Assembly (NCBI GenBank): GCA_963737065.1
Contig: CAVTRC010000001.1
Coordinates: 128,001 to 192,000, forward strand
Length of the DNA: 64,000 bases
Direction: 5' to 3'
From: Candidatus Eremiobacteria bacterium
GTDB taxonomy: Bacteria > Vulcanimicrobiota > Vulcanimicrobiia > Vulcanimicrobiales > Vulcanimicrobiaceae
Below are positions 1 through 64,000 of the stretch, one piece after another (the first letter of the stretch is position 1; every line of letters starts with the position of its first letter). A program made the translations under genes and the position numbers. The notes below the pieces were generated by a model. The model ran no database searches, had not been told where the DNA came from, and was given only the letters and a program-made list of their open reading frames with translations.

Positions 1-1
1 C

Positions 2-2290
2 GACAACGGCACGCCGGTCTTTACCGTGAACGGCCGCCCGTTTTATGTGTACGGCGCATCATTCTTCTACGAGCGCACGCCGCGCGACGAGTGGCGTACC
101 GATTTGGAATCGTATCGCGGACTCGGCATTAATACGATCGATCTCTATCTGATCTGGAATTGGCATGAGCCGGACGCGCACACGATCGACTTCGACGGAC
201 ACACAAATCCGCGTCGCGATCTACGCAGCCTGTTCTCGCTCATCCACGAACTGGGGTTCAAGGTAGTCGTTCGTCCGGGGCCGGTGATTCGCAACGAGTG
301 GCGCAACGGCGGGTATCCGGATTGGCTCCTGGAGCGCCCCGAATACAACATGCCGCTGCACGACATCCTCGAAGGACGGTATCCCGCTACCGCGACCTTA
401 CAAAACGCGCACGCGGACGCAGCGGCAAATGAGTGGATGCACAACGCGACACACTTGCGCTACGCATCCGGGTGGTTGCGCGATGTGCTCCACGCCATCG
501 AGCCATGGTCGAGCGACGTAATTGCGATCGCGCTCGACGACGATCAAGGCGCCTATCTCGACAACGACACGTGGCCCGCGCCGCATTGGCACGCGTATAT
601 CGACTGGCTGAAATCAACCGTGCAATCCGTCGTCGGCACGCGCGTTCCGCTCTTCATCAATACGTATCAGATGAAAGTGACCGCATCCACACCGGTGTGG
701 GCATGGGGTAATTGGTATCAAAGCGACGCTTACCGCATCGGCGATCACGACATCGCGCAACTGGCGTTTTCGACCGCTCTGCTCCAAACGCAGCCGGACG
801 TTCCGGTGATGACGAGTGAATTTCAAGCGGGATGGCTCCAAGGCGCCGACGAGATCACGCCGCGTGCCGCCGCACCGGAAAACACGACCCTTGCCCTGCA
901 TGAAATGCTGCAGTTGGGCGCGCACGGCGTCGTCAATTTCCCCGTTGCGGACACGCTAAATCCCGCGGGGTATGAGGCGCCGTGGGCAAACTGGTTTTAC
1001 GCGTGGGATGCCGCGCTGACGCTGCAGCGTTCGCCGTCGGCGCGCTATGGTCCGACCGCCGGATTCGGTCAACTCGTGAACCGGTATGGAGCGTTGCTCG
1101 CAACGTTGACGCCGAAAGCCGATCTTGCGATCGCATGGCTCGGAAGCGCATACGATCCGTCGGTGATGACCAACGACCGCTTCGCGGCGCTCGCCGAAGC
1201 AACGATCGCGCAACAGCAGCGATGCCGCGCGCTCGCACTTACCTGCCGGTTCGTCGATCTGCGCTATGCGTCGCTCGATGCGCTGCACGAGATCCATGCG
1301 CTGGTGCTTCCGAACATCGGGCCGTTAGCATTCGAGCCGCACACCGCGGCAGTCGTCAATGCGCTTCGCCGCGAGATCGCCGTCGGCTCGACGGTCGACG
1401 CCGTTCGATCGCACGTAACGTCGAGTACTGGTGGCATACGAGACGCGGCGCTGCTCGTCACGCCCGACGGTCGAAACGCGGAATTGGACGTCTTCAATGC
1501 AGGCACGTCGCCTCGGTGGATACCAAAGACGACGCTGTCGTTCAATGGACACCGATTCACCGTTCCGGCGATGCGCCTGCGGCCGGGGAGCGCCGTCGAT
1601 ATTCCGTTCGCTCCTCCGCATTTTTTCTCAGCGATATTTACGAGCAGCGCAACCGACGTTCTGCAAATCACGGCCAAGGCACATCTAAACGATCCCAACG
1701 GATTCCCCGCGACTCCTGCCGGAACCGCACGAGCGTATGCTGACGATATCTATCGCGACGGCAGCAAGACGTTCGTGCTCGAAAACGGTCGCGTGCGTGT
1801 CGTCGTGTCGGCCGATGCGGGCGCGCGTGCATTCGTTTTCGAGGACGTCGTTACGGGACGCAACTATTTCACAACGATCGGCGCACTACGCGACGACGTC
1901 GCGGCACCGCTTCCCACGTCGGCGCGCGACTACATCGGTATGTATACGCACCCATTTCCGACCGGCACGTTCAATCGCAGCTATTCGTGCAGCGTAAAGG
2001 ATCGCGCGCCACGGGCGTCGCTGCTGTGCACGTACGATGCGCCCGATCTCGCGAGCGCCCCGGTGCGTTTCGAAAAGGAATTCATCCTTGCACCGAACGC
2101 GACGTCGTTCACCGTCCGTCTTCGCGCGACCGCGGATGCAGCGTCAATCTCCGCGGTGCTTCCGCCGACATTCCGAAGCGCGCCGTACGATCTCTTTCGC
2201 TTCACCTACCCCGCCGGAAAGACGCGATGGGTACGGTTCTCGCTACAAGGACCGCCCACGGTCGACGCGAATCCGGGCGGGTCACCCTAG
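2..2290 (+). CDS. GH35-like glycoside hydrolase (beta-galactosidase family), 5'-truncated by window edge
   Basis: Motifs GINTIDLYLIWNWHEP, RPGPVIRNEWRNGGYPDWL and nucleophile region SEFQAGW; frame is open to the window start. Confidence 0.85.
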   Translation, partial: DNGTPVFTVNGRPFYVYGASFFYERTPRDEWRTDLESYRGLGINTIDLYLIWNWHEPDAHTIDFDGHTNPRRDLRSLFSLIHELGFKVVVRPGPVIRNEWRNGGYPDWLLERPEYNMPLHDILEGRYPATATLQNAHADAAANEWMHNATHLRYASGWLRDVLHAIEPWSSDVIAIALDDDQGAYLDNDTWPAPHWHAYIDWLKSTVQSVVGTRVPLFINTYQMKVTASTPVWAWGNWYQSDAYRIGDHDIAQLAFSTALLQTQPDVPVMTSEFQAGWLQGADEITPRAAAPENTTLALHEMLQLGAHGVVNFPVADTLNPAGYEAPWANWFYAWDAALTLQRSPSARYGPTAGFGQLVNRYGALLATLTPKADLAIAWLGSAYDPSVMTNDRFAALAEATIAQQQRCRALALTCRFVDLRYASLDALHEIHALVLPNIGPLAFEPHTAAVVNALRREIAVGSTVDAVRSHVTSSTGGIRDAALLVTPDGRNAELDVFNAGTSPRWIPKTTLSFNGHRFTVPAMRLRPGSAVDIPFAPPHFFSAIFTSSATDVLQITAKAHLNDPNGFPATPAGTARAYADDIYRDGSKTFVLENGRVRVVVSADAGARAFVFEDVVTGRNYFTTIGALRDDVAAPLPTSARDYIGMYTHPFPTGTFNRSYSCSVKDRAPRASLLCTYDAPDLASAPVRFEKEFILAPNATSFTVRLRATADAASISAVLPPTFRSAPYDLFRFTYPAGKTRWVRFSLQGPPTVDANPGGSP

Positions 2291-2300
2291 GGTGCCGTGC

Positions 2301-2384
2301 GGGGAAGTGGCGGAACGGCAGACGCAGCCGCCTCAAAAGCGGCCGGGGCAACTCGTGTGGGTTCGAATCCCACCTTCCCCACCA
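2301..2384 (+). tRNA. tRNA-Leu(CAA)
   Basis: Acceptor GGGGAAG/CTTCCCC, anticodon arm GCCGC-CTCAAAA-GCGGC, long variable arm, GTTCGAATC T-loop, encoded CCA. Confidence 0.97.
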
Positions 2385-2606
2385 AGAACTCGCCCGTCGC
2401 GACGTCCCACCGCGTCTCAATATCTTGATATGCTCACGTAAAGATAAACTGTGCGTTATCCTGACGTCGCCTATCATCGTTTGACGCCTTAGTACCAGCG
2501 GCGGGCCCGAACGCGACCTTCCACAGCCTGCGCGCGGCTAGGCTTTCAGAACCAACGCGCAGTGTGCGCGCAGGCCGCGATATTCACGTAGGCAAAACGT
2601 TGTGTC

Positions 2607-5477
2607 GTGGGCACTACCGGCTTTGCTCCCGGTCGCCGTGCGCGCGCTGTTGCGTTCACACTCGTAACGACAGCGATCGTGCTGGTTCTCGCGTTGGCCG
2701 AATGGGGAACTGAACGCCTCCTTTCGGCTCATTCACGCGGCGCGAGCATTGCGATCGAGATTGCGATCGTGCTCATTGCGGCGCTCCTCGTTCGTCCCGT
2801 TCACCGCAAACTGGAAGAACTGACCGAAACTGCATTTTACTATCGTAAGCGCCAGGCGCTTGCTTCGGTCGAGCGCTTCCGTCGTGAGCTGTCGTCGTTC
2901 AACGATAAGCAGCAACTGCTTGCGGCGCGTCATCGAGGCGATCGATCATCATTTAGAGGCACGCGCCTGCGCCGTATATGTGCGGCGCGATGCGTTTCGC
3001 GCCGACGGCGTCGTCATTCGACGTCCCGGCCGAGGCGATCGCACTCGACGATCCGCTCGCGACACGATTCCAATCTAGCGCGCTGCCCGCGCGTCCGCCG
3101 CTCTTGAAGTCCTCCGCGCCGGGAACCGATGCTTTCCCGATGACCGCGGCCGGCGATCTCGTGGGATTTATTTGCGTCGAACATCCCAAGGACACAATAC
3201 GATCCCGATGAACTGGCGATGCTTTCGGGACTCGCGCAAGATCTTGCCGTCGCGCTTCTCGCGCTCGATCCGTCGCTTGCGAACCAGGCGCGCTTCGCTC
3301 ACGAATATCCGTGCGGATTTGCCGCTGCTCGTCGGACGCGACCTCGAGATGCGCGAACTCGATGACGCACTCGTCCATTACCAACTCATCACGATGACCG
3401 GTCCAGGGGGCGTCGGGAAAACGGCGCTCGCGCTGCAGTGTGCGCGCGCCGCATCGAACGGTACGAACACGGCGTGTGGTTCATCGATCTTGCGCCGCTC
3501 ACCGATCTCGCGGTTCATCGCAGCGACGATCGCAAATGCGCTCGACGTGCCGGGTAGTGACGACGATGACGAACTCTCGCGACTACTTGCATTCCTCCAA
3601 CCTCGCACGGCACTGCTTCTTATCGACAATTGCGAACATCTCGTCGAGGGCGTTGCCTCGGTCATCTCGCGCATTCGCAACGTTTGTGCGGGCGTCTCGA
3701 TACTCGCGACGAGCCGCGAACTGCTGCATCTCGAAGCCGAACACGTTTATCGGCTGCGTCCGCTCGACGGCGAAGCGTCTGCGCATCTCTTTGCCGATCG
3801 TGCGACGGCGCTTGCGCCGCAGTTCGACCCCGCCGCCAACGATGCGATGATTCATAAAATCTGCGAGCAGCTCGATGGCATTCCGCTCGCGATCGAGCTC
3901 GCTGCAGCGCGTGTACGCGCGCTCGGCGTTGATGAGCTGTACGATCGACTCACCGAACGCTTTCGGCTGTTGACGAGCAGCACGCGCACGGCGCTTCCGC
4001 GCCACCAAACGCTCGCCGCAACGATCGAATGGAGCTACGATCTCTTACCCGGCGACGAGCAATCACTGTTCCGAAATCTCGCGGTGTTTCGGGGAAGCTT
4101 CTCACTCCAAGGCGCTGCAGCGGTATGCGGAAATCGCGCGCGATGCGATGAATTTCACGTCTTGGACCTCTTAACGTCGCTCGCGGATAAATCGCTGCTC
4201 ACCGTGTCGCTCGCGCTGAACACGCGCTATCGCCTTCTCGAAACGATTCGTCAGTTCGCGAGCGAAAAGGCGACCGAGGCGCGCGCGACAGATGTCGCGA
4301 GGGAGGCGCACGCGGGATATTTTGCCGCCGTCGCAAGCGGCGCGTATCGCGAATTCGATTCACAAATGCCGCAAGGCTGGCTGGAGCGCTTGATCCCCGA
4401 CATCGACAACTTTCGCGCCGCGCTGCAGTGGACGCTCGACGAGCGCGGCGACCGGCGGCTGGGAGCGCAGCTGGCAGCGGATTGCGGTCCGCTGTTCCTT
4501 CGCATGGAACTGCTCGGCGAAGGTTTGCAATGGTGCGAGACGCGCGCTTCGCGTTTCTTCGCTCGCGCCGTCGACGGAAGGCCGGCTCGAATACGTGTCA
4601 TCGATGTTGTACAACAACTTGCGAGCATATCCGAACGCGCTCGCGGCGGCGCAGCGAGCGGTCGCGCATTACCGCGAGTCGCCCGACCAGCGAGGTTTGG
4701 TTCGCGCGCTTTCGCAGCTGGCGCATCAGTATGCCCGCGCTCAACGCTTTGACGACGCGCAAGCGCCGGCAGCGGAGGCGATTCAACGCGCGAGGACGCT
4801 CGGCGAACCGCGCGTTCTCATCGCCGTGCTCCGGCGCTGCGCGTATTCGATGCCGCCGGCACGAATTGCCGACGCGCGTGCGCTCTTCCAAGAAGCGCTC
4901 GATGCGGCGCGCAATGTCAGCGATACCGACGAAACGTGCAAACTTCTTCAATGGTGGGCTGCGAGTGAAGCGGCATCCGGGGCGTTCGATCGCGCCATAC
5001 AACTCAATACCGAGGGTTTGTTATGTGCCGACTCCGACGCGACGAACGTACATCGAAAGCGACATCACGGGAAACGCGATCGCGTTGCAAGCGTGGCACG
5101 TTGCGCGCGAACACGCACATCAGGCGTTCGAACTCGCGACGTCGGCGCAACATCCGGTACTGTGCGCACTCGCCATCGCATATTGCGCGCCGTTGTGCGC
5201 GGATGACGACCCGGAACAGTCGGCGCTACTGTTCGGCTATGCCAGCGAACGGTTGCGCGAATTGCAATTCGACGGAGACCACGCGGAAAAAGTCGCGCTC
5301 GTCAACGCGCGAACGCGGATTCAAGAGACGCTGGCCGGCAAAGACGCCGACGTACTGTTCGAACGCGGTGCCGCGCTGACGCAACAAGAGGCCGCTACGA
5401 TCTTCGAATCAACATCTTACGGTGTTCATGGTGCGACGCTCGGCGCTCGTGACGGCGTCGCTGCATTGCTGCGTTAA
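2607..5477 (+). pseudogene. Membrane-anchored GAF-like + STAND/NB-ARC-type ATPase + TPR-like protein, multiply frameshifted (possibly sequencing indels)
   Basis: Segments in ORFs 2607-3107, 2860-3078, 2978-3211, 3172-4752, 4595-5206 and 4428-5477 join into one protein; Walker A GPGGVGKT, LLLIDNCEHL, LDGIPLAIELAAAR, RHQTLAATIEWSYDLL. Confidence 0.8.
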
Positions 5478-5919
5478 CGAATACGTACCCGGACTGCCCG
5501 GAACAGCCACTGACCGCAGAGTACGTTCCCGCGATCACGTTGGTCGTGAAATTATACGTTGCAGTGGTACTGAACGTGCACGTCGTTCCACTCGGATAGT
5601 CGATAACGATCGCACCGCGCAGTGCGCCGCCTGCCGCAATGGCGAAAGAAACGTCGGCCGTCGTCGTCACGCTCGCCGACGTTATCGTGAGCGATCCTCC
5701 GGCGTTCGTTCCTTGCTGCGCGAATGTTCCGGTCACGGTACCCGCGCCATTGGCGCTGTCTTGAATCGTCCCGGTGTAATCGCCGGAGACGTTCGCGGGA
5801 CCCGGCGTCGGAGTCGGTGATGGTGACGGACTGATGAAGGGCCCGTTGTTCGATGAATTGCACGCGGACAGCACGAGAACGCCGATAAGCCCGAAGGTGC
5901 GCAAATGAGACGTGAGCAT
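5409..5919 (-). CDS. Lipoprotein of unknown function (one frameshift near the C-terminus)
   Basis: Signal peptide with LSAC lipobox, PSPTPTP linker, beta-rich domain; alternative frame continues GTYSLTQQC...RC to TGA at 5409. Confidence 0.65.
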
Positions 5920-6005
5920 CTTTTCACCCCGTGGTTGACGTGCGAACTATCCACGTACGACTAGCGGTTCGTAAACGCCTCGGAGCCCGCATGGAAGCGA
6001 ACAAT

Positions 6006-6522
6006 CTACGGTGCTGCCGTCACGATATCGAGCGTGACATCGACCGGGATTGCCGATCGCGGGATCGAGCGGCACGACGTGCATTCCGAAGGCATGGCGA
6101 TCAATTTGACAGGTCGCGTGGTAGTGCGGATGCTTGCTTTGTCCCGAGCGACGGAAACCGTCAATGGTTTCGCTTCGCGAAACACCGTGAATCGTCAACA
6201 TGCCGGTCATCGTGAAGCCGCCCGGCGCGGGCGTAATTTTCGTACTTTGAAACGTCCACGTCGGATATGTTTTTGTGTCGAACCAGTCCGAACCGGTAAG
6301 CGCGGCGTCGCGGTCCGAGTCGTCGGTATGCAAACGCGCCTGCATCGAATTCCGCGCTCACGTTCGCCGGCACGGCGGAGCCCGCCGGCAGATCGATCGC
6401 GCCGCGCACGATCGGCAACGGTGCCCGTGACGCGTTCAACAAACACGTGCGTCACGGAAAAGTGCGCCGTCGACCGCGTGGGGTCGATCGCGAGCACAAC
6501 GGCGACTCACGAACCCGAGCAT
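6006..6522 (-). pseudogene. YceI family protein, frameshifted
   Basis: Pieces IDPTRSTAHFSVTH, RDAALTGSDWFDTKTYPTWTFQS, GMLTIHGVSR and IDRHAFGM in different frames; ATG overlaps upstream TGA. Confidence 0.8.
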
Positions 6523-7603
6523 CAGTAGCCCACCGTGAACTGAACGTTGATCGTGTTGTTCGTTTGCGGCACGTGACTGATAACGTCTTCGATCGTGACA
6601 CGGCTATTGTGCGACGGGCGCGTAACCCAGCAGCAGCACGCCGTCGCGGCTAAACGTCCCAGGCAACGTTTCGTTCGTTCCTTCGTACCGCGCGAGCGCA
6701 AAGAAGCGGCGCGAGATCGCAAACCGCAACTGTTCGAATCCGCCGCTCGATGCCACGCCGTATCCGCAATTCCGGGATCGGAATCCCAACCGGTTTGGAG
6801 CGATCAGCCTCACTCGTCCAGCGTCCAGTTTGAATGATGAGGCTGTATCCATTGCGGGTGAAATCGATCGCGCGATCCCGATGCTTAGGCGGCGCTCCCC
6901 GGCGTAATGATAGAATCCCGGCGTCAGCGGGCCCATCGCGTCGGCGACGAATTCCATCGTGTCGGTTCCGCTTTTCGGTAACCCGCTGACGCGGTCGTAA
7001 CCCGAGGCCGGCAAATATTTGCGCATTCAATCCGTGAAGCGTGTCGCCGATCGTGAGCTTTCCGCCGGCTTTGGGATCAAAAAAATTGAACGGATTCCCG
7101 CGCTACGGTTTGTTCGTAGATCGTGTAGCCCTGATACGACTCGCGAAACGTCTCGGGATCCACGGGCAGCGGCAGCGTGAACGAGCCGATTTGCCCGTAG
7201 AGCGGAATCCGCGCGCTCCACGGATTCAACCGGTCGTTGATCCACGCGTCGCGAAGCAGCCCGGGCATTGCCACCATCGATGAGATATTGCTCTACGAAA
7301 TAACTGGCGCGCGAGCCGAGGGTACCGGCGGTAAAGAGCTCGATTTCGTCGATGATTCGCTTTCGGGAGCCCCTCGCCATTCGGGCCGTCGCCTTGATAC
7401 GCACTCGAGCCGACGAGATTGATTTTGGTTGCGAGCGGCACGGCCGGTCCGGCCGAAACGCCCGGCATCCGATCGCCGCTCGCCAAAAAATGCGCGCCGA
7501 ATTCATTGAGATGCGGGATCACGGTGTGGCACTTCTGGCAGACGACGCCGTATTGGTGGGCGAATAGGGCGATTGCCAACGCTGCAACAGTTAGGCTCAC
7601 CAC
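6522..7603 (-). pseudogene. Putative outer-membrane protein with N-terminal CxxCH heme motif, frameshifted
   Basis: FAHQYGVVCQKCHTVIPHLNEFGAHF after a signal peptide; C-terminus INVQFTVGY resembles a beta-barrel terminal strand; split over at least 5 ORFs. Confidence 0.6.
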
Positions 7604-7654
7604 CGAATATTATTAGGCAAGACTAATTACGTCAAGAAGTCAACTCGGATCCCG

Positions 7655-8941
7655 ATGCCCGAGCTCCAATCGCAATCGCGCACGTTTCTTCCCGGCTCAT
7701 TGCGAGGCACGATTGAGCTGCCCGGCGATAAGTCGATTTCACACCGGGCGTTGATCGCCGCCGCCGCGTCTTTCCGTCCGATCGAGATCCGGAATCTCAA
7801 CCAAGGACGCGACGTGCGCGCGACGCTGGAAGCGCTTGTCCGTCTGGGCGCGCATGCGGAAGCGAGCGGAACGGGATTATGGATGAACGGCGGCCGGCTA
7901 GCGACGCCGATGGGCGAGATCGACTGCATGAACTCGGGTTCGACCGCCCGGATGCTTCTGGGCGTGTGCGCGGGCGCGGACCTTTGCGCGCGCTTCGATG
8001 GCGACGGATCGCTGCGCAAGCGGCCAATGGAACCTGTTGCCGCTCAACTGCGTGCGTTCGGAGCGCACATCAGCACCACCGGCGGCCTTTTGCCGATGAC
8101 GATTGCCGGTACGCCGCAGGTCCACACGCGGCGCTTCATTCTTCTCACGCCGTCGGCGCAAATCAAATCGGCGCTGCTCTTTGCGGGCCTCTTCGCGAAC
8201 GCATCGCTCGAGATTCTGGGCGACCGCTCATCGCGCGATCACACCGAACGATTGCTTCGATATCAGGGCGCGCACATCACATGGGATGGCCGCACGGTTG
8301 CGCTTCGCACCGGGATCACTCGCGCCGAGCCGATCGACGTCGCGGGTGATTTTTCATCGGCCGCATTCTTCATCGTCGCAGCGACGATCGCACGAGGCAG
8401 CGAGCTAACGATACGGCGCGCCGGCGTTAATCCGACGCGAACGGGGTTGCTCGACGCATTGCTCGACATGGGCGCAGACATCGAAATCCGTGACCCGCGC
8501 GAGGTGTCCGGCGAGCCCGTCGCGGATCTCATCGTGCGCCACGCGCGGCTGCGCGGCAGTGCAATCGATGCCGATCGCGCGCTGCGCTCAATCGACGAAA
8601 TTCCGATTCTCGCCGTCGCTGCGGCATTCGCGCAGGGCAAGACGAAAATTACCGGCGTGCGCGAACTTCGCACGAAAGAATCAGATCGCGTCGCAGCCAT
8701 TGAACGGCTTCTCGGCGCCGCAGGAATCAATGTGGACGTTGCGACGAACGGACTGGTGATCGAGGGTGGAGCGCCGAAGGGAACGGGCGCGATGGTCGAT
8801 ACGCAGGGCGACCACCGCATTGCGATGGCCGCAGCCGCGCTCGCTGCCGGCGCCGGCCCTATTGCAGTGGACAGCGACGCAAGTATCGACGTGAGTTTTC
8901 CGGCGTTTATCGAGACGCTACGGAGTGTGCAAGTCGCGTGA
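7655..8941 (+). CDS. aroA: 3-phosphoshikimate 1-carboxyvinyltransferase (class II EPSPS)
   Basis: LPGDKSISHRA, NSGSTAR, SAQIKSA, RDHTE, LRTKESDR, DHRIAM. Confidence 0.97.
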   Translation: MPELQSQSRTFLPGSLRGTIELPGDKSISHRALIAAAASFRPIEIRNLNQGRDVRATLEALVRLGAHAEASGTGLWMNGGRLATPMGEIDCMNSGSTARMLLGVCAGADLCARFDGDGSLRKRPMEPVAAQLRAFGAHISTTGGLLPMTIAGTPQVHTRRFILLTPSAQIKSALLFAGLFANASLEILGDRSSRDHTERLLRYQGAHITWDGRTVALRTGITRAEPIDVAGDFSSAAFFIVAATIARGSELTIRRAGVNPTRTGLLDALLDMGADIEIRDPREVSGEPVADLIVRHARLRGSAIDADRALRSIDEIPILAVAAAFAQGKTKITGVRELRTKESDRVAAIERLLGAAGINVDVATNGLVIEGGAPKGTGAMVDTQGDHRIAMAAAALAAGAGPIAVDSDASIDVSFPAFIETLRSVQVA

Positions 8942-10119
8942 ATCAGCAACCGGTATACACCGCGGACGAATTTGCGTCCGAAGCCCGCTATATCGATACG
9001 CTGATTTGGGAAGCGCTTGCGATCGAAACCGGCAGCAAAGTTCTCCTCTGCGGATACGGACCCGACGGCGCATACGCGCGCCGCGCGATCGGTACGGGCG
9101 CGAAGGTCACGGTCATCGAGCATCGCAACGACGCGATCAATCAACATGCGAAACTCGATGCGAAGCTCTTGCGCGGAAGTACCTCCGTTATTCCGGCAAA
9201 ACCCAGTTCATTCGATCTTGCGATCGCTTTCCATTACTTGCACGAAATCGATCCGTTCTTTCACGCACAGGTGCTCGCGGAACTGGCGCGTGTTGCAAAG
9301 CGTGTCGCGGTCGTTGAGCCGGCACCGCCGGCGGATCCGCTCGGCAAACGAATTGCGCTGTTGTATTCGCAAGCCAAACGCGAACTCGGACAGTTTGAAT
9401 ACTATCAGCCGCTCGAGTATTGGAAGAAGTTACTGCAGTCGGTGAAAGCGGACGTGTCTCAGCACGTTTTCGCGTTTGCGAAAGTTCCACCGCGCGAATA
9501 TCTCTACGATACCGTCGACCTGATGTTACACACGATCGAAATCGAAGACGCCCCGCCGGAATATATCGAGGAATTGCGCCAGATCGCGCGGCGCTCGGAC
9601 GCGCAATTGCTTCCGCCGCCGCGGTACGTGCTCGTCGGAGCGGCGGCAGGCGAATTGGTCTTGCCCCGATTCACGCAACGCCCGTCCGCGAGCGTTACGG
9701 CGAAACCGTCGAAAGCCGTTGCGCCGGCAAAGAACCGAACCGAGGCGTCGGACGAATCAGGTTATGAGTTCCCGCCGGTGCCGGCGCCCCCAAGCAACGC
9801 CGCGCCGCGCGAACAGAGCGCGCCGCCCTCTAGTGTACCGGCCGCGCCGGCCGCGCCGCCCGCGACAGGATTTGGGCCATCGACTGATACGCCCGCGCCG
9901 GGGTTCGGCGTCCCGGGCCTTCCCTTCGGTACGCCGGCGCCGGCCGTTCCGGCGCCCGAAGCGCCTCCGGCATCCTCACCGTTTGGCGTTCCATTTGCCG
10001 TTCCCGGTCCCGAACCGCAGAGCGGCTTCGGCGTGCCGCCCGAAGGCGCACCTCCTACATCGACGTGGCAATGGGAACCGCCCGAGAAACCGGACGACCC
10101 GTCGAAGAAGTCGCGATGA
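8938..10119 (+). CDS. Class I SAM-methyltransferase-like domain with long Pro-rich C-terminal tail
   Basis: SSFDLAIAFHYLHEI...LAELARVAKRVAVVE methyltransferase motifs; GTGA overlap with aroA. Confidence 0.7.
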   Translation: MNQQPVYTADEFASEARYIDTLIWEALAIETGSKVLLCGYGPDGAYARRAIGTGAKVTVIEHRNDAINQHAKLDAKLLRGSTSVIPAKPSSFDLAIAFHYLHEIDPFFHAQVLAELARVAKRVAVVEPAPPADPLGKRIALLYSQAKRELGQFEYYQPLEYWKKLLQSVKADVSQHVFAFAKVPPREYLYDTVDLMLHTIEIEDAPPEYIEELRQIARRSDAQLLPPPRYVLVGAAAGELVLPRFTQRPSASVTAKPSKAVAPAKNRTEASDESGYEFPPVPAPPSNAAPREQSAPPSSVPAAPAAPPATGFGPSTDTPAPGFGVPGLPFGTPAPAVPAPEAPPASSPFGVPFAVPGPEPQSGFGVPPEGAPPTSTWQWEPPEKPDDPSKKSR

Positions 10120-10129
10120 GCCGCGTCGA

Positions 10130-10463
10130 CTAGCTCTGAGAAAAGAGCAACCGGACGGCTGCACGCGCTGTACGAATGGCTGCGACGGCCTCCGGAATGC
10201 GGAGCTCCGCAACGCCGTCGCCGATCGTGCGGATCGCGATGTTTGCGCGTGCGGTTAGTCCATCAATCGCGGCGACATCCTGCTGAATCCGCTGCGAGTA
10301 GCCGTTCACTTTCGCGACGTCCTCGCGGAGGGGTTGCTGCTTCATGCGATCGATGTGCTTCTTGACGGCGCCCAACGATGCGATCGCGCGCAGCCGCGCC
10401 ATATGCCATCAGAGCAAGCGCGGCGACGATGCAGATCACCAGGACCCAAGCCGGCCAGGCCAT
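10130..10463 (-). CDS. Small membrane-anchored hypothetical protein (one frameshift near 10400)
   Basis: Hydrophobic N-terminus in ORF 10263-10463 continues as a helical segment in ORF 10130-10402. Confidence 0.55.
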
Positions 10464-10469
10464 TCGAAG

Positions 10470-10790
10470 CTAGGCCGCCGACTCGCCGGAAGACGAGGCG
10501 CCGGAAGACGGTGCGCCCGAAGACGATGGACCCGAAGATGATGGGCTCGAAGGTGCCGACTCGCCGGCGGACGACTTACCGGACGGTGATGGAGACGAGT
10601 CGCCGGACGAGCTCGACCGTGAATCCGTCACGTAGAATCCGGACCCTTTGAAGACGATCGGCGCGGGATTGAAGACGCGGCTCATCTGCCCGCCGCAGTG
10701 CGAGCACGGCTCGGCGTGGGTTTCATTGAATCCGTGGCGGACTTCGATGTCCTTGCCACACGCAGCACAGCGGTAATCGTAGAGCGGCAT
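10470..10790 (-). CDS. FmdB family zinc-ribbon protein with Ser-rich disordered tail
   Basis: MPLYDYRCAACG...CSHCGG...IVFKGSGFYVTD. Confidence 0.93.
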   Translation of the reverse strand: MPLYDYRCAACGKDIEVRHGFNETHAEPCSHCGGQMSRVFNPAPIVFKGSGFYVTDSRSSSSGDSSPSPSGKSSAGESAPSSPSSSGPSSSGAPSSGASSSGESAA

Positions 10791-10811
10791 ACGGCTTTCT
10801 TTATACCAAAG

Positions 10812-10838
10812 CTAGCAGTCGCGGTCAACGACTGCCAA
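10812..10838. promoter_or_regulatory. CIRCE-like operator (HrcA site) upstream of the FmdB gene
   Basis: CTAGCAGTC-N9-GACTGCCAA versus consensus TTAGCACTC-N9-GAGTGCTAA; next to a TGgTATAAA extended -10 on the minus strand. Confidence 0.75.
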
Positions 10839-10864
10839 CGCATGCGCGTCAGGCGCAACGCGGT

Positions 10865-11362
10865 TTAGAAGTATGGAAGCTCGCTGTGATGGTGTTCGAC
10901 GAGACCCTTGAAGTGCATGAGCGAATCGGAAAGGACGCGTTCGAATTTCCGACCGTTTTTCCATGAATCCATTATGGCGCCAACCGCCCCGCCGTAGGCC
11001 GGGTAGGACAGCTTGACATGAATCCTCGCGCGCGACGTTTTGCGCTCGATCCGAAAATCGATGCGGCGGCGCACTGAGAACGCGCCGACGAGCGACAGAT
11101 GGTAATTGGTGATGAATTGGTCGACTTCGTACAGCTGTTCTTCTTCGCCGGGAAGCGTCGACCGGACGATCACTTCGGAGCCAAGCGCGATCGCAGCGGA
11201 CGGCTTCGCCGGTGTTGCGCGCCGAATGCAAGAGAGCCACACAGGCCATTTCTCGACCGAGCAAAGGAGCGCGAACGCCTCTTCGGCGGGAGAATCCAGA
11301 TCCACGCTTGCGCTGTACGACCGCAGCCCGGGGCGGGCAAGGGCATCGGTCATGATAGCCAT
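10865..11362 (-). CDS. SRPBCC/polyketide cyclase family protein
   Basis: SVDLDSPAEEAFALLCSVEKWPVW and C-terminal helix SLMHFKGLVE. Confidence 0.8.
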   Translation of the reverse strand: MAIMTDALARPGLRSYSASVDLDSPAEEAFALLCSVEKWPVWLSCIRRATPAKPSAAIALGSEVIVRSTLPGEEEQLYEVDQFITNYHLSLVGAFSVRRRIDFRIERKTSRARIHVKLSYPAYGGAVGAIMDSWKNGRKFERVLSDSLMHFKGLVEHHHSELPYF

Positions 11363-11435
11363 GGACCGACAGCTTCGTCATACTACTCGTTGTGCCTTCA
11401 GACGTTGCGCACACTATCAGTAGCGGTTCAGGCGC

Positions 11436-12608
11436 CTAGTTGTTTTGCCCGCCGCCGACGAACCGCGCGAAGGCGACCAGCGTCTCGACGCCGACCGGCA
11501 GCGCCGCTTCATCGATGCGAAACTGCGCGCTATGTCCGGGATGAACCGATTGCGCGGATTCGCTGCGAATGCCGAGCCGTACGTGCACACCCGGCACGCG
11601 CTGCGCAAAATATGCGAAGTCTTCGCCGCCCATCGTGGGCGGCAAGCACTCGACGCGAACGTCTTCGCGCGCGCGCATATGTGCTGCAAAAGCCTCGGCA
11701 AGCCGCTCGTCGTTCACGACGGGCGGATATCCGCGCACGATGCGGACTTCCGCGGTTGCACCGTAGGCGGCCGAGACGTTGTTCACGATGCGGCGAACGC
11801 GCGGGTCGAGTGCATCGCGAATAGCCGGATCGTGCGCGCGCAACGTGCCCGACATTTGGACTTCATCGGCGATGACGTTGTTGCGATAGCCGCCGCTAAT
11901 CGTTCCGATCGTGACGACGACACTTTTGAGCGGATCGGTTTCTCGCGCCGCAATGTTCTGCAGCGCAAGCACGATTGCACTCGCCGCCGGAATGGCATCG
12001 ACCGCGGTGTGCGGATATGCGCCGTGTCCGCCCTTTCCGCGCACCGTGATGTACAGTTCGTCCGCCGATGCGTTGACCGGTCCCGGCGTAATGCTGATCT
12101 CTCCCGGTGCGATACGCGGATCGACGTGGAGCATTGCAACGGCTTCAACCTTCGGATCGTCGAGCGCGCCGCCGGCAATCATCGGTTGCGCGCCGCCCGG
12201 GCCCTCTTCCGCCGGTTGAAATAACAACACGGCCGTACCCGCAAACGACGCACGCGTGGCATGCAGGACGTGCGCGGCACCGAGCAGCATCGCCGTGTGC
12301 GCGTCGTGACCGCACGCGTGCATCTTGCCGTCGACTTCGGATGCATACGGAAGATCGGTGCGCTCCGTAATCGGCAACGCATCCATATCGGCGCGCAAAC
12401 CAACGACGTGCCCGGGAAGCGCGCCGCGCACGACGCCGACGATCCCGGTCTTTGCAACCCGGCGATGCGGAATCGCGAGCGCATCGAGTTCCGCCTCGAC
12501 GAGCGCGCTGGTGCGATGCTCTTCGAACCCGAGTTCAGGATGGCGGTGGATTGCACGACGCAGCTCCACGACGCGATCGGCGATCGTTGCGGGAACACGC
12601 TCAATCAT
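11436..12608 (-). CDS. M20D family amidohydrolase
   Basis: [48 protein letters not shown]. Confidence 0.93.
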
Positions 12609-12627
12609 TGGGCAACCCGTTCTGCCA

Positions 12628-13371
12628 ATGATCGGACCCGACCTCGCCCTTGCCACACTGATCAATCGCGCGGGAAGCGTCTACGTTTCAAACGCGCCGG
12701 CGTATATCACGTACAACGAGCACACGCACGTTGAAGGCGGCGGACGCTCCGAAGACATCGACCGCGCGGTCAGCGTGCGCGTTGCCGACAATTTTGCCGT
12801 CATGCAAGATCTACCGAACGGCGCCGTGCGGACCGGCTCAGCGTTTCCGGTTATCCCGTTCTTCGATCCGTTTTCGACTTTCCGGTTCAGCTACTTTGCG
12901 AATCTGAAGAAGATCGACATCACGTTCGATCCGGGAAAACCATACTATTTCAAGCTGCCTGATTCCGACGCGAGCGTCGACGTCGTCGTTCCGTACATCA
13001 GCGAATTTGCGCCGCGCTACGCGCCCGATTCAACGCCTGATGCGTTGCATCTTCTCGTCGATCCGACGCCGCGCACGGGCGACGCATTCTATCCGACCGA
13101 AGTTCGCGAAGATCCGTCGACGCAGTTGCCGTCGCTCGTCGCGATGCAAGTGAACGGCAGCGACATGGCCATTACGCTCGAATATTCGATCGTCGACGGC
13201 CATTGGCTCATTACGCGAGGCACGTTCAGCGCGACGCAACATGTCTTCGTCAGCACGATCAAAGTGACGGCCACGACGGTGTTTTCGGATTTTACGTTCC
13301 CGGCTGCCGCGCCGGACCCACGTTTGGCGGGTAGTCCTAGTCCTCGTCCGAGCGCGACAGCATTGCCATGA
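12628..13371 (+). CDS. Hypothetical protein
   Basis: Protein-like composition from ATG 12628 ([10 protein letters not shown]); upstream part of the ORF is only antisense to the M20 gene. Confidence 0.7.
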
Positions 13372-13633
13372 GCGAGAGCTTCGACTCTTGCATCAGCCGT
13401 GCGAGCTTCACCGCGCAATAGCCGCAGAACACGAACGATGGAGCGGCGATCATGAGCAGACTCGCCACCATAAAGTTCGATTGATCGGCGCTTAGGAAAT
13501 TAGTCGACGCAGCAATCGCCCAGCGTGCGGCAATGACGCATAAAAGACCGACAACGGGCGCGCCGATCGTCCAAACGAGAAGTCGAGGCGCAACTTTACG
13601 CGCCCGCTCTTTTTTGTACCAGTCGTGTAGCAT
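13337..13633 (-). CDS. Small two-TM membrane protein
   Basis: Two hydrophobic stretches, ATG start. Confidence 0.55.
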   Translation of the reverse strand: MLHDWYKKERARKVAPRLLVWTIGAPVVGLLCVIAARWAIAASTNFLSADQSNFMVASLLMIAAPSFVFCGYCAVKLARLMQESKLSLMAMLSRSDED

Positions 13634-13819
13634 GGCTCATCTAAAGTTTCGTCGGAACAACGTGAAATTTGTACTTGCCTGGATAACAGACTAGCCGGGA
13701 CAAGTTCGAGGTTTTGTTCTCGTTCGCGGGCTGGAATCTTTGCGATGCGTGCGGCCAAGCGAGCACGTCGGCGCGCATATGTGGCGTTAGACGCGCGGTT
13801 CGGCGGGCACGAACAACTC

Positions 13820-14338
13820 ATGCAAAGGCAAACAACAATTGCGCCCGCGCAAGGCGCGACTGCGATTGACATTCTCGTCAACGATCACCGCACGATAAAG
13901 AACCTGCTCGCTCGCCTGGCCGATAGCCGGTCGCGCGAAGAACGCATGCAATGCCTCAAGGAACTGCAAGGCGTCTTAACCGTGCACAACGCGACGGAAG
14001 AAAACCTCGTCTATCCAGCGCTGAACAGAATCGGCAAGAAAATGTTCGAGTCGTTGCACCTCTACTATGAAACGGCGAACGCTGCTATCCACGCATTCGA
14101 AATTGATACGATGCTCAAAGAGGGCGCCGACGACGACAAAATTCAGGCGAAGGTTGAAAAATTCCGCGATGCGATCTTGGAACACATCGATGACGAAGAG
14201 AATAAAGCGTTCCCGCATCTGCAAGAAGCGGCGGACGGGACGGAACGGCAACAACTGAACCAGTCGGTGCAAACGTTCCGCGGTTCCATCAGCTTTGAGC
14301 CGATGGACGGGCCGCCGGACGAACTGACGAATCGATAA
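13820..14338 (+). CDS. Hemerythrin/HHE domain protein
   Basis: ILVNDHRTI, HNATEENLVYP, EHIDDEENKAFP. Confidence 0.85.
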   Translation: MQRQTTIAPAQGATAIDILVNDHRTIKNLLARLADSRSREERMQCLKELQGVLTVHNATEENLVYPALNRIGKKMFESLHLYYETANAAIHAFEIDTMLKEGADDDKIQAKVEKFRDAILEHIDDEENKAFPHLQEAADGTERQQLNQSVQTFRGSISFEPMDGPPDELTNR

Positions 14339-14342
14339 AACG

Positions 14343-14365
14343 AGAGCCCGGCATCGCCGGGCTCT
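14343..14365. terminator. Hairpin between convergent genes
   Basis: AGAGCCCGGC-ATC-GCCGGGCTCT perfect 10-bp stem. Confidence 0.6.
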
Positions 14366-14403
14366 GGTCAATGTGGGCGGGTATTACAGAAGGAGCGTTT
14401 CCT

Positions 14404-14649
14404 TCACCGTGTTGGGACAGACGTCGACAGGTTTCCGTGAATGCAAGCTTCCGGCGCTACGGTGACACTGCCCTCGGCAATCACGTCGCCTTGCACTTCG
14501 CCTTCGATGATGGCGAGCGCACCGGCTTCGACGGTCACATTCTGATGGACGTTCGCATCCTCGGCGATCGTGAGACGCGTTCCGCGCGCTGCGCGAACGT
14601 CCCCTTGCACTTCACCGTGCACTTCGTAGTCGCGAAAGACCTCTGACAT
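14404..14649 (-). CDS. Bactofilin / polymer-forming cytoskeletal protein
   Basis: Repeated GEVQGDV beta-helix units and ACIHGNL; GGAGG RBS before ATG. Confidence 0.75.
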   Translation of the reverse strand: MSEVFRDYEVHGEVQGDVRAARGTRLTIAEDANVHQNVTVEAGALAIIEGEVQGDVIAEGSVTVAPEACIHGNLSTSVPTR

Positions 14650-14699
14650 GGCGCCTCCTAGCAAGCAAAGAGCCGCGCGTCGCGAGGCTCTTCATATCA

Positions 14700-14790
14700 T
14701 GGCGGAGAGGGTGAGATTCGAACTCACGGTACCCTCATCAGGTACGCCCGCTTTCGAGGCGGGTGCCTTCAACCACTCGACCACCTCTCC
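14700..14790 (-). tRNA. tRNA-Ser(CGA)
   Basis: GGAGAGG acceptor, CCCGC-CTCGAAA-GCGGG anticodon arm, long variable arm, CCA. Confidence 0.97.
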
Positions 14791-14817
14791 CCAATGTGTC
14801 GATTCGCGCGTCCGTAA

Positions 14818-15304
14818 CTACCCCGTTTGCGACGGGATACCTTCATCCTCGACGTTTTGACGCTTTTGCCGAAAGTACCGTTGCAACTGCGCTGCGGTTT
14901 CTCTTTCCAATACACCGGCGGTCACTTCCAGCCGGTGATTTGTTTTCGGATGAGCGCAGAATGTCGAACGCTCCGCCGTCCGCGCCGCCCTTCGGATCGC
15001 TCGCGCCGTAGACGACGCGTTTGATGCGCGCGGCGATCATTGCACCGGCACACATGACGCACGGTTCTTTCGTGACGTACAGCGTTGCATCCGATAAACG
15101 CCACACGCCGAGGCGTTGCGCCGCCTCGCGCAATAGAATCATCTCTGCATGCGCCGTTGCATCGGGACGCGACTCTTTTTCGTTTCTTGCTTCGAGAACG
15201 AGATCGCCGGAAACGAGCACCGCGCCGATCGGCACGTCACCTGCGTCCGCAGCTCGATCGGCAAGCTGCATCGCGCGGTGTATGTACGCTTCGTCTTCCG
15301 TCAT
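14818..15304 (-). CDS. tadA: tRNA adenosine(34) deaminase, one apparent extra base near 14950
   Basis: DVPIGAV, HAE and EPCVMC zinc motifs; canonical C-terminus NHRLEVTAGVLERETAAQLQRYFRQKR lies in the shifted frame ending at TAG 14818. Confidence 0.92.
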
Positions 15305-15322
15305 TGCAGTTGTGAAATTACT

Positions 15323-15395
15323 CGCGCCCGAGATGACTCGAACATCCAACCTTCGCCTTCGGAGGGCGACGCTCTATCCATTGAGCTACGGGCGC
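15323..15395 (-). tRNA. tRNA-Arg(CCG)
   Basis: GCGCCCG/CGGGCGC acceptor, TCGCC-CTCCGAA-GGCGA anticodon arm; CCA not encoded. Confidence 0.95.
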
Positions 15396-15408
15396 AGGCT
15401 CCGCCCCG

Positions 15409-15636
15409 TTATTCCGGAGCGCTTCCCGATGCGGGAAGGTGTTTGAACAGGTCAAGCTTATGATCGACCAGCGAACGATAGAACTTCCGCACGCAGTCGG
15501 GGTGACCGAAGAAATACGTCCTCGCGTACGCGAGGTCGTCGCCGGAGCTATCCGGCACGTAGTGCGAGATCTCGATCTCTTCCATCTGGTTCCGGTCGAC
15601 CGGATGGGGACAGAAATCGCACGGGATCGTGGACAT
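15409..15636 (-). CDS. Small putative zinc-binding protein (CxxC...HxxC)
   Basis: MSTIPCDFC...GHPDC; GAGG RBS upstream. Confidence 0.65.
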   Translation of the reverse strand: MSTIPCDFCPHPVDRNQMEEIEISHYVPDSSGDDLAYARTYFFGHPDCVRKFYRSLVDHKLDLFKHLPASGSAPE

Positions 15637-15690
15637 TGAAGCACCTCTAGAACGGGAACGGCCGTCCGTCGGACGGCCGCACCTCAAGAC

Positions 15691-15765
15691 TGGTGACTCG
15701 GGTAGGATTTGAACCTACGACCAAGGGCTTATGAGTCCCCTGCTCTACCACTGAGCTACCGAGCC
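15691..15765 (-). tRNA. tRNA with CAT anticodon (elongator Met or Ile2; not initiator)
   Basis: GGCTCGG acceptor with paired first base, CTCATAA loop, CCA. Confidence 0.93.
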
Positions 15766-15848
15766 GTGCGCGTTGTGTCGTTTTCGACACCTGACTGTAG
15801 CAGAACTCTCCGCGAGGTGCAACGCCCGGACGCAGCTAAACGGCCGGC

Positions 15849-17405
15849 ATGGGCAAGCACGGTTGTGCGCGGTTTTTTGTCGCGCTCGCTATGTCTACGA
15901 GTGCGGTGACTTTTGTATGTTCGACGGCAGCGCGCGCGCCGGCCGAGGACGGCACCGAACTTTTGCAGCGACATCGTCAGTACGTCGGATGGCAGTTCGG
16001 CGATCCGGCGTTCCACTTCGTACGCGCGACGTGGCTCGAAGACGAAACCACGAACGGCAAAACGCAAACAGCCGCTCATGTCACGACGATCCGCGCGAAC
16101 GTGGTTTTCCGGACGACGGCCGTCGATGCGAAAACGCAGTTTGAGACCGATTCCGGATACACCGGAAACATATTCTGGACGACAAACCAGAACGGCTTCA
16201 TCCGGCCGATTATAGGCGACGCGGAAAAAGCGATGATCGCGCGCGAGGTTGTGTTGAACGAAGCAGCAACCTCGCTGCCCGGCACGTTCAAACGCACCGA
16301 AGCGGTGGACGGCGTCGAGACGTCGGTCGTGCACGTTCAACCCGAGAACGCAGACGGGATCGATCTCTACATCGACCCGTCGAGCGGCGCGTACAAGCGC
16401 GTAGTGATCGATCCCGACGGCCCGTATCAAGCCGCGATCGACATCGTCTCGTACAAGCCGGTACGGGACGGGAAAAGAGTCATCAGCGCATACAAGACGC
16501 GGCAAGGCCGATATACGTTTCGCCTCGACACGATAGAGCTTCCGCAGTCGATCGATGCGCAAGCGTTTGCACCGCCCAAGCAGACTGCTACGTGGCACTT
16601 TGATCCGTCGCATGCTGCCGTCCCGCTAACACTGAACTGGTATCGTCAGCGACGTATCTATTTCACCGCAAAGATAAACGGCGTCGACGGCAAGTTCATC
16701 CTCGATACGGGCGCCGGTGCCGGCATCGTCTTTACGAAGAGCTTCGCCGACAAACTGAAGCTCAAGCAACTGAAAAGCTCGCAGGCGCTTGGAGTGGGCG
16801 GTTCCGTCATCACACAATCGGCGCTCGTCGACTCGATCACCATCGGCGGAAACACCCTCTCGCACGTCGCGGCCTCCTTTCAGGACACCGCGCTCGACGC
16901 CGATGGACTGATGGGATTCGATTTGTTCGCAGGAGTCGTCGCACACGTCGATCTCGACAAACTCGCCCTTACGCTCTACGACCCGTCCACCGACATTTCA
17001 ACGCTCGCGCACGGCGTCAGTGCAACGGTCGATCTCGAAAACGGCATCCCCGCAGTCCCGATGAAGATGAACGGTCGCATCGACGTGAACGCGCAATTGG
17101 ACACCGGTAACCCGCTCTTCATGTTGTTCCCTCGCGGGCTTATCTATAGCGACCACGTGAGGATGTATCGGCGCGCCGCCTTCGTCCGCGGCATTGCCGG
17201 ATACGAACTCGACGAATGCGGAACGATCGATTCGCTTACGATGGGACCGATCGATTATACGGGCGTCGCTGCGTGCGCGAGCCCCTCCTACACCGGACAT
17301 AACATTTTGGTGGGTTTAGATTTCATTCGTCACTTCAATCTATGGTTCGACTATCCGCGGTCGGCAATGGTGTTCGAACCTCGCGCCAGCGTACCGGACC
17401 CGTAA
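15849..17405 (+). CDS. Secreted protein with two retropepsin-like aspartyl protease domains
   Basis: Signal peptide; FILDTGA...DGLMGFDLF and AQLDTGN...ILVGLDFI. Confidence 0.85.
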   Translation: MGKHGCARFFVALAMSTSAVTFVCSTAARAPAEDGTELLQRHRQYVGWQFGDPAFHFVRATWLEDETTNGKTQTAAHVTTIRANVVFRTTAVDAKTQFETDSGYTGNIFWTTNQNGFIRPIIGDAEKAMIAREVVLNEAATSLPGTFKRTEAVDGVETSVVHVQPENADGIDLYIDPSSGAYKRVVIDPDGPYQAAIDIVSYKPVRDGKRVISAYKTRQGRYTFRLDTIELPQSIDAQAFAPPKQTATWHFDPSHAAVPLTLNWYRQRRIYFTAKINGVDGKFILDTGAGAGIVFTKSFADKLKLKQLKSSQALGVGGSVITQSALVDSITIGGNTLSHVAASFQDTALDADGLMGFDLFAGVVAHVDLDKLALTLYDPSTDISTLAHGVSATVDLENGIPAVPMKMNGRIDVNAQLDTGNPLFMLFPRGLIYSDHVRMYRRAAFVRGIAGYELDECGTIDSLTMGPIDYTGVAACASPSYTGHNILVGLDFIRHFNLWFDYPRSAMVFEPRASVPDP

Positions 17406-17409
17406 GACG

Positions 17410-18879
17410 CTAGCAACCGCGCGTTGAGCTAAACAAGACGTACGCGTCGGTGCCGTGCACCAGCAACGGATTCGTGACCGCTCGCCGCTCCATATCGACG
17501 TACGACGATGCCGGCAGCGGAAGCGCTGCAGCAGCAGCCGAGCGCGAGTCATTCGCAACCACGTATCCGCCGCTAAACTTTCGGAAAAATAACGAGCCGC
17601 TCGACGCATACGGTCCGCATGCGGTGCCGATGCGCGCGTCAACCGTCGCGTACTCCGGGAAGTACGACGGTGCGCCATACGGCCCGCTCGTTACAAAAAA
17701 CGCGGCGTGGCCGAGATTGCCCAGTAAGTAGGAACCGACCGCCCACGACAACTGGGACGGCGTGATCTGCGCGGTTGGGCAACACCCGGATGAATGTTTG
17801 TTGAACTTGTCAATCGCGAGAAACGTCGCGTGAGATTGCCAGAATGTCATGTATCGCAGCGTGCGTCCCAGCAGTCCGCCGCGTATATACGTCCCATAGC
17901 CCGCGAAACCGGACTCGTCGAGGTTCGCGTCGGCGTTTTGTGCCAGTGTTTGCTCGTGCGGATCCGTCGGCTCGCCCGTTGGATGATTGATGACCAAGCG
18001 CAGATGGTGCGGCGCAATCGATGCGTCGGTCGTGAGCGTTTGCTTTGCAAGCTTCACCCATGTTGCAACGTCGGATGCCCACTTCGGATCGTAGTTTGGG
18101 AAGCCGCCGCCGCTCGCCCCCCACTTCCGAACGAATCGCGTGAAATTCGCACCACTGTACACACCGCAGCCGAACCATCCCGGTTGCTGGTTTCCGTCGA
18201 AATCAAAGAAGACGGTTTGGTCGGTCCCAATTGCCGTATCGTGACGAGCGATTGCAGCGCGCGCAGCAATGTCCATCTGATACGTCACGACATCGCGATT
18301 GCTGATGTCGAGCGGAACGCCTTGTAAACCGGGTTGATATGCGACGGTTGTCGTCGGCCGATTGTGCGCGTCGCAATCGTAGACGATCCAGTCGGGATGG
18401 TTGGCTTTGAACCACGCGAGGTTGCTGCCGCCAATTCGATTCGAGTCGATGTTCGGATCGTCGACGCCTTGATACGTGTAGAGAATCGGGACAAGGGACG
18501 CATTTCCAGCGAGCCACGCTGAGGCGCTTGCACCGTAACGGCCGCTGCCTGCGCCCCACACCCAACCGACGTGATTTGCGGCCGAAGTCGCCTGCGTGGC
18601 GTTCATTTGCGTGTCGAAAACCTGCAACAGCGTCAATGCGCTCGTCGACGGCGGCGGTGGCGTTTGCGTCGGTAACGGGGTCGGCGTTACAGGGGGCGGT
18701 GGAGTTATGGGCGGGGGCGTTGCCGTTCGCGGCGGGTGTGTCGGCGTTGGCCCGGGCGCCGGAGTCGGTGTCGTGCCCGGCGGCAGTTGCGGCGGCGACG
18801 ATCCGCCTCCGCCACCGCACGCGCTCAGCGTGCCAAGAGCAAGGAAAAGAACGGCATGCACACTGGCAGAGACTCGCAT
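17410..18879 (-). CDS. Lipoprotein with Pro/Thr linker and putative glycoside-hydrolase-like domain
   Basis: LSAC lipobox, PT repeats, WFKANHPDW, LDESGF, FFRKFSGGYVVAN. Confidence 0.6.
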   Translation of the reverse strand: MRVSASVHAVLFLALGTLSACGGGGGSSPPQLPPGTTPTPAPGPTPTHPPRTATPPPITPPPPVTPTPLPTQTPPPPSTSALTLLQVFDTQMNATQATSAANHVGWVWGAGSGRYGASASAWLAGNASLVPILYTYQGVDDPNIDSNRIGGSNLAWFKANHPDWIVYDCDAHNRPTTTVAYQPGLQGVPLDISNRDVVTYQMDIAARAAIARHDTAIGTDQTVFFDFDGNQQPGWFGCGVYSGANFTRFVRKWGASGGGFPNYDPKWASDVATWVKLAKQTLTTDASIAPHHLRLVINHPTGEPTDPHEQTLAQNADANLDESGFAGYGTYIRGGLLGRTLRYMTFWQSHATFLAIDKFNKHSSGCCPTAQITPSQLSWAVGSYLLGNLGHAAFFVTSGPYGAPSYFPEYATVDARIGTACGPYASSGSLFFRKFSGGYVVANDSRSAAAAALPLPASSYVDMERRAVTNPLLVHGTDAYVLFSSTRGC

Positions 18880-18976
18880 AGTACGCCTCCCAGCTATCCA
18901 TCATCGTAACTGAACGGTGGCCGAAATACGCAAGTACGCGCTGTAGGAAAAAGATAGTAAACGAGCGAGCGCGGAG

Positions 18977-19330
18977 TTACGTTCTCAGCGCGATGAACGC
19001 TTCGGTGATGAGATCCGTGAGTTCGCGGACGCCGAGGCGTTCGAGTTGAACCAGCACCGCCGGATATCCGTTGAAATGCGGCGTTGTGAAGTACACGCGC
19101 GGATCGCGCGCAACGAGCATGTCTTTCATTTCCAAATTGCCCGTACGCACGCCGAGAATCGGGCCTGTAGGCGCGGCGTCTCCAAGCGCTTGGACGTCGG
19201 CCTTCCGCAGCGGACGCTCCCACACGAGAAGTTTCTTCTTCACCTTCCACGCAGCGTTACCGTACGATGTCTCTTCGACTACGTCAGGAAGCGTTCGAAC
19301 GATGCGCCGTACGTCGTTCCATGTTGCCAT
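18977..19330 (-). CDS. MmcQ/YjbR family protein
   Basis: MATWNDVRRIV..LP, FTTPHFNGYPAVLV. Confidence 0.88.
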   Translation of the reverse strand: MATWNDVRRIVRTLPDVVEETSYGNAAWKVKKKLLVWERPLRKADVQALGDAAPTGPILGVRTGNLEMKDMLVARDPRVYFTTPHFNGYPAVLVQLERLGVRELTDLITEAFIALRT

Positions 19331-19357
19331 CGCGAATAGCATTCGTCGCTGCGCATG

Positions 19358-19384
19358 AAAAAAGCCCGGCGAAAGCCGGGTTTT
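19358..19384 (-). terminator. Intrinsic terminator after tRNA-Arg(ACG)
   Basis: CCCGGC-TTTC-GCCGGGC followed by T6 on the minus strand. Confidence 0.85.
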
Positions 19385-19391
19385 CGTTGAA

Positions 19392-19468
19392 TGGCGCGGT
19401 CGGAGGGACTCGAACCCCCAACCTACAAGTTCGTAGCCTGTTGCTCTATCCAATTGAGCTACGACCGC
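19392..19468 (-). tRNA. tRNA-Arg(ACG)
   Basis: GCGGTCG acceptor, ACAGG-CTACGAA-CTTGT anticodon arm, CCA. Confidence 0.97.
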
Positions 19469-19562
19469 GTACGTCTTACCTGGTAAGCGACCACCGTAGA
19501 TACGGGGTCGTATTTTCATTCCCTGCTTTCACGGATGCGGCGCGCGCCGGAACCCGGCGATC

Positions 19563-19652
19563 CGGAGAGAGAGGGATTCGAACCCTCGATACGACTTTAC
19601 ATCGTATAACGGTTTAGCAAACCGCCGCCTTCAGCCGCTCGGCCATCTCTCC
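19563..19652 (-). tRNA. tRNA-Ser(GCT)
   Basis: GGAGAGA/TCTCTCC acceptor, GCGGT-TTGCTAA-ACCGT anticodon arm, long variable arm; CCA not encoded. Confidence 0.96.
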
Positions 19653-19747
19653 AAAGCAATCGATCGCATCGTCATTGCGATCAGGCGCGTGCGTTCGCTT
19701 CAGCCGCCCGCCGCGCCTGCGCAACGAGTCGCCATTTCGAACCGCCG

Positions 19748-20296
19748 TTAAGACGGCGGCGCGCTCGGTCCGGTCATGGGTGGTTCGTCAACAAACACGG
19801 CTTGTTGTGTCGCGCGCGCTGCGGGGCGGCGCGCGAGCGCCAACAGACCGTCAATCCCGAGGAAACGACCCGTCGGCAAAACGAGATTGATCGCACTGAG
19901 TACGATCGCCGCTGCGTCAAGTCCGGACCAGGCCGTCGTGTGCGTGAGCGGGCCCTTCGCGCTCAGATAGTTAAACGCGAGCACGACACCGATCAAACCG
20001 CCGAGTCGCGTGAAGAAACCGAGAAGCAGCAAACATCCTGCCACGACTTCACCTAAGCGCACGAGTTCGGCGAAGATCGATATATTCGGCAACACGGTAC
20101 TCACGAGGAATTGCCGATACGGTCCGCTCGTGTGCGCAACCGAATCGTTGAGCATCTGAACGATCGCGCCGTTGGGCGGCATGAAGTCTTGGCTTTGCGT
20201 GAACTTCGGAACGCCGTGCATCAGCCAGAACGCGCCCGCGAAAATTCGCAAGAGCGCCAGCCAAAACGCATACGTTGATGGGGACGGCAGCCTCAT
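19748..20296 (-). CDS. DoxX / TQO small subunit family membrane protein
   Basis: LLRIFAGAFWLMHGVPKF, GEVVAGCLLLLGFFTRLG, GRFLGIDG. Confidence 0.85.
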   Translation of the reverse strand: MRLPSPSTYAFWLALLRIFAGAFWLMHGVPKFTQSQDFMPPNGAIVQMLNDSVAHTSGPYRQFLVSTVLPNISIFAELVRLGEVVAGCLLLLGFFTRLGGLIGVVLAFNYLSAKGPLTHTTAWSGLDAAAIVLSAINLVLPTGRFLGIDGLLALARRPAARATQQAVFVDEPPMTGPSAPPS

Positions 20297-21429
20297 GCCA
20301 CACCCTCCTTTGTTCCCGATGCGAGCTGCGCAACGAGTATCGCAGCGTCTCTCGCGGCGTTTGGCCGTCCGTATCGCCGCGCGGCTTGAATCATTCGGTT
20401 GCGTCGAGCGGAATCCGTCAGCACATTCATGAGGAGTTGCGGCAATTCACGCATTCTGCGTGCGCGCACCGCCGCTCCCCATTCCGTGAGCACCTTCACG
20501 TTGCGTTCTTCTTGTCCCGGCAACGGCTTGCAGAGAACGAGCGGTACTTCAGCGGCGAGCGCCTCGGCCGTGCTCAATCCGCCGGGCTTGCTGACGAACG
20601 CGTCGGCGGCGTGCATGTAGTCGTACACGTTGTGTACAAAGCGCAGGACGCGCACGGGATATTGCATGCCTTCGGCAACGCTCAAAACGCGCGTCTCGAC
20701 ACGCGAATTCCGGCCGGCGATTACGACGGCTGCGATCGGCGCTCCGACATCCTTCATCGCGCGCAGCATGTTTGCGAGCGGAGCGAAACCGAGCCCACCA
20801 CCCATCATCAATGCCACTTGACGGTCCGGTGGAAGACCGAGACGCTCGCGCAGCGATTCGGCGCTTTCTTTCGTCCGCGCAAAATGCGGATCGACCGGAA
20901 TACCGCTCGCGACGATGCGCTCCGGGCGTACGCCGCGCGCGATCATCGTGTCGCGAATGGCGTCTGTACTCACGCAGTATGCGTCGATATTGTCGTGAAT
21001 CCAAAACGTGTGCACCGCAAAATCGGTTACGATTCCGACGACGGGTGGCGCATCGGCGAACATGCGCTTGTACTCGGCCATTGCGCCGGTGGGAAAGGCG
21101 TGCGTGCAGACGACGACGTCGGGGCGCTCTCGTGCGAAGAGCGCGCGCAGATTGCCCGCGGTGAACTGGTGCGCCCACGTACGGAATGGGCCGACTTCGG
21201 TCGCTCGTTCCGCGCGATTGTAGATGTAGCCGTACATCTGCGGAATCGTTTTGACCATCTGGAGATACCCTTCGGACACCACGCGCGACACGACGAGCGC
21301 CGCATATTTGTACGAGTCGACGACGGTCGTGCGGGCCGCGGGATCGATCTCGCGCAATGCGGCGCACACCGCGTTCGCGGCGGAGAGATGACCGGCGCCG
21401 ACGTTCGCGGACAAAAACAGGACGCGGAT
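20293..21429 (-). CDS. MGDG synthase / UgtP-like diacylglycerol glycosyltransferase (GT28)
   Basis: RVLFLSANVGAGH, VCTHAFP, VTDF..H..W, SKPGGLSTAEA, PGQEERN; probable ATC start. Confidence 0.9.
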   Translation of the reverse strand: MRVLFLSANVGAGHLSAANAVCAALREIDPAARTTVVDSYKYAALVVSRVVSEGYLQMVKTIPQMYGYIYNRAERATEVGPFRTWAHQFTAGNLRALFARERPDVVVCTHAFPTGAMAEYKRMFADAPPVVGIVTDFAVHTFWIHDNIDAYCVSTDAIRDTMIARGVRPERIVASGIPVDPHFARTKESAESLRERLGLPPDRQVALMMGGGLGFAPLANMLRAMKDVGAPIAAVVIAGRNSRVETRVLSVAEGMQYPVRVLRFVHNVYDYMHAADAFVSKPGGLSTAEALAAEVPLVLCKPLPGQEERNVKVLTEWGAAVRARRMRELPQLLMNVLTDSARRNRMIQAARRYGRPNAARDAAILVAQLASGTKEGVA

Positions 21430-21731
21430 TACGTCTCGCCTCCGCCCTCGTCTCCCGCCTCTTCGGCGAAGACGAGGAATTCGTCGAGAATCTCTTGCGC
21501 TAGATCGTCGTCTTCGAGAAGATTGCCCTCGAGGTCGGTGACGATGAATTCGCTCTCGCCCTCTTCTTCTTTCGGTTCGTGCATCAACACCGCGTACGAT
21601 GATCCGTCATCGGGATCTTCGAGAATGCCGACGACTTCGAACGGCAGCTCGCCACCGTCCTTGGTTTCGATGTAGAGCACTTCGCTCAGTTCGAGCGGGC
21701 CGCTCTTAGCTTCACCGTTGTTGGACGACAT
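21429..21731 (-). CDS. DUF1292 domain protein
   Basis: Acidic 100 aa protein, FEVVGILE...YAVL; usual neighbour of ruvX/mltG. Confidence 0.75.
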   Translation of the reverse strand: MSSNNGEAKSGPLELSEVLYIETKDGGELPFEVVGILEDPDDGSSYAVLMHEPKEEEGESEFIVTDLEGNLLEDDDLAQEILDEFLVFAEEAGDEGGGET

Positions 21732-21749
21732 GGTTAGCTCCTATACCGT

Positions 21750-22748
21750 TTAGTGCAAGCACCGCGCCACATTGGCCTGATGCTCAGCAAGCGTCTTCGC
21801 AAAGACATGGTGCCCGTTCCCGCAATACACGTAATAAAGTGCGTCGGTGGGAGCCGGGTGGAAGGCGGCTTCGAGGGACGCATGTCCGGGATTGGCAATC
21901 GGCGTGGGCGGAAGCCCGGGATACAGATACGTGTTATACGGCGACTGTATCTTCAGGTCGCCGAAGGAAAGCTGCGTCTTATGCTGCGGAAGCGCGTATT
22001 CGATCGTCGCATCGATCTGCAGCGCCATATTGAGTCTCAAGCGGTTGTAGATGACGCCGGCGATCAATGGGCGATCGCTATCGACTTTTGCCTCGCGTTC
22101 GACGAGCGACGCTACGGTAACCCCCTGCGGTACGGTGACGTGCAGCGCTCGTGCACGCGCCGTTGCGTCCGGCGGCAACTCCTTGAAGAACTCCGCGGTG
22201 AACTGCTTCTGAATTTGCGCACCCGTTGCATCGAGCGGAATCAGGTACGTGCTTGGAAACAGAAAGCCCTCGAGATTGCGCGTCGTCGTTCCGTCTACGT
22301 CGAGCGGCGTATTGAGAAAATATTGCTCGAACCTGCGCGCCGAACCGACGCCGGCCGACTGCAGACGGTCGGCAATTTGGGAAGCGGTGAAGCCTTCGGG
22401 AATCGTCACCCATGTTGCGATCTGCGCGCCGCCGGTCAACAGCGCGTGCAGCACTTCCGACGCCGATTGATGCGGCGAGAACTGAAATCCGCCCGCATGT
22501 GCCTGCGCGTCAGCATGCTGGATGCGGGCGAGGAGACGAAACATCGTTGCGTTCGAAATCACGCCGGCGTCCGCAAGTTGACGCGCGATATCGCCGAGCG
22601 TCGAACCGCGCGGCACGACGATCTGCGTCGACTGCACGGGATGCGACCGGTCGCCGTACACGCTGTACAAGAACCACGTGAGGATCGCCGCAACGAGCAG
22701 CGCGGCGGCACCGATGATACCGCCCGTTACGCGAAGCGTCTGCTTCAT
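21750..22748 (-). CDS. mltG: Endolytic transglycosylase MltG
   Basis: N-terminal TM, VTIPEG, LEGFLFPSTY, ASLVERE, SPYNTY..PGLPPTPIANPG. Confidence 0.95.
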   Translation of the reverse strand: MKQTLRVTGGIIGAAALLVAAILTWFLYSVYGDRSHPVQSTQIVVPRGSTLGDIARQLADAGVISNATMFRLLARIQHADAQAHAGGFQFSPHQSASEVLHALLTGGAQIATWVTIPEGFTASQIADRLQSAGVGSARRFEQYFLNTPLDVDGTTTRNLEGFLFPSTYLIPLDATGAQIQKQFTAEFFKELPPDATARARALHVTVPQGVTVASLVEREAKVDSDRPLIAGVIYNRLRLNMALQIDATIEYALPQHKTQLSFGDLKIQSPYNTYLYPGLPPTPIANPGHASLEAAFHPAPTDALYYVYCGNGHHVFAKTLAEHQANVARCLH

Positions 22749-23167
22749 CGTCCCTCGTTGCGCCGGCGGGCAAGAAACGTTTCGAGGATCAACGCCGCCG
22801 CCATTTTATCGACGACTTCTTTGCGCTTCTTACGCGACACGTCGGCGGCGATCAGCGTCTTGGTCGCCTGCGCCGTCGTCATCCGTTCGTCCACTCGGTG
22901 AATTCGACCGGAAAATACCTCGCGCAGTTGCTCGACGAAAATGTCCATCTTCTGCGCCGCGATTCCGCGTTCGCCCCCCAGGGAAACCGGATCGCCGACG
23001 ACGAGTTCGCGCACCATATATGATTCGAAATACTCTGCGAGCTTCGCGAAATCGGCACGACGATTGGAACGCTCCACCGTGCCGACCGGCAATGCGAACG
23101 TTTCGGTCGGATCGGCAACGGCAATGCCGATACGTTTGCTGCCGACGTCGAGCGCCATGATGCTCAC
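22745..23167 (-). CDS. ruvX: RuvX/YqgF family nuclease
   Basis: ALDVGSKRIGIA, VDERMTT, VDKMAAALIL; GTG overlaps the recO TAG. Confidence 0.93.
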   Translation of the reverse strand: MSIMALDVGSKRIGIAVADPTETFALPVGTVERSNRRADFAKLAEYFESYMVRELVVGDPVSLGGERGIAAQKMDIFVEQLREVFSGRIHRVDERMTTAQATKTLIAADVSRKKRKEVVDKMAAALILETFLARRRNEGR

Positions 23168-23904
23168 TACTGAGAAGCGCCTGAAGACGTGGACTTCGGC
23201 CTGCGGCCGAGATGATGTACGATGAGCGCGTCGACCGCGTGGGCGACACGCGGTCGCGCGAGGAGACCTGCGCCGCCTTGCCCGCGCGGTGTGGCGAGCT
23301 GGGCGAGATTGCTCAAGTCGCCGGCATCCAGCTCGATGAGATCGCGCCACCGCTCGCGGCATCGCGAACAAATAAACCCGCCGGCCTCACCGTCGACCCA
23401 CGCGCGAGCGCTTTCAAACGGACGTCCGCAGCGCACGCACGTATCGACGGGCGGTTCAATTCCGAGAGCGGAGAGCAGGCGCAATGAGAACCGCGGGACG
23501 AGCACGCTCGGCGAACTACTTGCCGCAATGGCATTGAGCATATTGGCAAGCAACGCGTAGACGTCGGGAAGCGCAAGCGCCGGCTCGCAGAACGCGTCGA
23601 TCAATTCAGCGACGAGCTGCGCAACAGCGAAACGTTCCGGTTCGACGAGCGACTGCCACGGCGCGTTGACGATATCCGCATGCACGATGACGTCGAGCGA
23701 ACGGCCGCGATGCATCTGGAGTACGCACTCGTTCGCGAACTCCAACCGTCCGCCGAGATGACTTTTGGCGCGACGCACGCCTTTTGCGACCGCATCCAAC
23801 TTGCCGCTTTCGGTAGAAAACAACGTGACGATGCGATCCGCTTCTCCCAGTGGGCGCGCGCGCAAAACGATACCGCGAGTCTTATACGAACGGTCCGAAG
23901 GAAT
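23167..23904 (-). CDS. recO: DNA repair protein RecO (start uncertain, possibly ATT at 23904)
   Basis: YKTRGIVLR..LGEADRIVTLFS..GKLDAVAKGVRR; CxxC...CxxC zinc finger. Confidence 0.93.
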   Translation of the reverse strand: MPSDRSYKTRGIVLRARPLGEADRIVTLFSTESGKLDAVAKGVRRAKSHLGGRLEFANECVLQMHRGRSLDVIVHADIVNAPWQSLVEPERFAVAQLVAELIDAFCEPALALPDVYALLANMLNAIAASSSPSVLVPRFSLRLLSALGIEPPVDTCVRCGRPFESARAWVDGEAGGFICSRCRERWRDLIELDAGDLSNLAQLATPRGQGGAGLLARPRVAHAVDALIVHHLGRRPKSTSSGASQ

Positions 23905-24274
23905 GCGGCAATAGCTCCGCTGCAGTCGTCTCGATCGTACCGCTCGATGCGGTGAAGACGACCGCCATATTGAGGTTGAATTCGGCAAGTACTTGCCGGC
24001 AGGCGCCGCACGGACTGGTCAACACTCCTTCGGGTCCCGCGATCGCAATCGCGGCGAACTGGCGAAATCCCGCGGCAATCGCCGCGAAGATGGCTGCGCG
24101 CTCGGCGCACATCGACAGTCCGTAACTCGCGTTCTCGACGTTTGAACCGACAATGAGATTGCCGTCCCCCGCATCGACGGCCGCTCCGACACGGAAATCG
24201 GAATACGGCGCATACGCGCGTTCGCGAGCTTCGCGGGCAGCGGAGAGCAGCTCGTCAAAATCAGGGGGCGACAT
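23882..24274 (-). CDS. cdd: Cytidine deaminase
   Basis: AYAPYSDFRVGAA, NVENASYGLSMCAER, PCGACRQ. Confidence 0.96.
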   Translation of the reverse strand: MSPPDFDELLSAAREARERAYAPYSDFRVGAAVDAGDGNLIVGSNVENASYGLSMCAERAAIFAAIAAGFRQFAAIAIAGPEGVLTSPCGACRQVLAEFNLNMAVVFTASSGTIETTAAELLPHSFGPFV

Positions 24275-25580
24275 CGTGTTCCGCTCCTTCGCCTTCGACG
24301 CGTTCCTCGGCAATGGGACGGCTGGTAAAGACGCGCACGGTCAAAATACGCCGTCCGCGCGTACGCTCGACCTTGAAGCGCGTCTGTGGATCGGCTTCGA
24401 TCTCTTCCCCTTCTTTCGGTAGCCGGCCGAAGAGGCCGACGATGTACCCGCCGATCGTTTCAAAATCTTGCGTCGGAATGTGCGTGCCGAGCGCGTCATT
24501 CACATCGTCGATATTCGTGCCCGCTTCGACGACCGCTTCATCCTCCGAAACGACGTGGATCGGTTCCTGCTCGTCGACGTCGTGCTCGTCGCGTATCTCA
24601 CCGACGATTTCTTCAAGCAGATCTTCCATCGTCACGAGGCCGGCCGTGCCGCCGTATTCGTCCATTACGATCGCCATCGAAAACTTCTCGCGCTGCATGT
24701 CGCGCAGCAGCTCCGCGAGTTTCTTCGTTTCCGGAACGTGCTGCACCGGGCGCATTAAGGTGCGCAAACTGGTCTGCGCGAGCGAGCCGTTTGCAAGTGC
24801 AATCAGCAACTCGCGGTCGTGCACGACCCCGATGATGTCGTCCTTCGATTCCTGGTAGACCGGGAGCTTCGAATAGCCTTCGGCAATGACCACGTCGAGC
24901 GCGCGCCTCGGCGAGTCGTCGATCGAGACCGCGACGATTTCGGGACGAGGCGTCATGACTTCGCGCACGATCGTATCGCCGAACTCGATGACCGAATGTA
25001 TCATCTCGCGCTCTTCTTCTTCGATCACGCGCTGTTCCGCACCGACATTGACGAGCGCGCGAATGTCTTCTTCGGTGACGTACATGTGAGGCGAGTGCTT
25101 GACGCCCACGATCCGCAGCAACAGGTTTGCGATGAAAATGAAGACGTTCGTAATCGGCGTGAGGATAGCGTTTGCCAGACGCATCGGCTTTCCGAGTATG
25201 AGTAAATACCGTTCTCCCGCCGAGCTTGCAACCGTCTTCGGAATGATCTCACCGAAGAGCAGCAGTACGATCGTCATGACGATGGTTGACCAAACCGCGG
25301 GATTCGGCACACCGAGATCGAGCATGATCGCGGTCGCGAGCGAATCTGCGGCCAGCAGCGCGATCGTGTTCCCGATCAGGATCGAGCTCAGCATGTGGCT
25401 CTTATCGTCGACGAGTTTCAGCACGTTGCTCGCGCCCCGGACCTTCCCCTCGATCAGCGAGCGGGCGCGCAAGCGCGAGACGGCGACCAGCGCCGTTTCC
25501 GACGCCGAGAAAAACGCGGAGAAAAATACGAGGAGGACGAGTGCGGCGATTTCAAGCCAGTGGGGGTGGGCCGCCGTCAT
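24261..25580 (-). CDS. HlyC/CorC (CNNM + CBS) family transporter
   Basis: SAFFSASETAL, FGEIIPK, VREVMTPR, DEYGGTAGLVTMEDLLEEIVGEI. Confidence 0.93.
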   Translation of the reverse strand: MTAAHPHWLEIAALVLLVFFSAFFSASETALVAVSRLRARSLIEGKVRGASNVLKLVDDKSHMLSSILIGNTIALLAADSLATAIMLDLGVPNPAVWSTIVMTIVLLLFGEIIPKTVASSAGERYLLILGKPMRLANAILTPITNVFIFIANLLLRIVGVKHSPHMYVTEEDIRALVNVGAEQRVIEEEEREMIHSVIEFGDTIVREVMTPRPEIVAVSIDDSPRRALDVVIAEGYSKLPVYQESKDDIIGVVHDRELLIALANGSLAQTSLRTLMRPVQHVPETKKLAELLRDMQREKFSMAIVMDEYGGTAGLVTMEDLLEEIVGEIRDEHDVDEQEPIHVVSEDEAVVEAGTNIDDVNDALGTHIPTQDFETIGGYIVGLFGRLPKEGEEIEADPQTRFKVERTRGRRILTVRVFTSRPIAEERVEGEGAEHDVAP

Positions 25581-25655
25581 CGATCCATGCCTCGCGTGAG
25601 GTGGCCGGGCCGCGGCCCGCAGCTTCGGTACGGGTCTTTCTTCAAATCGGCGCCA

Positions 25656-26360
25656 TTATAACACAAGGTGCGGGCGCGCCAAGAGGTAGATTGCCAAAGC
25701 GGCGACGGTACCGAGCACTGCCCCGGCGACGACCTCCGCCGTCGAGTGGATGTTCGCCTCGACGCGAGTCTGCGCCACCAGAAAGGCAATGAAGTACGCG
25801 AGCAGCGCCGGGAGCGGTCGCTGGTAGAGAAACGCAAGCAGCGTCGCGGCCGCGAACGAGAGTGCCGCATGGCCGGAAACGGCACCGCCTTGCAGTGCGG
25901 AGCCGCGCCCGACCCAAGCCTTCGCGAAGATCGTGACGATCGCGACCGCAAAGAGCACAACGAACGCCACGTTGCTCGGTACGGTCGCGACGGCGGCGAA
26001 GACGCGTTGGCCGCCGTTGATGATGCCCTGGTAAAACACCAAGTATCCGACGAGGACGGCCGCGATCGAAGACACCAGCACAGCTCCCGCGGCTGCATCT
26101 TTTGCGGTCTTCGCAAGCGGATGGTGGGTTACCGTCAACAGGTCGACGATCGCTTCGACCGCCGTATTGAGCAGTTCGAGCGCCAGTACGATCGCAATGA
26201 TAATGACGAGCGCGACGATGTAGTAGCGGTCCAGCCGTAAGAATAGCGACGCAAGCACGACGAGCAACGCAATGAGGAAATGGATGCGCATATTCTGCTG
26301 CGTGCGTGCCGCGTACATAATGCCTTCGAATGCATGATTGAACGAACGCCAGAACTTCAT
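25656..26360 (-). CDS. dgkA: Diacylglycerol/undecaprenol kinase fused to a PAP2-like domain
   Basis: SFNHAFEGI, ELLNTAVEAIVD, AKDAAAGAV; SGHAALSF, RVEANIH. Confidence 0.9.
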   Translation of the reverse strand: MKFWRSFNHAFEGIMYAARTQQNMRIHFLIALLVVLASLFLRLDRYYIVALVIIIAIVLALELLNTAVEAIVDLLTVTHHPLAKTAKDAAAGAVLVSSIAAVLVGYLVFYQGIINGGQRVFAAVATVPSNVAFVVLFAVAIVTIFAKAWVGRGSALQGGAVSGHAALSFAAATLLAFLYQRPLPALLAYFIAFLVAQTRVEANIHSTAEVVAGAVLGTVAALAIYLLARPHLVL

Positions 26361-26809
26361 TGCCGGCTCTCATACGGCCACGGCATCCCGATCGTGCCGG
26401 CAAGCCGCCGTTCTTCGCGCTCCATTACATTGCGCTCTCTGCTTTTCATGTGATCGTGTCCGAGCACGTGCAGCAGGCCGTGAATGAGCAACCGATAGAT
26501 CTCGCGCTGCACCGGCGCATCGTAATCGGCGGCCTGACGGCGAGCAGTGTCGATGCTGATCACGATATCACCGAGCAATCGTTCTTGCGAGAACGGTTCG
26601 GGTTCAAGGGGAAAGCTCAGCACGTCGGTCGCCGTGTCTTTGCCGCGGTGCTCGCGATTGATCTCGCGAATCGCCTCATCATCGACGATCGTTACCGAAA
26701 TCGTGGATTCCGGTTCACCAACCGCGTTCAACAACGTGCGCATCGTGGCTTTGAGCGCACGCGCATCGACACGGCTGCCGCGCACGTCATTCCGATAGTG
26801 GACGTGCAT
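26357..26809 (-). CDS. ybeY: rRNA maturation endoribonuclease YbeY
   Basis: TDVLSFP, LGDIVIS, HGLLHVLGHDH. Confidence 0.96.
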   Translation of the reverse strand: MHVHYRNDVRGSRVDARALKATMRTLLNAVGEPESTISVTIVDDEAIREINREHRGKDTATDVLSFPLEPEPFSQERLLGDIVISIDTARRQAADYDAPVQREIYRLLIHGLLHVLGHDHMKSRERNVMEREERRLAGTIGMPWPYESRQ

Positions 26810-27740
26810 ACGCGCGGATAATGTGCGCAACGAGCGGATGACGAACGACGTCGCTCTCGGTGAGCTCGACGACCCCGATGTCGTCGAGCCGCTCCAGCCG
26901 TCCCGCCGCATCGCGCAAGCCGCTGCGCGCGCCCGACGGCAGATCGATTTGCGTCACGTCACCGTTGACGACCATCTTCGAACCGGTCCCCAACCGCGTG
27001 AGAAACATCTTTAGTTGATCGGACGTGGCGTTTTGCGCTTCATCGAGGATGATGAACGCGTCGTTGAGCGTGCGTCCGCGCATGTACGCGAGCGGGGCGA
27101 CTTCAATCGTCGCGCGCTCGAGATACTTTGCGACCACGGTGCCGTCGAGCAAGTCTTCAAGCGCATCGTAGAGCGGACGTAGATACGGGTCGACTTTCTC
27201 TCGCAGATCGCCAGGGAGAAAGCCGAGTTTTTCTCCGGCTTCAACGGCGGGACGCGAGAGGATCACCCGCGAGACGTCGCGATTTTTCAGCGCTCGCACG
27301 GCCATGACGACGGCCAGAAACGTTTTACCGGTTCCGGCGGGACCGATGCCGATCGTTAATGTATTGTGATCGATGGAACGCACGAACGCGCGTTGACCCG
27401 CGGTTTTCGGCCGGATCTCTTTGCCGCGATGATTGCGCAGCAACGTTCCCGGCAACTTGCGCCCGCCGGGCGCTTCACGCACGTCCGACACGGCAAGCGC
27501 AACGTCATCCGGTGTGATTTGCGCGCCTTCTACCGCTGCATCGAGCATGCGGCGCACGGCGTGTTCCGCGCGATCGACGTTCTCTTGTTCGCCTGCAAGC
27601 AGCAACCGGTTTCCGTCGGCGCGCACCCTGACGTCGAGGCGGTCCTCGAGCGCCGAGAGATTTTGATCGAGTTGTCCGAAGAGCCGGACGTGGTCGGTTA
27701 ATTCACTCAGATCGACGGTTCGCTGTGCCGTGGACTCCAG
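26787..27740 (-). CDS. phoH: PhoH family ATPase (probable CTG start at 27740)
   Basis: GPAGTGKT, RPAVEAGEKLGFLPGD, YMRGRT, DEAQN; in-frame upstream LFGQLDQNL. Confidence 0.93.
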   Translation of the reverse strand: MESTAQRTVDLSELTDHVRLFGQLDQNLSALEDRLDVRVRADGNRLLLAGEQENVDRAEHAVRRMLDAAVEGAQITPDDVALAVSDVREAPGGRKLPGTLLRNHRGKEIRPKTAGQRAFVRSIDHNTLTIGIGPAGTGKTFLAVVMAVRALKNRDVSRVILSRPAVEAGEKLGFLPGDLREKVDPYLRPLYDALEDLLDGTVVAKYLERATIEVAPLAYMRGRTLNDAFIILDEAQNATSDQLKMFLTRLGTGSKMVVNGDVTQIDLPSGARSGLRDAAGRLERLDDIGVVELTESDVVRHPLVAHIIRAYARPLSE

Positions 27741-28165
27741 GTTGATTGCTCCTGCAAAGCTTTGGGCGGTCCGAGAACCTCAGCCGCGATGACGGTACGC
27801 ACCAGGTTCCCTCGTTCGAACATACCACGAAAGCCACCCGTTCCATGCGCAGGCTCCGGCAGGAGCATCGGCGCCGCCATCGCAGGCGGTGGTGCGACAA
27901 CCGGCGGCGCCACCACGCTGGGCGCTTCCGCCGGTGCTGCTTGCGCTTGCTGCACAGCGGGCTGCGTGAACCATTGGCGCTGCGGAACCGGCTGTTGCGC
28001 TCGAGACTGACGTACGGGGACCGCTTCCGCACGACGCGACTGGATTGTCTGTACGGAGCGTCTAGCTTTTCGCGCGTTCGATACGATGCTGCCGATCCCG
28101 CCGATGACGAGCAAGACGATCCAGATGAGCGTCTCCGGATGAATCGCCGCGAGAATCGGCGTCAT
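27707..28165 (-). CDS. YqfB-like membrane-anchored protein
   Basis: N-terminal [16 protein letters not shown]-terminal motif; directly after floA. Confidence 0.7.
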
Positions 28166-29169
28166 CGAGTACCCGGCGGCTGCGGCGGACTCTCGGGAGG
28201 CTTTTCGCCGTCGACGCCTCCGCCGATCGCATCGCGCATCGTCGTATCGGCCTGAATGTTCTTCAACCGATAGTAATCCATCACGCCCAGATTACCGCTT
28301 TTGAATGCACCCGCAATTGCGAGCGGAATCGCGGCTTCGGCTTCGACGACCCTCGCACGCATTGCTTGTGTCTGCGCCTTCTGCTCTTGTTCCGATGCGA
28401 TCGCCGCATATTGACGTTCCGAGGCTTTCGCTTGCGCGATGCGGCGGTCGGCTTCCGCTTGCGACGTCTGCAACTCCGCGCCGATGTTCTTGCCGACGTC
28501 GACATCCGCGATGTCGATCGATACGATTTCAAAGGCGGTTCCCGCGTCCAGTCCCTTCGTGAGCACCGTCTTCGAGATACGATCCGGGTATTCGAGTACT
28601 TCTTTGTGATCGATCGCGGCACCGACGGCTGAGACGACGCCTTCACCGACGCGCGCGATAATCGTCTGCTCGCCGGCACCGCCGACGTAGCGGTCGAGAT
28701 TGCTGCGCACCGTCACACGCGCCTTGACGTTCAACTGAATGCCGTTTTGGGCGACGCCTTGAAAAACCGGCGTTTCGATCACCTTCGGAACGACGGATGT
28801 TTGCAAGGCTTCGACGACGTTGCGGCCCGCGAGATCGATCGCTGCCGCGCGCTGCCACTCGAGCGGAATCTGCGCACGCTGCGCGGCGATCATCGCAAGC
28901 GTGACGTTTTCCACGTTACCGCCCGCGAGGTAATGCGACTGCATTTGGTCGACGGTGAGGTCCAAGCCGGCTTTGCGAGCGCGGACGTAGTTGGTAACGA
29001 TAACGCCGGGCGGAATGCGAATCAAGCGCATGCGCAGCAGCGATATGATGCTGAGCGGTACGCCGGCCGCAATCGTGCTGATCCACAGACCGATCGGAAA
29101 ATAGTAGAGAAACGTGAAAAAGAGAATGACGGCGACAAAGAAGATTACCGCCGCGCTCACTGCAACCAC
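28162..29169 (-). CDS. floA: Flotillin-like protein FloA (YqfA)
   Basis: [45 protein letters not shown]. Confidence 0.95.
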
Positions 29170-29192
29170 CGTGTTTCCAACCTTCCTTTTTA

Positions 29193-29242
29193 GTCCTGAG
29201 CGTAGTCGAAGGGCCTTTTTAGTGCTGAGCCATATCAAAGGC
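29193..29242. repeat. Two tandem copies (one degenerate) of a GTCCTGAGC-N2-3-GTCGAAGG dispersed repeat
   Basis: gtcctgagcgtagtcgaaggg and gtgctgagccatatcaaagg, 29-nt period; related copies at 38511 and 55442. Confidence 0.7.
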
Positions 29243-30562
29243 TCATTTATAGCTCGGGAGAGTTACGGGCTCCACGAATATGCGCGCACCTTCGACGCGC
29301 GTGACGCGAACCGGCGTCCCTGCCGGAATGAATTCCCCTTCGGTCAACACATCGACACGCCGCCCGTCGATCGACACGATACCCGCGGGACGAAGATACG
29401 ACGATGCGGTGCCGACCGCACCGCGCAGCGCCGTGAAGTCGGTGCTCGTGACGTAGTCGGGACCTTGCGCGGCGACGAGCGTCAGTTTGTGCATCCACGC
29501 GTTTTCCGGGAACACCCGGGTGAAGAATGCGAACGCGATGACGGTGAGGATGATTGCCGTCGAAACGCTTTCGATCGCGACGAAGAAAAACGGCACGCCG
29601 AACGCGAGCAGCACCGCTGCCAGTAAGGCAAGTGCGCCGAGTATGCCGGGAGCACCATGTCCGGGCACGACGTGCAATTCCCAGAGAATGCCGATCAAGC
29701 CGAGGAGCGCGAGCGCAATAACCAGCCCATTGGAGAATCCCGCGTACACGTGCGATCCGAAGAACAGCGCGAGTGCGGCAACGCCAACCGTTCCCGCGAT
29801 GCCGTGGAGTGTTTGCATCTCGAGGATGAGTCCGAGCGTGCCGAGCGTGAGTAACAGCGTGCTGACGGCCGGGTTGGTCGCGAATCGCGCGAGATCTTCG
29901 GCCCACGTGTACTGCGGCGCGATGCGCGGCGCATCGGCGAGATGCTGTGCTGCAAGCGCTGCATCGAGCGTCGGCGCTTGCGCCTGCGCAATGCCCGAAC
30001 GCAACGCATCGGACGTATTGAGCGTGAGGTATTGATTCGTCCCTTTATATTCGGGAACGGAAACGCTCGGATCGACCATCGCAGCCGCAAGCGTGGGATT
30101 ACGGTGCGTACGCTGCGCGGTCGATTCAAAATCCGCTTTCACGGCGGAGACGATTTCGCGGTCTGTCGGATGCGGTTGCGCGGCGCCGATCGATGCTCCC
30201 GGCGCCATGATAAGCGTATTCGATGCGAGTGAAATCAATGCAGCCGATGAATTCGCGCGGCTCGAGATGTACGCGATCACGGGTACTTTCGACGTGTAGA
30301 GCGCGTCCTTGATCGCGAACGCATCCTGTAACAAACCGCCCGTGCTGTTAACGTCGAGCACAAGCGCGCGCGCGTGATCGTCGTTCGCCGTGGCGACCGC
30401 CCGTTGAACCAAGTGTGCCATGCCGTCGTCGACGACGCCTTTGATCGGAACGATCACAATCGGCGCACCGGTCTCGGCGGCGCGCGCAAACGCGCCGAGC
30501 CCGTAACCGGTCAGGCCGAACCCGACCAGCGCGAGTGCGACCCAAGCGCGTAGAGTCCTCAT
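29243..30562 (-). CDS. nfeD: NfeD/YqeZ membrane-bound serine protease
   Basis: ClpP-like N-domain ([20 protein letters not shown]), TM bundle, C-terminal LRPAG...[10 protein letters not shown]. Confidence 0.92.
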
Positions 30563-30620
30563 ATTTCGTGCTACCTTCGGCGCATCTGAAGGTTGCAACC
30601 TCGATGCAAACGAGCCCGGC

Positions 30621-31064
30621 TTAGCCGAGCTCTTGTTTCACGATCTCGCTGATCAGCTTGCCGTCTGCGACGCCGCGAAGTTGTGCGATCGCCGCTTTCA
30701 TGACGGAACCTTGGTTGACGGCCCCGTCGGGCAGTTCCGCAATAATCGTTTTGACCGTCGCCCGCACCTCGTCCGGCGATTTCTGTGCCGGCAAGTACAC
30801 CAACAAAATGTCTCGCTCCGCGCGTTCTTTGTCGGCCAGATCTTGACGGCGCGCTTTCTCAAACTCGGCGAGCGAGTCGTTCCGTTGCTTTACGAGCTTC
30901 TGCACGACGACGAGCTCATCGGCATCCGAAAGTTCACTGCCGGCTTCCGTCCGCTTGTACGTAAAGCCGGAAAGCGCTGAACGGAGCGTATCGAGGCGGA
31001 TTTGGTCGCGTGCCTTCATCGCCTCCTTGAGATCGGAGGAAATGCGGTCTTTCAACGCACCCAT
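30621..31064 (-). CDS. yqeY: GatB/YqeY domain protein
   Basis: LKDRISSDLKEAMKARD, KQRNDS..F...R.DLADKE, YLP. Confidence 0.92.
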   Translation of the reverse strand: MGALKDRISSDLKEAMKARDQIRLDTLRSALSGFTYKRTEAGSELSDADELVVVQKLVKQRNDSLAEFEKARRQDLADKERAERDILLVYLPAQKSPDEVRATVKTIIAELPDGAVNQGSVMKAAIAQLRGVADGKLISEIVKQELG

Positions 31065-31067
31065 GAA

Positions 31068-31238
31068 CTACGCGCGGCGTTTGCGAGCCGCCGCGGATTT
31101 CTTCTTGCGGCGCACGCTGGGTTTCTCGTAGTGTTCGTGCTTGCGCGCCTCGGCGAGAATCCCCGCCTTTTGGGTGGCCTTTTTGAAACGGCGCAGCGCG
31201 CTTTCGATCGATTCGCCTGGAGCTACGCGAACTTCCAT
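31068..31238 (-). CDS. rpsU: 30S ribosomal protein S21
   Basis: [24 protein letters not shown]. Confidence 0.97.
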
Positions 31239-31326
31239 CGTTATATTGACCCCCCTTTCGCGCCATGCGAAGCACGGCAAAAAATTCTACCGGGCTCGGG
31301 GAGCCCGGTACCTGCCGTACTCTATC

Positions 31327-31665
31327 TTATCCCGGCGGCCATGTCAAATGACGCCCAGCGAGCACGTGCACGTGCGCGTGATCGACGGTCTGCCCACCAT
31401 CCGGTCCAGTATTGACGACGAGCCGATAGCCGTTGCTTGCGCGTTCGCGTGCAAGCCGCGCGGCCGTCGCAATCAGTTTTCCGATCAACGCAGCATCGCT
31501 CTCCGGCGAGAATTCTCCAATGTTGGCAATGTGGCGAACGGGCATGACGAGCAGATGCGTCGGCGCCTGCGGGTGTACATCGGCGATCGCGATGACGTCG
31601 CCGTCACGATAGAGCGTCTCTGCCGGAATTTCGCCCGCAATGATTTTGCAAAAAATGCAATCCAC
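31327..31665 (-). CDS. hinT: HIT family (HinT) nucleotide-binding protein
   Basis: DCIFCKI, HAHVHVL, WPPG. Confidence 0.95.
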   Translation of the reverse strand: MDCIFCKIIAGEIPAETLYRDGDVIAIADVHPQAPTHLLVMPVRHIANIGEFSPESDAALIGKLIATAARLARERASNGYRLVVNTGPDGGQTVDHAHVHVLAGRHLTWPPG

Positions 31666-31675
31666 TCGCTCGCTC

Positions 31676-33202
31676 CTATTTGATGACGAACGTCCAGGAC
31701 TTGGTGGTGGTATTCCCGGCCCGGTCGCCGACACGCACGGTGACGCGTATTTGTCCCGCGGGATACGTGTACTCGGGCATATATTGCACGTAACGCTCGG
31801 TGCGCACGGTGTTGGCCGTAACGTCGCGTCCGTTCACCCAAAGAATGATGCTGGAGGGATTCACGGGCACCGCTTCCGTTGCGAACGTGGCATAGATTGC
31901 GGGGCGGTTCGTGTTCACGACGGCATTTTGGTCGGGCGCAAAATCGTTGATCCCCGGGGGACTGCCGGCAACGGAAAGCGTACGCGGAGCCTGCGCGTCG
32001 GGCGCATCGGAATCGTCAACGCGTAAGTGCGCGATAATGGGAACGTCGCTGAAATTCGCGGCGCGCGGCAGACTATACGTGCCGACGTATATTCCCGGAC
32101 TGCGCTCGGCCATCGAAACGTTCGTCACATACGGCCCGATGTCGAACGTCGCCGCGCCGCGCGGCGTGCCGTGCACCGTGACGGTGATGGAGTCGCCGGC
32201 TTTCAACGGATGGTTCGCATCCAGATCGACGCTGGATATCGACGGCCCGGACGTCGTCGCTTGCGTCGCGGCAACGTTACGGCTGAGCAGGATTGAGCGC
32301 ACTTCATTGGTCTCGATGTTATACCGCACGCTCGCCATGTCGCCGACTCGTACGTCCGACATTTGCGCTGGCTTGCCGTTGACCGAGACCTGCGTCGTGC
32401 GCGACGGCGCGACGACGTGGCCGTCGGTCAAAACGAAGCGATCGGCGGTCGCTGCAGCCACCGCGCCGTAGTACGAACCGAACGCGTCCTCTACGCGCAT
32501 CACGTGGCCGTTCTTATCGATGTAGAGCCGTGCGAAGTCGCCGGGACGCACGTCGCCGAGCTCACCCGGACCCGTGACGTTCGCGTTCACGTCGTGCATT
32601 TCCACGACCGCATTGCGCGTGATCGGAATCGTTTTCACGGTCGCATTCGACGCGAGCGTAACGGTCGGCGGATCGGAGTTGACGTCGATCGCGGAGACCG
32701 TACCGAAGCGTTCGGTCTGATTGCCGTGCTGCACCACACCGGCATTGCTGCGCCCAACGAGTTCGGCATCGATTGAAACCGTGCTGGTGCGGCGATCGTA
32801 CGTCGCTTGCGCGCCGAGCACATCCGTGAAGAAGCGCAACGGCGCATAGAGGACGTATTTGATCTCTACCGGCGCGGCGTCGAGTACTAAGGTCGACGTC
32901 CCGTTATGCGCGAGCGTGCTGCCCAGCGTCAGCGAGACGACGTTTGCACCGACTTCCGTCCAAATCAATTTTCCGGAACGATTGAACTGCAGTCCGAGCG
33001 CCTCGATCGTGCGGCGTACCGGGACGAATAGGCGCCCGTTGATAAACTTGGGCGGTGGCTCGAGAGGCAGGCGCGCATTGTTGATGACGATCGAAATGCC
33101 CGGCGGCGGCGTCGGTGTGGCCTTCGGCATCGGTTTTGCCGGCGGCGCCGCGCCGGTGAGCGCGATCGCTAAAACGAGCGCAAGGGCGCGGGTCGCCTTC
33201 AC
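31676..33202 (-). CDS. Secreted protein with copper-amine-oxidase-like N-terminal (stalk) domain and Ig-like domains
   Basis: Signal peptide, GRLFVPVR..IEALG, YAPLRFFTDVLGA, DRAGNTTTKSWTF. Confidence 0.8.
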   Translation of the reverse strand: MKATRALALVLAIALTGAAPPAKPMPKATPTPPPGISIVINNARLPLEPPPKFINGRLFVPVRRTIEALGLQFNRSGKLIWTEVGANVVSLTLGSTLAHNGTSTLVLDAAPVEIKYVLYAPLRFFTDVLGAQATYDRRTSTVSIDAELVGRSNAGVVQHGNQTERFGTVSAIDVNSDPPTVTLASNATVKTIPITRNAVVEMHDVNANVTGPGELGDVRPGDFARLYIDKNGHVMRVEDAFGSYYGAVAAATADRFVLTDGHVVAPSRTTQVSVNGKPAQMSDVRVGDMASVRYNIETNEVRSILLSRNVAATQATTSGPSISSVDLDANHPLKAGDSITVTVHGTPRGAATFDIGPYVTNVSMAERSPGIYVGTYSLPRAANFSDVPIIAHLRVDDSDAPDAQAPRTLSVAGSPPGINDFAPDQNAVVNTNRPAIYATFATEAVPVNPSSIILWVNGRDVTANTVRTERYVQYMPEYTYPAGQIRVTVRVGDRAGNTTTKSWTFVIK

Positions 33203-34220
33203 TTTCCCTCCAGCACTTCGGCGTACACGTCGGCAGTTGCACGCGCCGTACGATCCCACGTTAGCGTTCGCACTACGCTAGCCCCGCGTTCGACGAGATC
33301 GCGCCGGACGCTTTCATCCTCGAACACGCGGCGCATATGATGTGCAGCGGCTTCCGCGTCCCCGACGGCAAACTGCAGCGAGACGTTCGAAAGCGGCTCC
33401 GGAATGGACTCGTCGGTTGCAATAACCGGGCACCCGGATACGATCGCCTCCACGAACGGCAATCCAAAGCCCTCGAGCATCGCCGGATGCACGAGCGCGA
33501 TCGCGCCGGCATAATACGACGCGAGCGCGTCATCGGTGACATTGCCGAGCGCGATTGCCTTGCGCCGCGCGGTGGAGTACCGCTGTAACTCGCCGTTCAA
33601 ATCATCCGGGCCCGTCAAGTACAAATCAGCGTCGTACTGCGGCGGAAGCGAGGCCCAGGCGCGCAGGAGCGTCGGGATGTCTTTGTGCTTGCGATGGTTT
33701 CCGACGTTGAGAAAATAGGGCCGCTCGCCGCGAAATGGTTGTGCGCGATTGAAGAACCGCTCGCGCGGCGCGAGCGGCACGACGCGAACCTTTGCCGGAT
33801 CGACGTTGAAGTAGTGAACGAGGTCGGCGACCGTTCGACGATCGGACGTAATGATGCGCGCGGCTTTGCGGCACGCGCGCTTCACGACACTGTTGTAGTA
33901 CGGGCCGATGTAGCTCCGAAAGAACTGCACGAAGCGTAAATGAATCAAATCGTGAATCGTGAAGACGAAGCGGCCGTCCGCAAGCGCCGGCACATAGTGC
34001 GCCATGAAGTGCGCGAGCTCGATACGATCTCGCCACATTTCGAGCGGCAATACCACCTGCTCGGCAATGCCGAGGTTCTCGCCCTTCGTATACCTGATGT
34101 ACTCGAACTCGGGCGCCACGCGCGGCAACCGGGAAGCAACCTCGCGAATATAGGTCGCCATTCCAACCGAAACGCGCCGCCCGCAGCGCACATCAAGACC
34201 GACCTTACGGCGCAGCTGCG

Positions 34221-34224
<4 letters not shown>
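33199..34224 (-). CDS. Glycosyltransferase family 4
   Basis: FTIHDLIH, VGNHRKHKD, EGFGLPFVEA. Confidence 0.92.
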
Positions 34225-36646
<2,422 letters not shown>

Positions 36647-37483
36647 TTATGCCCGGTTTCGTACCTTGACGTACCGCCCTCGGTGGCCGTAATCCTTACC
36701 GATCGTGACCTCGGCTTGCGGGAAAGCCGCACGGGCGAGGGTTGCGAGCTCGGCGATGACCGGCGGTGCCGCTTCCATTAATAGAAGGCCGTCCGACGCC
36801 AGCAGCAGGGGCGCGTGCTGGAGAAGGCCGCGGTATCGCTCGAGCCCGTCGGGTCCGCCATCGAGCGCGATACGCGGTTCGAAGCTCACGGGGTCCGGCG
36901 CCGGCGCAATATCGTCCGTTGGAACGTAGGGCAAGTTCGCGACGATCACGTCGTAGAACGGACGCAAGGCCGGCGTCGATGCGTCACCGAGGAAAACCGC
37001 GAGCCGTTCTTCGATACCGAGGCGGCCTGCATTCGCCGTCGCGACGGCGAGCGCATCGGCTGAGACGTCGACCGCATCTACGCGCACGTTGTTCCCCGCC
37101 GCCGCGAGAATCGAGCACGCGATCGCGCCGCTGCCGGTTCCTACGTCGAGCACTCGCGAACGCGCTTTCCCTCCGATGAATTCCAGCGCTTCATCGACAA
37201 GATGCTCGGTTTCCGGACGGGGCACCAGCACGCGATCGTTGACGACGAACGAATGACCGTGAAATCCAACGCTGCCAAGAATATACGCTAACGGTTCGCC
37301 GCAAGCGCGCCGCGCGGCGTATTCGCGCGCCTGTCGGCGCATCTTCGCGCTGACTTCAGCTTCACCGAACGCGCGAAGCCACGCTTCCGGCCGTCGCATG
37401 AGATGCGAAAGAATCCGCTCGACATCCAAGGCGTCAACGCCCGTCTCCGACACGAGCAATCCGCGCAATTCTTCGACGGTCAC
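36647..37483 (-). CDS. prmC: Release factor glutamine methyltransferase
   Basis: GEPLAYILG, LVPRPETE, LDVGTGSG, NLPY. Confidence 0.96.
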   Translation of the reverse strand: MTVEELRGLLVSETGVDALDVERILSHLMRRPEAWLRAFGEAEVSAKMRRQAREYAARRACGEPLAYILGSVGFHGHSFVVNDRVLVPRPETEHLVDEALEFIGGKARSRVLDVGTGSGAIACSILAAAGNNVRVDAVDVSADALAVATANAGRLGIEERLAVFLGDASTPALRPFYDVIVANLPYVPTDDIAPAPDPVSFEPRIALDGGPDGLERYRGLLQHAPLLLASDGLLLMEAAPPVIAELATLARAAFPQAEVTIGKDYGHRGRYVKVRNRA

Positions 37484-37497
37484 CGGTACATTCGAAC

Positions 37498-38625
37498 CTA
37501 TACGGGTTGCGCTTCACCGGCCAAGAGTCGCGCTTGTTCGTCTTTCAACAAATCTCCGACGATCGAATCGATCGCGCCATCCATGATGCCCCGGATGTTG
37601 CCGTAGTTTTCGTTGATGCGGTGATCGGTGACGCGGTCTTGCGGGAAATTATACGTACGAATCTTCTCCGAACGATCGCCCGTGCCCACTTGGCTTCGGC
37701 GCAGCGATCCCATCGCTTCATCTTTTTCGCGTTGTTGCCGCTCGTAGAGCATCGCACGCAGCATCTGCATTGCCTTCTCGCGGTTCTGCGTTTGCGAACG
37801 CTCTTGTTGCGAGGCGACGATGATGCCCGATGGAACGTGCGTAATACGAATCGCTGATTCCGTCTTGTTGACGTACTGGCCGCCGGCGCCGGACGCTTTA
37901 TACGTATCGATCTGCAAATCCGAGGCCTTGATGTCGATGTCGACGTCTTCGTCGACTTCCGGCAACACCGCGACCGTCGCAGTCGATGTGTGGACTCGCC
38001 CTTGCGCCTCGGTTGCGGGAACGCGCTGCACGCGATGAACGCCCGATTCGTGCTTGAAATAGCGGTACGGCGATTCACCGCGCACGCCGAAGACGATCTC
38101 CTTGTAGCCGCCGGCGTCGCTCTCGTTTTCGGAGACGAGTTCGACTCGCATGCCGTGCGATTCGGCATATCGCATGTACATGCGCGCGAGATCGCCAGCA
38201 AAGATTGCAGCCTCGTCGCCGCCCGCACCCGCGCGAATTTCGACGAAGACGTCTTTGTTGTCGTTGGGATCCTTGGGAATCATCAACACGTGCAGTTGGT
38301 CTTCGAGCTCGTCACGGCGCGCGCGCAGTTCCTCTGCCTCTTCTTCGGCGAGTTCGCGCAGCTCGAGGTCGTCGCTCGTCTCGCGCAGCAGCGCTTCGTT
38401 CGCGCGCAAGCCGTCGAGCGTTGTACGATAGCGGCGATACGCGTTAACCGTCTCTTCCAACTGCGCGCGCTCCTTCACGAGCGCGGTGTACCGTGCCTGA
38501 TCGAAAACTTGTCCTGAGCCCGTCGAAGGGCCGCCGGCGGGGTTAGCCAAACTTGCTTCGATTTCATCGAAGCGTCGAACGGTGGAATCGAGTCGTGCGA
38601 GCACACTTCGTGTTAATTCAGCCAT
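37498..38625 (-). CDS. prfA: Peptide chain release factor 1
   Basis: PAT anticodon motif (RVPATE), GAGGQ, RTYNFPQDR. Confidence 0.97.
   Translation of the reverse strand: MAELTRSVLARLDSTVRRFDEIEASLANPAGGPSTGSGQVFDQARYTALVKERAQLEETVNAYRRYRTTLDGLRANEALLRETSDDLELRELAEEEAEELRARRDELEDQLHVLMIPKDPNDNKDVFVEIRAGAGGDEAAIFAGDLARMYMRYAESHGMRVELVSENESDAGGYKEIVFGVRGESPYRYFKHESGVHRVQRVPATEAQGRVHTSTATVAVLPEVDEDVDIDIKASDLQIDTYKASGAGGQYVNKTESAIRITHVPSGIIVASQQERSQTQNREKAMQMLRAMLYERQQREKDEAMGSLRRSQVGTGDRSEKIRTYNFPQDRVTDHRINENYGNIRGIMDGAIDSIVGDLLKDEQARLLAGEAQPV
38511..38530. repeat. Dispersed repeat copy inside prfA (encodes PSTGSG)
   Basis: gtcctgagcccgtcgaaggg matches the intergenic copy at 29193. Confidence 0.7.
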
Positions 38626-38647
38626 ATGCGTTTCACCGGGTTAAGAG

Positions 38648-38681
38648 CAAAGAAAAGACGAGCCGCAAGCACGGCTCGTCT
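38648..38681 (-). terminator. Intrinsic terminator after rpmE
   Basis: AGACGAGCCG/CGGCTCGTCT 10-bp stem followed by a T-rich tract on the minus strand. Confidence 0.75.
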
Positions 38682-38700
38682 CAAAGATATCTCCGGGCAG

Positions 38701-38973
38701 CTACGCTTCCGTTGCGGCCTTCTTCGCCTCTTTGGCGGCCTTGCGCGACGCAGCTTCCTGTTGCTTCTTCTCGGCCGCCGCGGCACGTTGGTTGAACTTG
38801 TCAACGCGTCCCGCGGTGTCGACGAGCTTCTGCTGGCCCGTGAAGAGCGGATGGCACGCGGAGCAAATTTCGACCGCGATCTCTTTCATCGTCGAGCCGG
38901 TCGTGAACGTATTGCCGCAGGCACAGTGAACGCGCGCCTCGGGGTACCAGTTTGGGTGAGTCTTCTCTTTCAC
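38701..38973 (-). CDS. rpmE: 50S ribosomal protein L31 (zinc-binding type A)
   Basis: [26 protein letters not shown]. Confidence 0.97.
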
Positions 38974-38982
38974 AGCCCCATG

Positions 38983-38991
38983 ATTATAGCA
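38983..38991 (-). promoter_or_regulatory. Extended -10 promoter element of rpmE
   Basis: TGCTATAAT, 9 nt before the GTG start. Confidence 0.65.
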
Positions 38992-39073
38992 GGGGTGTCA
39001 AAGCGACTTCGGTAGACGAGACGGCGCGACTCCGGCAAGCGTTATTAAGGTAAGCCAACCTCGGGAGGGATGA

Positions 39074-39577
39074 ATGAAGAGACTGTTCCTCGCCGGACTC
39101 GTCATCGGAGCGGGAGTGAGCGCTGCGATCGTCGCTTTCGGGGCGGCGCAGCCGGACGGCGCGATCATTCGCAACTCGGGATCGACGAACACGGCGGCGT
39201 ACAACATCAAGATCTGGTCCGACGGACGCGGCGAGATCGTCATGGGCCGCATGGGGGGCGCCGGTAAAAGCTTCACGGTCGACTCGTCGCTCGCGAAGAG
39301 CTTCTTCGACAACCTGAAAGCCGCGCGCGACGATCCCGGCACGCCGGGCCGGTGCATGAAGAGCGCGTCGTTCGGTACAGCTACGACCGTGCAGTGGCAC
39401 GGCTGGAACTCGTTCGACCTGCAATGCCCACCGTGGTCACAGCCGGTTCGAGCGCTGGCTTCCGACGTACGAGCAATTCAGGCCGCTGCGAATATCGACA
39501 CAGGTCTCCATCGCATTCCATTGCCGCGCGAGCCTCGGATGATTCCGTCAACCGCTCCCGAAATTTCGCCAACGTGA
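39074..39577 (+). CDS. Secreted hypothetical protein
   Basis: GGAGG RBS, signal peptide, NSGSTNT, CMKSASFGT...DLQCP. Confidence 0.8.
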   Translation: MKRLFLAGLVIGAGVSAAIVAFGAAQPDGAIIRNSGSTNTAAYNIKIWSDGRGEIVMGRMGGAGKSFTVDSSLAKSFFDNLKAARDDPGTPGRCMKSASFGTATTVQWHGWNSFDLQCPPWSQPVRALASDVRAIQAAANIDTGLHRIPLPREPRMIPSTAPEISPT

Positions 39578-40224
39578 AATATTCGGTTCTCGTTCTCACC
39601 GCGGCGCTTGCGCTTCTCGCCGTTGCGCCGCCGCCTCCGCCGCCACCGCCCGTTCCCGGATCGACAAACACGACGAATACGGTCACGCCGGGAACAGCCG
39701 CCTCAACGCCGCCGCCAAGCGCGCAATCGCCCGCGACTGCGCCGACGGACGATCCGAACGGTTCACTCAATAATCTTTTCGGACCGCCGAAACCCGCTAC
39801 GAGCGCGTCACCCGGTCCGAACGAAAGCGCAACACCATCGCCGCCACCCGACGATCGCAAAGGGCTCGACGGCGTGTGGGAATTGCAAATTCAGCGCGGC
39901 GCGAACACCGAATACGAACATTTCAATTTGAAGCAAACGGGATCGGCGATCACCGGCACGTATCTCACCCAAGACAAGAAAAAGTTTCCGCTCGCGGGTT
40001 CGATGGATGGGCGCAACGTTCGCCTCGTTGTTTCGCTTGCGAACGGCTCTACGATCCTGCTGGAAGGCCGCGTCGACGGGACGACGGATATGCTCGGCAT
40101 GTTGACGGATTCACAAGAGCGCGTACCGTTCACCGCGGCATATCGGCCGAAAGAAAAGTGGAGTGACAACGTCAACGCTCAACCGGGCGGAATTGGGTCG
40201 CCAAACGGTTATCCTCCGCAGTAA
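39574..40224 (+). CDS. Secreted Pro-rich hypothetical protein
   Basis: GTG overlaps the previous TGA; signal peptide, Pro linker, small beta domain LDGVWELQ. Confidence 0.75.
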   Translation: MKYSVLVLTAALALLAVAPPPPPPPPVPGSTNTTNTVTPGTAASTPPPSAQSPATAPTDDPNGSLNNLFGPPKPATSASPGPNESATPSPPPDDRKGLDGVWELQIQRGANTEYEHFNLKQTGSAITGTYLTQDKKKFPLAGSMDGRNVRLVVSLANGSTILLEGRVDGTTDMLGMLTDSQERVPFTAAYRPKEKWSDNVNAQPGGIGSPNGYPPQ

Positions 40225-40228
40225 CGTT

Positions 40229-40732
40229 CTACTTTGCTGCGAGTCGTCGCTCGACGTACGGAACGAGGCCACCCGAGTCAATTAATTCACGCATAAACGG
40301 CGGGAACTCGGCGGACTTGTACTCGGTTCCTTTCGTCGTGTTGCGAATGACGCCGCTCGCCGGTTCGACTTCGACGGCGTCGCCGTCTTCTATGCCATCG
40401 ACTGCCTCCGCCGATTCGAAGATCGGCAAGCCGATGTTCAGCGCGTTGCGGTAAAAGATCCGCGCGAAACTTTTCGCGATCACCGCCGACGTGCCGGAGC
40501 CCTTGATCGCGATCGGCGCGACTTCGCGGCTCGAGCCGCAGCCGAAATTCGTGCCGGCGACGATGATGTCGCCCGATTTCATTTTCGCCGTGTACTGCGG
40601 ATCGAGTCCCTCGAGTGCATGTTTGCCGAGTTCGACCGGATCGATGATGTTGCAGTACTTGCCGGGGATAATGACGTCGGTGTCGACGTTCTTTCCGTAC
40701 TTGTGTGCGGTTCCGTTCAGTTTGCTTTCCAT
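40229..40732 (-). CDS. leuD: 3-isopropylmalate dehydratase / homoaconitase small subunit (type 2)
   Basis: NVDTDVIIP, NFGCGSSRE, SFARIFYRN. Confidence 0.88.
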   Translation of the reverse strand: MESKLNGTAHKYGKNVDTDVIIPGKYCNIIDPVELGKHALEGLDPQYTAKMKSGDIIVAGTNFGCGSSREVAPIAIKGSGTSAVIAKSFARIFYRNALNIGLPIFESAEAVDGIEDGDAVEVEPASGVIRNTTKGTEYKSAEFPPFMRELIDSGGLVPYVERRLAAK

Positions 40733-42016
40733 CTATACTCCCGCCAGTTCTAAGACGCGGGGATCGGTGATTTTTCCGGTTAGTGCGGATACCGCGCACG
40801 TAGCGGGCGAGGCGAGATACACTTCGGACTTCGGCGAACCCATGCGGCCGACATAGTTACGATTCGTCGTCGAGATCGCACGTTCTCCATCGCCGAGCGT
40901 GCCCATATGTCCGCCGAAACAGGCGCCGCATCCGGGCGTATTCACGGCGCAACCCGCTCCCGCGAGCGTCGTAAGCACGCCTTCGGACGCCGCCTGCATC
41001 CAGACTTCTTGCGATCCGGGATTGACGATCACGCGAACGTTCGACGCGATCTTCTTTCCGTCGAGAATCTTCGCCACGATCCGCAGATCATCGATGTAGC
41101 CGTTCGTGCACGACCCGATGAAGACTTGATCCACTTCGATCTTGTCGCGCGCGACCTCGGAGATCGGATGCACGTTGTCCGGCGTGTGCGGGCAGGCGAC
41201 TTGCGGTTCGAGCTGGTCGACGTCGATTTCAATCGTACGCTCGTAGTTCGCGTCCGCGTCTGCGCGCTCGACGATGAACGGACGATCCGTACGCTCCTTC
41301 ACGAATGCAACGGCTTTTTCGTCGGCGTGGAAGATGCCGTTCTTCGCGCCGGCTTCGATTGCCATGTTCGCCATCGTGAAGCGGCCGGTAACCGAAAGAT
41401 TGTCGACCGTCGTGCCGTGATATTCGATCGCGCGATAGGTCGCGCCGTCGATCCCCAGTTCGCCGACCGTTCGCAACATGAGATCTTTCGCGTACACCAT
41501 GCGGCCGAGCTCGCCGTTGTAGACGATCTTGATCGTCCCCGGGACTTTCAACCACACTTCGCCGAGGACGAACGCTGCCGCGATATCCGTCGATCCCATG
41601 CCGGTCGCAAACGCGCCGAGCGCGCCGTACGTACAGGTGTGCGAATCGCCGCCGACGATAACCTCACCGGGTGCGACGAGTCCTTGTTGCGGCAAAACGA
41701 CGTGCTCGATCCCGCCGCGCCCGACATCGAAGAAATGCGTGATCTTCTGCTCGGCGGCGAAGTCTTTCATCAGCTTTGCGAGCTTTGCGGATTGCGCGTC
41801 TTTCGCCGGAACGAAATGATCCTCGACGAGCGCAATCTTGTCGCGATCGAAGACGGTCGAAGCGCCTTTCATGTTCCGCATAACGCCGATTGCAACGGCG
41901 GCGGAAAGTTCGTTTGCGAGCACCAAGTCGACGTTCGCGTTGATAATTTGGCCGGGCTCAATGCGATCGAGACCGGCGTGGCGGGCGAGTATTTTTTCGG
42001 TGAGTGTCATCCCCAT
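40733..42016 (-). CDS. leuC: 3-isopropylmalate dehydratase / homoaconitase large subunit (type 2)
   Basis: TLTEKIL, DSHTCTYGA, IGSCTNG, GCGACFG, TTNRNYVGRMG. Confidence 0.88.
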   Translation of the reverse strand: MGMTLTEKILARHAGLDRIEPGQIINANVDLVLANELSAAVAIGVMRNMKGASTVFDRDKIALVEDHFVPAKDAQSAKLAKLMKDFAAEQKITHFFDVGRGGIEHVVLPQQGLVAPGEVIVGGDSHTCTYGALGAFATGMGSTDIAAAFVLGEVWLKVPGTIKIVYNGELGRMVYAKDLMLRTVGELGIDGATYRAIEYHGTTVDNLSVTGRFTMANMAIEAGAKNGIFHADEKAVAFVKERTDRPFIVERADADANYERTIEIDVDQLEPQVACPHTPDNVHPISEVARDKIEVDQVFIGSCTNGYIDDLRIVAKILDGKKIASNVRVIVNPGSQEVWMQAASEGVLTTLAGAGCAVNTPGCGACFGGHMGTLGDGERAISTTNRNYVGRMGSPKSEVYLASPATCAVSALTGKITDPRVLELAGV

Positions 42017-42057
42017 AGGCAAGCGGTTCTTGGCGCATCGTGCAGAATCCCGGGCTC

Positions 42058-42480
42058 ATGATTCTCAGCTCGGCCGCCGAGCGCAAGGCACTTCTGGAGC
42101 GCAGTTCAACAGTTGCCGTAGTCGGTGCGTCCGCAAAACCGGACCGCCCGAGCCACGGCGTGTTTGCATACCTTCGCGCGCATGGCTACGATGTGACGCC
42201 TATCGCGCCGAAACTTGACGAGCTTCACGGGGTCAAGGCATACCCGAATCTCACCGCGTACGCCGCGGAGCGCGGTGCGCCGGACGTGGTTGACGTCTTT
42301 CGTAAACCCTCGGAGGTACTTCCGATCGTCGACGAAGCGGTCGCGGTCGGCGCCAAAGCGATTTGGTTTCAGCTCGGCGTGATCAACGAGGAAGCAATCA
42401 ACCGCGCAGATAGGGCCGGTTTAGCGGTCGTTGTCGACAAGTGTATGAAGGTGGAGCACCGTGATCGCGTATCCGGATGA
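42058..42480 (+). CDS. CoA-binding protein (YccU-like)
   Basis: VAVVGASAKPDRPS, DVVDVFR, IWFQLG, VVDKC. Confidence 0.92.
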   Translation: MILSSAAERKALLERSSTVAVVGASAKPDRPSHGVFAYLRAHGYDVTPIAPKLDELHGVKAYPNLTAYAAERGAPDVVDVFRKPSEVLPIVDEAVAVGAKAIWFQLGVINEEAINRADRAGLAVVVDKCMKVEHRDRVSG

Positions 42481-43612
42481 ATCGCGGCGGCTCGATGAAA
42501 CGTTGTTACGGTACATCGAGCGCTGGCGCAGCACGGGAGAAGCGATGACGGACGGCGAGTTCAACGATCTCGCCCTCACGATCTTTGCGTACCAGCTTCA
42601 GTACAATACGCCCTACGCGCAGTATTGCGCTTCGTTGGATGTTACGCGCGAAAACTTCCCGTCGCAATGGGAAGAAATTCCGTCGCTGCCGAGCGCCGCG
42701 TTCAAAGAAACGCGACTCGCGACATTCGATCCGCTCACCGCGGCAGCCGTCTTCGAAACAAGCGGTACGACGCGCGGCGAAGGCGGCCGGCATTATATGG
42801 AGACGACCGCAATCTACGACGCATCGTTGTTAGCAACGTTCAGCGCGTTCATGCTGTCGGATCATGCGTCGCTGCGATACCTCAACCTCGTGCCGAACCC
42901 CGCCGAGAATCCGCACTCGTCGCTCGGTTACATGATGGCGAAGGTGTCGCAGCAATTCGGTGACGGACGAACGGGCTGGTTCATCAGCAACGGCGTGCTG
43001 GACGTCGAATCACTCATCGCGGAACTGCAGACGGCCGCCGAGCGCGATCGTCCTGTGTGCATCGCAACGACGTCCTTCGCGCTCGTACATCTGCTCGACG
43101 CGCTGGAACAACGGGCGCGCTACTTCGCGCTGCCCGCCGGCTCGCGTATCATGGAAACCGGCGGCTTCAAGGGACGCTCGCGCTACGTCGATCGTTTCGA
43201 ACTGTACCGAACGACCGCGGAACGGTTGGGCACGAGGCTTGAAACGATCGTTTCGGAATACGGTATGACCGAACTCAGTTCGCAATACTACGACGACGTC
43301 TTGGTGCGGCGCGCGGGTGCGCATGGGACGGAACCCCGATATAAGACGCCTCCGCCCTGGATGCGCGCCCGCGTTGTCGGCGCGGATGGAAAGACCTTAC
43401 CGCATGGGACGGCCGGCGCGCTGGTTCACGTCGATCTCGCGAACCGTTCGTCGTGTATCGCAATCCAAACCGAAGATGTCGGTGTCGAATTCGCGCCGTC
43501 GATCTACGGGCAACGCATCGTCCTGATGGGACGCGACGCCGGCGCCTCGTTGCGCGGCTGTTCGCTCACCGCCGAGGATCTCGCCGTGCCCGATCACCGC
43601 ATCCTGCGATGA
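42461..43612 (+). CDS. LuxE-like acyl-protein synthetase (adenylate-forming)
   Basis: FAYQ...Y, FETSGTT P-loop, METGGFKG, SEYGMTELSSQ, DLAN..S..AIQTED, C-terminal RGCSL cysteine. Confidence 0.88.
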   Translation: MIAYPDESRRLDETLLRYIERWRSTGEAMTDGEFNDLALTIFAYQLQYNTPYAQYCASLDVTRENFPSQWEEIPSLPSAAFKETRLATFDPLTAAAVFETSGTTRGEGGRHYMETTAIYDASLLATFSAFMLSDHASLRYLNLVPNPAENPHSSLGYMMAKVSQQFGDGRTGWFISNGVLDVESLIAELQTAAERDRPVCIATTSFALVHLLDALEQRARYFALPAGSRIMETGGFKGRSRYVDRFELYRTTAERLGTRLETIVSEYGMTELSSQYYDDVLVRRAGAHGTEPRYKTPPPWMRARVVGADGKTLPHGTAGALVHVDLANRSSCIAIQTEDVGVEFAPSIYGQRIVLMGRDAGASLRGCSLTAEDLAVPDHRILR

Positions 43613-43718
43613 TGGGGCACCAATACACCTCCTGTGCGGTGCCTGATCACCGCATCCTGCGATGATGGGGCACGAATACACCTCCTGTGCGGTGCCCGAT
43701 CACCGCATCCTGCGATGA
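43586..43718. repeat. 2.5 tandem copies of a 53-bp unit containing a 35-nt imperfect palindrome
   Basis: Units start at 43586, 43639 and 43692: GTGCCCGATCACCGCA-TCC-TGCGATGATGGGGCAC plus (C/G)AATACACCTCCTGTGCG. Confidence 0.95.
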
Positions 43719-44935
43719 CCGCTCTTGCGGCGGTGCCGGCGCGGCGGATTATCGCGGCGGTTTCCGGCGCGGCGGCGCGGTGGGCCGACGCGGATTTTCC
43801 TCCGCGCGTGCGGGTTCTCGATTCGATCGTGAAGCGGACCGGATACTCGGTTCCCGTCGTCGAGTACGCGCTCGATCAGCTCTTCACCGCGGTGAACGCC
43901 GCTGACCTCGAAGCAACGATCGCGAACGAACTGGGATCGGTCGATATTCTGGACCGATTTGTCGAACGCACGTCGCGAAGCAAAGCGCGTGCGCGTCCGG
44001 TGGGATCGGTATGCGTCATTTCCAGCCGTACGACGATCGGCGTCGCGATCGTTCCGGCCGTCTTTGCGCTGTGCGCCAAATGCGACGTGCTCGTGAAGGA
44101 CCGCGAAGACGGCATCGTGCGCGGCTTTTTCACCACGCTGTGCGACGAGCTCGATGAGTTCGTAACCGCGGCTCGCGCCGGCGCGTGGCGCGGCGAGGAC
44201 CATGCGGTCGATCTCGCGCAGTTCGGCGTCGTCGTTGCGTTCGGCAGCGATTCGACGTTGGCGCGCATCGCGAAAAACGCGGCGCCGAGCGCGTTTATCG
44301 GCTACGGATCCAAGGCGACGATCGGGTACGCCGGCCGCGATGCGCTCTCCGATGAGGCGAACGTGAAGGCGATCGCTCAGTGCGCTGCGCGCGATCTCGT
44401 GCTCTACGAAAGCCAAGGTTGCCTGTCGTTGCATGCGCTCTTCGTAGAACACGGCGGTGCGGTAACGCCGCAGCGCTTCTGCACGCTCCTCGCCGAAGCG
44501 GTCGAACGCGCCGCGGTCGAATTTCCGCCGGGACCACGCGATGTCCGCGCCAGCGCGCGCATCGCACATGCACGCAAACTCGCCGCATTTCGCTCGGCGA
44601 CGGGCCGTGGCGCGGTTTTTTCAGACGAACGCGCAAGTTATCTCGCGGTCCTCGATCCTCCGCCGAGCGAGCCGCCGGCGTTTCTGCCGCGCGCGCTGTC
44701 GATACACACGGTGAATTCGCCGGATGATGCCGTCGCATACGTGCGCCGGCATGAACTTTCGCTTGAAGCCATCGCTGTTGCGGGCGTTCGCGATGATATC
44801 GTCGATGCGGCGCTGTCGCTCAGCGTCAATCGCATCACCGCATTCGGTGAACTGCAGCGTCCGCCGGCAAGCGGAAGCCACGGCGGACGCGCGCGCATCG
44901 CCGATTTCGTTCGCTGGGTCAGCTTCGAAACGTGA
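43715..44935 (+). CDS. LuxC-like acyl-CoA/acyl-protein reductase (ALDH fold)
   Basis: VVAFGSDSTL, GYGSK, ARDLVLYESQGCLS catalytic-Cys region, RITAFGELQRPP..SHGG. Confidence 0.85.
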   Translation: MTALAAVPARRIIAAVSGAAARWADADFPPRVRVLDSIVKRTGYSVPVVEYALDQLFTAVNAADLEATIANELGSVDILDRFVERTSRSKARARPVGSVCVISSRTTIGVAIVPAVFALCAKCDVLVKDREDGIVRGFFTTLCDELDEFVTAARAGAWRGEDHAVDLAQFGVVVAFGSDSTLARIAKNAAPSAFIGYGSKATIGYAGRDALSDEANVKAIAQCAARDLVLYESQGCLSLHALFVEHGGAVTPQRFCTLLAEAVERAAVEFPPGPRDVRASARIAHARKLAAFRSATGRGAVFSDERASYLAVLDPPPSEPPAFLPRALSIHTVNSPDDAVAYVRRHELSLEAIAVAGVRDDIVDAALSLSVNRITAFGELQRPPASGSHGGRARIADFVRWVSFET

Positions 44936-46215
44936 ACGACGAATTCGAAGCCGTGCGCGGGCCGATCCCCGGGCCGCGCACTACCGCGTTGCACGCGCAG
45001 CTCGCCGAATACGAATCGCAGAACGTCACGTATCTGAGCGATGAGTTCCCGGTTTTTTGGGAGACGGCATCGGGTTCGAGCGTGACGGACGTCGACGGCA
45101 ACCGCTATATCGATCTCACGTCGGCGTTCGGCGTTGCCAGCGTCGGTCATGCGAATCGGAGCGTGACCGCGGCCATCGCGCGGCAGGCCGCGACGCTCAT
45201 GCACGGCATGGGCGACGTGCATCCCACCGAAGTTCGTTCGCGTTTGCTCGAGCGGCTCGCGGGACTGCTTCCCACCGGACTGACCAAAACGTTTCTTGCG
45301 ACAACCGGATCCGAAGCGATCGAGGCGGCGTTGAAAACCGCGATCATGGCGAGCGGTAAGCATCGTTTCCTCGCGTATCGCGGCGCGTATCACGGGCTGT
45401 CGCTCGGTGCGCTCACCGTATGCGGGATCGACAAGTTCGTCGACCGCTTCCGCGGACTCGTTCCCGGCGTGACGACGCTGCTCCACTATCCCGACGCGCA
45501 ACGCATCACGCTCGATGAAGCAACCGCGCAACTCGAACGGGAAGCCGGAGATTGCAACGACATTGCGGCGCTCGTCGTCGAGCCGCTGCAAGGACGCGGC
45601 GGGTGCATCGTTCCGCCGGGCGGCTATCTTACAGCGCTTCGCCGCTTCTGCGACGAGCGCGGCATCATCATGATCGTCGACGAGATCTACACGGGGTTCG
45701 GCCGCACCGGCTGCTGGTTTGCGTGCGAAGCGGAAGCCGTCGTACCCGATATCGTCTGCATCGGGAAAGCGATGGGCGGAGGATTTCCGATCAGCGCGGC
45801 CGTTGGGCGGCCGGCGATTATGGACCGGTGGCCGCGTTCGTCCGGCGAAGCGCTGCACACGTCGACCTATTTAGGCAATCCGATGGGCTGTTCGGCCGCG
45901 CTCGCGACGATTGAGGAAGTGGAACGCGAGGATCTCCCGAAACGCGCGCGCGAGCTCGGCGACGTCGTCGGCTTGCAGCTCGAGCGGTTTCTGGCGCGCG
46001 AATCGGTCGTCGCGGTCCGCGGGCGCGGCATGATGTGGGGCGTCCAACTTCAGAGCGCCGAGGATGCGGGCCGCGTTGTGAAACGCGCGTTGGCGCGCGG
46101 TGTGATTCTTCTTCAATCGGGGCCGGCGGGCGACGTGCTGTCGATCACACCGCCGCTTGTTATCGATCGGCCCGTACTTTTACGTGCTCTCGACATCATC
46201 AACGAGGAACTGTGA
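44932..46215 (+). CDS. Class III PLP-dependent aminotransferase (GabT/ArgD-like)
   Basis: DVDGNRYIDL, TGSEAIE, AYHG, EPLQGRGG, DEIYTGFGRTG, GKAMGGG. Confidence 0.95.
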   Translation: MNDEFEAVRGPIPGPRTTALHAQLAEYESQNVTYLSDEFPVFWETASGSSVTDVDGNRYIDLTSAFGVASVGHANRSVTAAIARQAATLMHGMGDVHPTEVRSRLLERLAGLLPTGLTKTFLATTGSEAIEAALKTAIMASGKHRFLAYRGAYHGLSLGALTVCGIDKFVDRFRGLVPGVTTLLHYPDAQRITLDEATAQLEREAGDCNDIAALVVEPLQGRGGCIVPPGGYLTALRRFCDERGIIMIVDEIYTGFGRTGCWFACEAEAVVPDIVCIGKAMGGGFPISAAVGRPAIMDRWPRSSGEALHTSTYLGNPMGCSAALATIEEVEREDLPKRARELGDVVGLQLERFLARESVVAVRGRGMMWGVQLQSAEDAGRVVKRALARGVILLQSGPAGDVLSITPPLVIDRPVLLRALDIINEEL

Positions 46216-47246
46216 AAACATATCGCGTTGGCATCAGCGGCGCCGGCTTCGGCGTAAAAGCACATCTTCCGGCGCTGCTTGCGCATCCGCGCTTCGATGT
46301 CGTGGCCGTTGCTTCACCATCATCGGCGCAGGCCGTTGCCAAGGAACGAAACATTCCGCATGCATTCTCGAGCGCTGCTGAAATGGTCGATGGCTGCGAA
46401 CTGGACGCAGTGGTCGTCGCGTCGCCGCCGTTCGCGCATCGCGACGATGTGCTGGCGGCGCTCGACGTGCGCAAGCACGTATTGTGCGAAAAACCGTTTG
46501 CGCTCAACGTCGAGGAGGCTGAAGAAATGCTCGCGGCGTCGCTCAATGCGCAGAGCGCCTGCGGCGTCGCGCACGAGTTTCGTTTCGTACCGCAGCGTAT
46601 GGCGATCAAGCAACTCGTCGAGAATGGGCACTTGACGCCGCTTCGCGAGATCGAGATCACGCAACTCGGCACATTCTTACGATGCGACGGCACGCGGTCA
46701 CGCGGCTGGTGGTTCGAACGCCAACGCGGCGGCGGCGTTGCCGGTGCGTTGATGTCGCATGTGATCGATAGCGCGAACTGGACGATCGGACGGCCGCCGA
46801 AGTCCGTCACCGGTCTGCTCCGTACGGCGAACGCGCAGCGTACCGATGCAGCCGGCATCTTCACGAGCACCTCAGACGACGGCGCCTTCGCGTTACTCGA
46901 TTACGGCGACGGGTTGATCGGACGGCTGTCGGTGGACGCCGCTGTTGCGGTCGAATCGTTCACGCTCGCCGTACACGCCGAGAACCGCACGGCGGTTGCG
47001 AGCGGCCAAACGATCGTTGATATGACGCTGTTCTCTATCGATGATGAAGAGACGAACGAACTGGAATGCAAGCCGTCGCCGTATGCGAAGTTCAGCAGCA
47101 TCAATGCCAACGTTCCGCTGCTGATGGAACTGTACGACGAATGGATCAAGCAGATCGAAACGGGCGCCAGCGCGCTGCCGAGCTTTGAGGACGCCTTGGA
47201 AACACAACGCGTGCTGGCGGCGATCGGCTATACCGCGGCATCCTAG
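46212..47246 (+). CDS. Gfo/Idh/MocA family oxidoreductase
   Basis: GAGFG Rossmann loop, KHVLCEKPFA, GGG....SHVID; GTGA overlap with the aminotransferase. Confidence 0.93.
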   Translation: MKTYRVGISGAGFGVKAHLPALLAHPRFDVVAVASPSSAQAVAKERNIPHAFSSAAEMVDGCELDAVVVASPPFAHRDDVLAALDVRKHVLCEKPFALNVEEAEEMLAASLNAQSACGVAHEFRFVPQRMAIKQLVENGHLTPLREIEITQLGTFLRCDGTRSRGWWFERQRGGGVAGALMSHVIDSANWTIGRPPKSVTGLLRTANAQRTDAAGIFTSTSDDGAFALLDYGDGLIGRLSVDAAVAVESFTLAVHAENRTAVASGQTIVDMTLFSIDDEETNELECKPSPYAKFSSINANVPLLMELYDEWIKQIETGASALPSFEDALETQRVLAAIGYTAAS

Positions 47247-47286
47247 AACGGCGGCCGGTTTTCCTCGCCGATGCCGTGTGCCGCGA

Positions 47287-48555
47287 CTATGTGAGCCGTT
47301 CGCTGAGCGGCGTCCGTAATTCGTGCCAAAACAGGCCGAGCGCCATGACCGTTGCGCGCCGTTGGATCGCATCGCGATCGCCTAAAAAGGTATACGAACG
47401 CGCGGTCACGCGCTGCGCATCCGCGATGCCGAACCACACGAGCCCTACCGGCTTGTCGTCTGTACCACCGGCCGGACCGGCGACGCCGGTCGTCGACATG
47501 CCATACGTTGTCCCGAGCCGCATGCGAACGCCGCGCGCCATTTCGATCGCGGTTTGCTCGCTGACCGCGCCGTAACGAGCGAGCGTCTCTTGCGAAACGT
47601 TCACTTCACCGACTTTCACGGAATTGTCGTACGCGACGACGCCGCCCCAAAACGTTTCCGATGACCCGGGAAGACGCGTAAACGCTGAGGCGATGCGACC
47701 GCCTGTGCACGATTCAGCGGTAGCAACCGTTGCGCCGCGATTGCGCAGCAACTCCGCAACTGCCGATTCGATCGTCGCCTCGCCAGTACCGAACACGAAG
47801 CCTTGCAGACGCTCTTCGATCCGTTGCTGCAGCGGTGCAATCATCGTTTCAGCTTCGGCCGCTGACGTGGCTTTCACCATGATCTTCACGTCGCATATGC
47901 CTTCGTGCGCGAGCACGGCGATCTTCGGGTTCTCGCCGGCGCGAAAGAGGTCGCCGATGCGATGATCGATCTCGGACTCGCCGATGTTGATCGTGTGTAC
48001 GACGCGCGTAAAAATCGCGGCGCGCAGCTCGTACCGTTCGCGCAAAAAGGGGATGAGGTGCTCGGTCAACATCGGTTGCATCTCGCGCGGTACGCCGGGC
48101 ATCGATGCAACGAACTTTCCCGACGAAGCGAACGCAACGAACCCAGGAGCCGTGCCTCGAGGATTTTTCAGCACAAAACTCCCGCGAGGCACGTCGGCTT
48201 GTTTGCGATTGTTCTCGCGCATCTCCCGCCCGCTCTTTGCAAAGAAATCTTTCATCTGGCGCAGCGAACGTTCGTCCGGCACGGTGTCGACGCCGAGCGC
48301 ATCGCACACTGCCTCTTTCGTCAAATCATCCACGGTCGGTCCCAGTCCGCCCGTGGTGATGACGCCGTCGACGCGACCCAGCGCCGCCCGCAACGCGTTT
48401 GCGATACGAACGCGATTATCACCAACCGCATGCGTGCCCAATACATCGATTCCGGCGTTCGCGCAGTGACGCGCGACAAACGCGGTGTTCGTATCCGCCA
48501 ACTGCCCCAGCAGCAGCTCGGTGCCGACCGCGACGAGTTCAACCGCGAGCGACAC
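47287..48555 (-). CDS. cinA: CinA (molybdopterin-binding domain + PncC NMN deamidase)
   Basis: VGTELLLG...DTN, TGGLGPTVDDLT, PGVPREM, AESCTGG, TGVAGPAG. Confidence 0.95.
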   Translation of the reverse strand: MSLAVELVAVGTELLLGQLADTNTAFVARHCANAGIDVLGTHAVGDNRVRIANALRAALGRVDGVITTGGLGPTVDDLTKEAVCDALGVDTVPDERSLRQMKDFFAKSGREMRENNRKQADVPRGSFVLKNPRGTAPGFVAFASSGKFVASMPGVPREMQPMLTEHLIPFLRERYELRAAIFTRVVHTINIGESEIDHRIGDLFRAGENPKIAVLAHEGICDVKIMVKATSAAEAETMIAPLQQRIEERLQGFVFGTGEATIESAVAELLRNRGATVATAESCTGGRIASAFTRLPGSSETFWGGVVAYDNSVKVGEVNVSQETLARYGAVSEQTAIEMARGVRMRLGTTYGMSTTGVAGPAGGTDDKPVGLVWFGIADAQRVTARSYTFLGDRDAIQRRATVMALGLFWHELRTPLSERLT

Positions 48556-49150
48556 GCGGGCGCAATCCTTCCAATTCGTCCTCAAACCATTGGGGATACG
48601 AGAACGTCACCGCAACGTCGAAGCCGTCCGCCGCGTCGATCATGGCCTTGCGGCGAACGCCGCTGTTTTCGGCTCCGGGATGGGCGCGTTTTATTCTCGT
48701 TTTTTGCGTCCCCAAACATTCGATGAAACGGGCGAACGTCGCATCCATCGCCGCCTGAAGGCGCGACTTCAGTCGCTTGCCGACGCGCGGCGCAAGCCCC
48801 GTCGTCGAGATTGCGACACGCACCGGCCCCGCTTTTGCGATGGCCGCCATCGCGACGAATCCGTGCTGCGGCTGATCGATGCAGCACAACAAGAACCGGT
48901 GCCGGTCGGCGAGCTTGCGCAACCGAGCGGACAGCTCTTCATTCTGCGGGGTGGAGATCACAAAAAATGCGTCCACTACATCGTCATCGCGCAACGCATC
49001 CGGCTTGGTGATCCAGCGGACGACCGCACCCGATTCGCGCAGCGACGTTTCTTTTTCGATCGCTTCGCGGTCGTCGCGCTCGCCGATCACGACGCAACGA
49101 CGCCCCACGAGATTGAGGCTCACCGGAAAGAAAACGCCTTGGTCCAGCAT
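48539..49150 (-). CDS. SirC/CysG-N (precorrin-2 dehydrogenase)-like protein with degenerate NAD-binding loop
   Basis: FFPVSLNLVGRRCVVIG, D.P...F, GPVRVAISTTGLAP. Confidence 0.8.
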   Translation of the reverse strand: MLDQGVFFPVSLNLVGRRCVVIGERDDREAIEKETSLRESGAVVRWITKPDALRDDDVVDAFFVISTPQNEELSARLRKLADRHRFLLCCIDQPQHGFVAMAAIAKAGPVRVAISTTGLAPRVGKRLKSRLQAAMDATFARFIECLGTQKTRIKRAHPGAENSGVRRKAMIDAADGFDVAVTFSYPQWFEDELEGLRPRVARG

Positions 49151-49152
49151 AT

Positions 49153-50010
49153 TCAAAAATCCACCGGGCGGAGGTAGAACTCGTTGATGGCGGTGTTCGT
49201 GAGCATGGCGGTCGTCGGTAGATGGCGTTTCCAATGCGTGGAGTCCACGCGCCGACGAACGATGGCGACGTCGCGCTCCTCGAAGCCGCGTTCGACGAGT
49301 TGCGCGTCGCTGTAGCCGAGAAGCATCTGCGCGAGAATCGCATCCGCTTGCGCGTACGTGATGCCGAGATCGCCCTCGTCGGTTTGATTCGCTTCCAGAT
49401 CCGCACTCGGCGCTTTTTCGATCAGCGATTCTGGAACACCGAGGTAACGCGCCAGATCCCATACCTGCGTTTTAAAAAGATCGCCGAGCGGATTCACCGG
49501 CGGCGTGTCGTCGGCATGCCAGGTGAAATACCCTAAGAGCCGTTCGGTTTTATTGCCGGTTCCGATCGGGAGTGCGTCGAGCTTCGCCGACTGATCGAAG
49601 AGGACGAGCATACGCGTGCGGGCCATGACGTTTCCGCGCCGCCGCGCGTCAGCGTCCGGCTCAAATTGCAAATATCCATCGACCGCTCCGGTAATTTCGA
49701 TTGTCCGGCAATGAATGCCGAGCGCATCGACGACGAGCTGCGCGTCGGAAAGGCTCGCGGAACTCGACGTACGGTACGGCATCCGAAACGCGTGCACGTT
49801 ATCCGGCCCGAGCGCGCGCGCGCAGAGAAACGCCGTGACGGCCGAATCGATTCCGCCGGAGAGACCGACGACCGCACCATGGATCTTGCGACGCGCGATC
49901 AATTCGTCGTGCAGAAACGCAACAAGCCAACGCGTTGCCAGTTCGCCGTTGATCCGCGGACCGTCCAGAACGCCGTCCAATGTCGCGCGCACTTGTACGA
50001 GCGGCTTCAT
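49153..50010 (-). CDS. nadE: NAD+ synthetase (synthetase subunit)
   Basis: GLSGGIDS, GNVMARTRM, GNKTE..LGYFT, PLGDLFKTQV, PSADL. Confidence 0.96.
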   Translation of the reverse strand: MKPLVQVRATLDGVLDGPRINGELATRWLVAFLHDELIARRKIHGAVVGLSGGIDSAVTAFLCARALGPDNVHAFRMPYRTSSSASLSDAQLVVDALGIHCRTIEITGAVDGYLQFEPDADARRRGNVMARTRMLVLFDQSAKLDALPIGTGNKTERLLGYFTWHADDTPPVNPLGDLFKTQVWDLARYLGVPESLIEKAPSADLEANQTDEGDLGITYAQADAILAQMLLGYSDAQLVERGFEERDVAIVRRRVDSTHWKRHLPTTAMLTNTAINEFYLRPVDF

Positions 50011-50927
50011 GCGCGTCCTTTCGGCAGCGGTAGCTCTTCATCGAGAATCAAATCGGGGAGCACCGCACTCAGATCGCCGAGCAGCGGAAGGCTCGCGCGC
50101 GCGAGGTCACCTTCACGCGGATCGATGAAACCGCGCACGACACATTCGCCGATGGCCGGAGCCTCGACTTGCATGCGTCCCCACGGATCGATCACCGACG
50201 ACGATCCCGTCATTCCTTTGCCGCCTTCGAAACCCGTTAGGCCGGCGTAGAGCACGTAGACGCCGTGTTCTGCCGCAATCGCGCGCAGCAGTTCGCGCCA
50301 GCGCGTAATCGACGTCAGCTCTCGGTCGCCGTCGATTCCGCGTCCGGGTGACGCCGACGGAACGATCAGGATGCGGGCGCCCTTCACCGCGGCGATCGTC
50401 GGCATGATGGCGTGCCACGAATCTTCGCAGATCAACATCGCGGCGCGGCCAAGGGACGTTTCGAACACCGAGAGCCGGCGGCCGCGCGAGAGAAAACGCT
50501 CCTCGTCGAAAACACCGTACGTCGGCAAAAACATCTTTCGGTGCACGTGCACGATCTCGTGCGTGTTGGCGCGCACGCGGATATAGAGCGAGCTATTGTA
50601 GTACGTCCCGCCGTCGTTTTCGTAGAACCCGCAGCAGAGCTCGACCGGCGTATCGCCCGCGCCGTCGTGCCACGCGCGCGCCAAGTCGGCGGCGAAGCGC
50701 GACGCGGGAAGTGCCAGATCGTACACCGCTCCTTCCAAGAAGTATCCGGTCGTCGCGGCTTCGGGAAGGACGACGATATCAGGTGAATCGCCGTTGCTCA
50801 GCAGCTCCGCGAACGTCTGGGCAATGTTCGCGAGATTTTCCGTGTAACGGCCTTTCACCGGCTGCACTTGTACGATGGCGACGTCGCCCGTACGCGGCGT
50901 GCCCCCGACGTTAACCGGCGGTTCCAC
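50007..50927 (-). CDS. Nitrilase-family C-N hydrolase, probable glutaminase subunit of NadE
   Basis: E-K-C triad: LPEAA, HRKMFLPTYGVFDEER, LICED; ATGA-coupled to nadE. Confidence 0.9.
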   Translation of the reverse strand: MEPPVNVGGTPRTGDVAIVQVQPVKGRYTENLANIAQTFAELLSNGDSPDIVVLPEAATTGYFLEGAVYDLALPASRFAADLARAWHDGAGDTPVELCCGFYENDGGTYYNSSLYIRVRANTHEIVHVHRKMFLPTYGVFDEERFLSRGRRLSVFETSLGRAAMLICEDSWHAIMPTIAAVKGARILIVPSASPGRGIDGDRELTSITRWRELLRAIAAEHGVYVLYAGLTGFEGGKGMTGSSSVIDPWGRMQVEAPAIGECVVRGFIDPREGDLARASLPLLGDLSAVLPDLILDEELPLPKGRA

Positions 50928-52347
50928 TCGTTGCGACCTCGATCATCTGGTCGTCGGGACCCTTGAGGCCGAGTTGCGCCGCGCACTCTTCCGCCGGATA
51001 CGTCCAAATTTCCGCGAGCGTGGGATGCAGATGCGGAATGCGCATGAACTGCTCGACCGTCGCGTCATAGTTCATTGCCACGATCACTTCATGAATGAGC
51101 TCCGAGGCTTGCGGACCGATGACTGCCGCGCCGAGAATTTCCCCGGTAAACGGTTCGGCCATCATCTTCACGAAGCCGTCGGTTTTGTTCAAGCACATGG
51201 CTTTGCCGTGTTCGGCGAAATCGTAGCGTCCGCGTACGTATGGAGTACACGCGCGCGTCAAAGACTTCTCGGTTTCGCCGACGACGGCAACTTGCGGGTC
51301 GCTGAAGATCGTATGCGCCGTAACGATCCGGTAGTCGGCTTCTTCGTTGGTTCCCTCGACGGCGTTACGCGCCGCAATCTCGCCTTGATAGATCGCGACG
51401 TGGACGAGCGCATAGTCACCGGTTACATCGCCGATCGCAAAGATATCCGGATTGCTCGTGCGCAACGCGAGATCGACGTCGATTCCCGAAACGGGATGAA
51501 AGTTCACGCCGGCAATATCAAGTCCCAGACCTTGAACGTTCGGTACGCGCCCCAGTGCGTAGAAAATCTCTTCTGCGGCAAACGTTCGTTCTTCGCCGTC
51601 GACGCTCGCGACGACCACCTTCACGCCGTCATGGACTTCAACGCGATGCAGCACGGCATGCGTGACGACGTCGATCCCGTCGCGCCGGAAGCATCTCACG
51701 AGTTCTTCGCCGATGTCATCATCGGTTTCGGTTAGTAGGTGTCCGCTGCGGATGATCATCGTGATCTTCGCGCCGACACGCGACAGAAACTGGCCGAGTT
51801 CACACGCGGTATATCCGCCGCCGAGCACGACGATCGACTTCGGGATACGTTCGAGTTCGAGCACGGAATCGCTATCGAGGTAGCCGGCCTCGGCAAGTCC
51901 CGGAAGCACCGGCGGAGCAATCGAACTTCCGGTCGCGATGATAAACTTGGGGGCACGAAGCCGCGTGCCGTCACCGACCTGCACTTCGTGCGGCGATAGG
52001 AATTTCGCGCGCCCGATGTACGTCGGAAAACCCTTGATGCCGTCGATGCGGTAATCGGCGAAATCCTTCACCAAGGCGCGCTTGCGTTGGACGATGTACG
52101 GCATGTCGGCCGTAACTGTACCGCCGATACGAATGCCGAGCGCATCGGCATGCTGCGCATCGTGCATCGCATCGCTCGACGCGAGGAACGCTTTGCTCGG
52201 CATGCATCCGCGCAGAATACAAAGGCCGCCGAGCGGCCCTTGGTCGACGAACGCAACCGCGGCGCCGCAATCGCGCGCGGTTCGCGCAGCCGCATAGCCG
52301 CCCGATCCGGCTCCGACGACGACGAGATCGTAATCCTGAATCTCCAT
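50911..52347 (-). CDS. Pyridine nucleotide-disulfide oxidoreductase (dihydrolipoamide dehydrogenase/MerA-like)
   Basis: GAGSGG, GGLCILRGCMPSK redox disulfide, HPTLAE. Confidence 0.92.
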   Translation of the reverse strand: MEIQDYDLVVVGAGSGGYAAARTARDCGAAVAFVDQGPLGGLCILRGCMPSKAFLASSDAMHDAQHADALGIRIGGTVTADMPYIVQRKRALVKDFADYRIDGIKGFPTYIGRAKFLSPHEVQVGDGTRLRAPKFIIATGSSIAPPVLPGLAEAGYLDSDSVLELERIPKSIVVLGGGYTACELGQFLSRVGAKITMIIRSGHLLTETDDDIGEELVRCFRRDGIDVVTHAVLHRVEVHDGVKVVVASVDGEERTFAAEEIFYALGRVPNVQGLGLDIAGVNFHPVSGIDVDLALRTSNPDIFAIGDVTGDYALVHVAIYQGEIAARNAVEGTNEEADYRIVTAHTIFSDPQVAVVGETEKSLTRACTPYVRGRYDFAEHGKAMCLNKTDGFVKMMAEPFTGEILGAAVIGPQASELIHEVIVAMNYDATVEQFMRIPHLHPTLAEIWTYPAEECAAQLGLKGPDDQMIEVATSGTAG

Positions 52348-52387
52348 CCGACCCTCGTAACGCCGCAATCCGGCGAAAGGTTGAGCG

Positions 52388-53335
52388 CTAACGTCCGCTC
52401 GGACGCGCGCCGAGCCGATGCACCGACTCGATCATGCGCACCGTGCCGCGGGCGTGCACGAGGATCGAATGCGTGCGCGCGTGATTTCCGAAGAAACGCA
52501 CGCCCTGCATCAAGTCGCCGTCGGTGATCCCTGTTGCGCAAAAGATCACATCGTCACTTTTAACGAGATCGTCGATCTCGAGAACGCGGTCGATCTCGCC
52601 GAACCCCATAGCAATCGCACGCTCTGCCTCTTCGCGGTTGCGCGGCTGCAGCCGCCCCATGAAGTTGCCGCCGAGACATTTGATCGCCGCGGCCGCCAGC
52701 ACACCTTCGGGCGCTCCGCCGGTGCCCATCGCGACGTGAATACCGGTCGTTTCGATCGCCGTCGCAATGCAAGCGTCCACGTCTCCGTCCGAGATCAGCT
52801 TGATGCGCGCGCCCGATTCGCGTACTTCACGAATCAACTCGGCGTGGCGCGGACGGTCGAGGATTACCGCGCAGATATCGTTGCGCGGTTTTTCGAGCGC
52901 ATTCGCAACCGCTTCGATATTCTCACGAACCGGCGCATCGATGTGGACGTATGGTGCGGCCTTCGGGCCGACCGCGAGTTTCTTCATATATGAGTCCGGC
53001 GCATGGAGCAGGCCGCCGCGTTCCGCGATCGCCATCACGGCGATCGAGTTCGGCAACCCGTTCGCAACCAGATTCGTACCTTCAACCGGGTCGACTGCGA
53101 TGTCGACCGGAGCGCCGCCGCGGCCCACTTCCTCGCCGATATAGAGCATCGGGGCCTCGTCGCGCTCGCCTTCGCCGATGACGATACGGCCGGCGATATC
53201 CATTTTGCCGAGCGATTCGCGCATCTTCTCCACGGCAGCCCCGTCGGCGGCGTCCCGTTCACCGCGACCAATCCATCGGGACGCGGCAAGGGCGGCGCTC
53301 TCGGTGACCTTCACGAAGTCGAGCGAATTTACCAT
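52388..53335 (-). CDS. glpX: Class II fructose-1,6-bisphosphatase
   Basis: [39 protein letters not shown]. Confidence 0.97.
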
Positions 53336-53537
53336 AGCTCCTCGTTTGCATGCTCATCGGCGCAGGCGGTGAACGGGCCGCGTTCGAGCCGTGCTTTCGT
53401 CCGCCCTTGCATTGCCTCGGCGCGCCGGTGCGTCACTGCGCCGTAGGTGCGCTGCGCGCTCCTCAGGAAAATGGTGGGCCGTGTCGGCCCGTATTCACGC
53501 ATCGCGCGCACCGGTTCACCTCGAAATCATTGCGGAA

Positions 53538-55007
53538 TTGACGAGCGGCGGAACGCTTCCGCTCGCCGTCGTGGCCGCCGCCGGAATCACGCTTGGATTT
53601 TTCGCGTGGCTGATGGTCGTGGTGCCCCGCCACGACGCGCTTCTCTCGAATCTGGCGCTGGCCGGCTCCGTCGTCGTTGCAGCCGGCGTCGTCCTCCTCG
53701 CGTGGAACGGGTATGCGAAGTACTTCGCGCGGCGAACCGGGATCACGTTCGCGCGCGCGCTGCAGTACGATGCGATCGCGTGGGCACCGTTTATCCTGTT
53801 GTGGCTCACATTCGCGCTCTCGGTGACCTTCACGCGCGATGGTTCGACGGTGCTTGGGATCTCGCTCGGGCTCTTCGCAATAGCGAAAGTGCTGATCGCA
53901 GCGCGGTTCAATCAAACCGTGCGCGAGGTGCTGATTGACTTTGTCGCGACACGAGCCGCCGTGATCGTCATCGCGGAACTTGCGGCCGTCATTATCGGAC
54001 AGCGCGCGGGCACGCACGTGCAAGAGTCTTCGAACCTCTTGCTCAACGTGTGGGGTCGCTGGGACGCCGTACATTATCTCGATATCGCGACGCAAGGCTA
54101 CCAGGGAACCGACATGGCGTTCTTCCCGCTCTTTCCACTAATGATCCGCGTGCTCGGCAACTTGATGGGAAACCATCTCGTCGCCGGTATCCTGATCGCG
54201 AACGCCTCGTTCTTCTTCGCGCTGCTCTACCTCTATAAGCTGCTCGAGCACGAATTCGACCGGTCGGTGGCGCGACGTGCGATCTTCTACGTCTCCATTT
54301 TTCCGACCGCGCTCTTCTTCTCGGCCGTGTACACCGAGTCGCTGTTCTTCATGCTGACCGTCGCGTCGTTCTATTACATGCGCATGCATCGGTGGTGGCT
54401 GGCGGCGGTCATCGGACTGTTCGCATCGACGTCGCGGGTCGAAGGCATCCTGCTCGTCGTGCCGTTCGTGATGGAGTGGTATGCGCAGCATCGCGACAAT
54501 ATTCGCGACCGCCGCGCGCTCATCGACCTGTGCGCCGCCGCGCTGATTCCGGTCGGGCTCGCGTTCTACATGGCCTACCTCTGGGTGTTGCGCGCGGATC
54601 CGCTCTACTTCTCGCACGTGCAGATTCATTGGAATCGTCACTTCGCGCCGCCGTGGGTTAGCGTAATCAATGCCTTCTCGAAGATCGGCCACGCGACGCA
54701 AGCGCAAACGATCGCGAATCAGTCGCTCGAGATCGTGTTCACCGCACTCATGATCGCCGTGCTGCTCGGCGGATGGAAACAACTGCGGCCCTCCTATATC
54801 GCCTACATGGCGCTTTCGGTTCTGATTCCGATGTCCACATCGAGCTTGATGAGCATGCCGCGCTTCGCGCTCGTCCTCTTTCCGATGTTCGCGATCCTCG
54901 CGCGCTGGGGTGAACGTCCGGCAGTGAATAACTTGATCGTCGCGCTCTCGCTCCCGCTCCTAGGTCTCTTCACCGTTCTCTACGCAGATTGGTATTGGGT
55001 TGCATAA
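53538..55007 (+). CDS. PIG-V-like GT-C mannosyltransferase (start approximate)
   Basis: RWDAVHYLDIATQGY, AFFPLFP, VYTESLF, SMPRF; many TM segments. Confidence 0.88.
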   Translation: MTSGGTLPLAVVAAAGITLGFFAWLMVVVPRHDALLSNLALAGSVVVAAGVVLLAWNGYAKYFARRTGITFARALQYDAIAWAPFILLWLTFALSVTFTRDGSTVLGISLGLFAIAKVLIAARFNQTVREVLIDFVATRAAVIVIAELAAVIIGQRAGTHVQESSNLLLNVWGRWDAVHYLDIATQGYQGTDMAFFPLFPLMIRVLGNLMGNHLVAGILIANASFFFALLYLYKLLEHEFDRSVARRAIFYVSIFPTALFFSAVYTESLFFMLTVASFYYMRMHRWWLAAVIGLFASTSRVEGILLVVPFVMEWYAQHRDNIRDRRALIDLCAAALIPVGLAFYMAYLWVLRADPLYFSHVQIHWNRHFAPPWVSVINAFSKIGHATQAQTIANQSLEIVFTALMIAVLLGGWKQLRPSYIAYMALSVLIPMSTSSLMSMPRFALVLFPMFAILARWGERPAVNNLIVALSLPLLGLFTVLYADWYWVA

Positions 55008-55431
55008 CAATCTCTCGTCGATCGCGGGACGCCGCGGCGTCCGTCAATTCGTAAAGTTCGGCATCGTCGGCGCGTCTGGTTTCCTCGTCAACTTCATCGT
55101 CTTCACGCTGCTGCAAAAAGTCGATCCGCAGCACGATGAAGCCTTGCACTATTACGTGCTCTATTCCATCGCATTTCTCTCCGGCGGCGTCTCCAATTAC
55201 TGGTTCAACCGCATCTGGACGTTTCGTTCGACCGGACACGCGGTGCACGAAGGCGCAAAATTTCTCACCGTGTCCATCATCGCAATGGTCGTCGGCTGGG
55301 TCGCATCGGCCGCCGTCGCGCCGTGGTATGGGCACGGGCATCGCACGTGGTTCGTCGGTACGCTCGCCGGTATTTTCGTGAATTTCTTCGTCAACAAATA
55401 CTGGACGTTTAAAAATGGCGCTCCGGCCTAG
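55000..55431 (+). CDS. GtrA family flippase
   Basis: QFVKFGIVG, NYWFNRIWTF, NFFVNKYWTF. Confidence 0.92.
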   Translation: MHNNLSSIAGRRGVRQFVKFGIVGASGFLVNFIVFTLLQKVDPQHDEALHYYVLYSIAFLSGGVSNYWFNRIWTFRSTGHAVHEGAKFLTVSIIAMVVGWVASAAVAPWYGHGHRTWFVGTLAGIFVNFFVNKYWTFKNGAPA

Positions 55432-55441
55432 CTCGGAGCCT

Positions 55442-55460
55442 GTCCTAAGCTTGTCGAACG
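55442..55460. repeat. Degenerate copy of the GTCCTGAGC..GTCGAAGG repeat
   Basis: gtcctaagcttgtcgaacg, intergenic. Confidence 0.55.
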
Positions 55461-55476
55461 ACGCCGGCCGCCTGCG

Positions 55477-57240
55477 GTGGGGCCCCCGAGTAATGGGGCG
55501 CTCGACGTGCCGGTAAGCGAAGACTCCCCTAGGGCGCCCCAAATAAACATCACGTCTTCAAGCAACGTTCATCGGGACTTCGTCGCGCTCTTGTTCGACA
55601 AGTATTTTTTATGGATACTTGGCGCGGTCGTGCTGCTTGCGGCGGTGTTGCGGTATAAGGGAATCCATAGCCCGATTCTCGATCACCCGGGATGGCGGCA
55701 AGGTGATACGGCCAGTATCGCGCGCAACTTTGCGGTCCTGCAGTACAACATTTTATTTCCGCAGACGAACTACAACGGACCGCCGCCAAACTACGTCGAG
55801 CTCGAACTGCAGATCGTGCCGTTTCTCGCGGCGACGCTGTACAAAATGTTCGGCGTTCACGAGATCTTCGGACGGCTGATTTCCGTAGCGTTTTCGCTCG
55901 GAACGGTCGCGGTCACCGGCCTTTTCGCCCGTTGGCTCTTTACGAGCAGCGTTGCCGGAATTATCGCGGCATTCTTTTACGCGATCTTTCCGGGAAGTCT
56001 CTACTACGGGCGGACGTTCACGCCGGATACGACGATGGTCTTCTTCTTGACGGCCGCACTCTACGTAACGACGCGCCTTATTATCGAAGACGAAATCTTC
56101 TCGCAGCGTTCGCTCGCGCGGGCAACAGCGCTTCTGACCTTCGCATACCTCGCCAAGCCCGTCGCGGTCGCCGGAATCGTGCCGGTGATTGCGGCGTTGT
56201 GGGAACGCGTGCGCAGCGGGCGCACGATGCGGCCGACCGCGATTGCCGTCATGCTCGTCGTACCGCTCGTGATTCTGTATCTTTACGATGTGCGCGTCGG
56301 CGAACACGCGGAGTGGCATTGGGCTAGCGGCATTACGAAGCTGCACGTCCTGCCGTCGCTCATCGCGGCGGTTACTCATCCGCGCGCATTCGTTGAGAAG
56401 GCGGAAACGTTCTGGCAGGTGCTCGGGATGCTGCGCGATACGATGCTCGGAACGATCGGCTTCTGCGTAGCGATTGCTTCGTTCATTGCGCTTCCGTGGC
56501 TCGCCGCGCGCAGTCGCGCGATGGTATGGGGCTGGCTCGCCGGCGGCCTCGCCTACACGTACGTCGTCGTGACGGTGGAGCGCGTCGACTACTACCTCTA
56601 TCTGTTCCTGCCGCTTTGCGCGCTCGTTATCGGCGGCGCGCTCGCCGCGTTCTTTGAACGCATGCTTCGCACCGATGCCGCGCCCGCAACGCGGTACGCC
56701 ATCGCATCGCTCGTCCCGATCGTCGCCATCGCGTCCGCCGTCAACGGTCATGCTGCGATCCGCGGCTACTACGCATATAACAAACAAACGTATCGTAATG
56801 CCGTTGCGCTCGACCGGACGCTGCCGAAAAACGCGATCGTCGTCATCGGCCACTACGGTCCGGACGTGCAGTACTACATCAATCGCTATGGCTGGGAAGA
56901 AGACCCGTACCTTTGGACGCCGTTCGACGAACAGAGCGCAATCCGAAAAGGCGCGCGCTACTTCATCTCGATCGAAGACAACCGATTCCGCCGAAACCTA
57001 GAACTCTGCGCGTGGATGTCGCGCTTTCCGGTGCGCGATGCGAACGCGACGGGTTCCCGCGTTGCGCGGGAACCCATCTGGCCGGTTTATGAGACCGACC
57101 CGGCGCGCGTGCGTCCCGGCACGCAAGCGTTTTGGCGCGCGTTCCGCAGCGCGGAACGAGCGGGCAGCGGACGCGCGTTCTTAGACGTTCGCGGCGTATG
57201 CATGCTCCGCCCGAATAGTGTCCGTCGCATTCGGACGTAA
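55477..57240 (+). CDS. ArnT/PMT-like GT-C glycosyltransferase (true start may be downstream, e.g. TTG 55591)
   Basis: [35 protein letters not shown]; many TM segments. Confidence 0.85.
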
Positions 57241-58395
57241 GAAGGTCTTCACCATTGCGTCGCGATGGCGCGCCATTTCCTTGTAATAGCGCGGCGCATC
57301 ATCGAGCGAGCCGCGATGGGTGATGATGAACGACGGGTCAATTTCGCCTCGCGAGATACGTTCGAGCAACGGCTGCATGTAGCGCTGCACGTGCGTCTGC
57401 CCCGTGCGTAGCTGCAGCCCTTTGCCGAACACGGTGCCCATCGGCATCATATCGATGAAGCCCGTATAGACGCCCGGAATCGACACCGTTCCTCCCTTCG
57501 CACATGCGGTAATCGCTTCGCGAAGGACGTGGGGACGGTCCAATTCCAGCCGCAGTTCCTGCTTCATTTTGTCGAGCATGGCGTCGGGAGTGACCGCGTG
57601 TGCTTCCATACCGACGCAATCGATGCACGCGTCGGGTCCTCGTCCACCGGTATACTGATAGAGCGCTTCGAGCACGTTGTTCTCATCGTGATTGATGACG
57701 TCTGCGCCGGCTTCGCGCGCGAGATCGAGGCGCTCGTTGAACCGGTCGATCGCAATCACGCGCGCCGCGCCGAGCAAGAACGCGCTGCGAATCGCAAACT
57801 GGCCGACGGGTCCGCAGCCCCACACGGCGACGACATCGCCCGGCTTGATGTCGGCGTTCTCCGCCGCCATATAGCCCGTCGGCAAGATATCGGACAAATA
57901 CAACACTTGCTCGTCGCGCAACTCATCAGGGACCTTGAGCGGCCCCGAATCGGCAAACGGCACACGCACGTACTCTGCTTGGCCGCCGGAGTAACCGCCG
58001 AAGAGATGCGAATATCCATACAGGCCGGCCGGCGAATAGCCGTACAGCTTTTCGACGACCGCGGCGTTTGGATTGGAGTTGTCGCAAAGCGAGTATAGCG
58101 CTCGACGGCACGGCTCGCACCCGCCGCACGAAATCGTAAACGGAACCACGACCCGGTCGCCGGGCCTAAGCGTCCGCACTTCCGGGCCGACTTCTTCGAT
58201 CACGCCCATGAATTCGTGGCCGAGGATATCGCCCGGCTTCATCATGAGGACGAGCCCGTTGTACAGGTGCAGATCCGAACCGCAAATCGCCGTCGACGTC
58301 ACGCGGACGATCGCATCATGCGGATTGATAATTGCCGGATCTTCAACGTTCTCGACGCGCACGTCGTGCGTTCCGTGCCAAACAACCGCCTTCAT
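57181..58395 (-). CDS. Zinc-dependent alcohol dehydrogenase (YbdR/FDH-like)
   Basis: ICGSDLH, GHEFMG, CGGCEPC...[17 protein letters not shown]. Confidence 0.93.
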
Positions 58396-58811
58396 TGGCG
58401 CGCTCCCGTTGCGATCTCACCGGTTTCGAGCAGCATCTTCATGCGGCGCACGATTTCTTTCACATGGTACTTCTCGCCGTGCATCGCCGCGTGCAACTCC
58501 GTACCGCGGCGTTCCGGCGCGGCGATCAGTGCAAGCCGTCCGCTTTCCTCCGGATGCGGCCCACAACTCCACTCGATCAGGCGATTGTCCGCGAGATCTC
58601 GGACAATCATGAGTTGGTCGCAGCCAACGGATGTTTGAATGATATCGTCGGTCAAGCGATCGATCGCCGTTTCACGATCGAGCGAGACCGTCATCGTCTG
58701 CGCCGTCATTTGGCGTTTTCCGCTCGTGTACGAGCGGATGATTCGCGCTGCTACGGCTGCGGCAAGTACACCGCCTGCCGCAATAGCTACATTTCGATAC
58801 GAAGACTTCAT
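58392..58811 (-). CDS. Short SRPBCC/cyclase-dehydrase-like protein
   Basis: N-terminal anchor, [25 protein letters not shown]. Confidence 0.65.
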
Positions 58812-58842
58812 GCGCACGCTTTTCCCCGGGTAAAACTCGCCC

Positions 58843-59854
58843 ATGCGTACTCGTCTGATTTCCTTGACCGCGCTCCTCGCCGGCACGTATGCGATCGCGT
58901 CGGCGGTCAGACGCTTGCGTGCAAAGCGACTTGACGGGCAGGTGGTCGTCATTACCGGCGGCTCGCGCGGACTTGGCTTGGCGGTGGCGCGCGAGTTCGT
59001 ACGGCGGAAGGCGCGCGTGGTGTTGATCGCTCGCGACGGCGACGAACTCGCCCGCGCTCGAGACCAGCTCATGAGTATCGGTGCCGAATCAATGGCCGTG
59101 CAAGCAGACGTGCGTAATCGCCGACGACGCACGGCTGGCGGTTGCGCGAGCGTTGGAGTCGTTTGGAAAGATCGACGTGCTTGTAAACGATGCGGGCACG
59201 ATTGTCGTGGGGCCGATGGAGACGATGACGCGTGAAGACTACGCCGACGCACTCGACACGCATTTCTGGGGAACGTACAACATGGTGGAGGCGGCTTGGG
59301 ACGAGCTTCGCCGCAGTCACGGCGCGATCGTGAACGTCACGTCGATCGGTGGACGAATCAGCGTACCGCATCTCCTTCCATATAGCGTGAGCAAGTTTGC
59401 CCAAGTCGGATACTCCGAAGGTCTTCGCGCCGAGGCGGCGCGCTTCGGCATCTCCGTTACGACCGTCACACCGGGACTCATGCGCACCGGAAGTCCCCGC
59501 AACGCGTGGTTCAAAGGAAACAACCGCGCGGAGTACGCGTGGTTCCATGTCTCGGATGCGCTACCGGTTCTTTCGGTTTCCGCATCATATGCTGCGCGCC
59601 GCATCGCCGATGCGTGCGCGCGCGGAGAAGCTAACGTCAGCATCGGGCCGTCGGCGTTTTTCGCAACGCGCATCCACGGACTTTCACCCGGCCTCACCGC
59701 ACGCGCATTGGAAGTCGCGGCTTTTTTGCTGCCGAAGTCTCCCGCGAACGAAACGCCACGCCGGCGAGGAATGGAAAGCGAAACGGCAGTCACGGCATCG
59801 CCGCTCACCGCGCTCAGCAGAAAAGCCGAGCGGGAGTACAATCAACTGCCTTAA
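58843..59854 (+). pseudogene. SDR family oxidoreductase with one frameshift near 59120
   Basis: TGGSRGLG in ORF 58843-59235; DVLVNDAG and YSVSK in ORF 59081-59854. Confidence 0.88.
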
Positions 59855-60648
59855 TGTTGCGAGTCGATGGTATGAAACGTCGTGAGGGCGCGTTCGAACG
59901 CGTCGGGCCCGACGTGGACGTTCCCGCGGAACGGATAATCGAGACTCATCGTAAGAAAAATCACCAAGCCGATCAGTAAGGCGAGGGTCCCGACCATCGC
60001 GGTCTGCATCGCGGATTGCTTGAATCCGAAGAGATACGTAAATGCGACGGTAATGAACCCACCCAGAATGACGGTGAGCCACATCATCCCATTGAGTCCG
60101 GTGGCGTCCTGCGTCAGCCGCTCGTCTCGCGCAGCGAGCGACGCAGCCATCGCGCCGATCATCTGCTCGTGGAGGTTTACTTCGCGCGAATCGCGCGGGT
60201 CGAGCGCGTTGACGTCGTGCGAGAGCCGCTCGGCTTCAGCTTCCGTGTCATCGCTTACGCGACCGGCTTGCATTGCGGGCCATCCGCGTGCGATCACGTC
60301 GTTAACGTACGAATGTAGATCTCTGCGAATGAACCCGCTTTCCGGCAACGATGCGGCAGCGCGATAAACCGTCGCGAGACTGCTAGCCTCGCGATACGTT
60401 GCCGCCTCCGAATCGCTGAATCGTTCCCAAACACCGATCGCGATGAAGCCTAAGACGACGGCGTAGATGACCCCGACGACAGCGAAGATGAAGCCCGTGA
60501 GGTCGTTGTGATCGCGCAACATCTCGGGCGATGAGAACCGGCGCGAAACGCGCGCGAGCGCAATGGAAAGCCCGACGAAGCCGCCCACGACGATGATCGC
60601 GCCAAGCAGCAACGGAAGCCGTTCGAAGAAAGCGACCAAGTACGTCAT
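59851..60648 (-). CDS. DUF4239-like membrane protein
   Basis: VVGVIYAVVLGF..VWE, LDYPFRG. Confidence 0.82.
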   Translation of the reverse strand: MTYLVAFFERLPLLLGAIIVVGGFVGLSIALARVSRRFSSPEMLRDHNDLTGFIFAVVGVIYAVVLGFIAIGVWERFSDSEAATYREASSLATVYRAAASLPESGFIRRDLHSYVNDVIARGWPAMQAGRVSDDTEAEAERLSHDVNALDPRDSREVNLHEQMIGAMAASLAARDERLTQDATGLNGMMWLTVILGGFITVAFTYLFGFKQSAMQTAMVGTLALLIGLVIFLTMSLDYPFRGNVHVGPDAFERALTTFHTIDSQH

Positions 60649-61301
60649 GGCAACGGCAAGAGCGACGCCGCGCTCGAGGACGTCGGCGCGTGCGCCGATT
60701 CGGGAATTCCCGCGCTCACGAGTTCGCGGTAATTGATCAACCGGTTCGTGTTGCGTGCGACGTCGAGTTCGAGCGAATAGCTGCGCTTGATCGCGCTCGT
60801 AAGATCGACGGTATCGTACGTATACGAGAAGCGTGTTATGCTCGCGAGGATGCCTTTGTTCGTGGCGTTGAGCTGCTCGTAGGCTTTTTGAATCGTCGCA
60901 CCGGCTTCTTTATACGTCGGATAGTTCGAGATCACGATCTCGCGCTTGAGCTTGGCATCTTCGATCGTCGATTTCAATCCGGCAAGACGCACGCTAGCGG
61001 GATCGACCTTCAACCCCTCATCGAGCGTAACCAGGGCATCGTCGAAGTCGCCGCTCGTGTAGAGGTCTTGCGCGAGCGCACCGGAGGCTTGAACGAGTCC
61101 CGCGCGCGCTCGTGGATCTTTCGGATCGACGCGCAGCGCAAGACGGTATGCGAGTTCCGCGTCCCGCACGTTGCCGCGGTCCATCGCGACGTCGCCTTGA
61201 TGCACGCGCGTATTGACGATCCAATGCTCGACGCTGCCGGCACAGCCCGCGAGCGGGAATGCCGCCAATGCGACAGCCAGAATCCTAAAAGTGAACCACA
61301 T
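60645..61301 (-). CDS. TPR-containing lipoprotein
   Basis: LAGC lipobox, AELAYRLALRVDP, GLKVDP. Confidence 0.75.
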   Translation of the reverse strand: MWFTFRILAVALAAFPLAGCAGSVEHWIVNTRVHQGDVAMDRGNVRDAELAYRLALRVDPKDPRARAGLVQASGALAQDLYTSGDFDDALVTLDEGLKVDPASVRLAGLKSTIEDAKLKREIVISNYPTYKEAGATIQKAYEQLNATNKGILASITRFSYTYDTVDLTSAIKRSYSLELDVARNTNRLINYRELVSAGIPESAHAPTSSSAASLLPLP

Positions 61302-62205
61302 TTGCGAACCGTGCCACATATTCGATCACCAAAGCGGCTTGGACGAAGACGAGCTGTGAGAGGAGCGAGCCGACAATTGCCGTCACGCTCAAGTAGAACA
61401 CCATCGTACGGACTTCCTCGACCGTACGTTGGCCGTGGATGGCCTGATCGGTGATCATCGACGATGTCGGATCGACGAAGAGCGTGAAAAGGATCGTTCC
61501 GATCCCGTTGATGACGCCCGAAAGGCTCGTTGCGGTACGCGCGACGTTTGGATCGAATACCGAGGCGAGAAACGCGGCCTGCACCCCGATCGAATACACG
61601 CCGGTCACCAAAATGTTGGAGATCAGCAATCGTCGGGGTACCGAACGCCAATCGAACGATCGCACTTCCTCCCACGATGGGAGATGTTCTGAGCGCAGCA
61701 CCTCCGCGACGTTTTTTGGTTTGAGCAGTTGGGCGAGCGCGTGCGGAACGGACCCTCGAAGTTCGAACGATCGCACGCCGCGGCGGAACAGATATGTGAA
61801 CAACGGCAACAAGATCGCGCACACGAGCATGCCAAACGTTCCCGCGAATACGATGAGCCGCAGTTGCCATTCGAACGTGTGCTGCCAGACGCCGAGATCG
61901 GCGTGATGTCCTTGCAATTGCGCCGCCGCATTTCCGGCTGCATCGGAGAGCGGAGCGATGAAAAAGACGGAAAAGAGCGTTGCCAGGCGGCCAACCGTCA
62001 TGAAGAGGTTGTAGAGCGAGATCGACGTGGCGATACGATGCGTCTGAACGCCGGCCAGCCGCGCGGCATATGCGCCGATCGTGACGCCTTGCGTGATGAA
62101 CGTGATGATCATCGCGCCGATGAGGCGGCCCGACCACAAATGGGGAGTGACGTCGATGACCGTCTTGACGGTCTTCGTAATCGTGATGTAGTGGTCGGCG
62201 CTCAC
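61285..62205 (-). CDS. amj: Lipid II flippase Amj family (DUF2837)
   Basis: AYAARLAGVQTHRIATSISLYN, YSIGV, SLSGVINGIGTILFTLFVDP. Confidence 0.85.
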   Translation of the reverse strand: MSADHYITITKTVKTVIDVTPHLWSGRLIGAMIITFITQGVTIGAYAARLAGVQTHRIATSISLYNLFMTVGRLATLFSVFFIAPLSDAAGNAAAQLQGHHADLGVWQHTFEWQLRLIVFAGTFGMLVCAILLPLFTYLFRRGVRSFELRGSVPHALAQLLKPKNVAEVLRSEHLPSWEEVRSFDWRSVPRRLLISNILVTGVYSIGVQAAFLASVFDPNVARTATSLSGVINGIGTILFTLFVDPTSSMITDQAIHGQRTVEEVRTMVFYLSVTAIVGSLLSQLVFVQAALVIEYVARFANVVHF

Positions 62206-62211
62206 CGAGCG

Positions 62212-63468
62212 TTACGCTGCGTCTCGATTAAACTCGATTGCCGCCTCATCGACCGGTCCAAGGATGCATAAGCCGAGTTGATCGTCGGTGAAAAGCTCTT
62301 GCGCAACGTCGGTGATTTGCGGCGCCGTGACGCCGTCGACGCGTTCTTCGAGCTCTTCGGGCGTCATGTGACGTCCGAGCGTAAACTCGTTGCGGCCCAG
62401 ACGAATCATACGGCTCGACGTCGACTCGAGCGAAAGCGTTAGGCTCCCTTTGATGTGTTCCTTCGCCAGTTGCAACTCTGCATCGGAGATGCGAACGTTA
62501 CGCAGTGCGCCGAGTTGCTCGACGATAAGATCGATACACGGCTGCACGGTATCCGGTGATGTTCCGGCGTAGATGCCGAACAACCCCGCCTCACGATATG
62601 CGGCTTGAAACGAATACACGGTATACACGAGCCCGCGCTTCTCGCGAATCTCTTGGAAGAGCCGGCTCGACATTCCGCCGCCCAGCACCGTGTCGAGCAC
62701 CGAAAGCGCGAAACGCCGGTCGTCGCGCGCGGAAAGTCCGCGCGACCCGACAACGACGTAAGCTTGCTCGCTGTCCTTATGCCGGATCAACGTTCCAGGC
62801 GTCGTGGACGGCGCGTCGGGTTCGAAGCTTTCGCTCGTCCCGCGGAAATTCGCAAAACACTCCGCAACGAGTTCGACGAAGCGGTCATGATCGACGTTGC
62901 CGGCAGCCGCGACGACGACCGAATTCGGCGCATAGTGGCGCTTCATGTGCGCCCGTAGGTCCGCCGGCGTGACACGCGTCACGGTATCGACGAAACCGAT
63001 CGTCGGATCGCCGAGATTCGACCCGCTCCACATCGTCTGCAGAAAAAGATCGTGAATCAACTCGTCCGGTGAGTCTTCGTACATTTTGATCTCTTCGAGC
63101 ACGACTTTTTGTTCTTTTGCGAGCTCGTCGGGATCGAACGCGGAATGCAGGAACATGTCGGCCAGCACGTCGAGCGCGAGCGGCACGTGCCGGTCGATGA
63201 CCTTCGCATAATAGCAGGTCGTCTCTTTATCGGTGAATGCGTTCAGATTGCCGCCGACGCCGTCCATCGTCTCGGCAATGTCGCGCGCGCTCCTGCGGGC
63301 GGTTCCTTTGAACAGCATGTGCTCGACGAGGTGCGAAATGCCGCGATCGCCGGGCGTTTCCAACGACGAGCCGACGTCGGCCCAGATGCCGATCGTCGCG
63401 GAGCGCACCGCGGGCATGGTTTCGGTCAGCACCCGCAAGCCGTTCGGGAGCGTCGTCTTCTTATACAC
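62212..63468 (-). CDS. M16 family zinc peptidase
   Basis: HLVEHMLFKGT (HXXEH), NAFTDKE, GGGMSSRLFQEIRE. Confidence 0.95.
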   Translation of the reverse strand: MYKKTTLPNGLRVLTETMPAVRSATIGIWADVGSSLETPGDRGISHLVEHMLFKGTARRSARDIAETMDGVGGNLNAFTDKETTCYYAKVIDRHVPLALDVLADMFLHSAFDPDELAKEQKVVLEEIKMYEDSPDELIHDLFLQTMWSGSNLGDPTIGFVDTVTRVTPADLRAHMKRHYAPNSVVVAAAGNVDHDRFVELVAECFANFRGTSESFEPDAPSTTPGTLIRHKDSEQAYVVVGSRGLSARDDRRFALSVLDTVLGGGMSSRLFQEIREKRGLVYTVYSFQAAYREAGLFGIYAGTSPDTVQPCIDLIVEQLGALRNVRISDAELQLAKEHIKGSLTLSLESTSSRMIRLGRNEFTLGRHMTPEELEERVDGVTAPQITDVAQELFTDDQLGLCILGPVDEAAIEFNRDAA

Positions 63469-63479
63469 TCAGGATCTCC

Positions 63480-63998
63480 CTAGGTACTACTTTTGAAAGC
63501 GGTGCGTGCCCATTCCTCGTCGACGAAGACGTCTTCGCCGCCGCGGAGGCGCTCGGCAAGCGCGGCCGGCGTCTCACTACGCCGCGCGCTCAGCGTGAAC
63601 ACCGTACGCGAGGTCGGTTTCGCAAGGTCACCGGCGACGATCACGCCTTTGCCCACATTGAGCGGCACAGTGGTCCAAACATCGATTTCTTCAGCCTGCG
63701 GCGCAGCCGCAAAACATTCTCCAACGAGCGAGGCAATCTCGTCGTAAAACGCTTCGCGTGTAAGGGAACGGTGGAAATGCACCCCGTTGAGCCGCAGTCC
63801 GAGCACGAGATGCGTGCCGATCTGGTTGGCCGCGACCTGCATCACTTGCGCGGGCCATTCTTGACGAAAAACGTGATCGCCCACGGCAATCGCAATATCT
63901 TTACGATTACCTGTGGCGCGCGCGTGCGCATCGAGATCGGCAACGCTCGGCGTCGATGCAACAGACGTCGCCGCCGTTACAGCCGCTAGGATTGCTGC
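63480..63998 (-). CDS. Secreted hypothetical protein, 5'-truncated by window edge
   Basis: Frame is open to the window end with an Ala-rich signal-like stretch. Confidence 0.65.
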   Translation of the reverse strand, partial: AAILAAVTAATSVASTPSVADLDAHARATGNRKDIAIAVGDHVFRQEWPAQVMQVAANQIGTHLVLGLRLNGVHFHRSLTREAFYDEIASLVGECFAAAPQAEEIDVWTTVPLNVGKGVIVAGDLAKPTSRTVFTLSARRSETPAALAERLRGGEDVFVDEEWARTAFKSST

Positions 63999-64000
63999 TA

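Follow-up and report, generated by a model that had tools for sequence, protein, structure and literature searches.

Gene content and organization of the operon

Positions 42058–47246 of the window, the 64-kb stretch of DNA that was analysed, hold five genes on the same strand:

42058–42480, + strand: CoA_binding_2, YccU-like small CoA-binding protein, 140 aa (Pfam PF13380, 142 bits)
42461–43612, + strand: LuxE-like acyl-protein synthetase, adenylate-forming, without the C-terminal subdomain, 383 aa (Pfam PF04443, 53.5 bits)
43715–44935, + strand: LuxC-like acyl-thioester reductase, ALDH superfamily, 406 aa (Pfam PF05893, 135.4 bits)
44932–46215, + strand: class III PLP aminotransferase, type A clade, 427 aa (Pfam PF00202, Aminotran_3, 330.4 bits)
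46212–47246, + strand: Gfo/Idh/MocA NAD(P)-dependent oxidoreductase, 344 aa (Pfam PF01408, PF22725 and PF02894)

An earlier note, made from the sequence alone, had named these families and proposed a profile search. The ORF list and Pfam agreed with it: the LuxE, LuxC and Aminotran_3 profiles all matched, and all five genes exceeded the Pfam gathering scores (24.9 for LuxE and 21 for LuxC). The fifth protein carries the GFO_IDH_MocA domain (86.6 bits) together with both C-terminal domains, and its EKP motif is present. The motifs that the note had listed, TSGTT, RGCSL, QGCLS and the PLP lysine (in CIGKAMGGG), were all found in the translations. The ATG of the CoA-binding gene at 42058 is backed by an M-I-L start in 9/9 aligned homologues; its product lacks about 20 C-terminal residues common to 8 relatives. 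The host of the operon is a soil-type bacterium.

Three of the junctions are overlaps, as described previously: the 3′ end of the CoA-binding gene overlaps the luxE-like gene by 20 nt (42461–42480), and GTGA joins luxC to the aminotransferase gene (44932–44935) and the latter to the Gfo gene (46212–46215). The single ATGA said to join luxE to luxC, however, does not do so. The identical five-gene set recurs in identical order in 6 of 80 related loci, so the arrangement is beyond chance. Translational coupling would make the operon one unit, here by way of two mini-ORFs born of a repeat between luxE and luxC.

A tandem repeat between luxE and luxC

The gap between luxE and luxC is 102 nt long, and is due to a 53-bp repeat with the following features:

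43586–43718, + strand: 53-bp tandem repeat, 2.5 copies, 96% matches (Tandem Repeats Finder score 252)
43609–43665, + strand: mini-ORF 1, 18 codons, arising from the repeat; the start codon shares bases with the luxE stop codon, and the stop codon with the ATG of mini-ORF 2 (sequence reading)
43662–43718, + strand: mini-ORF 2, 18 codons, likewise arising from the repeat; the stop codon shares bases with the start codon of luxC at 43715 (sequence reading)

The repeat consists of three copies of the 27-nt 3′ end of luxE, ATGA included, and two copies of a 26-nt spacer. Neither half occurs elsewhere in the window, where shuffled sequences would be expected to contain none. Three ATGA overlaps, at 43609, 43662 and 43715, thereby chain luxE, mini-ORF 1, mini-ORF 2 and luxC. 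The ATGA at the luxE stop (43609–43612) was considered as the luxC start and rejected; luxC begins at the third, 43715, and the LuxC N-termini of relatives begin at the equivalent Met. An in-frame GTG at 43634, within the repeat, is an unlikely start. The nearest relative (L001) has a plain ATGA at this junction and no repeat, and luxE and luxC overlap in 6/6 related cassettes by the gene calls made in this analysis.

Conserved residues of the LuxE- and LuxC-like proteins

Alignment of the LuxE-like protein with LuxE of Photobacterium phosphoreum (phmmer against 7xc6_E, E = 6e-10) placed K237, R358 and C367 at the positions of K238, R355 and C364, whose roles are addressed in a study of the LuxC-LuxE complex (PMC9157457). 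C367 was invariant in 50/50 homologues. The predicted model (pLDDT 91.4) gave PaaK1/PaaK2 as best fold matches, with a tail disordered from about residue 361. In the LuxC-like protein, Cys236 of the QGCLS motif aligns with the catalytic Cys of 7xc6_A and was invariant in 29/29 sequences. Its model (pLDDT 93.1) matched 7xc6_A best (TM 0.85, E = 5.5e-23), other ALDHs reaching TM 0.63–0.69.

Judged by these conserved residues, the LuxE-like protein would adenylate a carboxylic acid with ATP, and the acyl group would pass to Cys367 on its own flexible C-terminal tail. The tail would hand the acyl group to Cys236 of LuxC, which would reduce the thioester with NAD(P)H to the free aldehyde. The known LuxC-LuxE mechanism is reported to need neither CoA nor a carrier protein (PMC9157457). 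No PP-binding domain was found among 300 locus proteins scanned (ORFs of 80 codons or more). The invariant cysteine and this result fit the carrier-free route proposed in the earlier note.

The likeness to 7XC6 extends to both families, the Lys/Arg pair of LuxE, its GC(S)L motif with the C-terminal Cys, and the catalytic Cys of LuxC. By contrast, identity between the LuxC proteins is about 18% by structural alignment, and the window LuxC is shorter, stopping before the C-terminal element that forms the oligomerization domain in 7XC6. As this element is missing, the architecture of the LuxC-LuxE complex may differ.

Going by the family names, the aldehyde might serve a luciferase whose gene lies at another site of the genome, and luxA-like genes are reported beyond the classical luminous families (10.1101/2023.02.27.530324). 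Those genes, however, are described as sharing an operon with luxC, luxD and luxE, and the window proteins fall far below the NCBIfam equivalog cut-offs (LuxE, 49.5 bits against 550; LuxC, 41.1 against 750). Pfam scans of 70 window ORF translations gave no match to luciferase-like monooxygenase or LuxD families, in agreement with the earlier observation that luxA, luxB and luxD are missing from the window, and neither did 300 related-locus proteins. We consider the chance of a luciferase partner negligible. Here the aldehyde is proposed to go to the aminotransferase instead, and the substrate is probably not myristate-specific.

Linkage of the module across related loci

The neighbourhood survey that the earlier note had called for was run on the 80 best related LuxE loci. 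LuxC directly followed LuxE in 66, and lay within 2.4 kb in 2 more. A class III aminotransferase gene was present on the same strand in 34 loci, adjoining the LuxE/LuxC pair in 33, so that the anticipated linkage does recur. Since the other 46 loci have no such gene, the pair does not always feed an aminotransferase. Junctions within cassettes were mostly 4-nt overlaps by our gene calls. An orthologous luxE stands alone after rpoA-rplQ in L003 and L004, with no luxC or aminotransferase gene in the 9–17 kb of sequence available for these loci.

The trio was found in several other phyla, at times fused, and it therefore probably makes an amine. LuxC-aminotransferase fusions formed 14 protein clusters, one of type A (P0441) and thirteen of type B, while aminotransferase-LuxE fusions formed two, P0257 and P0395, both of type A. 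The latter fit equally an aminotransferase working ahead of LuxE.

The same survey bears on the outer genes of the operon. The Gfo gene occurred in 6/80 loci, each time after the aminotransferase gene (tblastn), and is kept in 7/7 cassettes, the window included; it was absent from 28/28 aminotransferase-linked loci outside the Eremiobacterota-type lineage. In 8/8 other loci, also of Eremiobacterota type, the CoA-binding gene had an O-acetylhomoserine sulfhydrylase gene as its upstream partner. Both had been counted as module members, but they accompany the trio only in loci of this type: the CoA-binding protein and the Gfo oxidoreductase are lineage-specific additions.

In a sister LuxE-LuxC clade, 8/9 loci carry an SDR gene (the ninth locus is truncated), Zn-ADH-LuxE fusions are found in P0128 and P0146, and some sister modules sit behind TPP riboswitches. 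As SDR or Zn-ADH occupies the slot beside LuxE-LuxC in these modules, the slot is one for aldehyde-consuming enzymes. By analogy with the SDR of the thiamine-linked modules, the Gfo protein might act as an aldehyde reductase in this lineage, turning acid into alcohol and leaving the aminotransferase to an unrelated or side reaction; its GTGA coupling and its retention in every cassette would suit such a role. Against this stand its absence outside the lineage and an aminotransferase clade that tracks LuxE/LuxC across phyla and is fused to both. The closest Gfo matches, moreover, are levoglucosan, inositol and anhydrofructose enzymes, and the usual targets of the family are sugar-type hydroxyl or keto groups. 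We judge an acid-to-alcohol route very unlikely.

These data suggest, with somewhat better than even confidence, a LuxE/LuxC-type carboxylate reductase made of two proteins and coupled to its own aminotransferase, taking an acid through a Cys thioester and an aldehyde to a primary amine. The last step, by the class III PLP enzyme, would follow from linkage, fusions and analogy. Linkage, fusions and sister modules thus strongly support the activate-reduce-transaminate core of the earlier interpretation; its five-gene scope is not supported, and its amino-acid or dicarboxylate substrates become less likely.

The aminotransferase and its likely substrate

The PLP lysine of the window enzyme is Lys279. 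Alignment with E. coli GabT, PatA, ArgD and BioA placed Leu156, Arg222 and Ser404 at the positions of GabT Arg141, Glu211 and Arg398. Type A aminotransferases (n = 27), the window enzyme and the aminotransferase domain of fused P0257 among them, form one clade (support 99) apart from the four E. coli enzymes, and sub-clades of the LuxE and aminotransferase trees agree. Position 141 is Leu or Met and position 211 is Arg in 26/27 type A loci, window included, the single gap being a gene cut by a contig end; position 398 is non-Arg in 27/27. We take GabT Arg398 to anchor the carboxylate of the 2-oxo acid or amino acid. Lacking an Arg there, the protein is, by sequence, an atypical class III enzyme. 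It falls under every NCBIfam cut-off (best, 307 bits against 552), and the class III fold also covers racemases, lyases and mutases, such entries being among its PDB and NCBIfam matches.

Position 141 is Arg in GabT and ArgD, and Lys in PatA. GabT Arg141 presumably binds the distal carboxylate of the substrate. Because Leu or Met replaces it, the predicted pocket suggests that the substrate has no distal carboxylate and may be, for instance, an aliphatic chain or another neutral one. The Glu, aminoadipate and succinate put forward earlier are accordingly less likely, the window enzyme having Leu where GabT and ArgD have arginine.

The same residue bears on an amino-acid or polyamine route, in which Glu, 2-aminoadipate, Asp, succinate or an omega-amino acid (GABA) would give ornithine, lysine, diaminobutyrate, GABA or a diamine, replacing ArgBCD, ProBA or LysZYJ chemistry. 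In ArgB/ArgC/ArgD, ProB/ProA and LysZ/LysY/LysJ, a carboxylate is activated, reduced to a semialdehyde and transaminated by a class III enzyme, and the window module would work alike. There, however, an amino-acid kinase phosphorylates and a GAPDH-type semialdehyde dehydrogenase reduces; neither family is present here by Pfam, and the window aminotransferase lacks the arginine common to ArgD and GabT. Among solved structures, the enzyme is closest to putrescine and GABA aminotransferases (E values of roughly 1e-70 to 1e-60), but it falls below every NCBIfam equivalog cut-off. Genomic surroundings are housekeeping-like, with modules after rpoA-rplQ (L036, L050) or beside suf genes (L024, L028, L033). 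The window operon adjoins leuCD-type genes, yet these neighbours are not common to the 6 related cassettes, which have the sulfhydrylase gene upstream. Homocitrate-synthase-like and aconitase genes precede the distant LuxE-LuxC pairs of L039 and L040, but these two loci belong to a separate LuxE clade without an aminotransferase. ORF translation scans found no arg, pro or lys genes in the 64-kb window. This route seems to us quite unlikely.

The order of reactions could also be the reverse: the class III enzyme would act first, using a 2-oxo acid to make or epimerize an amino acid, whose carboxylate LuxE/LuxC would then reduce to give an amino aldehyde; in this phylum, Gfo would reduce the latter to an amino alcohol. 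Aminotransferase-LuxE-LuxC is indeed the commonest order, in 20/26 type A loci, and the two type A clusters P0257 and P0395 link the aminotransferase to LuxE, not LuxC. The arginine at the GabT Glu211 position has no acidic partner and would presumably suit substrates always bearing an alpha-carboxylate, and the PDB matches include amino-acid racemases of the class III fold. Gene order, however, does not give reaction order. The 14 LuxC fusions, one of type A, join the aminotransferase to the aldehyde-forming enzyme, and the SDR or Zn-ADH in the sister-module slot could act only on an aldehyde. We regard the reverse order as unlikely and favour transamination of the aldehyde.

Comparison with known systems

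No description of the LuxE-LuxC-aminotransferase trio was found in the literature. In Aeromonas and Enterobacteriaceae, islands for flagellin glycosylation have luxE and luxC genes annotated side by side, without a luciferase (PMC7874193, PMC4875605). The same islands encode an ACP, FabG, glycosyltransferases and an AMP-ligase, and their proposed role is the lipidation of a glycan. Neither account, as far as it bears on the islands, describes the trio with a class III aminotransferase or fusions of its members.

A parallel in logic is the tail pathway of tambjamine BE-18591 in Streptomyces albus (TabQ, TabJ, TabE, TabA), which likewise reduces and then transaminates. TabE, which clusters with LuxC in the sequence network of that study, is reported to yield a fatty aldehyde and, with the omega-transaminase TabA, to make dodecylamine (10.1101/2025.08.11.669332). 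In that pathway, as described, an acyl carrier protein delivers the acyl group, and the genes lie in a secondary-metabolite cluster without a LuxE-type synthetase. The window module differs in its LuxE-like activation, with no ACP detected, its housekeeping-like setting and its occurrence in several phyla.

NRPS-like carboxylic acid reductases (CAR) paired with omega-transaminases use the same ATP- and NADPH-dependent conversion of acid to thioester and aldehyde, followed by transamination to the primary amine. CAR has its phosphopantetheinyl carrier domain within a single polypeptide chain, whereas Pfam found no such domain in the window operon. That pairing is described as man-made, in engineered cascades; here it is a natural, conserved operon with fusions.

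Conserved linkage of LuxE, LuxC and a class III aminotransferase

LuxE-like, LuxC-like and class III aminotransferase genes together form a real, conserved and uncharacterised pathway module. In the window they belong to an operon of five genes, arranged head to tail on the + strand, with a leuCD-type pair that diverges from it on one side (40229-42022) and a cinA gene that converges on it on the other (47287-48585).

Features of the operon
42058-42480, + strand: CoA-binding gene (Pfam CoA_binding_2, 142 bits)
42461-43612, + strand: LuxE-like gene (Pfam LuxE, 53.5 bits; cut-off 24.9)
43586-43718: tandem repeat at the luxE/luxC junction (period 53 bp, 2.5 copies, 96% matches)
43715-44935, + strand: LuxC-like gene (Pfam LuxC, 135.4 bits; cut-off 21)
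44932-46215, + strand: aminotransferase gene (Pfam Aminotran_3, 330.4 bits)
46212-47246, + strand: oxidoreductase gene (Pfam GFO_IDH_MocA plus C-terminal domains, 86.6 bits)

The LuxE-like family is large, with 2864 representative clusters at E ≤ 1e-3 and 749 at E ≤ 1e-30. A profile built from 50 LuxE-like sequences was run against contigs from one genome per species and gave at least 598 confirmed places, the best 80 of which were surveyed. Genes at these loci were called by a codon log-likelihood caller, and neighbours were assigned by Pfam scans. As determined with HMMs built here, luxC directly followed luxE in 66 of the 80 loci, lay within 2.4 kb in two more, and was found 7 kb off on the other strand in one; it was missing from 11, of which four are truncated at the end of the locus. 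The presence of LuxC was borne out by Pfam in 62 loci. A class III aminotransferase occurred on the same strand in 34 of the 80 and touched the LuxE/LuxC pair in 33. The full five-gene order recurred in six loci (L001, L002 and L005-L008, here called cassettes), all of the window's clade. At two loci from the same phylum (L003:8001-9098 and L004:5964-6932) the orthologous luxE is solitary and lies directly after rpoA-rplQ. The whole aminotransferase-LuxE-LuxC trio follows rplQ in two Myxococcota loci (L036, L050), recalling this position. Among the organisms with the trio, Minicystis rosea DSM 24000 (L058) is in culture. Two other loci (L009:6807-10390 and L020:6730-10248) have the order HD-domain phosphohydrolase, LuxE-like, class I/II aminotransferase, with no LuxC adjacent.

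Gene fusions were sought among long LuxE-containing representatives and homologues of P0257, a representative protein cluster. The fusions found, all of them predicted proteins from assemblies, comprised seven of LuxE with LuxC, two of Zn-ADH with LuxE (P0128, P0146) and one partial, two of aminotransferase with LuxE (P0257, P0395, both of the type A defined below), and 14 of LuxC with aminotransferase (P0441 of type A and 13 of type B). No PP-binding carrier domain was detected in the five operon proteins or in the 300 locus proteins scanned. This differs from NRPS-like carboxylic acid reductases (CAR), in which a phosphopantetheinyl carrier domain lies between the adenylation and reductase domains.

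Catalytic residues of the LuxE-like and LuxC-like proteins

The LuxE-like protein passed the gathering cut-off of PF04443 (53.5 against 24.9 bits, profile positions 38-385 of 391), and the LuxC-like protein passed that of PF05893 over its full length (135.4 against 21 bits, positions 3-401 of 401). Neither is an orthologue of its luminescence counterpart, as judged by the NCBIfam equivalog NF052244 for LuxE (49.5 bits, cut-off 550) and by NF052251 for LuxC (41.1 bits, cut-off 750). The two proteins are thus assigned, by profile score, to the LuxE and LuxC families but apart from the luminescence enzymes. The motifs TSGTT, RGCSL and QGCLS and the PLP lysine, which the earlier note had read from the DNA, were all present in the translations.

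The only solved structures related in sequence were the two chains of the LuxC-LuxE complex of P. phosphoreum, 7XC6 (E = 6e-10 for the LuxE-like and 0.01 for the LuxC-like protein). Residues K237, R358 and C367 of the LuxE-like protein aligned with K238, R355 and C364 of P. phosphoreum LuxE, and were invariant in all 50 diverse homologues compared. The context of C367, ASLRGCSLT, may be set against the C-terminal motif TRxxKGCxLS. In the 7XC6 paper (PMC9157457), Lys238 and Arg355 are the catalytic pair, Cys364 is acylated, and a flexible C-terminal motif moves the acyl group between the two enzymes, LuxE to LuxC, with no CoA involved. Cys236 of the LuxC-like protein (QGCLS) aligned with QACFS of chain 7xc6_A, the catalytic cysteine (Cys296 of P. 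phosphoreum LuxC), and this cysteine was invariant in 29 of 29 sequences.

Structure prediction was consistent with these assignments. The 383-residue LuxE-like protein is predicted to comprise an adenylate-forming N-domain lacking the C-terminal subdomain, followed by a flexible tail bearing the cysteine (overall pLDDT 91.4; blocks over residues 361-383 at 65, 48 and 37, a disordered tail around C367). Its best fold matches were PaaK1/PaaK2 (TM 0.62-0.64), and 7xc6_E was not among the 50 matches listed; LuxE is likened to PaaK1 in PMC9157457. For the LuxC-like model (pLDDT 93.1) the best fold was 7xc6_A (E = 5.5e-23, TM 0.85, rmsd 3.0), nearer than other ALDHs, the next of which scored TM 0.63-0.69. 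The LuxC-like protein lacks the C-terminal oligomerisation element, ending at the residue aligned to position 447 of 477 in 7xc6_A; the element is given as P460-P488 of the 7XC6 LuxC in the same paper.

Two types of linked aminotransferase

The window aminotransferase (PF00202, 330.4 bits) and the other linked enzymes were aligned with E. coli GabT, PatA, ArgD and BioA, taken from the K-12 record. K279, the PLP lysine, fell in an invariant column with the lysine of these four enzymes. The Glu211/Arg398 pair of GabT is absent from the window enzyme, which has Arg222 and Ser404 at these positions. None of the 25 listed NCBIfam cut-offs for named class III subfamilies (GabT, ArgD, PatA, BioA, EctB, LysJ and others) was reached, the best score being 307.3 against 552. 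Two types of linked enzyme were distinguished.

Residues of the linked aminotransferases at three GabT positions
Type A (window, six cassettes and 20 loci with the gene upstream of luxE): Arg141 position, Leu or Met; Glu211 position, Arg (QGRGG); Arg398 position, Ser, Thr, Ala, Gly or Val
Type B (eight loci with the gene after luxC; Binatia, Nitrospiria and others): Arg141 position, Asp; Glu211 position, Glu; Arg398 position, Arg

The type A signature held at positions 141 and 211 in 26 of 27 enzymes, the exception being a gene truncated where its contig stops, and at position 398 in all 27. In GabT and ornithine aminotransferase, Arg141 is taken to be the distal-carboxylate arginine and Glu211/Arg398 to be the alpha-carboxylate gate, roles on which the literature searched held nothing usable. 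On that reading, and given those roles for the three positions, type A enzymes would have no distal-carboxylate site, and the carboxylate-binding arginine would have moved from the GabT-398 to the GabT-211 position. A pocket with Leu or Met is weak evidence against glutamate, aminoadipate, succinate and similar acids as substrates. The earlier suggestions of these three found no support.

Quick IQ-TREE phylogenies, with SH-aLRT support only, placed type A in one clade (support 99), which includes the aminotransferase domain of the fused P0257 and stands apart from the four E. coli enzymes; type B formed a separate clade beside PatA (support 98). The LuxE tree put 23 of the 27 type-A-linked sequences in one region of 33 rows (support 91), which also takes in two solo Eremiobacterota copies and eight LuxE from aminotransferase-free loci. 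Sub-clades of the LuxE and aminotransferase trees match. Taken together, the type A and type B clades and the agreement between the trees indicate that the LuxE-LuxC-aminotransferase module is inherited as a unit.

Records under the names Candidatus Baltobacteraceae, Lustribacter, Cybelea, Vulcanimicrobiaceae or Eremiobacteraeota supply the close homologues of the window's LuxE-like protein and of its aminotransferase, and the window sequence nests within this group in both trees. B12-binding radical SAM genes, two with DUF4070, were seen beside the type A trio at L024:10456-11988, L028:5735-7285 and L064:15099-16688, and an Rrf2-sufBCDS cluster follows in L024, L028 and L033.

Sister modules

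A sister LuxE clade (support 97) comprised nine loci from Bacillota and Pseudomonadota (L023, L032, L035, L037, L038, L042, L044, L045 and L047). An SDR follows LuxE-LuxC in eight of them, the ninth being cut, and a TPP riboswitch heads the operon in seven of the nine. The surroundings include thiM, thiD, thiE, ThiW, and a ThiY-like ABC system or a xanthine/uracil-type permease. This LuxE-LuxC-SDR set, found for instance in Neobacillus and Priestia, may reclaim HMP from an oxidised pyrimidine acid, with the aldehyde as intermediate.

Elsewhere (L039:1056-9610, L040:2221-10396) the order is radical SAM, homocitrate/isopropylmalate-synthase-like, aconitase large and small subunits, flavoprotein, LuxE, LuxC, which suggests that LuxE-LuxC reduces a product of 2-oxo-acid chain elongation there. 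The common pattern is a LuxE-LuxC core with one enzyme able to consume an aldehyde. In Gemmatimonadota loci an amidohydrolase gene lies upstream. Five Gemmatimonadota-type loci (L011, L012, L026, L055 and L073; for example L011:7684-7956) share a conserved small ORF, 85-90 aa long, in front of the amidohydrolase or LuxE; it has no Pfam match, and hence is not an ACP by Pfam.

A putative route from carboxylic acid to primary amine

The best-supported mechanism for the operon is conversion of an acid to an aldehyde and then to a primary amine. The conserved residues and the solved homologue suggest that the LuxE-like protein would convert the acid to an acyl-AMP and then hold it as a thioester at Cys367; the acyl group would pass to Cys236 of the LuxC-like protein, again as a thioester, and be released by reduction as the aldehyde. 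The aminotransferase would then yield the amine, as suggested by its linkage, by the fusions and by analogy with the modules that carry an SDR or ADH. The activate-reduce-transaminate logic put forward in the earlier note is probably right. The main rival explanation is that the aminotransferase acts before LuxE. This order is opposed by the 14 LuxC-aminotransferase fusions, and also by the sister modules, with their SDR or ADH.

We tentatively propose, at a little under an even chance, that LuxE-LuxC pairs would be a general carrier-free, CoA-free two-protein carboxylate reductase, plugged into pathways by one added tailoring enzyme. With the dedicated, mechanistically unusual type A aminotransferase and its arginine shifted from the GabT-398 to the GabT-211 position, the pair would form a natural, conserved, sometimes fused acid-to-primary-amine module in Eremiobacterota, Myxococcota, Spirochaetota, Omnitrophota and Binatota-type genomes, whose product would be an amine, possibly a housekeeping one (a fatty amine or a diamine, for example). 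Where it is joined by an SDR and stands behind a TPP riboswitch, the pair would turn an oxidised thiamine-pyrimidine acid back into the alcohol HMP.

Cascades of a carboxylic acid reductase and a transaminase have been engineered by biocatalysis groups, and the module, if the proposal is true, would be their naturally coupled, sometimes fused counterpart. The proposal would also give a function to a large unexplained family, as non-luminous LuxE/LuxC homologues are numerous; source databases give the homologues generic names only. The relocated active-site arginine of the type A clade would bear on substrate binding in class III enzymes. The amine could serve Eremiobacterota and other little-known phyla as a lipid head group, a polyamine or a precursor of a cofactor, and the thiamine-linked sister module is a separate lead in vitamin salvage.

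The literature searched, which covered few subscription journals, holds no description of the LuxE-LuxC-aminotransferase module, of a link between LuxE/LuxC and thiamine, or of a thiamine-linked variant. For the module it yielded only work on luciferase, on flagellin islands and on tambjamine; a galactosyrin preprint, in which luxCDABE is just a reporter, has no bearing on it. In tambjamine biosynthesis a LuxC-related reductase and an omega-transaminase make dodecylamine, with the acyl group on ACP (10.1101/2025.08.11.669332). Luciferase-free luxC/luxE pairs have been seen in flagellin glycosylation islands, and those papers give them no function (PMC7874193, PMC4875605).

The luxE/luxC junction

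The earlier note had described overlaps throughout the operon. The 20-nt overlap and the two GTGA overlaps were found as described, and the luxE/luxC junction differed, with the 53-bp tandem repeat lying across it. The repeat triplicates the final 27 nt of luxE, ATGA included, and lengthens LuxE by seven residues (PDHRILR) relative to its relatives. The 102 nt from the luxE stop to the luxC start are filled by two 18-codon mini-ORFs, each of which overlaps the preceding stop with its start and links up with the following gene through an ATGA. The chain of coupled starts is therefore kept across the repeat, by construction. A GTG at 43634 was rejected as the luxC start, as it sits within the repeat and relatives begin at a Met equivalent to 43715.

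Pattern counts confined the repeat to this site in the window, and among the seven cassettes it occurs in the window genome alone. By our own gene calls luxE and luxC overlap in all six related cassettes, with a plain ATGA in L001, the nearest relative. Since the relatives have no repeat and overlapping genes, the repeat could be a recent duplication in the window genome or an assembly artefact. Neither promoters nor terminators scored above shuffles when the operon was scanned for them.

The CoA-binding and Gfo/Idh/MocA genes

Inclusion of the two outer genes in the pathway core, as originally proposed, was not supported. Among the 80 loci the Gfo/Idh/MocA gene is restricted to the window's lineage. 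Its product has N-terminal Rossmann and C-terminal domains (PF01408, 86.6; PF22725, 58.4; PF02894, 40.9 bits) and the family's EKP motif (CEKPF in translation), and reaches no NCBIfam cut-off (best iolG, 89 against 355).

The CoA-binding gene is tied to an O-acetylhomoserine sulfhydrylase gene (above the TIGR01326 cut-off) at least as much as to luxE, because the sulfhydrylase gene is coupled upstream of it in all six cassettes and, in L003 and L004, the pair lies nearby on the strand opposite to luxE. The sulfhydrylase gene that precedes it in relatives is missing from the window, and the CoA-binding protein encoded there is without a C-terminal stretch of about 20 residues (consensus ARFxGGLxTxGLNSGLIxSRR) common to all eight relatives (L001-L008). 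Complex prediction for the LuxE-like and CoA-binding proteins scored 0.01, which speaks neither for nor against binding. The literature searched offered nothing usable on YccU/PF13380 function.

Window surroundings

Comparison of 70 ORF translations with Pfam found no luciferase-like monooxygenase or LuxD family member, bearing out the reported absence of luxA, luxB and luxD. No luxA/luxB and luxD thus accompany luxC/luxE within the 64-kb window. In the cases cited in one study, luxA-like genes from beyond the classical luminous families are always accompanied by luxC, luxD and luxE (10.1101/2023.02.27.530324). No arg, pro or lys genes were present among the window ORFs scanned, and Rfam identified six tRNAs only and no riboswitch. 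The leuCD pair was rejected as part of the system, as it adjoins the operon in the window only.

The remaining window genes are housekeeping genes, including pyrG, prfA, prmC, nadE, glpX and tRNAs. At 49153-50927 (- strand), NAD synthase and a glutaminase-type carbon-nitrogen hydrolase are encoded by two overlapping genes and not by one fused nadE. Five of the six tRNA genes lie in two small - strand groups (14703-15765 and 19395-19652) around a tadA-like deaminase gene (14843-15304), and a 518-aa ORF at 15849-17405 contains a retropepsin-like aspartyl protease domain.
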